Shown here piece by piece: positions 1 to 64,000 of a stretch of 64,000 nucleotides of DNA. Under the pieces are notes generated by a model. That model did no database searches. It worked only from the letters and a program-made list of their open reading frames with translations, and was not told the DNA's origin. The translations under genes and the position numbers were made by a program. The stretch covers positions 2,108,001 to 2,172,000 of the forward strand of contig NW_027191413.1 of assembly GCF_041146345.1 (NCBI RefSeq), in the 5' to 3' direction. Each line of letters starts with the position of its first letter. Within the stretch, counting starts at the first letter, position 1. The DNA comes from Neodothiora populina. Lineage: Eukaryota.

Positions 1-2162
1 GAATCGCCGAGCTGCAGCGCATTGCTCGTCAGGTCAAGTCAGAGCGTAAGCAGTCACGCGCTGTTCTCCTTTTCAGACGCATACACACATACTAACGCAT
101 CTCAAAAGCTGTCCAACCAAATCTCCAGTCCGGGTTTCCTGCCAATGTCCAAGAACAGGTCATTCTGTCCTGCTATCAGACTCTGATCTACCTTGGAGAT
201 CTGTTCAGGTATCGCGCAGCTGAGAGGCTTGACAAAGTGCCTGATTGGGGTCCGGCAATCGGCTACTACGCGCTTGCCGCTTCCTTGCGGGCCACGTCTG
301 GAGTGGCCTTCCATCAGCAGTCTGTCGTCGCTTTCGAACAAGGCGACTATCTTCGCTCTACCTATCACCTCTATCGTGCAATAGTTGTCGAGGAACCCCA
401 TCCGAACGCCGTTGCTAATCTTGAACTACAATTCAAGAAGATTATCGCAGGATGGAACAAGGGTGATCTTGTCCCGAAGAACCTCCCTCACGACAAGACA
501 GCTTCGCGCAAGGCCTTGGTGGCGTGGTTCATCCGCTTCCACAGCATGTGCTATCGCGGCAAGCAGTTTTCTCAGTACGAGGAGCTGGAGAAGGAAGTTT
601 TGAGCAGGACCGAATCAGAGCTGAAGAATGGTACTCTCGATGGGGTGTTGCCAAAGATCATGTTCATTAATTTCGCCGCCCAAGCTTGTGCTGCAACTCG
701 ACTCCAGCAGGCCCCGGATCGCGAAGAGTACATGCAAGCTTACTTTTTCTTCCTCCGCCTGAACGTTAGATTTTTCATCACTTTGCTCGACAGCTACACC
801 TCTGATCTGGACAAAGTCGGCACACGAGATCAAGGACCGAAAGGTGCAAGAGAACTTTCGCAAGCAATCACCGATCAGGCACGACACGTGTTGCCATGCC
901 TCCGCCTTTACAGTGCATGGCTCCTCGGCAATGCGCATCTGGTCGCTGCAGGTGTAGGGGACGACGATCTACTGAAAAGTGTGGACCAATTCTGGATGAA
1001 ATACGCTTCTACCCTATCAGCTGTCGCCATCGCCTTCCCGTATACACAACTTCCAGAGGCAGGCTATCAGCTCGAGGAGGATGTCGATGCGTATGGCTTC
1101 TTGCCATTAATTTCAGAGCACACTCAAAGCCTATGGCGGACCCCTGGATCCACCGAAAACAAGCCCAAATTCAACGACATGGGTCTGCCGCGGTTGGCTG
1201 TCGACATCGAAATGCTTGCCAGGCTGCGAGATCTCCAATACGATGCCATGCGCTTAGCTGTGGACGATGTAAGTTCTTTTTGGTTACTGCTACATCAGGC
1301 AAATCTAATGTTGTAGGATGTTCCTATCACGTACGACGGCACAAGGTTCGTCGTCCAGGAGAAGCCTCCGGCCGAGGTCACGCAATCACCCATCAAGATC
1401 AAACCTCAATTAGAACAGATGCGACTCACACCACCAGCACCGGAGCAACAGACATCTTCAGAGAGGGTTCCTGAGACCGTCAGAGCACCGCCCAAGACTT
1501 ACACCATGGAAGCAAATCTGAGAAACATGGTCGATGATCTCGTTGGACCTGAAGATGATGACGAGAACCTCCCGCCAACGCCTCCAATGCAACAACAATC
1601 GGCAGCGATGCCCATGCTGAATGCTGCGACGGGAACTTACTTCGAGACTGATGTCAAGTACGGATCTTACAGCAAAGGCAGCTCTCCTCGACCAATTCCG
1701 CCGATCCGAACACCAGAGATCGGGCCGAACGTTGGTGGCTGGCAAACTAGAAGCTCGCAACGCATCCATTCGGTTTCCAGTGTCTGGAACGACATTCCTC
1801 ACAACACTAGTCCACTGACTCCTAATCCTCATACCGGTTTCGCAACGCGTCGCGTGTCTTCGAACGCGTCGATGTATCCTGTGCCAAGTGGTCGCGCAGG
1901 CCACACTCGTGTCAATTCAGCAACATCACTGAAGAGCTCACTCCCGAATCCAGATGGCTGGGATTCCTTTGAACCAACGCCGCAGCCCTTGATCGGAGGA
2001 GGCAATGGACGTTACGACAACCGAGTCGGAAGTCTTCATGGCCCTGGGTCTTACAGTGGCATGCAGAGTCCATTGCTCTTTGGCGCTGGCGGCGGACCAT
2101 GGAGCACTGGACCTCGCGGAAGCTTTTCCAACACAAGTCCGTCGAATGGCCAAGGCGGCTGA
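1..2162 (+). CDS. Est1/Ebs1/SMG5-7-family protein (telomerase/NMD factor), 5'-truncated; exons <1-45, 109-1268, 1317-2162
   Basis: Spliced frame gives LIYLGDLFRYR...AIGYYALA...P/TSG.AFHQ...YHLYRA, typical of the Est1 TPR/DNA-RNA-binding region. Introns 46-108 (GTAAGC..CTAAC..AAG) and 1269-1316 (GTAAGT..CTAAT..TAG) keep frame into a low-complexity Pro/Ser C-terminus. Confidence 0.8.
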
Positions 2163-3027
2163 AGTGCGGATGCCAAAAGAGCCCTTTTCCTCACAACATA
2201 CCCGCGTATTATCAACGGTGCTCCGCGGTCCACCTGCGGTGTCAAACGCGGAAATGACCATGGAACTTCAACACGTAAGACTTGCAACTGCATCAAGTAA
2301 ACGTACGTGACAGCCTCTGTGCTGGCAATGCTCGATCAAGCATACAACAGCCATGCCCTGAGAGCACGCGCATAAGTATCGCGCGCTTTCCTCAATAGGG
2401 TATCGCATCGAGATGGGTTTTACTGAACGTAGTCCTACCTCAGAACTCCTACTGCGGAAGTGAAGAGGCCCGAGAAAGGATTGACTGATGACAATGGCAA
2501 TCAAGGCTACCACTAGGACCACATGTAAGCCACATATTGGGCTATCATCTTTCGGCTTGTCCTGATACCGCTTCTTGTTATCCGTTTCCTCTTCTCTTGG
2601 TGGGCTTGCTAGCAACCTCGTCGGAGGTGGGCGGATTGTTCTGACCAGTCTGATTGGACGTTCGTCTTGATTCTCTCCATCCTGGATCAGTAGTAGTCAT
2701 GCTAGTGGTTATTAGTCATAGTCTTTGCCAAAGAACCCCCGGAAACAGACTATGAAGCCCCTTTTCTTCTTTTGCTTCTTGATGATGTTGATGATGCATG
2801 CATGTATGTAGGTAGTGTGTGAGGAAGGAGGGTACGTTCAGGCCAATCGTCAGACTTTTCATTCGACCTGCACCGTCGTGGCTCTTCTCTGTTCCTTCCC
2901 ATGCCAATATGTATCCATTAAATGCTCTTTCATGACTCGTTATATCAGCCCGTCGCCCATCTATAATGGTTTTCCTTTTCCTTGTCGTCCATTATCCATA
3001 TATCTCACGGAATACACAGCCCCTACC

Positions 3028-3718
3028 TCATCTGACGCTCAACCCTTGAACCCGACCAACAACCTCTTTCTCACCTCCATCTCCGTCCCGCAACCTCCCC
3101 TCCTCCTCTTCCCGCTTGACCTCCCTCAACACAACATCCACCACCCGCCTAAATCCCTCCATCTCGTCCTCCAACGAGTGAAAGCCTCCTTCCTCTCCTC
3201 CACCGACCCCTCCTATCCCCTCTAGACCACCACTGTCGCCGGAAGACGCGGCGGCGAAACTCGAGCAGCTGTTGCCGACGTAGACTGCGCGGCCGGTGCG
3301 TCGAGCCAGGATCTTGGCCATGCGAGTTGCCGAGTCGGTTATGGCGCTCGAGGGAGAGGTGTAGAGGGATGTGCTCAGGGGTTGAGTGGGGTTGTATCTC
3401 TGTTGTGTCGTGTCAGTTTCCTCTCCTTTCATCGTTCATGGCTCTCTATTCGTGTAGTTGGGGGAACGGTGTAGGTAATTAAAACGGAGCGAGGGCAAGG
3501 AAGAAACTGCTTACGTCAGGCATGGCGTAGACGAAAGTGCCCAGACTCGCTTGTTGCGTGCCTTCGCCTGAAGAAGACGACAGGAAGAGCAGCAGGGTCT
3601 TGGGCTGGAGTGTCAGGCGCAGGTGAATGCGACTTCCTGGTAAGGCGCGGGGTAGAGCGAGGGAGAGTTCGAGGGTTGAGGCTAGGTTTGTTGGCGTTGA
3701 GCCGCTTTGTAGTGACAT
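3028..3718 (-). CDS. Proteasome assembly chaperone 4 (PAC4/Poc4)-like protein; exons 3718-3515, 3399-3028
   Basis: LG.FVYAMPD|RYNP..PLSTSLY...ATRMAKILARRTGRAVYVG resembles fungal PAC4. GTAAGC..CTGAC..CAG intron 3514-3400 joins ORFs 3479..3772 and 3028..3432 in frame. Confidence 0.75.
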
Positions 3719-4036
3719 TGTGGGTTTTTCTTCGGGAGAGAAAAGAGTTGGATAGGCTGGATTGGAGTGCACTCGGAGAGTGGGCGCGATGAATGCGATG
3801 GTGTTGAGGAAAAGTACCTTGGTGTCCTGTAAATCGCTGGAGGTGTGCCATCTGAAAGCGGTATAGGCTTTATTTGGTGGGGTTGTTTGTTTGATTTTGT
3901 ATGCGCATCATGGCTTAACTCCGCCTATGCCCGATGACTATAAATCGCTTCGCCTGACTGATTGTTTTGACATTTCGCATGTATCTTGACAGTTCGAGCT
4001 GATATACTGCATGTCTAGCAGTGTTGATCCGCTACA

Positions 4037-5519
4037 ATGGCAGAGGAGTCGAACGCGCAGCAGGTACATGTCACTGCTCCTGCGATTGATAGTGCAGCGG
4101 AAGAAAGGGCAGGGGAGGAGTGTCAGGAAATAGATCCTCTATCTGATCCCGAGGAGAGGAGGGTTCTTTATGCTGCCCTGGACTCTTTCAGGTGAGGCGC
4201 TTTTCGCAATTGAACGTACTCTTTTCCGCCTTCGTGATATCAAGAAGAAGACAAGATGAACCAGAATCAAATCGTCCTGTTCGTCATACGTAGTTGGCAA
4301 AGTACATAATCATCCTGACATGTCAAGGTGAATCCACAGACAATACCGTCATGCAGCACACTACAACATCACTCATTTGCGCCGACAATCCTTCTACTCT
4401 CTGCCCTCGTCCCACATGGCTCTGCTTTCCTCTCCCCCCTTCTCTCTCCCCAAGACCTTCGACGCAGTAGACGACGCAATCGACGCAAACGCCGACCTCG
4501 CCGACCAAATCCTCGAGGTCGCCCTGTCCACCTACGGCATCGCGGAAACCGACACCTCATGGCACGGCACCGCGACTCCCTCCGACATGGACAAAGTGCG
4601 CTCTACAATCCGACAAATCTACCGCGACTGGTCCGTCGAAGCCTCGGACGAACGATCCGCATGCTTCGACCCCATCATCAACGCCCTGAACAAACTCACC
4701 GCCCCAGTCCTGTCCCCCTCTCAGCGCGGCCGCGTGAACGTCCTGGTGCCAGGCGCAGGTCTAGGCCGGCTCGTCTTCGAGCTGAACCGCGCCGGCTACG
4801 CGGTCGAAGGCAACGAGATATCGTATCACCAACTCTTCGTGTCCAACTGGATCCTGAACCACCAAACCGCCTCCTCCCCGAAACACTCTCTGTTCCCCTG
4901 GGCGCTGAGTTTCTCAAACCACACCTCTCGCGCACACCAGTTACGGCGCGTCCAGATCCCCGACCTCGCGCCTGGCCCCGCTCTGGCGCGAGCTAGTGAT
5001 GCTCTGCACTGCGAGACTCATGCCTTTGAGCGCATGAGTATGTCCTCGGGCGACTTTTGCGTCTTGTACAAGCAGCCAGAGAACAGGGCGACGTTCGACG
5101 CCGTCGCGACTTGTTTCTTCATCGATACCGCGCCGAACCTCATTGCGTATATCGAGACGGTGCTGCATGCTCTGAGGGCCGGTGGCGTGTGGATCAATCT
5201 CGGTCCGTTGCTTTGGCATTTTGACGGTGGTGGGAACAATAAGTCGCAGCAGCAGCAGAGCCAAGGTTCATCGTCGTCGTCATCTGGGAGGGAAATGAAG
5301 AACAGGCAAAGAGCGGCAGAGGTGTCGAACCAGGGCATCGGGGAGGCGGGGTCTTTTGAATTGGCGGATGATGAAGTGTTGCCCTTGTTGGAGCACTTTG
5401 GCTTTGAGATCCTAGAACATGATGCCAGTGGCGCCATCGAGTCTGGGTATATCCAGGATCCTACGAGCATGTTGCAGAATATCTATAGACCTAGCTTTTG
5501 GGTGGCGAGGAAGAAGTGA
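4037..5519 (+). CDS. N2227-like SAM-dependent histidine N-methyltransferase (CARNMT1/YNL092W family); intron ~4192-4349
   Basis: Motifs DKVRSTIRQIYRDWS, VLVPGAGLGRL, GNEISYHQ, CFFIDTAPN and WINLGPLLWH. Upstream exon from ATG 4037 (DPEERRVLYAALDSF) splices to RQYRHAAHYNITHLRRQSF. Confidence 0.9.
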
Positions 5520-5916
5520 GCTAGCGAGGGACTCGTCGTCGTCTCTCCACTAGATTAAAGGACCAGCGCAGAGGATAGGTATACAGAAGCCATATTAAAG
5601 TAGGTCATGGTCTTCGTTTCTGTGGAATTAATATCACTCGCCACGGTCAGACTTCCTCCACGGATTGTACTTCACGTTGGCAAAATCGGCACTTTTTGTA
5701 CTGCATCAAGCGTATCATTTCACGAATTGGTAGCTGTCATTAATATATCAAGTCAACATCGACTATAGTGAAGCGCATTCGAGGAATCTTCGTCATTTGA
5801 ACTCATTCCGTCGTTAATTCCCCCGGAACTCATGGTTCCCACAGTCATGAAACGAAGCTATCTTGTGGACAGGACAGCTCCTCCTTCCGAGCTTTGGAAG
5901 GACTCAGGCACTACCC

Positions 5917-6360
5917 TCACTTCAACTCTTCCAGACGCTCCTGAGCATGCTCCTTGGCCTCTTCCCTGACGTTTGGGTTATGGGTGGCTGCTTTGAGACC
6001 ACCGACACTGTATGTCACCAAGTAGTCAGTATCATTCGACACAGCTTTGAGTATAAGAGAAGAAGACAGAACATGAACCAAGGGTTTCAACGTACACGTG
6101 AGAATAGTCTTTTCCGTCTCCGGTGGTGTGGAACTGCGCTTCCAGGACTTGCTCAGAGTGTTCCTTGGACTCTTTGGATGTGTCTATTTTCCATGCATTT
6201 GTCAGTTTCGTTGCAATGGGCTTTCGAGGTGACAAGACTGCGCCCAATAGGGGTACGATGAAAAGAAGAAGAGTCAATGAGAAGAATATGGACACGGACT
6301 TGGGTTGTGAATGTTGGCCTTGTGGCCTGCGGCGACGTTGTCTGGGTTTGGGGCGGACAT
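5917..6360 (-). CDS. con-6: Conidiation-specific protein 6 (Con-6) family, two repeats; exons 6360-6300, 6183-6096, 6007-5917
   Basis: Manual splicing gives MSAPNPDNVAAGHKANIHNPNTSKESKEHSEQVLE...VVGGLKAATHNPNVREEAKEHAQERLEELK*, i.e. two Con-6 repeats. TATA-like TATATAA/ATATAA lies ~130-145 nt upstream on the minus strand. Confidence 0.85.
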
Positions 6361-7751
6361 TGTGGATTAGTTGTTGACTTGCTTGCTTGCGTAGAATGTG
6401 TATTGGAGAGCTTTGGGATATGTTCAACTGAGAAGATTGCAGGTGTGAGTGTAATAAAGAAGTGACGGGACGAGACAGAGTGAGATGGTCTTATATACCT
6501 TATATGTGCACAACATCTTTCACCTGCTCATCAGAAGTGGAAACTACCCTGGGTACAAACAAGGCATCAGAGCGATGAAGCAAGTATAGCAGCAGATCAG
6601 TTCGAGACATAGGCAGACGCGCCTGGAGAAACCCACGCGTTCCTTCCAATCATCACCTCATGCCTTCTCAATGGGGACCATGTAATAGCTCAATGTGATG
6701 ATGATGTACATGCACGCAGCACAGCAGGATCGTGTTACACACTACCTACCTGGTGTACCTTACGCCCACGCCCACATGAGTCTGTGGACCTTAGACTGCA
6801 GCTACATGACTCCAGTAAGCACGACTGGGCTAGACCAAGGCTGAAGCTGATCTTTCTTCATGAGGCTCAGAGCTCAAGCATTCAAGAGGGGCAAGCTTCC
6901 TTCATATAGATTAGGGTCTGATGTCAACTCCCTAAATGACATTTGACGTCGATGTATTATCATTCAACACGAAGGGGAGTCGGTGTTGCCTTGATTCTGG
7001 CTTAGTTACCTTATCTACATTATTGTGTTGTGCACGCGTACGTGCGGGCAGACGCATCTGTATGCCGAAAGCTTTGCGAATGTGTTGTGTTTAGTGGAAG
7101 GAAGAACTGTTGCAGCCTACCGCATCAGGAAGTGTGATTACGCGTTGACGCGTCTGACCGTGTACTATAAGAGGTAAGGTAGGTAGACAGCGAAGTTGCA
7201 GAGTCAGTTTGGCACAGGTGCTGATTCTAGTACTGTACAAAGGCAAGACATCCACATAGGTTCCAGTCCTTGTAGAACCATTGTAGGTTGTGTAATTGCA
7301 ATATCTTACTCTAAGCTTTGCACCACTTAAGGCAATTTGAACAATGGGCGACCTTGTCCGTATTTGCTGTGATTGTGACAATCGTTTTGACTGGCAGATA
7401 TCGACTTTCCACATCGAGAAGACATGCGCTGGACGTCACCGACCTTTAAGGAAAGCGAATCATTGCAAATATCCCTGTTGTTGTGCAATTGGTATTGGTA
7501 TAGGTACCTGAAGAAGGGAAGAAGGTGAATACCATTATGGATGATGCTTGCACCACTGACCCCACGATGCTCGGAATTTGTAGCCGCTGTCGGCCCACCG
7601 TGGCCGAGCCGAGGCACACTATTGTCACACGCCAATCTGGCGCAAGTCCATGTGTATACTCACAAAAAGGCAGAACCGAGGGGTAAATCACATCAAGCAT
7701 AGATAGCTCTTCTGTTTTCCTTCTTTCGTTACACAGCGAGTAACGCACACC

Positions 7752-8988
7752 ATGGCGACCTTGATTAGACCACCACCTCCGGATCCAAGCCAAAGTATAA
7801 TCGAAAGCGTACTAGAGCTCACACATCTCAATGACATCGATCCGAATCTATTCACAAACACTCGCCCATTATGGCACCCACCTGGAGCCCGAGGTATCTA
7901 TGGTGGCTGCGTGATTGCTCAGACACTTGCGGCCGCACAGAGGACCGTGCCGGACAACTTCACCATCCATAGCATGCACTGCTACTTCGTGCTCGCCGGC
8001 AACGCCGAGATACCGATCATCTATCATGTCGAGCGAGTCAGAGATGGAAAGAGCTTCATCACACGAACGGTACAGGCTCGTCAGAAAGGCAAGCCGATAT
8101 TCACCACCACCATGTCGTTCGTCAGGGAGAAGAGCGGTGGACAGCAAGTAGTCGAGCACGCGATGGACATGCCCGCCGTACCGGGTCCGATGCAGCAGGC
8201 AGATGTCGATGATATTCCTCACGGTGATGACAGCCCGTTCGTGAGCCAGCGGGTCGATATGTTGAATCACGATTCGCATCGACCGCAAGACAAGAAGACC
8301 AGACAGTGGAGCAGGGCTAGAGACACGATCAGTGAGGCCGGCGGACATCAGGCGCACCTTTCGGCGTTGGCATATATGAGCGACAGCTGGTTCATCGGCA
8401 CTGTGTCGAGGGTTCATCGGTTGAAGCGGTATCAGATGAGCGGGAGTGCGAGGCCCGACGAAGAGGTGGTCAGGCGGCTGCGGGCGATGGACGACGAAAC
8501 ACTGAGGCGGGTGCCGGGAATGGACGAGGATGTCATTGAGTTGATTCGTACCATGAGCGACGATGAGGTGCACAACGTGCATAACAGAAGGCCTGAGATC
8601 GGAATGATGGTCTCTCTGGTGAGTCGACACGATTCGCGCTCAGTTGAAGCCTCGCTGATGTAGCTGGGTAGGACCACACGATATACTTTCACAACCCCCG
8701 AGACTTCCGAGCTGATGATTGGATGTTGAGCGAGATGGAGAGTCCATGGGCAGGAGATGGAAGAGGCCTGGTAACACAGAGGTATGCATGACACGAAGTC
8801 CAAAGTAGATAAGAAAGGGTTCATTGACGTGACGTGATGCATTATAGGATATTCACCAAGGATGGCACACTAATAGCTACATGCGTCCAAGAGGTAAATT
8901 AAATTAGATGCGAAGTGTGGAGCATTATATTGGTGCTAACCGAGTAAAGGGAGTGGTTCGCTTGAAGCAAATCCCAAGCAAGCTATAA
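7752..8988 (+). CDS. TES1: Peroxisomal acyl-CoA thioesterase II (TesB/ACOT8 family), 4 exons, C-terminal SKL (PTS1)
   Basis: RGIYGG..IAQ, HSMHCYF, VERVRDGKSF, LAYMSD, SL|DHTIYFH and CVQE|GVVR motifs. Last exon 8950-8988 ends ...IPSKL*. Confidence 0.92.
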
Positions 8989-9468
8989 AGCACGTATAGC
9001 ACTCGTCTTTCGACATGTGTTGTGCTCTGGTGTTTTGTCTATGGGATCGAGAGCGCAGCACACAGACAGACGTACCGACAGACTCACAGTAGAAGGTTGT
9101 CTATCAAGGGTCTGATGTAATTGTAACCCTCTATTCTGGTCTATATAGTAAAGGCAATATGGATTCTTTTTCCACATGCACCAACACTGAGGTCTTATGA
9201 AGCAAGAAAACATATACCTCGCAATGTGACAGCAGCAAAGAAGAAAAACATCGTACAGTAAGGGTATCCTGACAAAATGGTGTCTGTGTGTATCGGTTGG
9301 TAAAGCACCAGCCAAGGTGGAGTACCTTATACCGACTGTATGCGCAGAGGTAAACCCCCCGCTCTACGCCCTATCTCTTGTAATGCGGGCGGCAAAGGGC
9401 GCGCCTTCTCCGCAAAATTTTGAAATTTTGCTGCGTCACAGTCATAGCGACCCCTCCACCAAGAAGTG

Positions 9469-9474
9469 TGACTC
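9469..9474 (+). promoter_or_regulatory. Possible Gcn4/CpcA response element (TGACTC) upstream of LEU4
   Basis: TGACTC ~180 nt upstream of the ATG of an amino-acid biosynthesis gene. The motif is short and could occur by chance. Confidence 0.35.
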
Positions 9475-9650
9475 TTTCCTAGTGAAAGACATAGTGTGCC
9501 GGATCTATCTTATTTTACTACTTAAGCCATTATTGTGGTAACTTGTTTATGAACCACTTGAAAGCCTTTGATTTGCAAATCCTCCTCAGTTCATAGTACT
9601 GATTAAATTGTGTATCTTGAATTTACTGCGGCCAATCGTCATCCCACAAG

Positions 9651-11750
9651 ATGCCTATGTAAGCAGCCTTTATTCTCGCATGTGTAATAATCGAATATCA
9701 TGAAGCTTATGACGATTCGACTACAGGCTCAAAGATCCCTCAAAGAAATACCAAAAGTTCAAGCCTCTTGATCTGCCCAATCGTCAATGGCCGAACAAGA
9801 CCCTCGATGCCCCTCCGAGATGGTTGTCAACGGACTTGAGAGACGGCAACCAGAGTCTGGTTGATCCAATGGTGCGTACAGGGACCCACCAGCGCCTTCC
9901 TCGGGACTCGCGGACTGACATGTAACAGGACGGAGAGCAAAAATGGCGTTACTTCAAGATGTTGGTAGAGCTTGGCTACAAGGAAATCGAGGTGTCCTTC
10001 CCTTCCGCATCCGACACCGACTTTGCATTCACTCGTCGCTTGGTCGAGACGCCCGGCGTGATCCCCGACGATGTCGCCATCCAGGTTCTCTCACCGTGCC
10101 GCAAGGAGCTCATCAAAAGGACGGTCGATTCCCTCAAGGGCGTCAAGAAGGCCATTCTCCATCTTTACCTTGCCACGAGTCCGTGTTTCCAGCAGATTGT
10201 CTTTGGCATGAACAACGAGCAGAGCCTCGCCTTGGCCGTCGAGTGCACAAAGTACGCACGAAGCATCACAAAAGACGACCCCAGCCACGCCGGTACACAG
10301 TGGTCATATGAGTTCTCCCCCGAGACCTTCTCCGACTCCAGCCCAGAGTTCGTGATTGAGGTCTGTGAGGCTGTCAAAGCTGCATGGGGACCCTCGGTCG
10401 AGAACCCCATCATCTTCAACCTCCCTGCCACGGTCGAGATGTCAACCCCCAACGTGTACGCCGATCAGATCGAGTACTTCTGCACCCACATCTCCGAGCG
10501 CGAGAAGATCTGCGTTTCCCTCCACCCGCACAATGACAGAGGCTGCGCTGTTGCCGCCGCAGAACTTGCACAGATGGCTGGTGCCGACAGAGTTGAGGGC
10601 ACCTTGTTCGGAAACGGAGAGAGAACAGGAAATGTCGACCTTGTCACCCTTGCTTTGAATCTATATACCCAGGGTATCAACCCGCAAATCGACTTTAGCG
10701 ACATCAACAGTGTTATCGACATTGTCGAGAAGAGCAACAAGATTCCTGTGCATCCCAGAGCCCCGTATGGCGGACAGCTCGTCGTGTGCGCATTCTCGGG
10801 TTCACATCAAGACGCCATCAAAAAGGGCTTCAACCAACGGAGAGGCAAAGACAACGACACCGAGAGATGGCAGATTCCTTACCTTCCATTGGACCCCCAG
10901 GATATTGGCCGAACATACGAGGCCATCATCCGTGTCAACTCCCAATCAGGCAAGGGCGGTGTTGCTTGGATCATTCAACGCACCCTCGAACTCGACCTTC
11001 CTAGAGGACTACAGATCGCTTTCAGCAAGGTCGTCCAAAAGGAAACCGATAAGCTCGGCCGCGAACTCCAAGCCAACGAGATCAAGGAGCTTTTTGTTGA
11101 TGCCTACCACTTGGAGAAGAACCCTCGTTTCAGCTTGATCGACTACGACATCACCACCGACCGTTCCGTTTCCCCTGCACCCCCAAGCGAAGGAAAGACG
11201 CAATCGAACAAGAACCTCCGCAGAAGGTTCAGCGGCATCATCGACATTGACGGTGAGGAACATCACATCAAGGGTGTGGGTAACGGTGCTCTCTCCTCTC
11301 TCGCCGACGCTCTCAAGCCCCTCGGCATCACCCTTGACGTTGCGGACTACAAGGAGCACGCCATCGGTCGCGGCAAGGACGTCAAGGCAGCCACTTTCAT
11401 CGAGTGTCTCGAGACCAGCACCAACCAGCGCGTGTGGGGCGTCGGCATCCACCAGGACGTCGTCCAGGCTTCCCTGATTGCTTTGTTATCTGCCGCATCA
11501 TCCGTGAGTGCTTATTTTCGTATTCCGCTCACCCAAGCGTTGTTTCACTAACCATTGCCGAAAACAGTTCCTCTCAAGCAGACCGAGCACCCCAATCCCC
11601 TTCCGCCCCAAGAAGTCGGACGACCAACACCTCAACGGCACAACGGACTTGTCGCCATTGAGGCCGGATGACTCGCCCGCCAGCGGGCACGATGCACAGA
11701 GCCATGTCGTCGCGAATCTGGAAGCCAAGGCCGCGAATGGCTCTGCGTAA
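9651..11750 (+). CDS. LEU4: 2-isopropylmalate synthase; 8-nt first coding exon (ATGCCTAT), 3 introns
   Basis: [11 protein letters not shown]...[11 protein letters not shown]..., [30 protein letters not shown] and [11 protein letters not shown] motifs. Confidence 0.96.
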
Positions 11751-12471
11751 ATGGGAAATCATGTAAATCGTGTAGTATCTTGAAAGATGCTCAAAAAGTA
11801 ATGACGTGGGAAAAAAGGAGAGCAGGATATAAGTACATGTGAGCTGTTATTGTTGTTGTTGCTATCGTCTCAGCGGATTTTGTAGTCAGTCACGTATGGG
11901 CAAATTATCATTCTACGTTCGATGTGAATCTGCTCTATTGGCGTGACGGAGCTTGTCCTCTGCATGTTCAGCTACGCACAAACACAGGAATAAGAAGTAA
12001 TGTCCGTCCTTTCCACCAACATTATGAAGAACGGAAAAAGTGCGTGTTGCGAAAGGCTCTCAGTCCCAACTTATACTTCTCGTAGAGAGAAAAAAAACAT
12101 GAATATGATTTCCATGTGTCTGATTTGAATTGTGATTTGAAAGGTGGTAATAATAAACATTATTCAAGAAAGAAAAAGGGCTTGTCGAAGAAGAGTGAAA
12201 AAGAAGAGAAGAAAGGCCCCTATGCCGCCAATAAAACAAGATAGAAGTAAAAGAAGAAGCAGAAAGAAAAAGAGGCGACTTGATCCAGTGTTCCCCCGTT
12301 TCCCTTTTACGCCTTGATAATAGAAACCGCCGAGTTCTCTGTTGTTACAGAGAACAGACGAGATGAGAAAGACCGGAACCCTCGAGTCTGTCGAGAACAA
12401 GAAGTGAAGAGAAAAGTGTGCAAGTGTCATGAGCTTCGCAGCGTGCGCCGAGTTCCACCTCAAAAAGCAAT

Positions 12472-14031
12472 CTACCGACTGCTCTCGACGCCCAGAACAC
12501 CGCTCGCCTTGCCGTGCAGCGAGCCGTTCATCCTGTCCCTCAAACCCTTGAGGCCAGCGGCAGTGGTCGTCGAAGAGTTGTTCGATGACGAAGTCAAGGT
12601 CTTCTTGCGAGGACTTCTCCGTAGCACGCGCTGAGCTTCGGCTTCCTCTGCGTCTTCTTCGACGAGCACGGAGATGCCGCCGCTGACTTTGTCGTCGAGC
12701 ACTTGTTGACGGGAGCCGAGGGCTTGCTGCTCTGCTTTGCCTGCCGGAATGGAGGGTTGGAGGGAGGCTTGTGCGGTCTTGGCTAGTGATGATGCGTTCT
12801 GGGCTTCGATTTGGTAAGGTGCTGTGTCGTCTGCTGCGGCGAGGCTGTCTTCCACGTTGGTGTGTGAGATGGTGTCGGCGTCGACCTTTCGTTGCGCGGC
12901 GAGTCTTGCTCTTTCGTAGCGTGCGCTCACGTCGCCGCCAATCCACATGGTTCCCAAAAGGCGGTCCCAGAAGGTGAAGAAGGGCTGGCTGAAGTTTGTC
13001 TTGATGCCCCAGCTCTGGTGGTGGATGTCGTGGTAGCCGGCGTTGTTACTCGTGATGTGCTGGAGAGGATCCCATGGGAGAGCGTAGCCGCAGTGGTCGT
13101 CGACGGTCTTGATGGTGCTGCAGGTGAAGAACCACATTGATTGGCGACAAGTCATGCCTGCGAGCAGATAGGCGAGGCCAGTGCCGAGGGTGTCGAGAAG
13201 GAAGCCCTCAAAGGGGTGGTTGTAGAGAGCCCCGTATGCATAAGGCACATACAGACGGTGATGTCTCGAGTGGAAGGTTGCTGTTCTCACAGTTAGGGTG
13301 CTGCATTCGACAAAGGTGGACAAGTGGACAAGAAACTTACTGTACAGGAACTTGTTCATGTGCATGGCGCGGTGCCAGAAGTACTGCCATGTGTCGACCA
13401 CGAGGACACCGAAAACAAACTGCATGGCAGGGAAGGCGAACCAGTAGATGAACTTGGCGACTTGGATCTCCCACGAAGCGAAGGCTGGCACAATGTCGCC
13501 GCTCACGCTTGGCTGATACAGACCGTAGTCTCCTCCAGCAAAGACGCTCGAGAGCACGGGATGCGCCAGAGCCAGGTTCTTGGAGATGCCGGTCGAGTCG
13601 ACGCCAACCATCGCCAGAGCACCGGGGAGACCTCGTTGAGCGAGACGGAGTCTCCGAGCCCAGACAGCGACATTGTAATCGTCCTTTCCGGTCACGGCGT
13701 CTTCCTCGAGGTAGCCAAGCACGACACCGAAGGCAGTCTGGATCACTTGCTGGAAAATGACATCGCGGAAGACTTCCCACCGCGTTGCATGGTTGCGCTT
13801 AAGGACCTCTGCAGGGGTGTGTAGGCGGTATTGAGGAAAGAGATCCAATTCGTCTATCCAATGGAACAATAGCGACAAAGCCCAGTAAGCGACGATCGGA
13901 AGGACGAGGGTGAGGTATTTGTCGGGGATCCAGGACACTACCGGTGGCAAAGGCCATAGCGAGTATGTGGGGAGGGGAGGCAGAGTCGAGTTCGACATGG
14001 CGAGGTTAGATGTGAAGTTGTTGTGTGACAT
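12472..14031 (-). CDS. SUR2: Sphinganine C4-hydroxylase; 60-nt intron 13340-13281
   Basis: His boxes WQYFWHRAMH, HSRHH, DDHCGY and HDIHH, plus PYAYGALYNHP and WGIKTNFSQPFFTFWD. Confidence 0.93.
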   Translation of the reverse strand: MSHNNFTSNLAMSNSTLPPLPTYSLWPLPPVVSWIPDKYLTLVLPIVAYWALSLLFHWIDELDLFPQYRLHTPAEVLKRNHATRWEVFRDVIFQQVIQTAFGVVLGYLEEDAVTGKDDYNVAVWARRLRLAQRGLPGALAMVGVDSTGISKNLALAHPVLSSVFAGGDYGLYQPSVSGDIVPAFASWEIQVAKFIYWFAFPAMQFVFGVLVVDTWQYFWHRAMHMNKFLYSKFLVHLSTFVECSTLTVRTATFHSRHHRLYVPYAYGALYNHPFEGFLLDTLGTGLAYLLAGMTCRQSMWFFTCSTIKTVDDHCGYALPWDPLQHITSNNAGYHDIHHQSWGIKTNFSQPFFTFWDRLLGTMWIGGDVSARYERARLAAQRKVDADTISHTNVEDSLAAADDTAPYQIEAQNASSLAKTAQASLQPSIPAGKAEQQALGSRQQVLDDKVSGGISVLVEEDAEEAEAQRVLRRSPRKKTLTSSSNNSSTTTAAGLKGLRDRMNGSLHGKASGVLGVESSR

Positions 14032-15165
14032 GAATCCAAGGAAACTTCAGGATAGTGTGACGGTTCGAGTGGAAAGAAGTTCAATTGCGGTCGCCACGGA
14101 ATCCGGCGTTAAGCACGCGACAACCGGAATGACGAGGGGGGCTGAATAAACAGAAAAACCACCGAGATTGCAAGTGTCGTATCCCGAAGGAGCCCAGAGG
14201 GATTCTGGTGCGAAGAGAGTGAATGACTCTCAGGTGATGTGATAATGACAAGGGAGGGTAGGGTTGAATTGATTACAGAGGTCAGAAGGAATGAGGGGCA
14301 AGTGGAATAGGTCGAGTAAGAAGCAGGACTAAATCAAAATAGCAGAGTCGAGGTACAAGAGACCCAAACTACAGTTAAGACGGGGCAACAGGTAATATAA
14401 AGAGCCAGGGACCGTTTTCCTGATGTTTCTGTTTTTTCTAGAGCGAAAAGAAAGAAGCGTCATGCGCTGAGGCACCACTACCAAACTGTGACTGCTTTTC
14501 CTCTGACAGCTACAGCCCGTATCTCACCACACCTCACTTCCGCTCTGGCTTGACTTTTGAGTCTATTTGAGCGTTAAGAGCGAATCTGTCACGAGTCATC
14601 GGCGGCAAGCGGCTCGACCGGCTGGAGGGCTATCCATTGCTTCTAGCTCGTCGAGCACCAATCACGCGCGAGAAGCGAAACGGCAGATTGGGATCCACTC
14701 TCGGGGGGATCGAAGTGGAAAAGGACTCACTGTGGCAAATCCCGCAATAAGGCCCCGTTTCGGCATCCGCTGTACAAGTATTGATATTGTATTGATTGTG
14801 TCGTAGCTCAAGGCCGCTTAGAGTGCACTTCTTGGCATAAGATGAGACGCCGGCCCCGGTTTCGCCTTTTCCCGGTCGGTATGGAAAGAGATTGATCTGA
14901 TAATGATAACCATCTTCCTCGGGCCAAACTTCAGGTTCACAAATGACATCGTCATTGTTGATCCGACATGAGGCACCTTGACCCCGTGTGGCGAAACGTG
15001 AACAAAGAAAGGTAAGGTAGGTATACCGAAAGTACTCTGTAAACCGACCGGGATATTGAGTAAATTGTGTGGTGTCTATCCTTGCTCTATCGAAGCATAT
15101 CTTCCTCCTCTGTGGCGTGCAATCAATAATACCAAAGTGTATCTGATCCTGCTTCACACGAAACC

Positions 15166-16131
15166 ATGGCCACGACCCAAGCCTGCTGCATCTGCTCGTC
15201 CCTGCTCGACACATACGACAGCAAGACAGAGAAACCAATCATCGCCGCCCGCTACCTGCCCTGCTGCACGAGAGCCATATGTCAAAGATGCATAGCGAGC
15301 AATCCGCGTTACAAGGCATATTGTCCTTATTGTCAGATATCCACGGAGCCGTCACCTCTGCCGCAGGGGCTGCGTGATCCACCACCCTATGACTCGAATT
15401 CAGTCAGAGACGGCAATGCGATAGACTCTGTTGACGAGAAGAGACACATCAGCGATAATGACCACGACGACGACGCAGAGCCACCGTCTTACTCGACCAT
15501 CACGAACCCCTCCACCGCACCCCTCGAAAAACCATCCTCTTCCTCCACACCACCACAGGACGTCCTGCACTTCCTGACACCCCAAGACACGCTGCTCTCA
15601 CTCTCTCTAGCCTACAAAGTACCCCTCGACGCGCTACGGCGAAGCAACAACATCTTCGCCGACCACTTGCTGCAGGGACGACGCACGCTGCTGATTCCTG
15701 CAGAGTACTATAAAGGCGGGGTGAGTCTGAGTCCGCGGCCGGTCGAGGGCGAAGAGGAGGAGCTGAGGCGGTCGAAGGTGCGCAGGTGGATGGTGCGGTG
15801 TAAAGTCTCCGAGTGAGTTTTTCCTTTTCTTTTCTTTTTCTCTGCTTCTTATTCTTCGTATTGTTTCGCATATGATGGCTGGTGATGGTGCGTGGAAGAG
15901 TCATTGGCTAATATACCGAGTCTTCCGCCTCATCTCAGATACGACGTGGCGCTACTATACCTCGAGCAAGCAGACTATGATCTCGAAGCCGCCGTCGAGG
16001 CATACAAGGAGGACGAGCGGTGGGAAAAAGAACATCCGCTTGATCACGTCGGCGGCAGTGGGAAGAAAAACAACAAGAAATCTGCTGGGTTGATGGGGAT
16101 GACGAGGTTTGTGGGTGCTTCTTCTGCTGCT

Positions 16132-16163
<32 letters not shown>

Positions 16164-16200
16164 CGCTTCTTCGTCTTCTGCTTCGGGTAGAGGGCGATGA
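15166..16200 (+). CDS. RING-like zinc finger + LysM + UBA-like domain protein; exons 15166-15812, 15939-16200
   Basis: N-terminal Cys cluster (CCIC..PCCTRAICQRC..YCPYC), LysM-like HFLTPQDTLLSLSLAYKVPLDALRRSNNI...TLLIP and C-terminal YDVALLYLEQADYDLEAAVEAY. No signal peptide is apparent. Confidence 0.8.
16138..16161 (+). repeat. (GCT)n microsatellite encoding poly-Ala
   Basis: About 8 tandem GCT units near the 3' end of the LysM gene. Confidence 0.9.
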
Positions 16201-16450
16201 GGATGACCTTTTTACTTCCTTCGTGCACGATATACATGAATGATACCCTTTTCACCCTTTTTGTTATCAGACCTCATCCGTGAATTGCAGGCATCTCATT
16301 TATTACGACACTCACATGCACTCTCATCACAACTGTCTTGCATGTACAGAAGAGCAAAAACATCATCTGCTGTTCGAATCGTATGGGTATCATTTCTACA
16401 TGAAGCGTTCTGCATGAAGCGATGGTAAGTGAATTGAAAGAGAAGAAACA

Positions 16451-17786
16451 CTACTGGAAGTTGATGATCCAGCCATCTGCTTCCTTCTCTCCCTTTGCGT
16501 TGATACCACCCCAGAGCACGACTGTGGCGTCCTCGGCGTCGGCGCCAAAGAACGCCCGCGGGCCGGGATGCAGCATACCCTCATGCCCCGTCTGCTCGGT
16601 GGCCATGACCTCGACTTCAGCCCATTCGAAGCCACCGGAACCATAGCCAAGTTTGTCCCGAATGGCATCTTTCACAGCGGCTGGCTTGAAGTCGGTCCAT
16701 GAGGTTGGCTTGGTTGACTTTGAAGGGACCTGGTAAGTCCAGAGATCCGAGTAAAACGTCTTTTCTTCCATATGCTCCGACTCTGCGACATCGCGCGGGT
16801 TATCCACACAACCGAACAGATATGCTAGATATATGCGACCGTAGCCGGTGGAAAAGGGAAGCAGTGTGCCGGATCGAAGGTCAGGGCCTGGAGTAGGCGA
16901 GTCCGACTGGAACAGTATCCTCTGCCATTCCAGACCCTCTCCAGCCTTGTGACCTGGCACACTACCACCGATTTCGAGGGCATAAACGTGACAGACACCT
17001 TCGGCTCGCGATCTCGTGACCAGGTACAGAGAGCCATCGGCAAAGGCAACACTGTCCGAGGCGACGGGGGCATCGGGAAGTTGTGTCCAAGCATGGGCAG
17101 TGAAGTCGAAAAACCAAGTATCACGGAGCTTGGTCTCTGGATCAGAGCGTCCGCCGAACAGGATCAGGTGGCCGCCATAGGCGAAAAGCTTGTGGTCATA
17201 TCTCGAAGACGGTACAGGTTGGTCGGTGGTAAGAATCTTGTGCCACTTGGACACCTGTGTGTCCCAAAGCCAAATATACGGTTCGCTGTCCACAGTCTGA
17301 CCAGACTCGTCACAGCCGCCAAAGACAGCTAGTTCATGGCCTTGGACACAGGCAGCGTGTCGTGTCCGCGGGCAAGGGACTTCGTCTCCCTCTTGTCGAC
17401 TGACGGCAGGAAAACAAGCGTACTCTGAATCAATCTGCTGGCCCGCAGCAGAAGGCAGAGTGAAAGCGTGAATGTCGTTGGAGGCTACTTTGCCATTTGC
17501 AACCTCACCACCAAAGATGTAGGCTTTGTGATTTGCAACGTTGAGAGTGTGATGAGAACGAGCCAGAGAGAGTCTGAGTAAAAGTTGAGCATGATGTCAT
17601 CGTCCGGGATTGGATAGATAGATATACATACTCTGTGTCGTTGGCGGGAGCAGTGCCAAATTGAACGAATGATGCCTTGAGAGGCATGGTCGGTTTACGT
17701 ATAAAGTGAGCAGCGACAGCCCCTCCCTCGAGCGTGGTACTGACGACCTGCTCGGCCACGACTGCGCCTGCAGCTATTTCGGCCAT
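16451..17786 (-). CDS. Kelch-repeat beta-propeller protein; intron ~17630-17574
   Basis: Kelch GG blades ARSHHTLNV..KAYIFGG, LAVFGG, HLILFGG, YLFG and VVLWGG. Confidence 0.8.
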
Positions 17787-18387
17787 TGTCGAGTGTGGTT
17801 CTGGTCCTGAGTGGCGTGATTTGGAGAAAGAGAGGGAGAGAAGTTGGAATTGACAGGGTGCATAACAAAGGGATAAGAGGAGACAATAATTGTGACCTAG
17901 AAGTCAATAGCAGAAGGCAGGGGCGGTGATGTCAATACTGTCATGTACAGTATCTTACTGTACCTGGCAAGGTAGCTGTAGTTACCCAATCGGGGATAGG
18001 GTCTCTTAGCGACGCGCATCGGGCCGGGGTAAGAAGGATAAAGAGATTAATTAATGTGCATTGTCTGCAGTAGGCTTGGCACAGATGCGGGTTATTGTGG
18101 ATTTACCCCGTTCGCTCTGACGGTCACTCGAGGTCAGGCACAGCAGATGCACGACTACTGTGACTATACCGCAGCCATATGCAGTACACGACTAGAACAA
18201 CCACCAGACACAGACAAATGCCCCAGTCTGTCGTATGAGTGCCTTCATCTCTACCACCCCCTCTGGTCTGGTCGCATAATCCGCGACTCTAGCGCATTGG
18301 TGGGCGGCGCAATATATTCTTATCTCCCCCCTCGTCACCCGTCACCCGTCACTCGTCACTCGTCACTCGCGCCCGTCTATTGTTGTC

Positions 18388-18922
18388 ATGGCCGCAGCTG
18401 TGGCCAAACCGGGGCAGGCCCTGCGACGCCAGCGACCGAGTCTGAACAATATCGGGAATGGAACGGTCAATGGGAGCTCCGCCGGCGCTGGCGTCAATGG
18501 GACTCTCGTGGCCGCCTCCCCCGACACGACATCCAAACACCCGGCGCGACCTGGCGCATCCGATCGCGGCGATGTCATTGCTATGACTGCAACCTCCAAA
18601 CCCACACCCAAGAGACTGGCTGAGGCATTTGTCAGAGGCGGCAAATACATCTTGCGCAAATTCCGTGGAAGACCGCCGTCGCTCATCATTCATCTACACC
18701 CCACTCACTTCCGCTTCGACCAGCAGGACGGCAGCTTCAGCTATGATTCACCCATGAAGTCTTTTCTTGTCCATCTGCGACGTCAGACAGTGCCCCATGA
18801 GTTTCTCGAGGAGCTGCTGGAGAACCAGGTTCCATTTTACGATGGATGCCTGATTGTCCAGGTCCACGATCACAAGTCCACCGCCGCCAAGACGCAAGAC
18901 GCGAACTCCGCTGCCTCGACCT

Positions 18923-18954
<32 letters not shown>

Positions 18955-20213
18955 GCCAACCCTTCCTCTGCTCCTTCCTCCTCCACCGCCTCCGCCTCGG
19001 CCTCCGCTGCGTCTGACCACAATGTCCCTTTCTCCATGCACAACTCCCACGACCACATCACTCCCTCGCCGTTCGCCAAGCGTCCTCGAAAGCCTGCCGT
19101 TGCTGCCCAGCAATCGCCCTCGCTACCCACCAAGACCGAGACACCACTACCGAATGGCGACAAGAAGGAGGATGCGCCGGCCACGAAGACTGCACAGGGC
19201 CCTCGCATCACCACTATTGTTCTCCATCCCACCCCGCAAACGCGGCAGCAGGAGATGCTCATCTTGGCCAACACCCCCATCGCTGATCCCAGAGCCAACA
19301 AGAAGCCCTCAAGAGATGGCGCAACCCCTGCCGGTGCCCAGCCCGCGAACACTCCTCTTTCGGCAGCCAACAAGCGACAGAAGATGTACTTGGAAGAGAA
19401 GGACTACTACAACTTCGAGGCCGAGGTTCTCATGTCCACCGAGCCTCCCCTGCTCTTAGACCCGGCGCGGAACCCAGAGGAAGCCGTCAAAGCGCTCAAG
19501 CTACTGAACCACCCCCTTCACAACGAGCCCGCTCCCTCGCACAGGACGCGCAAACGCACACACGCAGAGATCGCGGCAGACGACGCCCAGGCCGCAGAAG
19601 AGGAACGCCGCATGCTCATCATGGACGAGCGCGTCAAGCCCTCTATCCGTCCTGGTGCAGGCATGGCGGCCGGCGAAGGCCAAACCACCTCTTCTGCCCT
19701 CGGCTTCTCGAGGTTCAAGACACTCGAGACGATCAAGCAGCGCCACGAGGAAAACGACCGCCGTAAGAAGGAGGAAGAGGCCCGACAGGCGCTCGAGAAG
19801 CGCAACCACGACGCTGCCCTCGCCAAGCGTAAGATGATGGAGGACCGGCAGCGGCAGGAACACCTCGCTCTGCAGAAGCAGCAGATGTTGCTGAAGCAGC
19901 ACCAAGCTATGCCGAACCAGCAAGCCTCGAACCATGTCCAGAACATGGCCCACAACGCCACTCCCATGCCCACAAATCCCCAGCAACAACAGCTCCAACA
20001 GCAGGCTGCTCTTGTCGGACACTCGTCGCCGATCGTTCGCCAACAGACGCCCATGATGGCATCATCACCACTGGCTCAGAACGCTGCCGCCATGAATGCT
20101 GCAATGGGTGGCTTCCCCATGCAAGCCACTGCTTCCAGCCAGGGCGCCGGCAGTCCAGCTAGACCGGCGTCTGCCATGCAACATGCCAACGTCGCCATGG
20201 CCCGCCAGATGAG

Positions 20214-20249
<36 letters not shown>

Positions 20250-21231
20250 AAACCAAAGCAGACATGCCACTCCCCAGATGGCGCAGAACACCCCTCGTAT
20301 GGCCGCCTCAGGGCCGGCCGATCCGCACCGTCAAATCAGCGCCACTCCACAGATGCAACATCGCAGCCCCATGGCCGGACTACAAGGCACCCCACAGCCC
20401 ATGATGAACGGCACGCCTCAGATGAACCAGCAGCACTTGACCCCTGGTCAACAACTTGCTATTCTACAACGCCGCGGCCAGATCCCTCAGATGCACGGCT
20501 CTCCACAGAACATGGCTCCCGAGCAGATCGCCATGATGCGCAACCAACAGCAAATGGCGCTACAGCAACAGCAGATGAACCCGCAGGCATACGCTGCACA
20601 ATTGCAGCGCATGCAGCAGATGAACAACGTGCAAGGCGGCACGCAAATGCAGCAGATGGGCTCGAACAATGGACAAATGCAAACGCAGCAACAACAGCAG
20701 CAGCAGCAACTTGGCCCAAACGAGCAACAACAGCTGCTGCAGCGCCAACAGCAGATGCGCGCCCAGCAAATGCTGCACAATCAGCGTCTGATGCAACAAA
20801 TGGCCGCCAGCGGACAGATCCCTCCGCAGCGCATGCAACAAATGCAAATGCAGCAACGCAACCTGCAACAGCAGCAGATGGCCGCGATGCGCGCCACCCA
20901 GAACCTAGGAGACCCGGCGAACACGGATCAATACATGCAGAACCTCCGCAATCAACAAGCTCTGCTCGCACAAATGCAGCGAAGGAACCAAGCCGTCAGT
21001 CAACAGCAACAGCAACAGAACATGATGCAAGCGGCCGGCAACGGGGTCGGCGGTGTTGGCGGTGTCAATGTCGGCGGTGGCGGTGCACAGAACATGCAAC
21101 AGCAGCAGATGAACATGTTGCAGGCCCAGCAGATGCAGCAGTTGAGGAATCAGCAGTCTGGTCAAGACCTGGCGCAGCAGTTTGCCGCTATGCAGAGCGC
21201 CCTCGGTCGGCCGGGCACTGGCATGGGCTGA
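18388..21231 (+). CDS. SPT20: SAGA complex subunit Spt20 with Q/M-rich C-terminus
   Basis: YILRKF...PPSLIIHLHPTHFRFDQQDGSFSY...VPFYDGCLIVQVHDH Spt20 domain followed by EPPLLLDP. 947-aa uninterrupted ORF. Confidence 0.9.
18925..18951 (+). repeat. (GCC)n poly-Ala microsatellite in SPT20
   Basis: About 9 tandem GCC units. Confidence 0.9.
20215..20250 (+). repeat. (CAG)n/(CAA)n poly-Gln tract in SPT20
   Basis: A CAG run followed by CAA CAA. Confidence 0.9.
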
Positions 21232-21897
21232 GGTTGTTTATCGATCCGCAGTGGTGGTTGGCTTTTTCGTTTCTCTTTTTCTTCGAGACGAGTCAGGCTC
21301 CTTTAATGATAACCCCCCCCCCCCCATTTTCCAAGTTTTGATCTTTACTCGAAAACAAAAGGGGGCGTTTCGGCGGTTTCGTGGGCTCTGACCTTGTTGC
21401 ACGTCTGTCTTGTTTCCTGGTCCTCTCCACGCTGTACATTGTAGAATCGATGATGGTCTTATTTCTCCTTTCCTTTTTCCGTTATCTGTCTTTTAATGAG
21501 AATGAAAATGAGGACGGCTTTGACGACTATATTCCCTTTTTCCCTTCTTTTTTACTTGGGTTATATGTACCTGACGCTCTGTTTTCTCTTGCATTTCAGT
21601 ATCTGCGACTCAATCGATACATATGTATATATAGACAGAAAAAGAGAAAACGGGAATATCCATCCATAAAAGAAGTTGAAACGAAACGAAATACACGAAG
21701 TAATCTTTATGATCACGAAACGTCCTGAAGATTTCCTTCGTTCGTTCCATGTCGTTCTGTCCGAATCATGGACTCGATAACAGACTACACATTCTTCCTT
21801 CAGGAACTGTACTTCCTTCTCGAGAGCAGAAGAGTAAGATATCATCAGGACTCTGGGCCGTAATAAAGTCTCCATTGTGATACCCGCATACTTCCAT

Positions 21898-22534
21898 CTA
21901 CGAAGCAGGAATAGCCGCGCCCCTAGTCTTCAAAACCCCCTCCAGCACAGTCCCGACGTCCTCTAACGAGACCCTACCACTTTCTTCGTTAATGCCCCCG
22001 CCAGCACCTTCGCATCTCGCGAGCAGAGTCTCATAAGTCGTCTGCATATCCCTCCTGGAAACCCTGACGACCCATCCCGCCTCGGTGATCATAACAACTT
22101 CGTCTCCGCCAGCCCTGACGCCCAGCAACCCACTCGCCTTAAGCAAACCCTCGACCCACGCCCTCGTCTGACCCACCGACTCAGCCAATCTTTGCAAATC
22201 GACGTTCATACCCTCCCCCAAGCCCTCTCTGACGCCTCGCACAACAGTCTCTCGACGCTCATTCTCCTCTCGCGCAGCTCTCGCCTCCCGCTCCCTCTTC
22301 TCCTCCCGCTCCTTGGCACGTCGCCGCTCGACTTCCGCGGCTACAGCTTCTCGTCGTGAGCGCTCGGCTGCGAGATAGGCTGATTGCTCTTTCGCGGTCG
22401 CGGCCGCGTGCGCCCGCTCCATTTCGCCGATTGATCGCTGTTGCTCGTGGTACATTCTTCGCTGCTCGCGACGGGCTAGGGAGCGCGCTTTCTTGGTGCC
22501 GATGTTGGTTGGGGGTGCGCGGCGTTGTTGGTGC

Positions 22535-22574
<40 letters not shown>

Positions 22575-23001
22575 GGGGGTTGGCGGGGCCGGGTTCGCCG
22601 AGGCCGGGTTGTTCGTTGTCTGCTCCTGCTGCAGGGACGCCGAATTGATGGCCTTCGGGGAACTCGAGTTCGTTGTTGTCTTCTTCGTCCGAGGAAGTCA
22701 GGTCTGCGTCTTCTACGAATGCAGCACGCGGTTGGCCGTTTTGCACGTTTCGTTGCTCGTCGGTCCTGTCCATGGCTCCGGGGTCTTGTTGGTCCCCAGC
22801 AGCGCCACTGTCATCAGTCTGCTGTGGTACCGAGTCCGAGTCTCGCCGGACATCGAGTTGCGATTGCACATAAGACTGGATCTGAGGCGCGTAATACAGC
22901 GCCGTACATAGTGCGGCCAGATGGAGGAGGTCTTGAAGGATGGGCGTTCCTGGAGTGGCGAAGGGCAGGAGTTTGTTGATTAGACTTATGAGACCCGCCA
23001 T
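21898..23001 (-). CDS. DDRGK1/UFBP1-like protein (N-terminal hydrophobic anchor, coiled coil, C-terminal winged-helix/PCI-like domain)
   Basis: Hydrophobic LQDLLHLAALCTALYYAP, then NIGTKKARSLARREQRR, an R/E coiled coil, and VDLQRLA...VMITEAGWVVRVS...GRVSLEDV, in the same order as DDRGK1 features. The CDS itself is solid; the family call is by eye. Confidence 0.65.
22535..22574 (-). repeat. (CAA)n poly-Gln microsatellite
   Basis: About 13 tandem TGT/TTG units on the plus strand, inside the DDRGK-like CDS. Confidence 0.9.
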
Positions 23002-23727
23002 TTTTTGGTTTCTTCCTTTCCTGGATATTGATCTTGGAAGTCAATGGGAAGACTAGACCCTTTTGATCCTTCAGTCACGCCTCCAGTCTAGGTCTTCGAT
23101 TATGGCCTGCACCTTATGCAGAGTTCTCAAGTGCGTATCTTATTGGCAATTTGATAGCACAATGCCACAATTAGGTTATCGGGAATTGCTTGCAATGAAG
23201 CCCAGCCCAGACCAGTCCAGTACAGTACAGTACAGTCCGGTCCGTAATGGTAAGAAGTTCACTCTCTTCTCGTAAAGTCGCTTGTGATATCGAATCAATA
23301 CTCGAAGCGCCGATCTAGAAGCAAGAGTATTCTGTTTTCTTTCTTGCTCTTCAGCACTTCAGACAAGTTCTTTTTGATCTAGTGGTCCAGTATCGTTCAA
23401 GTTGATGAGTACGATGAGCGTGTTTTCCTCGGTCTTTTGTGGCAAGGATACAAATGAAAGAGCACTGATATGGAAATAGTGGATAGATATAGAAGCTGGG
23501 AGGGACCACCATATAGAGCGGTTCGCTGTGATCAACTTCTCTCCTTGGCGTCTTGATCGTTTAGCGACTGGCCAGGTAATACAGTATCTCAAAGTCTGAG
23601 TCGCAAAATATACATAACCTCTATAACAAGAACAACAATCCAACAATGGAATCCATGTCAAAATATCGAAAGAAATAATCCCTGTAACGCAGACTCCTGG
23701 CAAACAAAAAGAGATCGAAGATCCTTG

Positions 23728-23734
23728 AAAAAAA
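23728..23734 (-). terminator. RNA polymerase III terminator (T7)
   Basis: T7 run 5 nt downstream of the tRNA discriminator base. Confidence 0.8.
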
Positions 23735-23739
23735 TTGGC

Positions 23740-23851
23740 CGACCACCTAGGGACTCGAACCCTAAACCTTCAGTGAACTTTTCCTGGTACGTCATTGCAG
23801 AAGCAACAACCGAAACCGAAAACTGACGCGCTACCATTGCGCCAGACAGCC
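23740..23851 (-). tRNA. tRNA-Arg(UCG) with 40-nt intron (23815-23776)
   Basis: GGCTGTC-TG-GCGC-AATGGTA-GCGC-G-TCAGT-TT-TCG-G-[intron]-C-ACTGA-AGGTT-TAGGG-TTCGAGT-CCCTA-GGTGGTC-G. Intact A/B boxes, intron at the canonical 37/38 position. Confidence 0.9.
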
Positions 23852-23979
23852 ATGTTGTCTCCCATCGTTTAGCGATGGATGAAGGGATTGAAATTACTCC
23901 TTTCTAATAAGTATATATCCCTTGAATTCCACCATTTTCCGTCACTTTGCCTGTTGTTGATCATGAGCGATAAACATCT

Positions 23980-25950
23980 TCAAATCATCTCCTCCATCCT
24001 GTGCAAGCCCGACTGTCTATACCACCTTCTTATCTTCTTTCCATAGATCCAAAGTGGTAGACTCAATATCACAGGCCCATAGACTACAGCGGTTTGGATC
24101 CCAAAGACCACGGTCCACCCTTTTGCTGCAGCAACGTCAAAGACCCAATAACTCAGACAAAACCCCAAAATGTTTTTGAGTAATGTGGCCACGACCATGA
24201 TCTCGCCACTGATGGGCTTGAAGCAGTCGATTGCGTATGAAAGGGCTATGGTGGGTAAAGAAGACACGGAGAGCCCGGAGAGAAAGTAGCATAGTATCAC
24301 GATGGCGGGCCACGGCCAGTGGTTTTGCAGAGCGAAACCACCTGCTACTGAGGTTATAAGGGACAGAGCTGCATAAGGCAGAAGGGCTGGGAGACGCATC
24401 TCTGCTTCGCGAATGCCTGAGTTGCGTGTCGTCGCGCGTTTAGCTATCCCTGTTTTCGAGCGTGATTTGTCAGTAGGCGAGGGAGAAAGAGATCACGTGA
24501 AATATGAGTATGTGCTGACACGATGTGTGAAGCAGGCATTACTAACAGTCAGAGAATGGACCAGCAGTGGCAACTCCGACAAGTCCGCCGACTGCACATC
24601 CGAAGTTCGTATATCCCACAGCACCGGCGCTGAAGTTGTATGGGGATGCACCGAGTATGCTCGACTCGGTCAGATTGTAGATAAGCAAAAGGTTCGCAGG
24701 ACCTGCTAGCATGAGACCCGCCCAGAAGATTATGGGATTGAAGAAGATAAGGAGCGGAGTGGTGACGTCTCGGACAATAAACTTCTTCCACGCTTTGTCT
24801 GGTCGTTGGTATGTGGCGAATTGTCGTCTGCTAGGTCGACCTTTACCGACGAAGATTGCAGTCGTGACCGAGTTTGATCGCTCTGGAGGCGGACTTTTGC
24901 TCATTTCAGTCACATCGTTCGACGATGCGACCTTCTCGGCCTGGCTCGTTGTTTGGATCTCTGGAGGCATATGTCCCTCGGTGCGGTGGAGTCGATGATA
25001 CTTTGTCTCTGGTTGTGAAATGATAACGAGGACGAGAGCGAGTACTGACAGTGCCGTCGAGAGCCAGAAGAAGCTACGCCAGCCGTGTCTGTACACCAAT
25101 TGTCAGACGAAGTGCCGGGCACGACACAAGGATACTAACCTTGCAGCTATGTTGCCGCTCATGATAGGTCCAAGAAATGCTCCCATGAAGTAGGTTGTGC
25201 TTCGAAAATGTCAGCAAAGTGTCGAAGTATTGCAGGCATGAAGTATTAAGCACACATACAAGTACACGCCCATCAGTGTTCCCCGCTCATTGAGAAAGCA
25301 CATGTCTGCAATAACCTGCACCATGATGGACTCGCTTGTAGCAGCGGCAATACCATTGCATGCTCTTGCAGCAAGTAAGCTCTTGTGTGTTGTAGCAAGG
25401 GCCTCCCAGACACAAGTCAGGACGAGCAGGACCCCAAAAAGGATACTGGTCAGTCTTCGGCCAAAGATGTTTGATATCGGTACGATGAAGATATTCGCAA
25501 CACCAAGAGTAACAACGTTGAGTCCAGTGAGCAGCGATAGTTGCTGGGTGTTCAGATGAAATTCGGCACCGAGGAAAGGAAAGACTGGAGCTAATGATAG
25601 TGCTGAGGATACTCCGACCCATACATAGATGAGCTGAGTGACGGCAACAATGGCTAAGTGATGTCCTTCAGTCTTGATATTGTAGAAGTTCAGAACAAGG
25701 GAAACATACTTTTCCACGTTACAGACCAGTTCAATGGGTCGTCCTTTGAGCTCGACGGGGTTGGGACGAGGCTATGAAGAACAAAAGTAAGCCAGTTTCA
25801 ACCTTTATATGCGTAGACGAGAACGTACACGGCGTGCGAGGTTCCCTGTATATCATCTCTCATCACCTCTGTTCCTGGAATCATTTCATCGTGGCTGATA
25901 TGATGAACTCCAGGCTCGAACATCGCAGCGATCATGGCATTTCCTGACAT
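23980..25950 (-). CDS. MFS transporter (DHA1/HOL1-like), multi-exon; start approximate
   Basis: IPGTEVM, LVPTPSSSKDDPLNWS, PISNIFGRR, GWRSFFW, PETKY and PEMRLP motifs, with hydrophobic helices spread across ORFs 25211..25717, 24542..25099 and 23980..24399. Confidence 0.85.
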
Positions 25951-26887
25951 GCTTGGCTTGATCATCAAAAGAGGCACCTGATGGTAGAAACGAAAGACTC
26001 GAAGGAAAAGAGCCCGGGAGGTACGAGGCACGAAGCAATATGTAAGCATCACGACATCGTCCAGGAGCTGAAAGGCATGGTTCGTCCCATCGGACAAGCC
26101 ATCGCTAGTACGCCCTTCACTGCCTAAATGATAAACAAAAGTCCGGGACACACGACGGAAAAGACAGTAAAAGCCCGTGAAGACTGGTCACTCGTCAGGT
26201 ACGACAACTCAACAAATATGCTTGGAGGATTTCCGTAGGCCTGTACGACTCGAAAAAGTGCTACAGCTAGACCGGGTCGACGGAAATCGTTGCGATCCTT
26301 CAGCGAGTTGATTGACGTGTTGTTGGTGAGCATACGCGTTCACTGTCTGCACTTTGAGGATAAGATCTTGCCTGCATTGTGAATGCTGTCTTTAGTTACA
26401 CCTGCATATCTTCATTGCTGGAAGATGTAATAGAGCTCAGGGGTAAGCCTGGTCACAAATGTTCGTGGCAGCGGATATTGTCCGGCTCGATGCTTCAGGA
26501 GCCATAAATAAAGCTGGACAGCAGTTCGTCGACAGCTCATGCCGAATCGGATCTCATTACGTGCGTCTGGAGGCAACAGACGCAAGGCTGACCAATGTTG
26601 TTTTCGTGCCGGAGAAGTGTATACTCTACACAGGTGAGAGCTGCGTTTCATGTTCACCCGCATTTGCGATAAACATCAATTCGCTACCGGGATTTGACTG
26701 GACCACTATTGTCTGCTAAGTCTTGATTGATGGAACTTTCGCTATTTTAATATACAGTAGGTTCTTGTGCTGCTCTATATGTGTGATGTTTGTACAAAGA
26801 TCTAACGATGAAAACCGTATATGCCGTTGCCAACTTTGGAGCGGTCTTCGAATACTTGGACCAAAATCGTGCGACCTTCTCGCGACA

Positions 26888-28269
26888 TTAATGACTCGGT
26901 TTTGTGTTCATCCACGACTCAATCCTTTGCAAGTCTGAGTCAGCTGTGGTTCCACTCGCTCCACCTGTCTTGAGGATGACTGCGGCAGAATCAATAAGCA
27001 TATCGCGATCAACTGCCTTGCACATATCGAACACGGTGAGTGCAGCGACAGATACGGCTGTCAGAGCCTCCATTTCCACCCCGGTTGGACCAAAGCAATC
27101 AACCTTGGCCTCTATCACCACACCTCCACCTGCGCGTTTCTTACTTGATCTGACCCATGTGATACGCTCTTGTGGTTCCACCATGTAGAACTTGATGCCA
27201 ACTTTGCTTAACGCCAGAGGATGGCACAGTGGTATGAGGTCCGAGCAACGCTTTGCTGCCATGATACCAGCAACCCTCGCTACACCAAGAACATCACCTT
27301 TCTTGATGCTGTTCTCTTTGATCAATTCAAGTGTTTCAGGATTGGAGAAACGTATGAAGTTGAGTGCTGTAGCGGATCGGTGCGTTGAGGGTTTACGCGA
27401 GACATCGACCATTTGTGCTTCACCAGTCGAAGTGACGTGAGTCAAGGTTGGAGAGCCAGATCGTTTTGAAGTAACGGGAAGAGGCAGCGGGTCGTTTGAC
27501 ACAGCTCCGAGATTTGCCGTTGCATTTGGATCGAGTATTGAGGAAGGCGATGTTGCTGCATCGCGCGGAAGCTCCCAAGGAGCACGAAGAGAATTTCCGT
27601 CATCACTGCCCATTGCCTTTCGAGAGCCCTTATGTGAGTGTTGAAAGTGAGTCGGTCGATAAACCTGATACTCTGATTTTTCAGAAGGAGCTAGCGTGGT
27701 GTTACTCGGATTCGCTCCTCCCTCGCGACTTGCCGAATTCGATTGATGTTCTGATACTGGTTTCGTCGCTTTGTCTTGCAGTGAAGCTCTTCTATCATTT
27801 GACGTGTTTGCTCGCAAGTTCGAACGTCTTTCGCTTTCTAGAGTCAACGCCTCTCGATCTGACGAGGGAGACTTGGTGGGACTGGACTCTGGTTCGGCTT
27901 CACTTCTGGTCCCGGTCGAAAGCAACGGACTATCTGCAGCATGCATCCGCTCAGGAAACAAGGCACCTAAGCTTTGAAATGCTGGGACTGCTCCATCCTT
28001 GACGTCGACCATCAATTCCGCCTCAGCATCGGCATTGTAGTTCTTTTCATCATGAACCTCATGAGTCGACGTTTCCTCCGCATTGGAGACTTGCGCCTCC
28101 CGTCGACTTGCTGAACTTGTTGAATATAAACGCGCATGCGACGTGTTAGAAACATTTGAGTGCAGCAAGTGCAGCGGTATCTGAGACCATGAGTTCGCAG
28201 ACAAGACTGGCGACCTGGCCATGCGCTTAACACGCGAGACCTCCATGTGTCCCGTCTCTTTTCTTTCAG
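26888..28269 (-). CDS. cnxABC: Linker + MoaC/MOCS1B cPMP synthase exon (fused to MoaA via alternative donor)
   Basis: LTHV...AQMVDVS.K, KKGDVLGVARVAGIMAAK, LIPLCHP, TGVEMEALTAVS, DMCKAVD and KTGG motifs. Branch point TACTAAT and acceptor TAG ending at 28270. Confidence 0.92.
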
Positions 28270-28367
28270 CTATCACAATCATTAGTACCATCTTGATCAA
28301 GCGCGTCTCGGCCAGAAGCACGCCCTAAAGCCATCGTCTGACCCAACAGGACCAGCGAGAAGTGGAC

Positions 28368-29741
28368 CTACCCACCAATCAAAATCATCGGTCGATTCTT
28401 CATGTTTTCGAGCTCGCCGATTCCTGCGTGCTTCTCTTTCTTTCGCTTGACTGCCATGCCGATGACGTCGAGAAGTTCGGCCTCGCGGTCAATCCACTGC
28501 GGCCCCGTTGCCTCAACAAGACCTTGTCGGCGGTTCATTTCGAGCTCCTTGATCGCCTCGAAGGCTGCTTGGTCGATCGGCTGATTGTTGTTGTCCTTTC
28601 GCATGAGATCTCGTAGTGAAACCTCAGCATTGCCGAACAGGCAGACCTTGAGATTGCCGTCACCGGTGATGCGCAAACGATTGCAGCTGCCACAGAAGTT
28701 GTGAGTCATACTGGTGATGAAACCAAGTTTTCCAACAAAGCCAGGGACCTCATAAGTCTTGCTGGTGTCGTTGAAATGGCCTTCCACCTTTCGCAGACCA
28801 GGATACTTTCCTCGAATCATGTCCAACATCTCGCCATAGGGCAGCATCTTGCGCTCGCTCCATTTGTTTCCGTCAAAGGGCATATACTCGATGAAACGGA
28901 CCTCGATATCCTTCTCGCGACCCATCTCGACGAAGGGAATGATCTCTCGATCATTGATGCCTCGCATCACTACACAGTTGACCTTCAATTTGATGCCAGC
29001 TCCCAGACGATTCGTCTCGAGAACACGGTCTATGCTCCTCATGACAGCTTCGAAGCCCTTGCGTCGGGTCAAGATCTGGAATTGGAAAGGATCCAGTGTG
29101 TCCAAGCTGATATTGAGACCTGTCAGTCCTGCTTCCACCATCTTGTCGAGTTTCCTGTGCAGACTGATGCCGTTCGTGGTAAGAGCAAGCTCTCGCAGGC
29201 CCTTGCTTCGAAGGCTACCAATCTGCTGCATCAGAGGCACAATATCCGGTCGAACCGTCGGTTCGCCACCAGTGAGTCGGATTTTAGTAACGCCCTGCGA
29301 GACAAACAAGGATGAGAGATAGAATATCTCGGGTGTTGTCAGAAGATGTGCCTGAGGAGATAGCGGAACTCCCTCTGCGATATCGTCAAGTCAGTCACAC
29401 AGAAGACTCAAAGTATTAACTCGAAAATGTGGCAGTTCAAACATACCTTCGGGCATGCAGTATAGACATCGTAGATTGCAGCGCTCAGTCACGCTGATAC
29501 GAAGGTAATCGTGCTGGCGATTGAACGTGTCGGTCAAAAAGTCGGAGAAAGGCTTCGCATCCCTTATCGCACGCCTGCGCTCAGTGTTGACAGGCAAGGG
29601 GTGAGAGGGAAAAGGAGCGGTGGGTTCTTGATGTTGCACAGTAGACGCAGCTGCAGAAACAAGTCGTCGCACCGTCTGCCGCCGCCGCAACGACGGCAGC
29701 GCGCGTAGAATGCCACGACCGGACGAGTAACGCTGCATCAT
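28368..29741 (-). CDS. cnxABC: MoaA/MOCS1A radical-SAM GTP 3',8-cyclase (molybdenum cofactor step 1); intron 29446-29375
   Basis: [19 protein letters not shown] (CX3CX2C), [19 protein letters not shown] and C-terminal RPMILIGG*. The Arg-rich N-terminus resembles a mitochondrial presequence. Confidence 0.95.
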
Positions 29742-30153
29742 TGGACGTGTGCGTGACTGAACATGTTTTCCTCACTCGATCTCTTTGAAGTTCAGCACGG
29801 AAACAGCGCAGGATGGGGGATCACAGACGGGTCATCCAAAGGATCATGTACATCCACAGATCTCTGCTGGTACGTAAATCTGACTCCACAAAAAGTAAAC
29901 CGCCCGCCAGCGAATGCGGAGATATCGGGCAAAGGCCCCCTGCCGTCTTTCACGTAAGCGTTGGCGATAAGTCTCGCCTGCGCGGCCACGATTTGGAACT
30001 ATCTATCGTGTATGTAGAAAGCGGAGCTCCCCGAACTCTCCAGCAGGCTTTCTTTCTTCTGCCTCTCCGGAGGTCTACAGAGAGGCTTATGCGGCAGCAG
30101 GATGATACATATCTTCGTGGCAATCTAACATACAGCATATTACAGTACACATA

Positions 30154-32826
30154 CTATCGATACACGTTGATCCCAAGATCATCCAGCACCCCCAAGTCGG
30201 CAGCCAATTGCCAGAAATCGGTTTGCCCCTTGACTCCCCTTAAGCCTGTGCTCAAAAGTCCTTCTTGTCTATGGCAGTCAAGCACGACTTGTTTCAATCT
30301 GTCCCATTCCTCGTTGTCGGCGAGACACTTGATCACGGCCGCCATAGCCAGCCAACCTGGTCTCTTGCCCTCTTTGCTCATCCGTGTGAGGAAAGCCATG
30401 GTCTGACCCACGTTTCCATGCCTGGCGTACGCCTCGACCATCCTGTCGTAGAAAATGACATCTAGGACCGCGCCGTAGTTGTGGTTGCGGCTTCGGATCT
30501 GGTTCCACAGAGCGTCCGCTGCTTGGAAGTCCGGAGGATCGGAATCAAAGTAATATGTCATGAGGATGGTGTATATATGCGTCGTCGGCTCGACATTTGA
30601 CCTCGCCATGTGCGCGAGGACTGCCTGAACTGCTTTCAGATTGCCATACTCCTTGAGCAGTCGATCGACAAGGAGCCCGTAGCCTTTCTCGTCGATCGCC
30701 ATACCTGCTGATTCGAGTGACGCGATATATTGCATGACTGTCTCTTCTTGTTCAGCACGGCTGAGGCCCTTCAGCATAGACGAGTAGAACATAGAATTCA
30801 GTAAAATGGTAAAGGTGTTTGAGTCGGGTTGCACGTTCGCTGCAGCCATGCTGTTCAGGAGCTGATGCGCCTCCTCGGGCCGCTCCTGAGCCAAGTAGAT
30901 GTTGATCAGTGTGTTGAATGTGATGATGTTTGGCTGGATGTCGAAGGTCTTGCTCCAAGCGAGCACGTCTGGAATGTGCTTGCTAAACTTGTTCCCAAGA
31001 GCACTGAGTGCTGAATTCAGGATTGCAGTGTCTGGTTTCGGGATCCCATCGATGACCTCCTCTCTCGAATTGTTACCGACGGCTGAGCTAGATTCATTCT
31101 TCGCAGATCGGCCACGTCGCTTCTGCGCATCAATCCACTCTCGACCCATCTCTTCTAGTGCTCGCAGCCCTTCCTGCACCAAGCGCGTTTTCAGTAGTCC
31201 ATGAATCCTTGTACCCCAGGCCAATCCATCAGGCTGTACTCCAGATTGACGCATACGATGCCATAGTGATTCCATAATATGGGTATCGCGAGAGTACTGG
31301 CAGCCCTTCATCATGATCGACCACGTGTGGACGGACGGCTCGATGTTCGACTTGATCATCGTGTTCCAGATATTCAGTGCCGATTGCGGACGCTTCAGCT
31401 TGAAGAAGGCGATGAGAAATTGCTGATAGAGCTTGGTGACAGCATCCTTAGATGTTGCATCAACTTGTGAACGGCAGAATGGTTGAGCCTTCTTCCAGAT
31501 CTTCTCCAACGAATCCAGATCCTGCCTTTCACTTGCGCGACCGATACCTCGTATGAGCTGCTGGGACGTATGCTCGGAATCATTCGAGTGAGACGGATCC
31601 TGATGCACCTCGTTGTTGGCTTCCTGGCGTACATGGTGTCCGAGTCGTGTCACAAGCCCCTGTACCTCCTCGCTGCCCAGTCCGAACTCCTGCAATCTCT
31701 GCGATAGTGCAGACACTCTAGCCGGATCCATAGTGGTATGTTTGAACAATTCGTCGATAGACTTAATGAATCCAGTATATGGCTCCGTGCTCGATGAGGG
31801 GACATCGCATTTCGGCAGCACATAATTAAGCAGATCATAGGTGACGAGTGCCGACGCAGCCAAATGATTGAAGCGGCCTTTCTCTGCCATCGTCCCGGAT
31901 CGTAGTCCTGACGTCGCGACTGGCACCAGAAGGGCGAAATTATGGTCGAAGCGCTTATCTTGGTGGGTTGCCCGTCGATGAACCAGAAGATCATGTGGAA
32001 TGAATGACCAGGGCGACGGATGGGAATCCGCATCTGGCTTCTGGTCCTGCTCCTTCTCAGCAAGTGCATCGCGCTGCAAACACAGCCTCCATAAATCCAT
32101 ATGCTCTTTCACTCCACGTGAATACTCCTCGGGGTCGAAAGTGGAAGTTACACCAGCTTTTAACAGGGCGGTCGACATGGATGCTAGAGTCCTCATATAT
32201 GTTGCTGGAGTCGCAATACCGACTTGTTCGAACCTCTTTACCACGTCTGACGGAGATGGCAATTGAAGCAGATCAGAGTCAGCACCATTGAGGCGAGAGT
32301 TCCATGCGGTCACAAGTCTCGCCAGCAAGAAGGCAAAGACATTGCCACTGCGCACTTTAGCAACATCTCGGAAGGACGGTCTAGCAAGGGCCGGGCTATC
32401 TTTGCTGCTGTAGTGTTCACAGAAGAAGTCCCATGCCTCAAGGAGCTGAGAGTTCCTGACCAATATCTCTAGCTCTGCCGTATATGATCTTTGCGATTGT
32501 GATGTTCGATTAGTTTCAGTACTGGTTGTAACAGGACGAGGACCAGAGTCTACTGCCCGCGGTTGACGAGAGTAGCGGCCAATAGTCTTGGGGCTCGATG
32601 CTGCGTTGGCAATGTATGAGGTGAAGTCGTCGTTCGGCGCACTATCACGTGGTGTTGTTGCATATCGTGGACGTCGTACCGTCCTCGGTACAGGAGGTGA
32701 ATCGGATAGGATGTCTTCGATTACTTGCGAGGACGCCCACGCGACCTGTCTCTTACTCGCTGCACATTGCACAGACTGGCGCATCATTCGGTGGTAGCAT
32801 GCCGAGCACACATACGGTACTGTCAT
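30154..32826 (-). CDS. Mitochondrial pentatricopeptide-repeat (PPR) protein
   Basis: Repeated ~35-aa units (PSVHTWSIMMKG, QPNIITFNTLINIY, QPDSNTFTILL, EPTTHIYTILM, DVIFYDRMVEAY). N-terminus from ATG 32826 resembles a presequence. Confidence 0.85.
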   Translation of the reverse strand: MTVPYVCSACYHRMMRQSVQCAASKRQVAWASSQVIEDILSDSPPVPRTVRRPRYATTPRDSAPNDDFTSYIANAASSPKTIGRYSRQPRAVDSGPRPVTTSTETNRTSQSQRSYTAELEILVRNSQLLEAWDFFCEHYSSKDSPALARPSFRDVAKVRSGNVFAFLLARLVTAWNSRLNGADSDLLQLPSPSDVVKRFEQVGIATPATYMRTLASMSTALLKAGVTSTFDPEEYSRGVKEHMDLWRLCLQRDALAEKEQDQKPDADSHPSPWSFIPHDLLVHRRATHQDKRFDHNFALLVPVATSGLRSGTMAEKGRFNHLAASALVTYDLLNYVLPKCDVPSSSTEPYTGFIKSIDELFKHTTMDPARVSALSQRLQEFGLGSEEVQGLVTRLGHHVRQEANNEVHQDPSHSNDSEHTSQQLIRGIGRASERQDLDSLEKIWKKAQPFCRSQVDATSKDAVTKLYQQFLIAFFKLKRPQSALNIWNTMIKSNIEPSVHTWSIMMKGCQYSRDTHIMESLWHRMRQSGVQPDGLAWGTRIHGLLKTRLVQEGLRALEEMGREWIDAQKRRGRSAKNESSSAVGNNSREEVIDGIPKPDTAILNSALSALGNKFSKHIPDVLAWSKTFDIQPNIITFNTLINIYLAQERPEEAHQLLNSMAAANVQPDSNTFTILLNSMFYSSMLKGLSRAEQEETVMQYIASLESAGMAIDEKGYGLLVDRLLKEYGNLKAVQAVLAHMARSNVEPTTHIYTILMTYYFDSDPPDFQAADALWNQIRSRNHNYGAVLDVIFYDRMVEAYARHGNVGQTMAFLTRMSKEGKRPGWLAMAAVIKCLADNEEWDRLKQVVLDCHRQEGLLSTGLRGVKGQTDFWQLAADLGVLDDLGINVYR

Positions 32827-33313
32827 GCCCTGCTGTTGCAATCTTTTATCCTCACCGAACACACCAATATACTGAGAGTTGAGCTCAAGCTAAGGAGAGG
32901 AAATCTCGGATCACACAGATAGCTAATCTCAACCAAGCGTCGGAGACTTGTGTTAGTAAACTACATGGAAATCCACAGATTATGTGTTACAGTAAAGCTA
33001 AATCTGCTATACAGCAGAACACCCAGGTGGAGGCCAAGCCAGAAGCCTTACGATACCGTACCGAGCGTACTTTACAGTACTTGTACCTTACTGTGTGACC
33101 TTATGCAAACCCTCGGCTTCGGGCCGAGCTTTTGAGTAACGCCCCGGCTTAAACCACATGCACGTGTTTCACAAACAACCATTCAACACATCATCCCCTG
33201 TCGTTTACCTGATCTTGGACTAAGGTATCCTTCATTCTGTTTCAAGACTCCTCTTCTGAACTCTCTTCACTTTATCAAGTTCAAGTAGGGACTTTCATCT
33301 TCTGCTCGCCATC

Positions 33314-35294
33314 ATGACAACATTATCCCCCCGTAGTGCTTACACTCAAGATGAACTAAAACAACTATACCCCGAGACGTTGGCCCTGCAGCAAGTGCAG
33401 ATCGTAAGTCCACACCATTCAATTGTATACCTTACCTATCATCTCGAATGATTCACTGACGTCTGAGTAGCTCTTGCGTCATGGTAAATCCCTCCTCCAC
33501 GTCTTTCTAGGCTCCATGACTAATGAATGCCAGGCGAACGTACCCCCGTGACGCCCAGGTTTAAGAACGTGAGTCCATAACGTCAAGGACTCTTGCCTTC
33601 CATTTTGACTGATCACCACTAGGCTGGACTTCCCGCATGTATGAAACTCACATCCTATACATTTGTGTCAGGGTTACTTACATCCACCAGATTGGCCGTA
33701 TTGCGATGCTGCTCGACACCTCAAGAGTGTCATCAAAGCAAGCGATGAATCTTGGGATGATCTCGCTTATCGCAGAAAGCTGGAGACGTTCGATAGCGTA
33801 GACGATAGTCCAACCCTCGCTTCAGGTAAATTACTCGACTCTACTGTAAATGCTCTTTGTGCCTCATATTGAACCAATCCCAGGACCAGCGCAAGAAACC
33901 AATAACATCTGGTATGTGATTCATTGGCCACGACTTATGCTTCTGTATGCCTAACGTACCTTTTGCAGTCTTCCTGGCGAGCTTACTGACCTTGGTCGGG
34001 ACACAACACTGGCCCTTGGCAAAAGGCTCCGTCATCTATATGTTAACCAACTAAAATTCATGCCTGGCGTTCTCGATACCACCGAGAACATTTATCTCAG
34101 GGCCACACCTATTCCCAGAGCGCTCGAGAGTGTGCAGCAGACCTTCTACGGAATGTACCCGCCCACAGCTCGCTCGCCAGGTTTCGAGACTCCCACTATC
34201 GTCAGTCGTCAACCGAACGACGAGACTCTTTTCCCCAACGAAAGTGGCTGCCGACGTTTCGCCCAATTGTCGCAGGTAGGGTGTATTCTCACTTTGCACG
34301 TATAGCAATTCTGACAATGCTCTCAGGCCTTTGCGCAACGAACGGCAGATCGTTGGAACGATAGCTCTGATATGGCCTACCTGACCAATCTCATTGGCAA
34401 GTGGATGCCTGAAGAATCCAGAACTGTCAAGGTTGACAGCCATCCAAGACTTTCCGGTACGTTTGCTGTCACAAATCATTGGCTAGGATATTCATAACAT
34501 GATGACAGGTATTATGGACACCGTGAATTCCACCTTGGCACATGGCAAACCGACAAAGTTGCCCAAGGAGTTCTACGATGCCAAAGGACGGGCAATCATC
34601 GACAAGATTGGTGTCGAGGAGTGGTGCGTCTGATTCCCCAGGTTGTGACGGCTCACAGGCTAACACTCGTCGCAGGTTCTCTGGCTACACAGAGTCCAAG
34701 GAGTACCGCATGCTGGGCATCGGTGGACTAGCAGGCGACATCGTTTCTCGCATGATCGAGAAATCTCGCGAACCGCTTGCTGTGCCCTCCAGTGGCAGTC
34801 CACAGGACGTCAAGTTTGCACTTTCTGGATGTCACGACACAACACTTGCAGCGCTCTTGTCTAGTCTGGGTGCGTTCCCTGGTGAGCCCTGGCCACCTTA
34901 CACTTCCCACATTGCGATTGAACTGTTCAAGAAGCGTGAGCCCTCGACTTCCCAAGTGCCGGCCATGTCCACCAAGGCCGGCTGGTGGTCCAGTATCTTC
35001 GGCTCGGCAAAAGCCTCTGCCTCTTCGCCGCGTACCCCAATAACAGAATACACCGAAGCAGACAAGCAGAACCTAGATGGATGGTATGTTCGTTTACGCT
35101 ACAACGACCGTGTCATGTCTGTTCCTGGATGTCGCCCGGTCGGAAAACATTACGGTGACGACGAGAGCCTGTGTACGCTCACGGCATTCAAGACCATCGT
35201 CGACAAGTTCACACCTCCGAATTGGAAGAAGGCATGCGGTGCCCGTTTGGGCCAGGACGCCTTCCCTGAAAGCGTCGAGCCTGCGGGTATCTAA
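33314..35294 (+). CDS. Histidine acid phosphatase (branch 2; ACP6-like), ~9 exons including micro-exons
   Basis: Splicing reconstructs LQQVQILLRHGERTP, GELTDLG, RALES and SGCHDTTL. Confidence 0.88.
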
Positions 35295-35500
35295 AGGTTT
35301 TGCGAAGATTGGTTGCTCATGGAAGACGCTCAAACTACTTGCAGAGCTGTGTTAGGATAGACTGGGGTTCTTTCTGAGATAGACCATAACCACCATACTG
35401 AGATGTACCATTCATGTGCGAAACAAAGTAAAGCCCCATGCCAGTTCTTGAGCATCCATCCGTGTCCTCGACATACAGCTGACCTAGTTCTCGAGGCATC

Positions 35501-37343
35501 CTAGCGGGTCTCTAGGGACATAACCCTCAACCCTGGCTCAACGGAAGACGCATCAGCAGTATCAGTAGCGAGCACCGCCCCAGTCATCTCAACCGGCTCA
35601 TCGCCAGACGTCTCACCCACACCAGCACCATCAGCATATGTCTGCTGCGTCCCCGCAACAGATGAAGGCCGACTCTGAATCCTAACCCACCTCCTCAACC
35701 AACTAGTCAACCTTCCACCATCCGTCAACGGCCTCTGAATAGCAATCTGAATCGCCTCGAGACTCTGTCCCCTAGTCTCAGGCATCGTGGCAGCAAGCAC
35801 GATAACAGTAGCGAGGCAGATGCCTCCGAACAAGAAATAAGCGCCGAAGCTCGAGTTCGCCAGAAACACAGGTGTCGTGATGGCGACGAGCCAGTTTGTG
35901 AAAAAGCCCAGTCCTTGGGCCACACAGCTTGCCGAGCTGCGCGTCACGGGCGGTTGGATCTCTGAGGCGTAGATCTTGCCCACGAGACCCCAGGTCGAAA
36001 CGTAGGCTAGGCCGAAGACGAAGACGAGAATGATGACTACCCAGCGCGCCGGGCCTGTGGCGTGCACGAGATCCGCGGCGTATAAGGTCCCGATTGTCAG
36101 CATGCAGGCTGTGAGGGTTATCCCGCCGAGGATGACGGAGGTCCGGCGCGCCACGCGGTCGGCGGTCAGTAGGGCGGGGATGGAAATCAGAAGCATGAGG
36201 ATCGCGGAGAGTCCTGAAGCTAGGAAAGACGCTGTCGTTGCGGGTAGACCGGCTTGTGCAAAGAGTGTAGGCGCATACTGATGATCATTGTCAGCAGGTG
36301 AGAAGGGAAGTTTTTTGCCCTCTAGTGAGTACTAACGTAGAGCACGCCGTCTATGCCACTGAGTTGGACCATGCCCAGCACATACAAAGCCAGAAGAGTC
36401 GACTTCCGGTATGGCTTTCTGAAGATCATAAGTAGTCCCTCGATAGGACCCGGACGACGGATCGATAATTGCTGCCCGGCAGCAGGACCCAAAAGATCCT
36501 TCTCAGCTTCGACAGCGCTGAAGTCGAGACGCTTGAGCTCGCGAGTTGCTTTGTCTCGCTGTCCATGGTACAGAAGCCAGCGCGGCGATTGTGGTAGAAC
36601 AAATCGGCTCGTGGCTAGAACTGCTGCGAACACCGCTTGAATGATGTATGGTGTCTTCCAAGACATGTCAGATTGGATCTGCACTGTGCCATAACAGGTA
36701 CTTCTCTTCGCATTAGTGGCGTTGGGAGCTAGAAAATGCAAATTGTCAAATGACTCACAAGTATCCAGCACAGATTCCAGCACAAGCCATCAATTGCGGC
36801 ATTGAGACAAGCATGCCTCTACGAGCAGATGGTGCGATTTCGGTGACATAACTGGGCGAGGAAGTTCAGCATAGTCACACAATCAAATTCCGATAAATCA
36901 CATACACTGATACACATGAGAGCCAAAGGCCCTCCCCCAATCCACCAAGACCGCGACCGACAAGGAACATGGCGATGTGAGATGCGAGGCCCTCCATGAT
37001 GACTCCCATCATGAATACGAGAGCTCCAAATGACACGATAGAGAGCCGACCAAATCGATCCGCCAGTTGCCCAGCGAAGAAAGATGGTACAGCGCCAGCG
37101 AGCATGATGAAGGAAACAGTGAAACCTCTGTGGAAAGGTGATAGTTTCCCAAATGTCGCCTCGAAGTACGGCATTTCGGTCACAGCCCCGATGGAGCCGG
37201 TGTCGTAGCTAAACATGTCATTCAGCAATGGACATGGTATACGTATGGACTTTTTGGATTACGAACCCGTTGAGAAAACCTCCTAGGGATACTAGGAATG
37301 TCGCAAGCACATATCCGGGAGGTTTTCGGAGTACTCTTAACAT
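35501..37343 (-). CDS. MFS sugar-porter family transporter, multi-exon
   Basis: GGFLNG|YDTGSIG, LADRFGR, ITEIAPSARRG, PQSPRWL, QLSGIDGVLY, YASEIQP and PETRGQSLE motifs. Confidence 0.9.
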
Positions 37344-37919
37344 GATGGTGTTCTAGTATAGGCAATAGGGTGAAATGTAGGAGATGGACGGACAATGGAG
37401 TTTGGTAGGGGGTTTCGGGCTTACCATAGCACAGTTTAAATATGCAGATGCTCTCCTCGCCATGAGCTCATGGTAGGCCTAAGCATTATCCTACTGGTAC
37501 GATATGATCGAAGGATCTGTGGAAGATGTTTGAATCGAGTCCAGATATCTTAGCGTTGCTTGTTCGATATACTGTAAGGTACTTACTGCAAGATCTCTTA
37601 TGCCCCGCGTACCCCCACGAATCAAGTTCCCCATTTCTCAGCCGTTCGATACCTTGTTCATTGGAGGGGCACTCGGATTTCCTGCCTTCGCTACACCTGC
37701 TCTAACGGCAGATTTGGCATTTATCTGAGCTATCATCCCCAGCACCCTTGCATGCTTCTCTCGATGCCGACATCCACCTCTCAAACGTATAGCGGTCAGG
37801 GGGTGGCACACGTTGCTATCATGTTTTGAGCATCATGTTGATACGGCAGATTCCATTATCGTTTATCTTGAAACCCGATTGATGGGAAGTGATGGAGGCA
37901 TACCTTTATCTTGGCGAAA

Positions 37920-38766
37920 TCATCGTTGCTTTCGAGAAGATGGCGTATACCCAGTCCCGTGGATTCGATCAAGAAAGCCTAGTGTGCCAAAGTTGACTGT
38001 GTTCATCTCGTGGTGTAAATCGTGTCTCAAGGACAGGCCAGCAAATATGTCATAACCTGCAGGATCTCAAATAAGTATGGTTTCAACTTGATGGAGAGCG
38101 CACGGATCAGTGTCTACCCGAATGAGCTACCACAGTCACGAGTGTTGCACCACTCAGGAAGATCCAGTATGTGACGATGTGCATCTTCAGCAGACGAGCA
38201 GGTATCTCGAAGGGCAGAACACTTGACATAAGATATTCCAGAGGGTGTGCGTATTGAGCTGCGAGGGCCATCGGTGCGTTGAAGTGATGATGCTGCTTGT
38301 GGAAAAGCATGTACCATTGCGGCCGGTGCAACAGTCTATGAACGTAATAGAAAATCAACTCGCATCCCAGGATGGCAGTAGCACATGACAGCACTATCTC
38401 TGTCGTTGAAGGCAGCACTACACCCAAGCGATATGAGGGTACTCGAAATGAAGCTAGAATGGCTAGCTTGACGACATCGATGAGAGAGGACATGAACTGA
38501 TTGCGAACTACGACGTATCCACACATGCGCACATCATCGATGGACAGACGCTGCGAACGAGGCTGGATTCTGTGGCGACTGAAAAATGATGGTGCCATGT
38601 TGCTGAAGCAGATCAGAGCAAACGAAGGCATCCAGAAGGCCACAAGCTGAACACACACTGTGCCACAGATCTCAATCATCCAGGATGGCCTGTCAGTCGA
38701 AATTGCACTCCAAAGCGCTTGATTATAGCTGCAGCCCATGGTATTATTCATCATGTATATCACCAT
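37920..38766 (-). CDS. Fatty-acid hydroxylase/sterol desaturase superfamily protein (FAXDC2/ERG25-like); one intron near the 3' end; start uncertain
   Basis: FYYVHRLLH, HKQHH and AQYAHPLE, then after the intron HSG|YD...HDLHHE...NFGTLGFLDRIHGT...*. Confidence 0.8.
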
Positions 38767-39418
38767 AACAAGAAGAAGGCATTGCTCCTGATGCGCTTGA
38801 ACTATATCAGTATGTGCGCATAGCGAACCTGCCTCCTGTATTTTGCAATTTGCGTCATGCAAGATCACTGGGACGTCGTTACCGGATAAGGTACTACCCT
38901 AACAAACGTGCATGTGGGAACACATGTGACAAGGGCTGAGCGTTGAAGCTCGCACATTCTTCCGCTATCTTGAATAGTGCATGCTGCAAGTTTCATCTAC
39001 CCTCTGCTGATGCTAGCTTGGAAGATAGAACTGCTATCTGACCTACAACATGTCAACCAAGAGCTAGACGAAAGTAGAACAACCACTTCTCAACATTGGT
39101 AAAATTCTGCAGCTATGGTGTTATTTATGACCAGCTTGTCTATGACAGCCTCCGGGTGATCAAATAGCAAAGAGGACAATTGAGTCGCGAATGGAACATA
39201 ACCCCAATGTTCCAGCTGCAATATTCATGACTTTACAGTCAGCCCCAGGCGTGAGTCGCAGGTAGCAGATATTGAGAGCCTGGCTAGATGACAAGCGTTG
39301 CTCGAGCCCCTCACTCATAGCGGTCAGTTCTTCGATTTGTACGCTCGCGTTGAAAATCTGATGGTCGCGTAGAAAGTGATGTGTATTGGTGGCCTAAACT
39401 ATGATGAGGATCTGGAGT

Positions 39419-39802
39419 TCATCCATCAATCCGAATAAGACCATCTGCGATCAACTTAGATTTTATTTCGTTGACCCATTCGCCACAACGACGGAGAGGC
39501 TTTGAGGCGTCTATCGGCTTGCCGCTTAATGTCAATTGGCGACCTGGAGGATGGTTGTCTCGGCAGACAGTCTCGAATTGCTCCATGTCTTCTTTCTCTA
39601 CTCGGCCGGCGAGGTGCTTAGATCTTGCTATGAATTCGACAGATGTTGCAGGATCATAGGCTGATTTTTCGAACACCATGCCTGTGAGGATGTTGCCGAC
39701 TACATGAAGACGTGTGCCGGTCCCATTCGATCCCGTCTCGACGAATAGAGCGATGTGGTTGGAAGTGCCGAGAGTCTCTACAGTATAAACTGGGTAAGAC
39801 AT
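39419..39802 (-). CDS. Small conserved-looking fungal protein (127 aa), DUF6540-like / permuted papain-like
   Basis: ATG-to-stop single exon with NHIALFVE, LHVVGNI..GM.FE, PPG.Q and RRCGEWV...L...G pattern. Confidence 0.7.
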   Translation of the reverse strand: MSYPVYTVETLGTSNHIALFVETGSNGTGTRLHVVGNILTGMVFEKSAYDPATSVEFIARSKHLAGRVEKEDMEQFETVCRDNHPPGRQLTLSGKPIDASKPLRRCGEWVNEIKSKLIADGLIRIDG

Positions 39803-41248
39803 AGGTAGGAAGTGCTCTGCTCGAAGCTTGCGATGAGCTGATTTGCAACAGTACTAGCTGATCGTTATCTCTCTCTCGCGAGCCGATCGTGGTTTGGGCA
39901 AGCGCTGGTGAGAGGTTGATAGGATGTTAGAGTCCGCGACTACCTTGCCTAGCGCTAAGCAGAATGTAATGTTGTTGCCTGGCACGTTTGTCAAGAAAGC
40001 ACTGTATGGGTGGATGTGGGGTGTAATTGGACAGTATTCACAGGGTCAGAGAACATGAGCCTCGCCAGTTAGGGATCAGCTACCAATCATTCACACAACC
40101 TGCACTTGCTTGTCTTTTGGGTCGGGACATTCTCGTCTGTCGTAGACTGAACGAGCAAGTCTGATGCAAAACACTATAGCCAAGTCGATCCGAACAAGGA
40201 AGCGCGTCTGGTTCCGAGATCCCCAATACACCTACACTCGCACTAAAACAGAGTATCATCTCTTGACATAAGCAACATTGTGCATCTCAGCATGTGCTGT
40301 CTCATCAGAAATTGAGACAGAAAATTGTAATGACTTGATCCGTTCGAACATGATGGTGAAGTCATACGGACATGGAAATGTGCAAGCAATGTTCATCTCC
40401 TTGTGAGAAAGTGCGATCGGCGTTCAATGCACCATTTTAGCCTGCGCTGCTTGGCTTGCTGCTATCGAGGCAACACCTTCGTAGCAGGAGAATTCCATGT
40501 CATTGCAGCCACATGCGAGGTGGCTTGTCGTTGGTCAAGATAAAAATGCAAGTGTTCACATGGACCGGCGCTCTAGATATGTTAGAATTATATTGCTGCT
40601 TTCGCTTGTAGCCAACTCTTTTGGCGAGACGGGTTTGATAACCAACGCACGCAGCACAAGATCTGCAGATTGGCGCGCGAGGGGGTAACGCGATACGTCA
40701 TAAAACACCCGGTGGCACGGCTGATCTCGCATTAACCTTGAAACTCAGCAGTCCATGGGCTTTGATTCGCCCAAGGAGACGCCCATGGTCGTCAAGTGTA
40801 ATTGCGTGCAGCAAAGTACTGTACATATCTACTTTTCCCCTAAAATCAAGTTTACTTTCAACAACAAAGCAGCCGCCCCCTGCGTGTCGTTTCTTGTACT
40901 GTATCATACATTTGGCCGGTGCAGGCACTGTCTTTGTGCGGGTAGACACATGTTTTTAAAGGGTCCCGTGCCTGAGACCGGCGCGGAACCCTTCGACCTT
41001 ATCTTTAGACCTTTTGTCTACTGTACTTGTATTTGTACAGCACATCGCTCTTCAGCATTGGTGACAGGAGTCTAGATTTCTGTACACTATGGGAGAAGAC
41101 GCATAGAGGCCGTGCACATATTAGTCTTGATACTTGTATCATTTCTCTCTTCACCCAACTCTCTCCGGGATAACTCACCCCTAGACATATTACCGCCCTT
41201 ACACAAGCAGAGTCCTCTGGCTGCATAGCTGCTAGTCAAGACAGCACC

Positions 41249-44200
41249 ATGTCGGCGACAACCTCGGCTGGCTCGAGTATGCCATCTTGTGGCCATGGGT
41301 TCTTCGATATATTGGACTGCGGATCCGGAACAGCAATTGAAGAGTCAGGCCAGTCTTTTCGGCCTCTTCTTGCCTCCATTTATACAGCTGCTGCTTCGTT
41401 TGGTGGTCAATTCCTTCTCTTCATCATTCTGCGCACACGCCTGAGCAGGATCTACAGACCAAAGTCATATCTGGTGGCAGAGAGAGAACGTATCCAAGTT
41501 CCGCCTGGCGGACTCTACAAATGGATTATTCCGATGTTCACCACTTCTGATGCCACGATCATTCAAAAATGTGGCCTGGATGCTTACTTCTTCCTGCGAT
41601 ACTTGTTCATGTTACTGAAGATATTTACCCCTCTAGCTGCTCTCATCATCCCCATCTTACTGCCGATCAATGAACTCAGCGGCGATGGCACTGCACGTGG
41701 TGTTGATGTCCTAGGTTGGCAGAATGTCAGTCCCGCACACACTCATCGACTGTGGGCGCATTTGCTCCTGGCGCTTGTAGTTGTGGGATGGGTGCTGTAC
41801 GTCATATACACAGAGTTGAGAGGCTATATCCGAATCCGACAGGCCTATCTCACGTCTCCCCAACATCGACTCCGGGCTTCTGCCACGACTGTCTTGGTGA
41901 GCGGTATTCCCAAGAAGTGGTTGACCGTAGAAGCTCTTGACGGTCTATATGATGTCTTTCCGGGAGGTATCCGCAACATCTGGATAAACCGCAATTTCGA
42001 TGAGCTGGCTGAGAAAGTGAGCGAGCGTGATGACATTGCGCACTCCCTCGAGAGCGCAGAAACAAATCTCATCCGTGAATGCGTCAAGAGATATAAAAAA
42101 GATCTAGAGAAGCAGGCTAAGCTGGAAGGCCGTGGAAAGAAGACAAAGGAAGAGAAGGAGCAGGAAAGGATAGCCGCTAACGAGCAGGCGGAGAACATTG
42201 CCCAAGGCCAAGGTCAGAGTTCAGGCGATCCCCATAACATCCCTCATAATCTCCACGAAGTCGTCGAGGACATGGAAGAGCAGGCTGAAGAGCATAAAAA
42301 GCCCTCGCAACATCGCTTGAATCCCATGCTCAAGCTCGGAGAAGGCATTGGTGCCGGCTTCGGTGCAGTCGGACATGGATTTGAGAACGTGGGTCGCAAG
42401 TTGATGCAATTCCCGGGCGAAATGACCAACGACATGAATCGTGCATTTCACACTTCGGACCATACTGATGAGCTAGCCAACGACGACCCAGGCTTCGGGT
42501 CTGGATATGTGATTGACGATGACGAGCTATATCGGGTGGCTCCTAAACCAAGACCAGAGAAGAAGCAACCTGCGCCATCTGCAATAGCCATCTCTAGGAA
42601 GGAGCATGAAGATGCTGAGTCGCCTTTACCTGATTCGCCGAGATCGACTTCAAGCGGAAAACCAACCGGGTTCAGAAAGCCTACAGATGTCAACGTACTC
42701 GACAGACCGCCCCCACTTCCTTTGATGCCATTTGACAGCAACTCCAGCGACCAAGAAGAATCTCAAGTGACGTATACTGTCCCGGGCTACAAGAAAAGGT
42801 CCAAGGCCAATCGTATTAGTGCTCCAGAGAAGGCCTGGAAGTTTCTTATTCACAGAGAACCACCGCTTCCCTTCCCAAGTCCTCAACCTCACACAACCGA
42901 GGAGGACGAGTTTCCTCTTCATGACATGAGCCGAACAAAAGGCGCAGATCTGGAGGAGAATCCTGATCAAAAGCTTTCCAAGAGTAAATGGGCGAACAAG
43001 TTTGGATGGCTTGCTTTCTGGCGCAAGAGCGACGATGAAGAGGAGGAGAAAGAGTACTATCCAGACGCCTACAACGAAGATTGTGCAGAAGACCAAGTTG
43101 GCGAACCTGTCTGGAGAAAATACATGGACCCAAAGGATCGCGAGACCATCCGAGCCCCGCTGTTCAACAAGAGTTGGTTTCCTCGCCTTCCACTGGTTGG
43201 CAAGAAGTTGGACAAGATCTATCATCTCCGTAAGAAGCTTGCTAGACTGAATGCTGAAATTGAGCAAGATCAGCAGAACGTCGAGAAGTTTCCATTTATG
43301 AACTCGGCTTTCATCCAATTCAATCACCAGGTCGCTGCACACATGGCTTGTCAGTCACTCAGTCACCACATTCCTCACCACATGACACCAAGAATGGTCG
43401 AAATTTCGCCAACAGACGTTCTTTGGGACAACATGTCAATGAAGTGGTGGGAGCGCTACCTCCGCACTGGGATTTCATTCGCTCTTGCGATAGGCCTGGT
43501 CATCTTCTACGCAGTTCCCGTTGCCTTTACTGGTTTCTTATCGCAAATCAACTACATTGCACAGATAATACCTTGGCTAAGCTGGCTGACCACACTGCCG
43601 CAAGAGGCAAAGGCTATCATCACTGGTGTCCTGCCTCCAGCGATCTTGAGCATCATTCTTTCGTTGGTGCCCGTCATTTTCAGACTGCTGATGAAGCAAC
43701 GCGGCGTACCAACCGGCAGTGACAGAGAGGGCAGCGTCCAGGTTTACTACTTCGTGTTCCTCTTCATCCAGGTCTTTCTTGTCGTCACTCTCAGTTCTGG
43801 AATCACAGATTTTATCCGACAGTTGGTCGGCAATGTATCCAACATCACGACCGTGCTGGCCAGAAACCTTCCAAAGGCATCCAATTATTTCTTCTCCTAC
43901 CTGACCGTTCAAGCGCTCAGCAACAGCGCAAGTGCTTTGGTACAAGTAGCCACTCTACTTAAGTGGTTTGTCTGGGCCCCTATTGCCGACAGCACCGCAC
44001 GCGAGAAGTGGTCCAGACAAACGAGGCTCAACAACATCAAATGGGGTTCGTTCTTTCCGCCCTTCACCAATTTCGCCGTCATTGGTATCATCTTCTCTAT
44101 CATTGCGCCACTCATCATGGTGTTTAACCTGATCGTCTTTTCCCTCTATTGGTTCACGCAGCGCTACAATGTGCTATACGTCTATCAATTCACAATCGAT

Positions 44201-45250
44201 ACTGGTGGTCTGCTGTTTCCTACGGCTATCAATCAGCTCATGGTTGGCGTATACACCCTGGAACTCTGCCTCATCGGACTTTTCTTCCTGGCGAAGGACG
44301 AGAATGGCAATCTTTCTGCAGTCCCGCAGGCTGTAATAATGATTGTTATGCTTGTGTTTACCGCACTGTACCAATGGTTATTGAACGATGCCTTCCGTCC
44401 CCTATTCCGCTACCTCCCAATCACCTTAGAAGACGACGCAGTGATTAGAGATGAGGAGTTTGCACGCGCGCAAAGCCAAAAGTTCCAACGGCTCACCACC
44501 GAGGAAAGGGATGAGGATGGCGATGGCGATGACAGCTATGACTTCGACCATCAGCAGAAGCGGAAAAATTCTGACGAGGAAGAACGAGCGGCTGCCGCAG
44601 AGGAACGACAGCGCATTCGACAGTACAGGCGCAATTCTCGCTCAATGACCTCCTCAGCATCAGGCCGTGATGCCTCAGGTATCATGTCAACCAAGCCTGT
44701 AAAGTCTCGAACAGAAAATCGATGGAACAAGGTTAAGGACATTGGCCAGCAACCCGTGAAGCAACTGCTCCATGTGGGGCATATAGCCAAAGCTCCTATC
44801 GATTCGGTCTTCGCCAGTCGAGAGAACCATGGTTTCCAAGGTGGCATAAGACCAGCAGCAACAGGAGTAGATCCACAGACCACTCGTGTTGATGAAGAGT
44901 CCCAACAAGCAGTCGGCGATGTCCTGTTCGGAGGCTTCAGCGACGAGTTGGAAGACTTGACCCCGGAAGAGCGCGACGTACTCATTCGTTATTCCTTCCA
45001 ACACTCTGCACTGCGTGCCCGACGCCCAGTCATCTGGATCCCGCGTGATCATCTCGGTGTTTCCGATGACGAAATTGAGCGTTGCAAGGAGATGAGCACA
45101 GTCGAACATATTGACCCCGAGACCGAGAAAAGAGAGATGAAGACAAATATCTGGGTTAGTAACGAAGGAACCGCTCTGGACGCCAAAGGAAGGGTGGTTT
45201 TTAGGCGAAGTCCCCCTGACTTTGCCAATGTGGACCTGATCGCCCTTTAG
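41249..45250 (+). CDS. CSC1/OSCA/TMEM63 (RSN1/PHM7, DUF221) mechanosensitive cation channel
   Basis: RIYRPKSYL, GLDAYFFLRYL, AFIQFN, P.DVLWDN, LPKASNYF and DTGGLLFP motifs with multiple TM segments. 1333-aa ORF. Confidence 0.93.
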   Translation: MSATTSAGSSMPSCGHGFFDILDCGSGTAIEESGQSFRPLLASIYTAAASFGGQFLLFIILRTRLSRIYRPKSYLVAERERIQVPPGGLYKWIIPMFTTSDATIIQKCGLDAYFFLRYLFMLLKIFTPLAALIIPILLPINELSGDGTARGVDVLGWQNVSPAHTHRLWAHLLLALVVVGWVLYVIYTELRGYIRIRQAYLTSPQHRLRASATTVLVSGIPKKWLTVEALDGLYDVFPGGIRNIWINRNFDELAEKVSERDDIAHSLESAETNLIRECVKRYKKDLEKQAKLEGRGKKTKEEKEQERIAANEQAENIAQGQGQSSGDPHNIPHNLHEVVEDMEEQAEEHKKPSQHRLNPMLKLGEGIGAGFGAVGHGFENVGRKLMQFPGEMTNDMNRAFHTSDHTDELANDDPGFGSGYVIDDDELYRVAPKPRPEKKQPAPSAIAISRKEHEDAESPLPDSPRSTSSGKPTGFRKPTDVNVLDRPPPLPLMPFDSNSSDQEESQVTYTVPGYKKRSKANRISAPEKAWKFLIHREPPLPFPSPQPHTTEEDEFPLHDMSRTKGADLEENPDQKLSKSKWANKFGWLAFWRKSDDEEEEKEYYPDAYNEDCAEDQVGEPVWRKYMDPKDRETIRAPLFNKSWFPRLPLVGKKLDKIYHLRKKLARLNAEIEQDQQNVEKFPFMNSAFIQFNHQVAAHMACQSLSHHIPHHMTPRMVEISPTDVLWDNMSMKWWERYLRTGISFALAIGLVIFYAVPVAFTGFLSQINYIAQIIPWLSWLTTLPQEAKAIITGVLPPAILSIILSLVPVIFRLLMKQRGVPTGSDREGSVQVYYFVFLFIQVFLVVTLSSGITDFIRQLVGNVSNITTVLARNLPKASNYFFSYLTVQALSNSASALVQVATLLKWFVWAPIADSTAREKWSRQTRLNNIKWGSFFPPFTNFAVIGIIFSIIAPLIMVFNLIVFSLYWFTQRYNVLYVYQFTIDTGGLLFPTAINQLMVGVYTLELCLIGLFFLAKDENGNLSAVPQAVIMIVMLVFTALYQWLLNDAFRPLFRYLPITLEDDAVIRDEEFARAQSQKFQRLTTEERDEDGDGDDSYDFDHQQKRKNSDEEERAAAAEERQRIRQYRRNSRSMTSSASGRDASGIMSTKPVKSRTENRWNKVKDIGQQPVKQLLHVGHIAKAPIDSVFASRENHGFQGGIRPAATGVDPQTTRVDEESQQAVGDVLFGGFSDELEDLTPEERDVLIRYSFQHSALRARRPVIWIPRDHLGVSDDEIERCKEMSTVEHIDPETEKREMKTNIWVSNEGTALDAKGRVVFRRSPPDFANVDLIAL

Positions 45251-45758
45251 AGGCTGCTCCAAGGAGCACATACGACACTTGATGCATTTTTTCTTGCTTT
45301 ACTAGCCAACATTTATCTTTCCACACAGGGGCGAATACCCATGACATTTGGTCAGCGTTGCATGCGTGCACATGCATGACTTGGAGCGGAGCGAGTGTGT
45401 GGGGCGTTTTGGCATAGCGAATGATTTCCTTGTTTCTGCCTTTCTTCTGCTTTTAGTTTCACAAAGCGATGCATTGTAATTGTCTCTCTTTTTTTCCTGT
45501 GTTCTTCGGTTTCACAAATCATCAAGCCCAAGGACTTTCATGGAGGCCGGCTCACTTATACTAGATACCTCAAAAACCAGCAATGACTTACAATGAAATC
45601 TCGTTCTCTCTCTCATCAATCTTTTGCGCATTCGAACACTTTCCCACAGTGTGCTAGACTTTCTGCCAGCTTGATGGGCGATTGTGTTTCCCCCCATATC
45701 TATATACTAGACGCATCAGACTGCAGATAACATGTCTAATGTCTCTGAGTAGTCGTGA

Positions 45759-47842
45759 TCATTCACTGCCCCTTCTTCATCTCGAAAAATTTGCTGATGA
45801 CTTGGGCAACAGTATTAACGATCAATACCACAAAGCCGGGTGTGACGTTATACGCCGGAGCGATGAGGACATGGTCGCCTCGCTTGCCGTCCACGGTGCC
45901 TGTTCCGGGGTAAATTGAGATGTTGAAGGGAGGTTGGATCGCTTTTCTACCATCAGTCGATGCTCTGTGGTTTCTCGGTCTTGATTGCCTTGTCGAGAGA
46001 CATGGGAGGAGGGAAGGGAAGGAAAGGAAAGGAAAGGAAAGGAAAGGAAAGGGTGGAAGACGGAGAGAGGGGAGAGGGACGGGAGAAAAGGGAGAACTTG
46101 CCTAGTTGGTGGACACCCATCGCTATGCCCTCGCTTGGGTCGAAGGGTTCTTTCGTCTGCTTGTTTTTGACGAACTCGATCTGTTTTTTTCGGCGATTAG
46201 TTCGCTGACTGCATGAATTGGATGTGAACAAGAGGGACAATACGAGAAAGGAAATGCATAATCAGATGTGGGTAGGAACAGCAAAGGAAAAGGTTCGAAC
46301 TCACGCCCCAAAACAACCCAGCGCCTCTGACATCGCCGACCCCCTCGAGACCCAGCACTTTCTCCTTCAACAATTGGCCCAGTAACTCTCCCATCTCAGC
46401 GCAGTTCTGCACCAGCTTGTCTTCCTTGATGATCTTGGATACTTCCAATGCGGCAGCGCACGCGACCGGATGACCTTGATACGTCTGACCGTGCATGAAC
46501 GCGCCAGAACCTGCGCGCATCGTGGCCACGACGCGGCGGTTCACGAGCATGGCTGCTATGGGCATGTATCCGGATCCGAGGGCTTTGCCGATCGTTTGGA
46601 CGTCGGGAGTCACGCCGACCAAGGGATTCTGCCAGGCGTGCAGGTAGCCTGTTCGTCCCATTCCTGTCGAGAGGAGTCGTTAGTTCGTGAAAAGGGGCAG
46701 GTGGAGGGAGGGGTGTGAGGGCTTACCTGACATCACTTCGTCGAGGATCAAAAGGGCACCGTGTTTCTCGCACACGGCTTTCATGGCTGGGAAGTAGCCC
46801 GGTATAGGCGGTACACATCCCAGTGCCTGTATGCATATGTTCTGTCAGCTCCAATCTCTCGTCCACAAGAAAAGACCAAATCATAAAAGCGGAAAGTGAG
46901 AGATTCAATAGCACATACAGCACCAACAACCGGCTCAGCAATAAAAGCACAAACAGTCTCCGGTCCCAATCGAACAAACTCATCGTCGAGTTCCTTCGCG
47001 AGGCGTGCAACATACTCATCGGTTGACTCGCCATCACGCATATCTCTGTACGCGTTACACGGCGAGACTCTCCCTGTAGTCCGGATGAGCAGAGGTTCGA
47101 AAGCCTCGCGACGGGCAAGATGGCCCCCTGCCCCCAAAGCGCCGAGCGTAGTGCCATGGTACGATTGCAGGCGAGAGATGAACTTTGTGCGTTGAGGTTG
47201 GGCGGGTCGAATTTCAAGAAAGTATTGACGGGCTAGTTTCAATGCCGCTTCTACTGCTTCTGAACCTGCGTATGGTCATGGTGGTCAGTATTGTCAAGGA
47301 ATGTAGACTGGAATAGCAAGGTGAAGAACCACATTGGAAGTAACAGCCATCTAGTGCATATGAACATGTACAGAAACGCCAAAACACCGTACTTTCTACA
47401 TTCTGATTTACTTCCATACCCGTCTGGTCTTCCATAAAAGCAACCTTCACGATAAACAAGCAGACATCGAAACCAATAGGAAGTAAGCAGAATCTCTAGA
47501 CTTACCACTACTAACAACAAACACTCTCTCCATGACCCCTCCAGTCTCCTCAATCAGCTCACTCGCCAACTCCTCCGCAGCAGCAGTGGCAAAGAACAAA
47601 GAATGACAATACGCCACTCCCTCGTCCATTTGCTTCATCACAGCATCTCTGACGCGCGTGTTTCCATGACCCAAGCAGGTCACCGCTGCGCCTCCTGTGG
47701 CATCGAGGATGCGTTGACCGTTGGAGAGAGTCAGATAGTTGTCTTTAGCTGTAATTACGCTGTGGGGGTCGGTATGCAGACTTCGATGTAGGATTGAGGA
47801 GGTCGTGGTCGCCGGTTGTGTTGATGTTGATGGGAGAGCCAT
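45759..47842 (-). CDS. Class III PLP-dependent aminotransferase (omega-amino acid/DAPA-like), ~6 exons including one GC-AG intron
   Basis: LDATGGAAV, SGSEAVEAALK, SYHGTT, FIAEPVVGA, LILDEVM.GMGRTG, PDVQTIGKALG and HGQTYQGHP motifs. Last exon ISIYPGTGTVDGKRGDHVLIAP ends TGA at 45759. Confidence 0.92.
46021..46050 (+). repeat. (GGAAA)6 microsatellite inside the GC-AG intron (pyrimidine tract on the coding strand)
   Basis: Six perfect GGAAA units within a longer purine-rich tract. Confidence 0.9.
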
Positions 47843-48809
47843 TTCGAATGCGATGCGAGATCGATTTAGATCACTGGATAGTAGATAACGATTGTCAATG
47901 AGCCGTAGATTACAGTAGATGTGAAATAAATGATGAGGACAGAGGTTTGATATGTGTTCAGAATGACATGCGTAGTCCTGTTCTTAATGTACAACGTTCA
48001 CAACACGATTTGGTGGACTGATAGCCAGGAGCAATGCTTAATCCACAATCGATCCTACACTCTACCTTGATAAGGATACATCGAGAATACTGTTTGCAAG
48101 TCCTTACTTTACAAGCATAAGGACGGTAGCAAGCGGAGGTACTCACATAGAGTCACAAATACTGTATGGTACCTGCATATATTGGCTACAGGCCAATTTA
48201 AGTGGGCCAATATTGTATCTCTGCCCCACAATAGCGATAAGGTACAGGTAGGGAAGGTAGGCACAATCGCGACTTACAATACCTTATCCTTTGGACTCGT
48301 ACTGTACCTACCTAGACAGGATAAAAGACAACAAGCGTGGCGGGCCATCTTCATACAACGCTCACACGCTGTGAGTGATGAGCCACCCTGTATACCCCGC
48401 AATTCATTGGACATTGAAAACATCCACCTTTTCACGGAACACGAGGACAAGACAATTAGTACGATCAGTTAGTTGTTCAAACGTTCGTCAGCTGGATGGC
48501 TCAGTGTCTTGAAGGAGAGATCAGCTCTTGGTAGATATTGTAAATAGTTAGCAGACATATCTCGTATAGTCGTAGTTCTTATTGCTATAACGTTACTGCA
48601 GCGTGAATCTCGACGACTTCGGAGATCCAGACGACCCAAGTCTGGCATCTACTACCCGCGTGTCAAGCAGGCGCTAAAAGCCAAGAACAGAGAAAAATTA
48701 ACGTTAGTTCGTGCTTACATCGATCGTACAGCACAGCCGGCGTTCGAGAGCGACAGCATATTCCCGAGCCATCTCAAGGTCGGAGACGAGCAAACGCGTC
48801 GGATGATCT

Positions 48810-49767
48810 TCAAGTAGTCTTCTTAGACAGACCAAGCTTCTGGACCTGCTTGAATGCCTCTCCAGTAGCACTGACACTGTTGTATAACAAAACTATCATT
48901 TCCATGTCAGCACATGTCTACTTATTTGCGCATAAGGTAGACTCACTGCCGGGTATCACGATCCAGAAGAAGTTCATGAGAAAGTAGTAGCCCCAGAAGT
49001 AGTAAGCCTCGGGTCTCGAGTAAGTGATTCCCAGATAGTAGTGGTCGAAGAGACTAGTCGCGTAGTACAAGACGTCACCGTAGATTTGACCAAGAGACAC
49101 CATAGCCTGTAAGGGATGACGCAGAGGATGTTGAATAGCGATCATGGATGCGACAACGAATGACAGAGGACCCCAGCAAATCTGAATAATGTCAGTAACA
49201 TGTATGTCAAGGATCCAAACGTTCGCGGATTTCTATTCACTCACCGCAGTCATCGACTCCATACACAAGACAAATGCGTTCTGAGTAAGGTAACGCGAGT
49301 CGGAAAGCGCATACTCCTTCCATAGTTGGCCAAAGAGAGTCTGGAGCTCTCCCATTCGAGCCTGGTTCAAAGCATAGTAGCCTACATACAGGTCAGCATC
49401 GGAAGTCCGGACATGATTTAGACAGACACGATCCTCCTTACCTTCAAAGAAAAGATGTATACTTCCGCCTGAAGCAACGAGTCAGTATCTTGCACAAAGA
49501 GCGAGAGGCAGAAGTCGGAAACTTACTCAACACAAACCACATGACAGTGAGCACTTCATGAACAGGCATACGCGGTTGCACTCTTCTAATGATGATGTAA
49601 GTCATCCCGAAGATGACAGCGCATCCCGTCGAAAAGGCACCAAGCAGCGCCGGCACACTCCATTCATTAGCCAGATAGCCAGTTATTTCGACTTCAAGAG
49701 GATAGTAAGGGTGAGGTGGATGAGCAATCTTGCTCTTGTTGGCCGGGATATCTAGAGGGAGTGCCAT
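48810..49767 (-). CDS. Emopamil-binding-protein (EBP/EXPERA) sterol isomerase-like membrane protein, 5 exons, C-terminal KKTT ER-retrieval motif
   Basis: HPYYP, IHLFFEG, GQLWKEYALSDSRYL, VLCMES.TA, GQIYGDVLYY and MNFFWIVIP motifs. Ends ...SKKTT*. Confidence 0.9.
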
Positions 49768-50422
49768 GTTTGACGGGCTGAGATCGATCGGCGTTCCGGG
49801 TCCGGTAATCTACCTGGGGGACGGGAAAGATATGGAGAGAGGATAATCGAGTATGGTACAGTGAGCAAGCGAGAGCAGATCTACGTGATTGTTCACCAGA
49901 ACCAATCAAATAAATGAATAAGGTATAGCAATGGAGAAGAAGAGTTGGCGACAGTCCGGCGAAGAAACAGGAACAAGTTGGCAGCGAATGATGTAGAATG
50001 TATTGAGCAACGTGGTGTACCCGTAGCGCAAGGCATCTTTGGTTGTCGCGCTATGTGCTACATTTGATTTGTGGCTAGTGAGATCATCACTTGGCAGCTA
50101 CTCTAAAATGTTTGGGCGGGCGATGATTGGCCGGTTTTGGTCACGATCCCCAGATTATGGTCGCCTCGACACAAGCAGAGTGGGACCTTTCACCGAGGGA
50201 AAGATGGAGACGGTATGTCACGGAAGTTCATGTGAGAAACTAGTAGATTACCGATAGTAAGGGATGAACAATCAAGTCGCCGAGCATTGACAGACGATAT
50301 ATTATGTTGCTTCAATTCTTCAACAACGAAACTGCTACACGGCAATGACAAAAACTCCAAGCACTATGAATACAATCGCTAATTGTATTGAAAACACTGC
50401 TCGACAGACATTTGTTGTATTA

Positions 50423-51550
50423 CTAGACCGCACTGTAACCACCTCGCGATCCTGTCTGGACCGTGCTGACGAGAGACTTGCACCAGTCCATGAAAGCGTA
50501 GGGGAAGTCGCGAATGGTGTCGCCATGAGGCAGAAGATCCCAGCCTCGAGCGCCGTAGCGGTTGTAGTTCAGCCATGAGCCGAAGATGAGGTAGGCAGCT
50601 ACGACCATGAAGACACTATAGAGTATTAGTCGGGGATTCGCGGTTTCAGGGTTGGAGAGCAAGAGCGCGACTTACATGATAAGGAACCAAGTGAAGAAAC
50701 CCCAGTGGCTCGATCCATTATCAGATGGTTTGTGTTCGGTCTGGCCCTCACAAGCGTACTTGGTCCTCCAATTCAACCTGAGGACTTCAATTTGTCGATC
50801 GCCCTCGCCTTCAAGCTTGTAGCTGATGAGTTGCAGACTTGAGTCCTGCTCTTTGTCGTCGCCAGATTTGTCACCCTCATCCTTTCCGTCTTTTTCGTCT
50901 TTCTTGTCGTCGCCGTCCTTCTTGTCACCCTCTTCACGGACGCTGAGAAGTCCTTCTGTCTCCTCCTTCTCGTTGTCCTCCTCCTTCTCCCTTGAGTCAG
51001 CACCAACGCCTTCGAGTCCTGTCCTCTCAGCATCACAGACAAACTCAATGATGGCTCTCTGCTGTTGTCCACTGGACTTGTCAAAGGGATATCTGCCACC
51101 TTTCAACTCCACTCTCACTCCTTCTCTGTCAGCATCACCATGAGCGGCCGAGTTCTTTAGGCGAGTCAAGACAGGGTCGAGAGAACGGCCATTGGAGCTA
51201 GCGTATTCGCCAGCGATAGGAATGACTTTCCTGATGGTGCTAGAATTATCGGCCAGATTGTAGTCGTACTCGATGCCGCATACTCGAGTGCCGCCGGCGC
51301 ATTCGTCGGCCTTGGGCACTCCTTTCGTCCGTTGCAGGGGATTGCAAATGTCGACGGTGAATGTCGTGTTTGTAAGACTGGGAGGTGTTTCTTCAATAAG
51401 TGAAACGGAGCGAGGCCCGCCGAGTTCGCTCAGATCAAAGGACTGGCCATCCACCCGGATATGCTTGCAGTCTAGCGTGACAGCAGATACAAGAGCAGGT
51501 AGCAATAAGAGAGCCGATGGTAGGCTGAAGTTGAGCGAGTGTGGTCGCAT
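50423..51550 (-). CDS. ATG27: Autophagy protein Atg27 (MRH domain, type I membrane protein); intron 50675-50616
   Basis: Signal peptide, W.TKYAC, WGFFTWFLI|IVF TM segment, YNRYGARGWDLLPH and terminal GGYSAV* (YXXphi sorting motif). Confidence 0.93.
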
Positions 51551-52463
51551 GGCTGCCTAGATTATCAAGCAGGCGGAGGTGTTCGCTGCGGACTGTGCGG
51601 AATGACCGAGGAAGGCTCGAACTAAGATGCGCAATGCAGAGGTTTGAGTCTCGGCTAGAAGATGTGCAAAACAAGAAGAACAGAAGGAGAATGTTAATGA
51701 TGTGAGAAAAGAGCTTTGGTGGATTGATGAGATAATGCCGGAGATAGATGGAGGGAAGAGGAAGAGAGAAGTTAAAACAGCCGGAACGTAGCCAAGGACG
51801 TTGATCCAGCCGGACGGATCTATGCTCTATTGAAACAGAGACATAATCACAGAGAGAAGTGCCAAGAAGAGTGCCTGACTTCGAATTGATTCCAGCTAAG
51901 GTGATTTTCTCGCCGATAGCGTGTGAGCAGCTCAAGGTACGGTGTAAGCACTCAAACAGCTTAGTTAGTACGGTGATAGCAAGGCAGTAGGTAGAAAAGC
52001 ACTGGCAGCAATTATATGAAGCATGAAGCACCTGCCAACACGAATGGAGGTGGACAATAATGCGGTCTGCCGCTGCGCTGCTGTGTCTTCCTCCTTGGTG
52101 CTGTAAAGTCCTGTTCGGGTTTCCAAGCCACGCAGGGCACACACCAGAGTTTGCACTTGTAATTACTGTGGTTGATTATTTCTGTAAGCTACCATTGCTA
52201 TTACTGTACAATACGAGGAAGCACAGATTACAGTATTGTCGCACGCCCGCATAGCGTCGAAGTGTGGGAGCTCTTTCTCCGCCACTACTACCTTACTGAC
52301 TGTACTGTATTCTGGGTACTGCACTGTATACGCCAAATTAATCTGCTATACCTGGCGTCACTGCTTCACTCTACCATCACCACCACAGCCCACAGTCCAC
52401 GCATGGTATACTGCCTGAGACGACATCAACGAATACATCGACCACAACATCTTCACAGAAAAA

Positions 52464-53449
52464 ATGTCTAGGAACGCAAGAATAGAGGAAGTGTCCGACA
52501 GCGACTCGGACCCCTCAGACATGGATCCCTCGGACTTTGACCCATCCAACATAATGCAATCCATCATGAACCCAGCGGACGTAGCAGCAGCGACGGCGCC
52601 GTCACCTCAACAGTCGTCCGCTGGCCAGCCTTTCTCCTCGCCCATGCTGCAGCCCCACCTGTCTGGACGTCCGCCCGCCTCGCAAGCTGCCGACCGTGAA
52701 CGCACAAAACACTACCAGTGTCTCTATCCAATCTACTTTGACAGCACGCGCTCGCGCGCAGAGGGTAGACGGGTGGGTAAGGAGCAGGGAGTGGCGAATC
52801 CGTTGGCGCAGGATATCGCGCAGGCTGTCTCGCAGATGGCAGTCGCCGGTCAGGTTGTCTTTGAGCCTGGGAAGGTTCATCCCAAGGACTGGGCCAATCC
52901 TGGTCGGGTGAGGGTTCTGATCAAGGAGAATGGAAAGCCTGTTGGCAGAGGGGGCATCAAGAACAGTGAGTCACTTTGCTTTCTTTTCTGATTGCACGAG
53001 AAGCCACCATGCTCTTACATTGTTGATCATCGTCTGATAACGATGGGGATTTTTATTACATACTCGATACTGATATATTCGTCTTTCTTACAGAACACCA
53101 TTTGTACAACTTGGTCGCGGAGTATCTTCGTGATCACCCGACAACCCAGGAATCCGCCAGTAGACTCCGCATCGCCGGACTCCCTCCGCCAACCAAGCCG
53201 ATCCCTCCCCCAGCCGCGCCCAAAGGTTGGAAGATGGGTACCATATTACCATTACATTCACCAGCCCTGAGCGGAGGCGGTGTCAACGAGAACTATCTCA
53301 AGGATATGATGGCCGAAATGCAAGGCCAAGGAGGAATGCCCGGAATGCCTGGAATGCCTGACCTGCCTCCTGGTATGTTGGGAGGTGGTGCAGGTGCCTC
53401 GGATTCGGGAGCCCCCAAGAAAAAGGATAAGAAGAAGACAAAGTCATAG
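52464..53449 (+). CDS. SEC65: Signal recognition particle subunit SRP19/Sec65; intron 52966-53093
   Basis: CLYPIYFD..RSRAEGRRV, HPKDWANPGRVRV, IKNK|HHLY and ILPLHSPA motifs, with a Lys-rich end. Confidence 0.93.
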
Positions 53450-53533
53450 AAATTCCACCCAGCCATTATTTGATACCCGTTACTAAACGCCTGTCCTGAT
53501 GCTCGCAAAATGCTTCCGTAATCATTTGTCTCT

Positions 53534-54766
53534 TCAAGTGGTCTTGAGGACCTTGGGGGAGGGAGCTCTGTGTTGAAGACGCGGTCCCAGAAGCGGCTGG
53601 TGACACCGAAGCCGTTCTCGTAATCGGCGAAGTGGTGCTGCAGGTGGTACTTCTTGAGGTCGCGCCAGTAGGCAGGAAGACTAGGAGACGAGTCAGTAAT
53701 AACGAATGGGGATCAGTGTCGGTTTTGCGTACCTTTTGTGGTGGAGGAAGTAGTGAGTCAGATCGTAGCAAATGTAGCCAAAGATACCACCGCAGAAAAC
53801 CGCGGTCGCGGCATACCAGTTGTACGCGAACACGGCCTGTGCGAGATACCAGAAAGGTGTGGCGAGAACGATGAACAGGGTTGGGGGCATGACCAGGCGT
53901 AGGCGGTCCATTGGCAGGTAGTGGTGAATACCGTGTAGCAGGAAATGAAGAGTAAGACCAACGCGGTTGTCAGGTAAGTAGTGGTCGATGTGGAAGAGGA
54001 AACGGTGCAGTCCGTACTCAACAAGAGTCCAGATGCAGAGACCGACCACCCAGTAAGCAGGCAATGAGAGCGCATTCAGTCCTTGACTGGCCACGTATGT
54101 GCCGTAGGCGACAGGTGGAAGCCAAACCGTGGGTACGACCCACCAGGGAGTCTTTGTCAGAGGCTCGAGGAAGTTGCCAAACAGCGGGGCGGATGCACCA
54201 CCTTTGTAGTGGCGCGGCCTGTGCACCTGTTCGAGGTAGAACTCTTTGGTGAACCCACCAAACCAAACCTGCTTCAACAAAGGCTCGTTCAAGTTGAGAA
54301 ATTTGTATGTCTTGTAATCACCTGAGAGATCGGTCTCCTTGTTCAGGTCCTCTGCGCAAGACATGCCAGTGCTTGCATAAATGGGACGTGTCTCTCCGGG
54401 TACATCGACACCGTCGCGCTCAAGCTCTTCCTTGCCAGCTTTCGTTGGGGGCAGAGGCACGATTCCGCTCGGGTTCTCACTGTGAGCGACAGTCTTCATA
54501 ACGGGCTCGTTGGCGACAAAGCCTATATGGTACTCGTCAAGCATTTCCCATGCGGACTCAGAGTGGTAGTGCGAGGCTTCGTCGTCCATGATTTCCTTGA
54601 CATCTTTGCCTCCGTATTCGAGGATCAGGTCGCCGCCACCGGGGTGGTCCTCCAGAAAAGTAGTGACATCAAAGACCTTGGTGCCGACGGTAACAAAGCA
54701 GGCCTTGGCTGTGTTCTTTGAGGCCACATCGGCCTCGGGGATGGTAGGTAACATGACACCGGGCAT
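53534..54766 (-). CDS. SCS7: Sphingolipid fatty-acid 2-hydroxylase with cytochrome b5 domain; 3' end affected by an apparent frameshift (as sequenced, the frame runs on to 53293)
   Basis: HPGG b5 motif, QVHRPRHY, EYGLHRFLFH, HGIHH, HYFLHH and, after the intron, KKYHLQHHF...GFGVTSRFWDRVF. Confidence 0.92.
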
Positions 54767-55812
54767 GGTTGCTGTAGGGTGGCGAGTCAATCCGGAGATC
54801 AAAACAGACAAAATCCGGAGAAAGACACGACAACGTTACTACTCCAGAAATCGAAAAGGGTAGAGAGAGGGATAAAGTAGGTAAAAGACGGATAGGAAAG
54901 GATGTTCAATGTTGATATATACAGACAAAGACCTTTTCACTCCTGGAAAGTTAACCTAGTGGCGAGACTGGGCGAGACGTCAGACCACAGGAGAAGAGAT
55001 TGGGAGATTACCGTTGGCTACACACTACGAGAACCCTGAACGAGCTCGGCTTGTCTGGGTGTGAAAATGCACAAGACCGAGCCGCTGCTCTCCAGATTCC
55101 ACATTCGGCTGGTCGAGCCCTGACCTTTGCCTTCAGGCGGCTTCAGGATTCTCTCGAATATAGGGAGGCTTCTCCCTCGCCTGCGCACTGTGAGCTGTTT
55201 GACGGGTTTTGTTTCTGAAAAGCCAGTAGAGTGTCTGATCCAGGATCCTCCGCTGTCCCCGAAGCACAGAGCTTGCCCGCTCGAGCTCAGCCCTGGCGGG
55301 TAATCCTTTCGGCCTGTTCCATGGCCTCCTTGGGCTCTCGAGTTGTGATTGTGACATGCACGACTTTTCGGCACGGACGACGTTGTCTCAAACTCCCGAT
55401 GGCTCCGAGCGGCTGTCTCCGAGAGTTTGCTGCATTTGCTCTTTTTTCTCGTTCTTTCCCCACATGCAACTTTCAGTGTGTCCGACAAGTGGCAGGCGCA
55501 GATGAACTTCATTTGATCCCTTGAAGTTCATGTTCAGCACAACCGCGCTACACTCTGCCGCTACAATACAGTTACCACTTCACTTACGCTTGCGATTCTA
55601 ACATTGCACGAAGCCACAAGTGTAGTCCCAACGGTAGATATTTGCCACTGCAAGAAAGTGAACATTACTATCGCATTTCCACCGCCCATCTTGACATCTT
55701 CCACCTTGTCTCTCGCGTCAATCACACGCGCCGTAATCTGAAGAAGAGAGGACCTAGTATCACACAGTCCTATTAGAGTCGAAGCAAGAAGCATCAACAG
55801 AATCTTCCAGTC

Positions 55813-57706
55813 ATGGGAGCGATGGGCATTTCCGCCGAGGAGCTTGTTGAGGGGTACATGTTCGCTCAAGAACAGCAGAAGCCAGAGACCCCCAGCAACG
55901 ACATTCATGAACAGCGCAAAGGAGGACGCGATTCGGAGCGTCCAAGGTCCAGCCGTGGTCCGACGACGGATCGCGATGATGGCAAGGACACCAGTGATAT
56001 TGCCTCTGCTAATGGTAGCGTAAGGAGCAGACGCCACAGAAGTCCGATGGACCGTCCTCGTGATTCACGTCGTTCTTCTCGTGACCGTCGCCATGATACT
56101 TATCGCACATCTGGCGGTGACCACTATCGTGGTGGAGGCCGTGGCAGAACCCGATCGCCATCTGGTGACGACAGACATTACCGACCTTCAAACCGTCGCG
56201 ATGACAGAGACAGACACCCAAGACGCGATAGAGACAGACACTCCCCTCGCGACCTCGACCGCCGCGACCGTGATAGAGAGCGTGATCGCGACTCGCACCG
56301 CGCACCAAGAGCGCGTAACAGCTCACCAACTAGGGCCAGAACTCCCGAGCCGACCGACGATGAGCGTGATCGCCGCACTGTCTTCGTACAGCAGCTCGCC
56401 GCGCGTCTTAGGACCAGGGATCTTGAATCCTTCTTCTCTAAAGTAGGCCCCGTTAAAGAAGCCCAGATCGTCAAGGACAGAGTCAGTGGACGTTCCAAAG
56501 GGTATGTAGTTTTGATTGCTCAAACACAGTACATGTTGAAGCTAACTCTATTTGCAGAGTTGGATACGTGGAGTTCAAGGAAGAGGAATCTGTACAGAAA
56601 GCGCTTGGTCTTACTGGCCAGAAGCTTCTCGGTATTCCAGTCATTGTTCAACTGACAGAGGCCGAGAAGAACAGACAAGCCCGCATTACCGATGGTGCTC
56701 CAACCCAGTCTAACGGCATTCCCTTTCACAGGCTCTACGTCGGCAACATTCACTTTTCTGTCACAGAGGAGGATCTCAATGCAGTTTTCTCCCCATTTGG
56801 AGAGCTGGAGTTTGTTCAGCTGCAAAAGGAGGATGCTGGTCGCAGCAAGGGATACGGCTTTGTTCAGTAAGTGCTGTTCATGTTGATCGTTTACACCATA
56901 GGCTAACACTGAGACAATAGGTATGTTGACCCTACTCACGCTAAAGAAGCATTGAAGGACATGAATGGCTTTGAAATCGCAGGTCGCCCCATTCGTGTTG
57001 GACTCGGCAGCGACAAGTTCACTCCAGAGTCTACCGCCAACCTGTTGCACCGCTTTAGCAACCAGAACTCTGCATTCCAAGGCTCTGCCTTCTCCGGCTC
57101 TGGTGGTCGAGGTGCTCATGCCGGAGGCAACAACAACTTTGATCGCGCAGGTGGTCGTGAGGAGAAGGGTACCGGTGGAGCCAGTGCTCTTGATGATGCT
57201 GACGTCGGCGGAGTAAACTTCAATAACTTCAGCCGTGATTCGTTGATGAGAAAGCTGGCTAGAACTGAGGATCCCGCCCCCGCTCAAGCTCAGGCTCCCG
57301 CAAGCCGTCCTCGCGTCGACCTTGGAAAGGCCGCCGCCCACGGGCCCAACCCTAGCCGCTGCATCGTGGTCAAGAACGCCTACAATGAAGCCGAGTGAGT
57401 TGCATTGCTTACATAAAATCAACACATTGCTGACCAGTTTCTAGGGAAACCGAACCCAACTGGGTCAAAGACCTTGAAGATGACTTCCGTGATGAGTGCA
57501 CCCAGAAATATGGCCGTGTTGTGCACATTGGACTCTTCCGCGACAGCCAGGACGGAGAGATCTATGTCAAGTTTGCCGACCTTGCTGGCGGCGACAACGC
57601 CCTCAAGGGGCTCAACGGCAGGTACTTTGGTGGTCGTACACTGACGGCTCAGCCAGTCGTCGATGCTGTCTACAACATGAACTTCCCCAAGGCCGCATCA
57701 CTCTGA
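55813..57706 (+). CDS. rsd1: RBM39/CAPER-type splicing factor (RS/RD region + 3 RRMs, last UHM-like), 4 exons
   Basis: [54 protein letters not shown] and LNGRYFGGR motifs. Confidence 0.9.
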
Positions 57707-59781
57707 TCGGGTAGGTCATCGAACCTCATGACACTTCTCTGATACAGATCTTCAAATCATCCGGCTAAGCCATGACACGCTGTCTAGCTTTCGAAGTCGC
57801 AAAGGTAAAATGCTTTGTTTGCTGCGCGCGGCTGCTTCCTCTTCTTCATTGCGACAGGGCCTCGCCACCCTGATTTGTTTTACCTCGTCCCCCAAGTGTA
57901 TTTCCCCAACTCACACACCTACATCTTGTATCTGCCTGCTCCTTTTTCTCTGCATGGGATACGGTGGGAAGGAAGAAGGGATTCTTGCGGGGGGTTTAAA
58001 GAAGACCGCACAGGAGTCATGCGGCGTTCGTCTATAAAGGCGCCCGCTTGAAACGTTCGAAATTGATCAACAACAGGGGCAAAATCCTGGGCAAATGGGC
58101 GACTCCGAAGATGAGGACGACAGAAAATTGATTTTGCAGAGAGAGATTAGAGAGTGTTCAGAGCAACACTCATAAAACTGCTGTCAATGACAAGAGACGC
58201 GATGATAGCTTTGATGTTCTAGTTGATACCAGTCAAAAGACAGCTTACGCGAACACAAAATGGAAGATAAAATCATCACCTCCTTTTACTATTTCCCTTG
58301 TATGCGGCTCTTAGAATAAATACATCCTGCAACGTTTACTACATAAGGCGCACGGCATGCACATAACCGCAAGCCTTCCACCTAGAGAGTTGTAGAAAAC
58401 CCGCAATAGCAGCAGCGAATAGTCGAGCTTCCCATCTAATTCTCGTCTTATGACCTAGAGTAGAAGACCTCCGTCTTCTCGTTCGCTAGAGGAAAAAAAA
58501 GCTAGTAGATAATGCAGTCGAGCTTACCATTTTACATTTCTCTTTTTATCAATCACCGTATCAAAGATCATCAAGACAAAGGAGCTCATTTCCAACGCTA
58601 AGAACATACCTTATCCTGTACAGCGTCCCTCCTCCTTTCTATGTCAGGACAACTGAGCGAACACAGCCTGGTTTATAGTGTTAAAATAAGGTGTATTGAG
58701 TTCCTACTTACGTTGGAAATATTAGTAACGAAGGATAATCAGGCATCTGTTTAGCAGAAAAAACATGTTTTATGCTTTACTGACTTATTTGAAGTAATGA
58801 AATTTCCTTTTCGATGGTCCAGCTATATCTTGTGAGTAAGTAGCCAGCATGTCGCGGTATTGCCCATCAGAGTCCAAGTCGATTCTGAATAGAGATAAGT
58901 GGAATTTTCACATACACTGGTCAAGCAGCACAAGGACAGACAAGTACTGGTAGGAAAAGCAGATGACAAGGACAGATGAAAAAAGTATGATTGTATTCGT
59001 AGCGGTTCCACTTTTGACTCTCCCCTTCTTCTCACTGTGTTGATGAAAACCCAGCAGTTCAAGAGGAGAGTGAAGATATAGGAGAGACCTTATTGTAGAG
59101 AAGAAGCCAAAAAAAAGGGCAGAGTAGAGAAGCAAAAAGAACGCCGTTTGCCTGTGTCCGTTACGGCAGTAAGGGCATAGTGGAAGAATAGTAGAAGAAG
59201 AGAAGAAGAAGAAAAAACCGGATCTAAAGACGTAGCCCTCAGTCTTTGATCGTCTTCGCCGGTGTTGCCCCTTTTCGGACCTCCTTAGTGTAGTATATAT
59301 CGAGAATCCTAAGCCAGCCTTTCCGTTTACCGTGCCGTCCCCCGTGCCCATTCTGGGTTTCTTCCTGGTCCCAGACAGGGAAGAAGGTGTTTAGTCCTCT
59401 CTTTTGGTTTTGGTAATCTTGTCATGTATCCTCGTAAATGATTGGAAAGAAAAAACAAAAGGAAATTTTCCAGTCCGTTCCGTCGATAAATGGAACATGT
59501 CTTTGTTTCAAGAGGTGCTTGGTTGTAGCCAGTACCTGCACATTGCGTGCCATCGACCTGCTCGTCCGAGATCCTGCAACACGGATATAGTGGCGTGCAT
59601 ACAGCCGCTTTCCTCATGCCGTGACAGTGATGGCATTCCAGAGACCTTCCAAATCTGATAGAGATCGACGGTGACTCTGGGTCACAGAGCCGGTCGCTCC
59701 GGTAACACTGACCGCTCATGTCGCAACGAAATGGCTCAACTCGTCCTCGGACGCATCTGTCATGGCGCACGATGTGGCTCG

Positions 59782-62479
59782 TCACCGCGGAGCAACCGGT
59801 GCTCTCTTGAGTCTTTCCGCGCGCTCGCGCTCATATCGTATCTTCTCAGCCTCGGTGCCATCGTCTTCGAAATGTTCTCGGAACCAGTCATGTTGCAAGG
59901 CTTGATGAGCGGTGATGCGTTTCTTCGGATCATAGACAAAGATCTTCTTGAGCAAGTCGAGGAATTTTCGGTTAAAGTCGTTGTGTGGAGGTATGGTTTC
60001 CTGGATTCGTTGTCAGCTCGTGATTTACCAGCTGCAGATCAAAGTTTCTCCTTACGTGAAGATGTTTCATCGCTCGTACAAATTTCTTCGACGATCGAGG
60101 AGTCTCGGCTTGAGGGTAATCGAGGGTTTGCCTCTTGAAATATCTGGACCACGAACGTGAGCTACAGAAACACATCAAGTGGCGAATAGAGTAAAAGACT
60201 TACGCAGCAGCAGCATTCTTGTTGCTTCCACGAGCTGATGTGACTCGTCGCACCAAAGCCTTATCGAGGGGTCCATCACAAATGGCTTCCATCATGGCAA
60301 GATGCTCGAGATTATCGTGCGTCTGAAACAATGCGTCGCCGGTGAAGAACTCGACCAGAATACATCCAATGCTCCAAATGTCACAGGGGAAGCTCCAGCC
60401 CAGGTTCAGGATGATCTCAGGAGCTCGGTAATGCCTGGTCGATACGACGGACGAGTGATATTCGTCGTCGAATGTGGCGGAACCAAAGTCGATGAGTCTG
60501 ATCTCAGGATCGAGGAGGACCCTCCTGAACTTGGCAGAGCGAGCAGTGGCTGTGGACGAAGATGGGATATTCCGGTTGTATGTGAATGTCTGATATGAAT
60601 TGTTCACCAGCAGGATATTCTCGGGCTTCAGATCCGTATGGATGAGGTTGAGGTCGTGCAAGACTAGAAATGTATGTGATCAGCACAAGTTGATGTCATG
60701 TGGAGAGGGTGCAAGAGGTAAAACTTACAGGCAACGCTGGTGAAGAGTTGCCTTGCAAACTTCTGAATGTGACTGCTAGGAAACGGGACGAATTGGTTGC
60801 TCTTGAGGAAGTCGAAGACACTCGAGCCGAGTAAGTCGGTGACGATGCAGATGTGGTTTCTGAAGTCGAAGGTGTCCCTCAAGTGGATGCACTTGTTCCG
60901 GTTCTGCTTGTCGTTCTGAGACAGCGTCGACAAAACCCTCAACTCGATGCGAGAGGCATCTCTGTACTTTTGTACGGAACGAATGATCTTGACGGCGACT
61001 TCGGACTGGCGCTTGCGGTCCCAAGCCTGGACGACTTTGCCGAAAGTACCCTGTCCGAGCAAGCGGACGATGGAGTAGCGTTCGGTCAGTTCACTGCCAT
61101 CGACGACGATGTAGTGACCGTCTTCGTCATCGACCTTTTCTGATCTCGAGGCGACCCGCTTTGAGGAGGTCAGCATGAGTGCTAGTGAGTGCGTACATTG
61201 GAGAGCGGATGATTCAGATCGTGATGGTGGGGCAGAGAGATGAGGAGGGGGAAAGGAAGAAAAAAGAAGAAGAGAGGCTTACATCATGGATGACAGGGAC
61301 ATATACGTCCTTGGCCTTGAGTGGGGGCTTGGGTGGAGGGACATATTCGCTATATGGGTCCGGTCGGGTGGCAACCTCTCGCTTCTTCTGATCTGCAGCG
61401 GCCTGGCGAGTGGTCCTCTTTCGCTTCTGGCCGACGGTGCCCTCTTCTAGAACTGATGAAGGCGCAGCAGCAGCGGCGGCGGCGGCAGCGGCAGCGACGG
61501 CGGCATTGGGAGCAGCATTGGCATTGCCATTGCTGGACAGAGATGTGGGCGCCGTAGTGGTGTTGTAGGAAGCGGTACGATCGGTGGAACCAGTGTATGG
61601 TCGAGCAGAAGACTCATAGTAGGGCGTGTGAGTGTTGGAATAAGAATGGTGATTGTGCTGGTTGTAGACAGGGTCATAGGACGTCGACGAGGCGGTGGCC
61701 ATCTTTCGTCTCTTGTCGGTGTGATACGATGACGAACCGTTGTTGACGGTAGATGAATGGGTCTGAGGGTGACCCGCAGAGTGGCTCGAGCCAGCGAGAC
61801 CAACTTGGCCGGTGGATTGGGAGGGATTTGACGATGCCGAAGGTTCGTCGTCGTCTATGACAATGATTTCCTTGGGCGGTTTTCCGCCGAAATAGCGTTC
61901 CCAATCCACAGGCTCTTCTCTCGCTCGTTCTCTCTTTCTGCCGCTAGCTCCAGTCGCCGATCCACTGGAAGATGGAGGCGCGCCAGGGTCATAGTTGGGG
62001 TAGGCTGTGGCCAGCGATTGCGACTGGGAGGAGTGCTGTCGCTGTGACTGGTGCTGCTGATGATGTTGCTGCTGCTGCTGCTGCTGTTGTTGGTGATGAT
62101 GTGGTTGCTGTTGCTGCTGTCGCTGGGAGTGTCTTTGGTTCGACGAAGAAGTGGCAGCGGCTGCAGCAGCGGCAGTAGCACCAGCATTTGATCGTCGATG
62201 CCCGGTCAGTGATTGTGGCTGGGATTGTGGTTGTGGTTGAGGTTGAGGTTGAGGTTGTGGTTGTGACTGTGACTGCACAGAGGCAGCGTTGACGTAACCG
62301 TTCGAATACGACTTGGAAGACGACGACGACGACGACGACGCCGCATTGGGAGCGTATGAAGCAGCAGCGGCAGCAGCCCCATTGTGGTGGTAGTCGGCCA
62401 TGGGAGGGAGATACTGGGACTGAGGATAATACTGGTGGTTGGGCGGTAGAGTGATGGTTGCTGTAGACGGCGTAGACAT
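59782..62479 (-). CDS. lkh1: LAMMER/CLK dual-specificity kinase (Lkh1/Kns1), 5 exons
   Basis: [46 protein letters not shown] and YDPKKRITA motifs. Stop TGA at 59782-59784. Q/P/S-rich N-terminus. Confidence 0.95.
62050..62275 (-). repeat. Poly-Gln/His and (QP)n low-complexity repeats in the LAMMER kinase N-terminus
   Basis: CAG runs and CAACCT/CAACCA hexamer repeats on the coding strand. Confidence 0.85.
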
Positions 62480-64000
62480 TGTGCTTATCTCAAGTCTTGG
62501 TGGTCGATGTCGATGTTGTCAGAAGCGCTATTGGAGGCAAGACCAGACTTGAGCTGAGCGACTGACAAGACCTCGACAATCGTTGCTTTGGCCCAGTGGC
62601 TCTTGATGTCTCTGTTCTGATGTTTGCGTGTCTGTCGTCTGCTCTGGTTGCTCTCAGTCGCTGCCCACGTCTCTGCGTGACTCCCTGCTCTGAACTACTC
62701 TCCTCCTCGTCTCTCGCTCACTCTCTGGCTCCTTCTCTCTCTCTCTCTTTAGTCTCCTCGTTTCGCGCGATCAACGAAATACAAGTGCGCAAAGACAAAC
62801 GATCCAAAGCGACAGTGGCTCTGGTTTATATTCTGAATGATCCAACCGGGGCCTGTCAGCTACATGGGAAGTCGATGTGTGTGTTGGAATCGCTAATGCG
62901 AGAAGGCAATCGTTACACTTCGAGAAAGCAGGAAGATGATTGTCGTCAGTGCAAGCGGAGAGTGGAGAGGACGTAGTGTAGTGTAGACCCGTGATTCGAT
63001 GCAACCGAAAGCCACCGCGCAACCAACAAGATACTCCAATGGAAATGCTCAATGGGCAAAACCTCGGCCTGCTATTGTGCCCGTGTTGCAACAGTGTTGG
63101 AGGGAGGAGACAAAATGATCAAGAGTTTTCAAGGCGCGTGATTGCCATTGGTGAAAGCGCGGATTCACATTATACACACACTGCTGCACAGAACTACAAA
63201 CTACCTGATCAGGAGCCTCGACATTGCTAATTGTGTTGTCTATCACAAGGACCATGTCAAACCGCTGCTGTTGCTGCTACTGCGACTCCATCTCTGCGCT
63301 AGAGTGCAGCTACTGGTAACCGTACTGTACTGTACATCGAGTTCACTGTCATTTTTCCCGCTGTCCTTCGACCCCCTCTGGATGACAGTGAAAGCGTGTT
63401 CAATCGGAAGCAGATGCTCAGCACCGCCCGTATGACGCCGTCTTGCCGCGTGGATCGCCAACACCTGAGCTGAATGAGGCAAGTTGGGTAAAGGATAAGG
63501 GTACCTCAGGGTACGCGACTTGTACACCAGCACAGCAGCTAAAAACAAATCCGCCAGCTCGTTCTCGTCCGTCTCTGTCTGGACTGTCCGACCACTTGAT
63601 TCTAGCCTTGCAGTTCACTGATATGCCCATGTTGATCTTTCCCTCTCTTTCTCTGTTCAGCTGCTTTCTCCCTACAGACATTGGTGCGATAACAACTTCT
63701 GCCTACCATTTCCACCGATGCTCCTGTCTCATTCTAAGACACATGAGCTGCTCCGGACTTTCGGCGGTGCATATGGCTAAGCACCTCAGGTACATGGGGG
63801 GCAAAGCATATTGCACGATGCACCACAGGAAGCTCTTCCATCGCTAAAGATCCCACAATGATCTTCTCTGCCATGCACTAGTTCTCAATTCCCACATAAG
63901 TACTGTATCGCTTACCATGCTTTGCAATCACTGTTCAATATAAAATACACAGATGTCGTGAAAATTGTCAGCCTCATATTCCGCTTGTGCCTTGCAACTG

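What the first reader, a model, noticed from the sequence alone, without database searches (positions are those of the whole stretch)
28266..28379. Tandem splice donors 4 nt apart switch the MoCo gene between MoaA-GG-stop and a MoaA-MoaC fusion
Seen: the minus strand reads ATT G|GTGG|GTAGGT...TACTAAT...GATAG|CTGAAAGA. Donor 2 (GTAGGT, 28371) spliced to the acceptor at 28270 gives GGT GGC TGA = ...MILIGG*. Intron retention gives GGT GGG TAG, the same MILIGG*. Donor 1 (GTGGGT, 28375) gives ATT GCT GAA AGA..., removing the GG motif and stop and entering the MoaC frame. Two outcomes therefore rebuild the identical GG terminus and one makes the fusion. Established: MoaA/MOCS1A needs a free C-terminal GG, and human MOCS1 uses alternative splicing to make MOCS1A versus MOCS1AB; A/AB variants are also reported for Neurospora nit-7. 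Inference: this 4-nt donor choice sets the MoaA:MoaC ratio. Automated annotation would probably capture only one form.
Basis: partly seen in the sequence, partly recalled or inferred. Interest (0 to 1): 0.72.

Follow-up and report, generated by a model that had tools for sequence, protein, structure and literature searches.

The report
Conserved twin splice donors, fungal MOCS1
This fungal gene makes the first two molybdenum-cofactor enzymes from one transcript, a known arrangement, and probably does so with two splice sites four bases apart, one fusing the enzymes and the other rebuilding the first enzyme's essential end, a detail conserved in many related fungi but not yet seen directly in RNA.

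Summary
The locus is the genome's only MoaA-MoaC gene (MOCS1/nit-7 type). Donor 1 (28375) gives an 890-aa fusion identical to the NCBI-annotated protein. Donor 2 (28371) and intron retention both give the same 432-aa MoaA ending in GG.

Making A versus AB by splicing is known (human MOCS1; Neurospora nit-7, by retention). What this work adds is comparative evidence that donor 2 is under selection. With acceptors called blind, a stop follows the acceptor in donor-2 frame in 36 of 40 orthologous loci with a strong donor 2, in 2 of 20 with a weak one, and at 2.8% of background sites. Across 37 loci that triplet changes 10 times on the tree, always stop to stop. Donor 2 and the stop are both absent in three clades, including the Sordariomycete-like one, which fits the retention reported for Neurospora.

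No RNA reads cover this junction. One public ORF hints at a donor-2 cDNA in a relative. The independent-pairs test was underpowered, and regulation of the ratio is untested. The scan noted MOCS1-type switches on other genomes, but not this one. Verdict: new variant of a known kind.

The parts
29447..29738 (-). Exon 1: start codon, Arg-rich acid-free N-terminus (mitochondrial-presequence-like) and the CxxxCxxC motif of MoaA. A second ATG at 29741 gives the 891-aa annotated isoform.
   Evidence: Model identical to P0001; P0121 differs by one N-terminal Met; 8 Arg and no Asp/Glu in the first 36 aa
29375..29446 (-). Intron 1 (GTATGT...CAG)
28372..29374 (-). Exon 2, MoaA body; ends at 28376 with donor 1 or at 28372 with donor 2
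   Evidence: Pfam Radical_SAM and Mob_synth_C
28368..28376 (-). GGT GGG TAG: Gly-Gly-stop read on retention; overlaps both donors
   Evidence: Gly1 is GGT in 83 of 99 loci and Gly2 is GGG in 77 of 99
28370..28375 (-). Donor 1, GTGGGT: 106-nt intron, MoaA-MoaC fusion (ATT G|CT GAA)
28366..28371 (-). Donor 2, GTAGGT: 102-nt intron, rebuilds GGT GG|C TGA
   Evidence: Sequence; conservation; use not observed in RNA
28281..28286 (-). Branch-site-like ACTAAT
   Evidence: First site picked by the blind rule
28270..28272 (-). Shared acceptor TAG
28266..28269 (-). Exonic C-TGA: last base of Gly2 plus stop in donor-2 frame; Ala-Glu in donor-1 frame
28118..28132 (-). RLYST in the linker: candidate mitochondrial processing site that would release MoaC (inferred)
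   Evidence: A like motif lies within 90 aa of the junction in 60 of 96 annotated fusions, 2.4 expected from shuffles
26888..28269 (-). Exon 3: long linker and MoaC domain (about 26960-27412)
   Evidence: Pfam MoaC; only MoaC match in the genome

Best explanation
One pre-mRNA yields both enzymes of cPMP synthesis. The Gly-Gly-stop codons double as two overlapping 5' splice sites that share one acceptor. Donor 1 removes GG and the stop and fuses an inactive MoaA to linker+MoaC. By analogy with Neurospora this fusion is imported into mitochondria and cut to free MoaC (inferred; candidate site RLY-S). Donor 2 keeps GGT GG and takes the last Gly base and a stop from the next exon, giving active MoaA from a fully spliced mRNA. 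Retention gives the same MoaA. The two donors are of similar, modest strength, so both products arise by competition. Shown: sequence and products; donor-1 form annotated here and present as contiguous ORFs on short public contigs of relatives; selection on the exonic stop. Inferred: use of donor 2 here, its share against retention, import and cleavage. Odds: donor 1 used 0.95; donor 2 used and yielding MoaA 0.8; choice between them regulated 0.3.
For: Donor-1 model equals P0001. Single MoaC match and one MoaA match over cut-off in the genome, so GG-ended MoaA must come from here. Blind acceptor calls: stop in donor-2 frame in 36 of 40 loci with +5 G at donor 2 and 2 of 20 without; among frame-confirmed acceptors 24 of 24 and 2 of 9; background 34 of 1220; later linker codons in that frame 13 of 720. 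In 37 strong-donor-2 loci (window included) the triplet is TGA 25, TAA 9, TAG 3, never TGG, with 10 changes on the tree and 13 different fusion dipeptides; later triplets are stops in 1, 1 and 0 of 37. Donor 2 and stop are both absent in three starred clades. Pairing with this genome's U1-like 5' end: -10.0 (donor 1) and -9.7 kcal/mol (donor 2). Neither hexamer is among the enriched donor words. Unnamed proteins P0078, P0349, P0350, P0355 read straight through MILI-D/G, as donor-1 cDNA would. Logan protein P0126 starts M-DDKHY directly at the junction, which donor-2 cDNA explains through GTG. GG is essential and AB lacks MoaA activity (PMC9026282 passages).
Against: No RNA read or contig covers the junction here. 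The independent-pairs test had 2 pairs on starred branches, p = 1; the Fisher value ignores kinship. Two loci keep the stop with a weak donor 2 (L005, L014); four blind calls with a strong donor 2 lack it (L026, where the in-frame acceptor does have it; L028, L029, L046). P0126 is the only such start among 128 N-termini screened and none was seen in the 109 further members; its DNA could not be viewed. Annotated junctions D-G (4) and D-Q (3) of 118 cannot carry the stop if the annotation is right. In Neurospora, retention is the nitrate-induced form and a second donor variant was dispensable.
Confidence: 0.75

Rival explanations
1. Retention is the main source of MoaA, as in Neurospora. Donor 2 is occasional mis-splicing at the +5/+6 GT of donor 1, and the exonic stop is a fail-safe that keeps such products functional.
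For: Retention supplies NIT-7A and rises with nitrate in N. crassa (PMC7232280). Donors 4 nt apart are the commonest tandem donors and reflect the GT at +5/+6 of the consensus (PMC2423196 passages). Lineages without donor 2 keep the gene, so retention alone can suffice.
Against: The stop has been held through 10 changes across several classes, which needs appreciable use of donor 2. The bases after the stop (GT) that strengthen donor 2 travel with it; selection against an error would be expected to weaken donor 2.
Confidence: 0.3
2. Donor 2 is never used. The conserved N-T-R-R after the acceptor reflects acceptor context or protein constraint on the linker.
For: No direct read. T at exon +2 is also common in loci without the stop (ATCC, ATTC, ATGG), and shared ancestry inflates the counts.
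Against: 13 fusion dipeptides, yet never TGG although G is seen at +3 (25 of 37) and at +4 (3 of 37). Stop and donor 2 are absent together in three clades. P0126.
Confidence: 0.1
3. MoaC is made separately, from an ATG in exon 3 (28246) on the MoaA message or from its own promoter, and the fusion is incidental.
For: In-frame ATGs precede an RLY-S motif in the linker; a bicistronic reading was discussed for A. nidulans cnxABC (as cited in PMC7232280).
Against: In N. crassa a separate NIT-7B is not imported and does not complement; A plus AB are needed. Donor 1 is held at GTGGGT against codon usage. Contiguous fusions occur on short public contigs of relatives.
Confidence: 0.07

Closest known systems
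Neurospora crassa nit-7 (NIT-7A / NIT-7AB; PMC7232280)
   Same: One locus; the intron carries GG and the stop; splicing gives the AB fusion, retention gives A; a second, later donor variant is also reported.
   Different: The second donor there lies 9 nt after the first, with the same acceptor, and was not essential. Here it lies 4 nt after, changes frame, and completes Gly2 and the stop from the next exon. Sordariomycete-like loci lack both strong donor 2 and exonic stop. The N. crassa sequence itself was not examined.
Human MOCS1 splice types I, II, III (bioRxiv 10.1101/429183; PMC9026282)
   Same: Alternative splicing decides between GG-ended MOCS1A and MOCS1AB, whose B part is released in mitochondria.
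   Different: Human uses partial (15 nt) or whole removal of exon 9, not a 4-nt donor pair with a rebuilt stop.
S. cerevisiae HEH1/SRC1 competing 5' splice sites 4 nt apart (PMC12830679)
   Same: Overlapping donors 4 nt apart give a long and a short protein by frame change; a mechanistic model for such a choice exists (U5/U6, Hub1, RES, Prp8).
   Different: Unrelated gene; there the upstream GC donor gives the short form. Here the upstream donor gives the long form and both products are needed for one pathway step.

Membership tests
MOCS1 / nit-7 / cnxABC bifunctional locus | Radical-SAM MoaA domain followed by MoaC at one locus, same strand | tested here: met
   Pfam PF04055, PF06463, PF01967
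MOCS1 / nit-7 / cnxABC bifunctional locus | A form ending in free Gly-Gly | tested here: met
   Retention and donor 2 both give 432 aa ending MILIGG; shown as sequence, not as transcript
MOCS1 / nit-7 / cnxABC bifunctional locus | A splice that removes GG and the stop and fuses A to B in frame | tested here: met
   Donor-1 model identical to annotated P0001
MOCS1 / nit-7 / cnxABC bifunctional locus | Both transcript types are expressed | tested here: inconclusive
   No RNA holder listed; the one run laid does not cover the junction
MOCS1 / nit-7 / cnxABC bifunctional locus | Mitochondrial import and release of the B domain | not testable with these tools
   Only sequence hints: Arg-rich N-terminus, conserved R-x-Y-S linker motif
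Functional 4-nt tandem donor (HEH1/SRC1 type) | Two donors 4 nt apart sharing an acceptor, of comparable strength | tested here: met
Functional 4-nt tandem donor (HEH1/SRC1 type) | Both junctions observed in RNA | tested here: inconclusive
   None in this organism; indirect signs in relatives: four contiguous fusions for donor 1, one ORF start for donor 2
Functional 4-nt tandem donor (HEH1/SRC1 type) | Choice is regulated by trans factors or conditions | not testable with these tools
   No expression data

The most novel reading that the evidence does not exclude
In most filamentous ascomycete classes, donor 2 rather than retention is the main route to active MoaA, and a conserved, nitrogen-responsive 4-nt donor switch sets the balance of the two enzymes of cPMP synthesis. 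The retention model from Neurospora would then be the derived exception after loss of donor 2 in Sordariomycetes.
Probability: 0.3. Interest if true: 0.7.

Novelty: new variant of a known kind. Interest (0 to 1): 0.5.

Why it matters
Nitrate assimilation and every other molybdo-enzyme depend on this step, which PMC7232280 names as the regulated one in Neurospora. If donor 2 is used, many ascomycetes make the active enzyme by a route that the model species does not show. It would also be a conserved case in which both frames of a 4-nt tandem donor give needed proteins, testable with a few base changes. Practically, annotation here lists only the fusion that lacks GG, so the active MoaA is missing from this organism's protein cluster.

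Tried and rejected
RNA evidence: no RNA holder listed; the one run laid (probably DNA) gave 5 short pieces, none over 28198-28625. This is not evidence either way.

Spliced fungal cDNA among the metagenome loci: none recognised.

Independent-pairs test of co-evolution: underpowered, no verdict.

A third GT at 28367: weak U1 pairing (-3.5 kcal/mol); it would give the same MoaA; not pursued.

Loci with short upstream exons and GTGAGT (L020, L028, L029, L046, L097, L107): the fungal branch rule gave no convincing acceptor; probably other groups, left unresolved.

Nitrate-regulator sites upstream: two HGATAR matches and no NirA-like match in 415 nt (motifs recalled); uninformative.

In one search the donor-2 and retention translations used an off-frame ATG and were redone. 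The scan of neighbouring AGs was off-frame and is not used.

Literature: Gray and Nicholls 2000 is not held; the supplement of PMC7232280, which may show the nit-7 junction sequences, could not be read; Probst 2014 and the original cnxABC paper were not seen.

Full report
What is there. The minus strand carries a three-exon gene with MoaA (Radical_SAM, Mob_synth_C) and MoaC domains. It holds the genome's only MoaC match and its only Mob_synth_C match over the cut-off. At the MoaA end the sequence is ATT GGT GGG TAG GT. Donor 1 (GTGGGT, 28375) and donor 2 (GTAGGT, 28371) face one branch-like site (ACTAAT, 28286-28281) and one acceptor (TAG, 28270), followed by CTGA. Donor 1 gives 890 aa; donor 2 and retention each give 432 aa ending MILIGG. 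The donor-1 product is identical to NCBI protein P0001, which the source names Neodothiora populina. Both members of that cluster are fusions.

RNA. No RNA holder was listed, and the one run laid does not cover the junction. Use of either donor in this organism is therefore not observed.

Orthologous DNA. After removing identical junctions, 99 loci remained, window included. Gly1 is GGT in 83 and Gly2 is GGG in 77 of 99, against 210 and 240 of 1196 Gly codons upstream, so donor 1 is strongly conserved. I called acceptors blind, by a recalled branch-site weight table and the first YAG after it, using neither frame nor exon letters. Of the 98 other loci, 60 had GT at donor 1 and a call; 38 were dropped. 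With G at +5 of donor 2, a stop stands at exon +2..+4 in 36 of 40; without it, in 2 of 20. Among acceptors that also give an open frame into MoaC the figures are 24 of 24 and 2 of 9. The same rule gives 34 of 1220 in 464 kb of this genome, and later linker codons in that frame are stops in 13 of 720. The four misses are L026, whose in-frame acceptor has the stop, and L028, L029, L046, which have short upstream exons and no reliable acceptor.

Selection on the stop. In 37 strong-donor-2 loci (window included; L026 reassigned by frame; L028, L029, L046, L080 left out for upstream frames under 90 aa) the triplet is TGA 25, TAA 9, TAG 3 and changes 10 times on the tree, never to a sense codon, while the fusion frame shows 13 dipeptides. 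This is hard to explain by protein constraint.

Distribution. On a tree with named proteins, strong donor 2 plus stop groups with Leotiomycete, Lecanoromycete, Onygenales and Dothideomycete names. Both are absent in the clade with Sordariomycete names, in the clade with Exophiala (where GGC or GGT in Gly2 removes donor 2), and in the L009/L010 clade (class placements from my own knowledge, backbone weakly supported). In a 58-row tree (41 rows left out, listed) donor 2 changes 5 times and the stop 4 times; 37 rows have both, 19 neither, 2 the stop only. The independent-pairs test found only 2 pairs on starred branches and gives no verdict. Among 118 annotated fusions with the motif, the 15 D-P junctions, which cannot carry the stop, all bear Sordariomycete names; D-G (4) and D-Q (3) show further exceptions, and 22 continue through GG.

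Donor strength. Against the 5' end of this genome's U1-like RNA (two matches, both below Rfam's cut-off) the donors pair at -10.0 and -9.7 kcal/mol. The enriched donor words upstream of branch sites are GTAAGT, GTGAGT and GTATGT; neither GTGGGT nor GTAGGT is enriched. Both look sub-optimal and balanced.

Indirect RNA signs in relatives. Unnamed Logan or JGI proteins P0078, P0349, P0350 and P0355 run straight through MILI-D or MILI-G, as an unspliced gene caller would read donor-1 cDNA (that these are cDNA contigs is inferred). Logan protein P0126 (983-bp contig, identical to the Sclerotinia fusion from the junction on) starts M-DDKHY. Unspliced DNA puts an N-Y-A codon before that Asp, and intron-derived starts indeed show Ser, Leu or Ile there (P0198, P0200, P0201, P0217); donor-1 cDNA puts Ile; donor-2 cDNA puts GTG, a start codon. 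It is one case among 128 N-termini, none more among 109, and its DNA was not seen. B. cinerea BCIN_10g03130 is annotated with both a 718-aa fusion and a 440-aa GG form; which splice gives the latter is not visible from proteins.

Mechanism. GG is essential for MoaA and AB has only MoaC function (PMC9026282, passages). In N. crassa both A and AB are needed; AB is imported by its N-terminal signal and B is released inside; B alone is not imported (PMC7232280, results part 2). Here the N-terminus has 8 Arg and no acidic residue in 36 aa, and an R-x-Y-S-type motif lies in the linker of 60 of 96 annotated fusions, 2.4 expected. Import and cleavage are inferred from this. My reading: donor 1 supplies MoaC, donor 2 and retention supply MoaA; shares and regulation unknown.

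What is known. N. crassa nit-7 uses retention for A and a splice for AB; the unspliced form rises with nitrate; a further variant with a donor 9 nt later is dispensable (PMC7232280: introduction, methods start, passages, results part 2 and discussion read; supplement unreadable). Human MOCS1 uses partial or full removal of exon 9 (10.1101/429183, passages). Donors 4 nt apart are the commonest tandem donors (PMC2423196, passages), with yeast HEH1/SRC1 as a worked functional case (PMC12830679, passages). PMC4528330 and PMC5817353 (passages) added nothing. Eight searches listed no paper describing a 4-nt donor pair with an exon-side stop in fungal MOCS1. The library is open-access only, and Gray and Nicholls 2000 (title seen in reference lists: diverse splicing mechanisms fuse MOCS1A and MOCS1B), Probst 2014 and the cnxABC paper were not seen; any of them may touch on it. 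Earlier notes of this scan report MOCS1-type switches on three other genomes by other routes; I did not test them.

Verdict. Real feature, member of the MOCS1/nit-7 family, with a splice route that appears undescribed and has good comparative but no direct RNA support. New variant of a known kind; interest 0.5.

Noticed in passing
L003, L007, L043, L071, L075, L082, L113 (just after [11 protein letters not shown]): Distant, probably non-fungal loci (about 50% identity) with no GT at donor 1 read GGA TGA C..., with the frame open after the stop and MoaC in that frame in six of them; four have TGA CTAG. This could be stop-codon readthrough (UGA-CUAG context, recalled) or an alternative acceptor at CTAG that skips 12 nt in frame. 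One search for MOCS1 with readthrough listed no paper on it.
   Followed up: partly
window 28118-28180: Linker motifs IPLHLL and RLYST recur in fusions of many fungi; the second is a candidate processing site (60 of 96 annotated fusions).
   Followed up: partly
L056, L073, L091, L100: Clade grouping with Exophiala: donor 2 is absent, the exon begins ATGG, ATGC or ATTC (no stop), and donor 1 reads GTGGCT, GCGGTT or GCGGCT, so the fusion donor may be GC-type or shifted.
   Followed up: no
window 30154-32889 (minus): Upstream neighbour is a 911-aa open frame with PPR repeats, ending about 415 nt before the MoaA start.
   Followed up: no
L115:1501-1511, L116: Two U1-like RNA genes in the genome, below Rfam's cut-off; both 5' ends read ATACTTACCTT.
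   Followed up: no
P0002, P0012, P0016, P0095 and others: 22 of 118 long annotated orthologues continue through GG at the junction (one ends there), probably gene-model errors around this intron.
   Followed up: no
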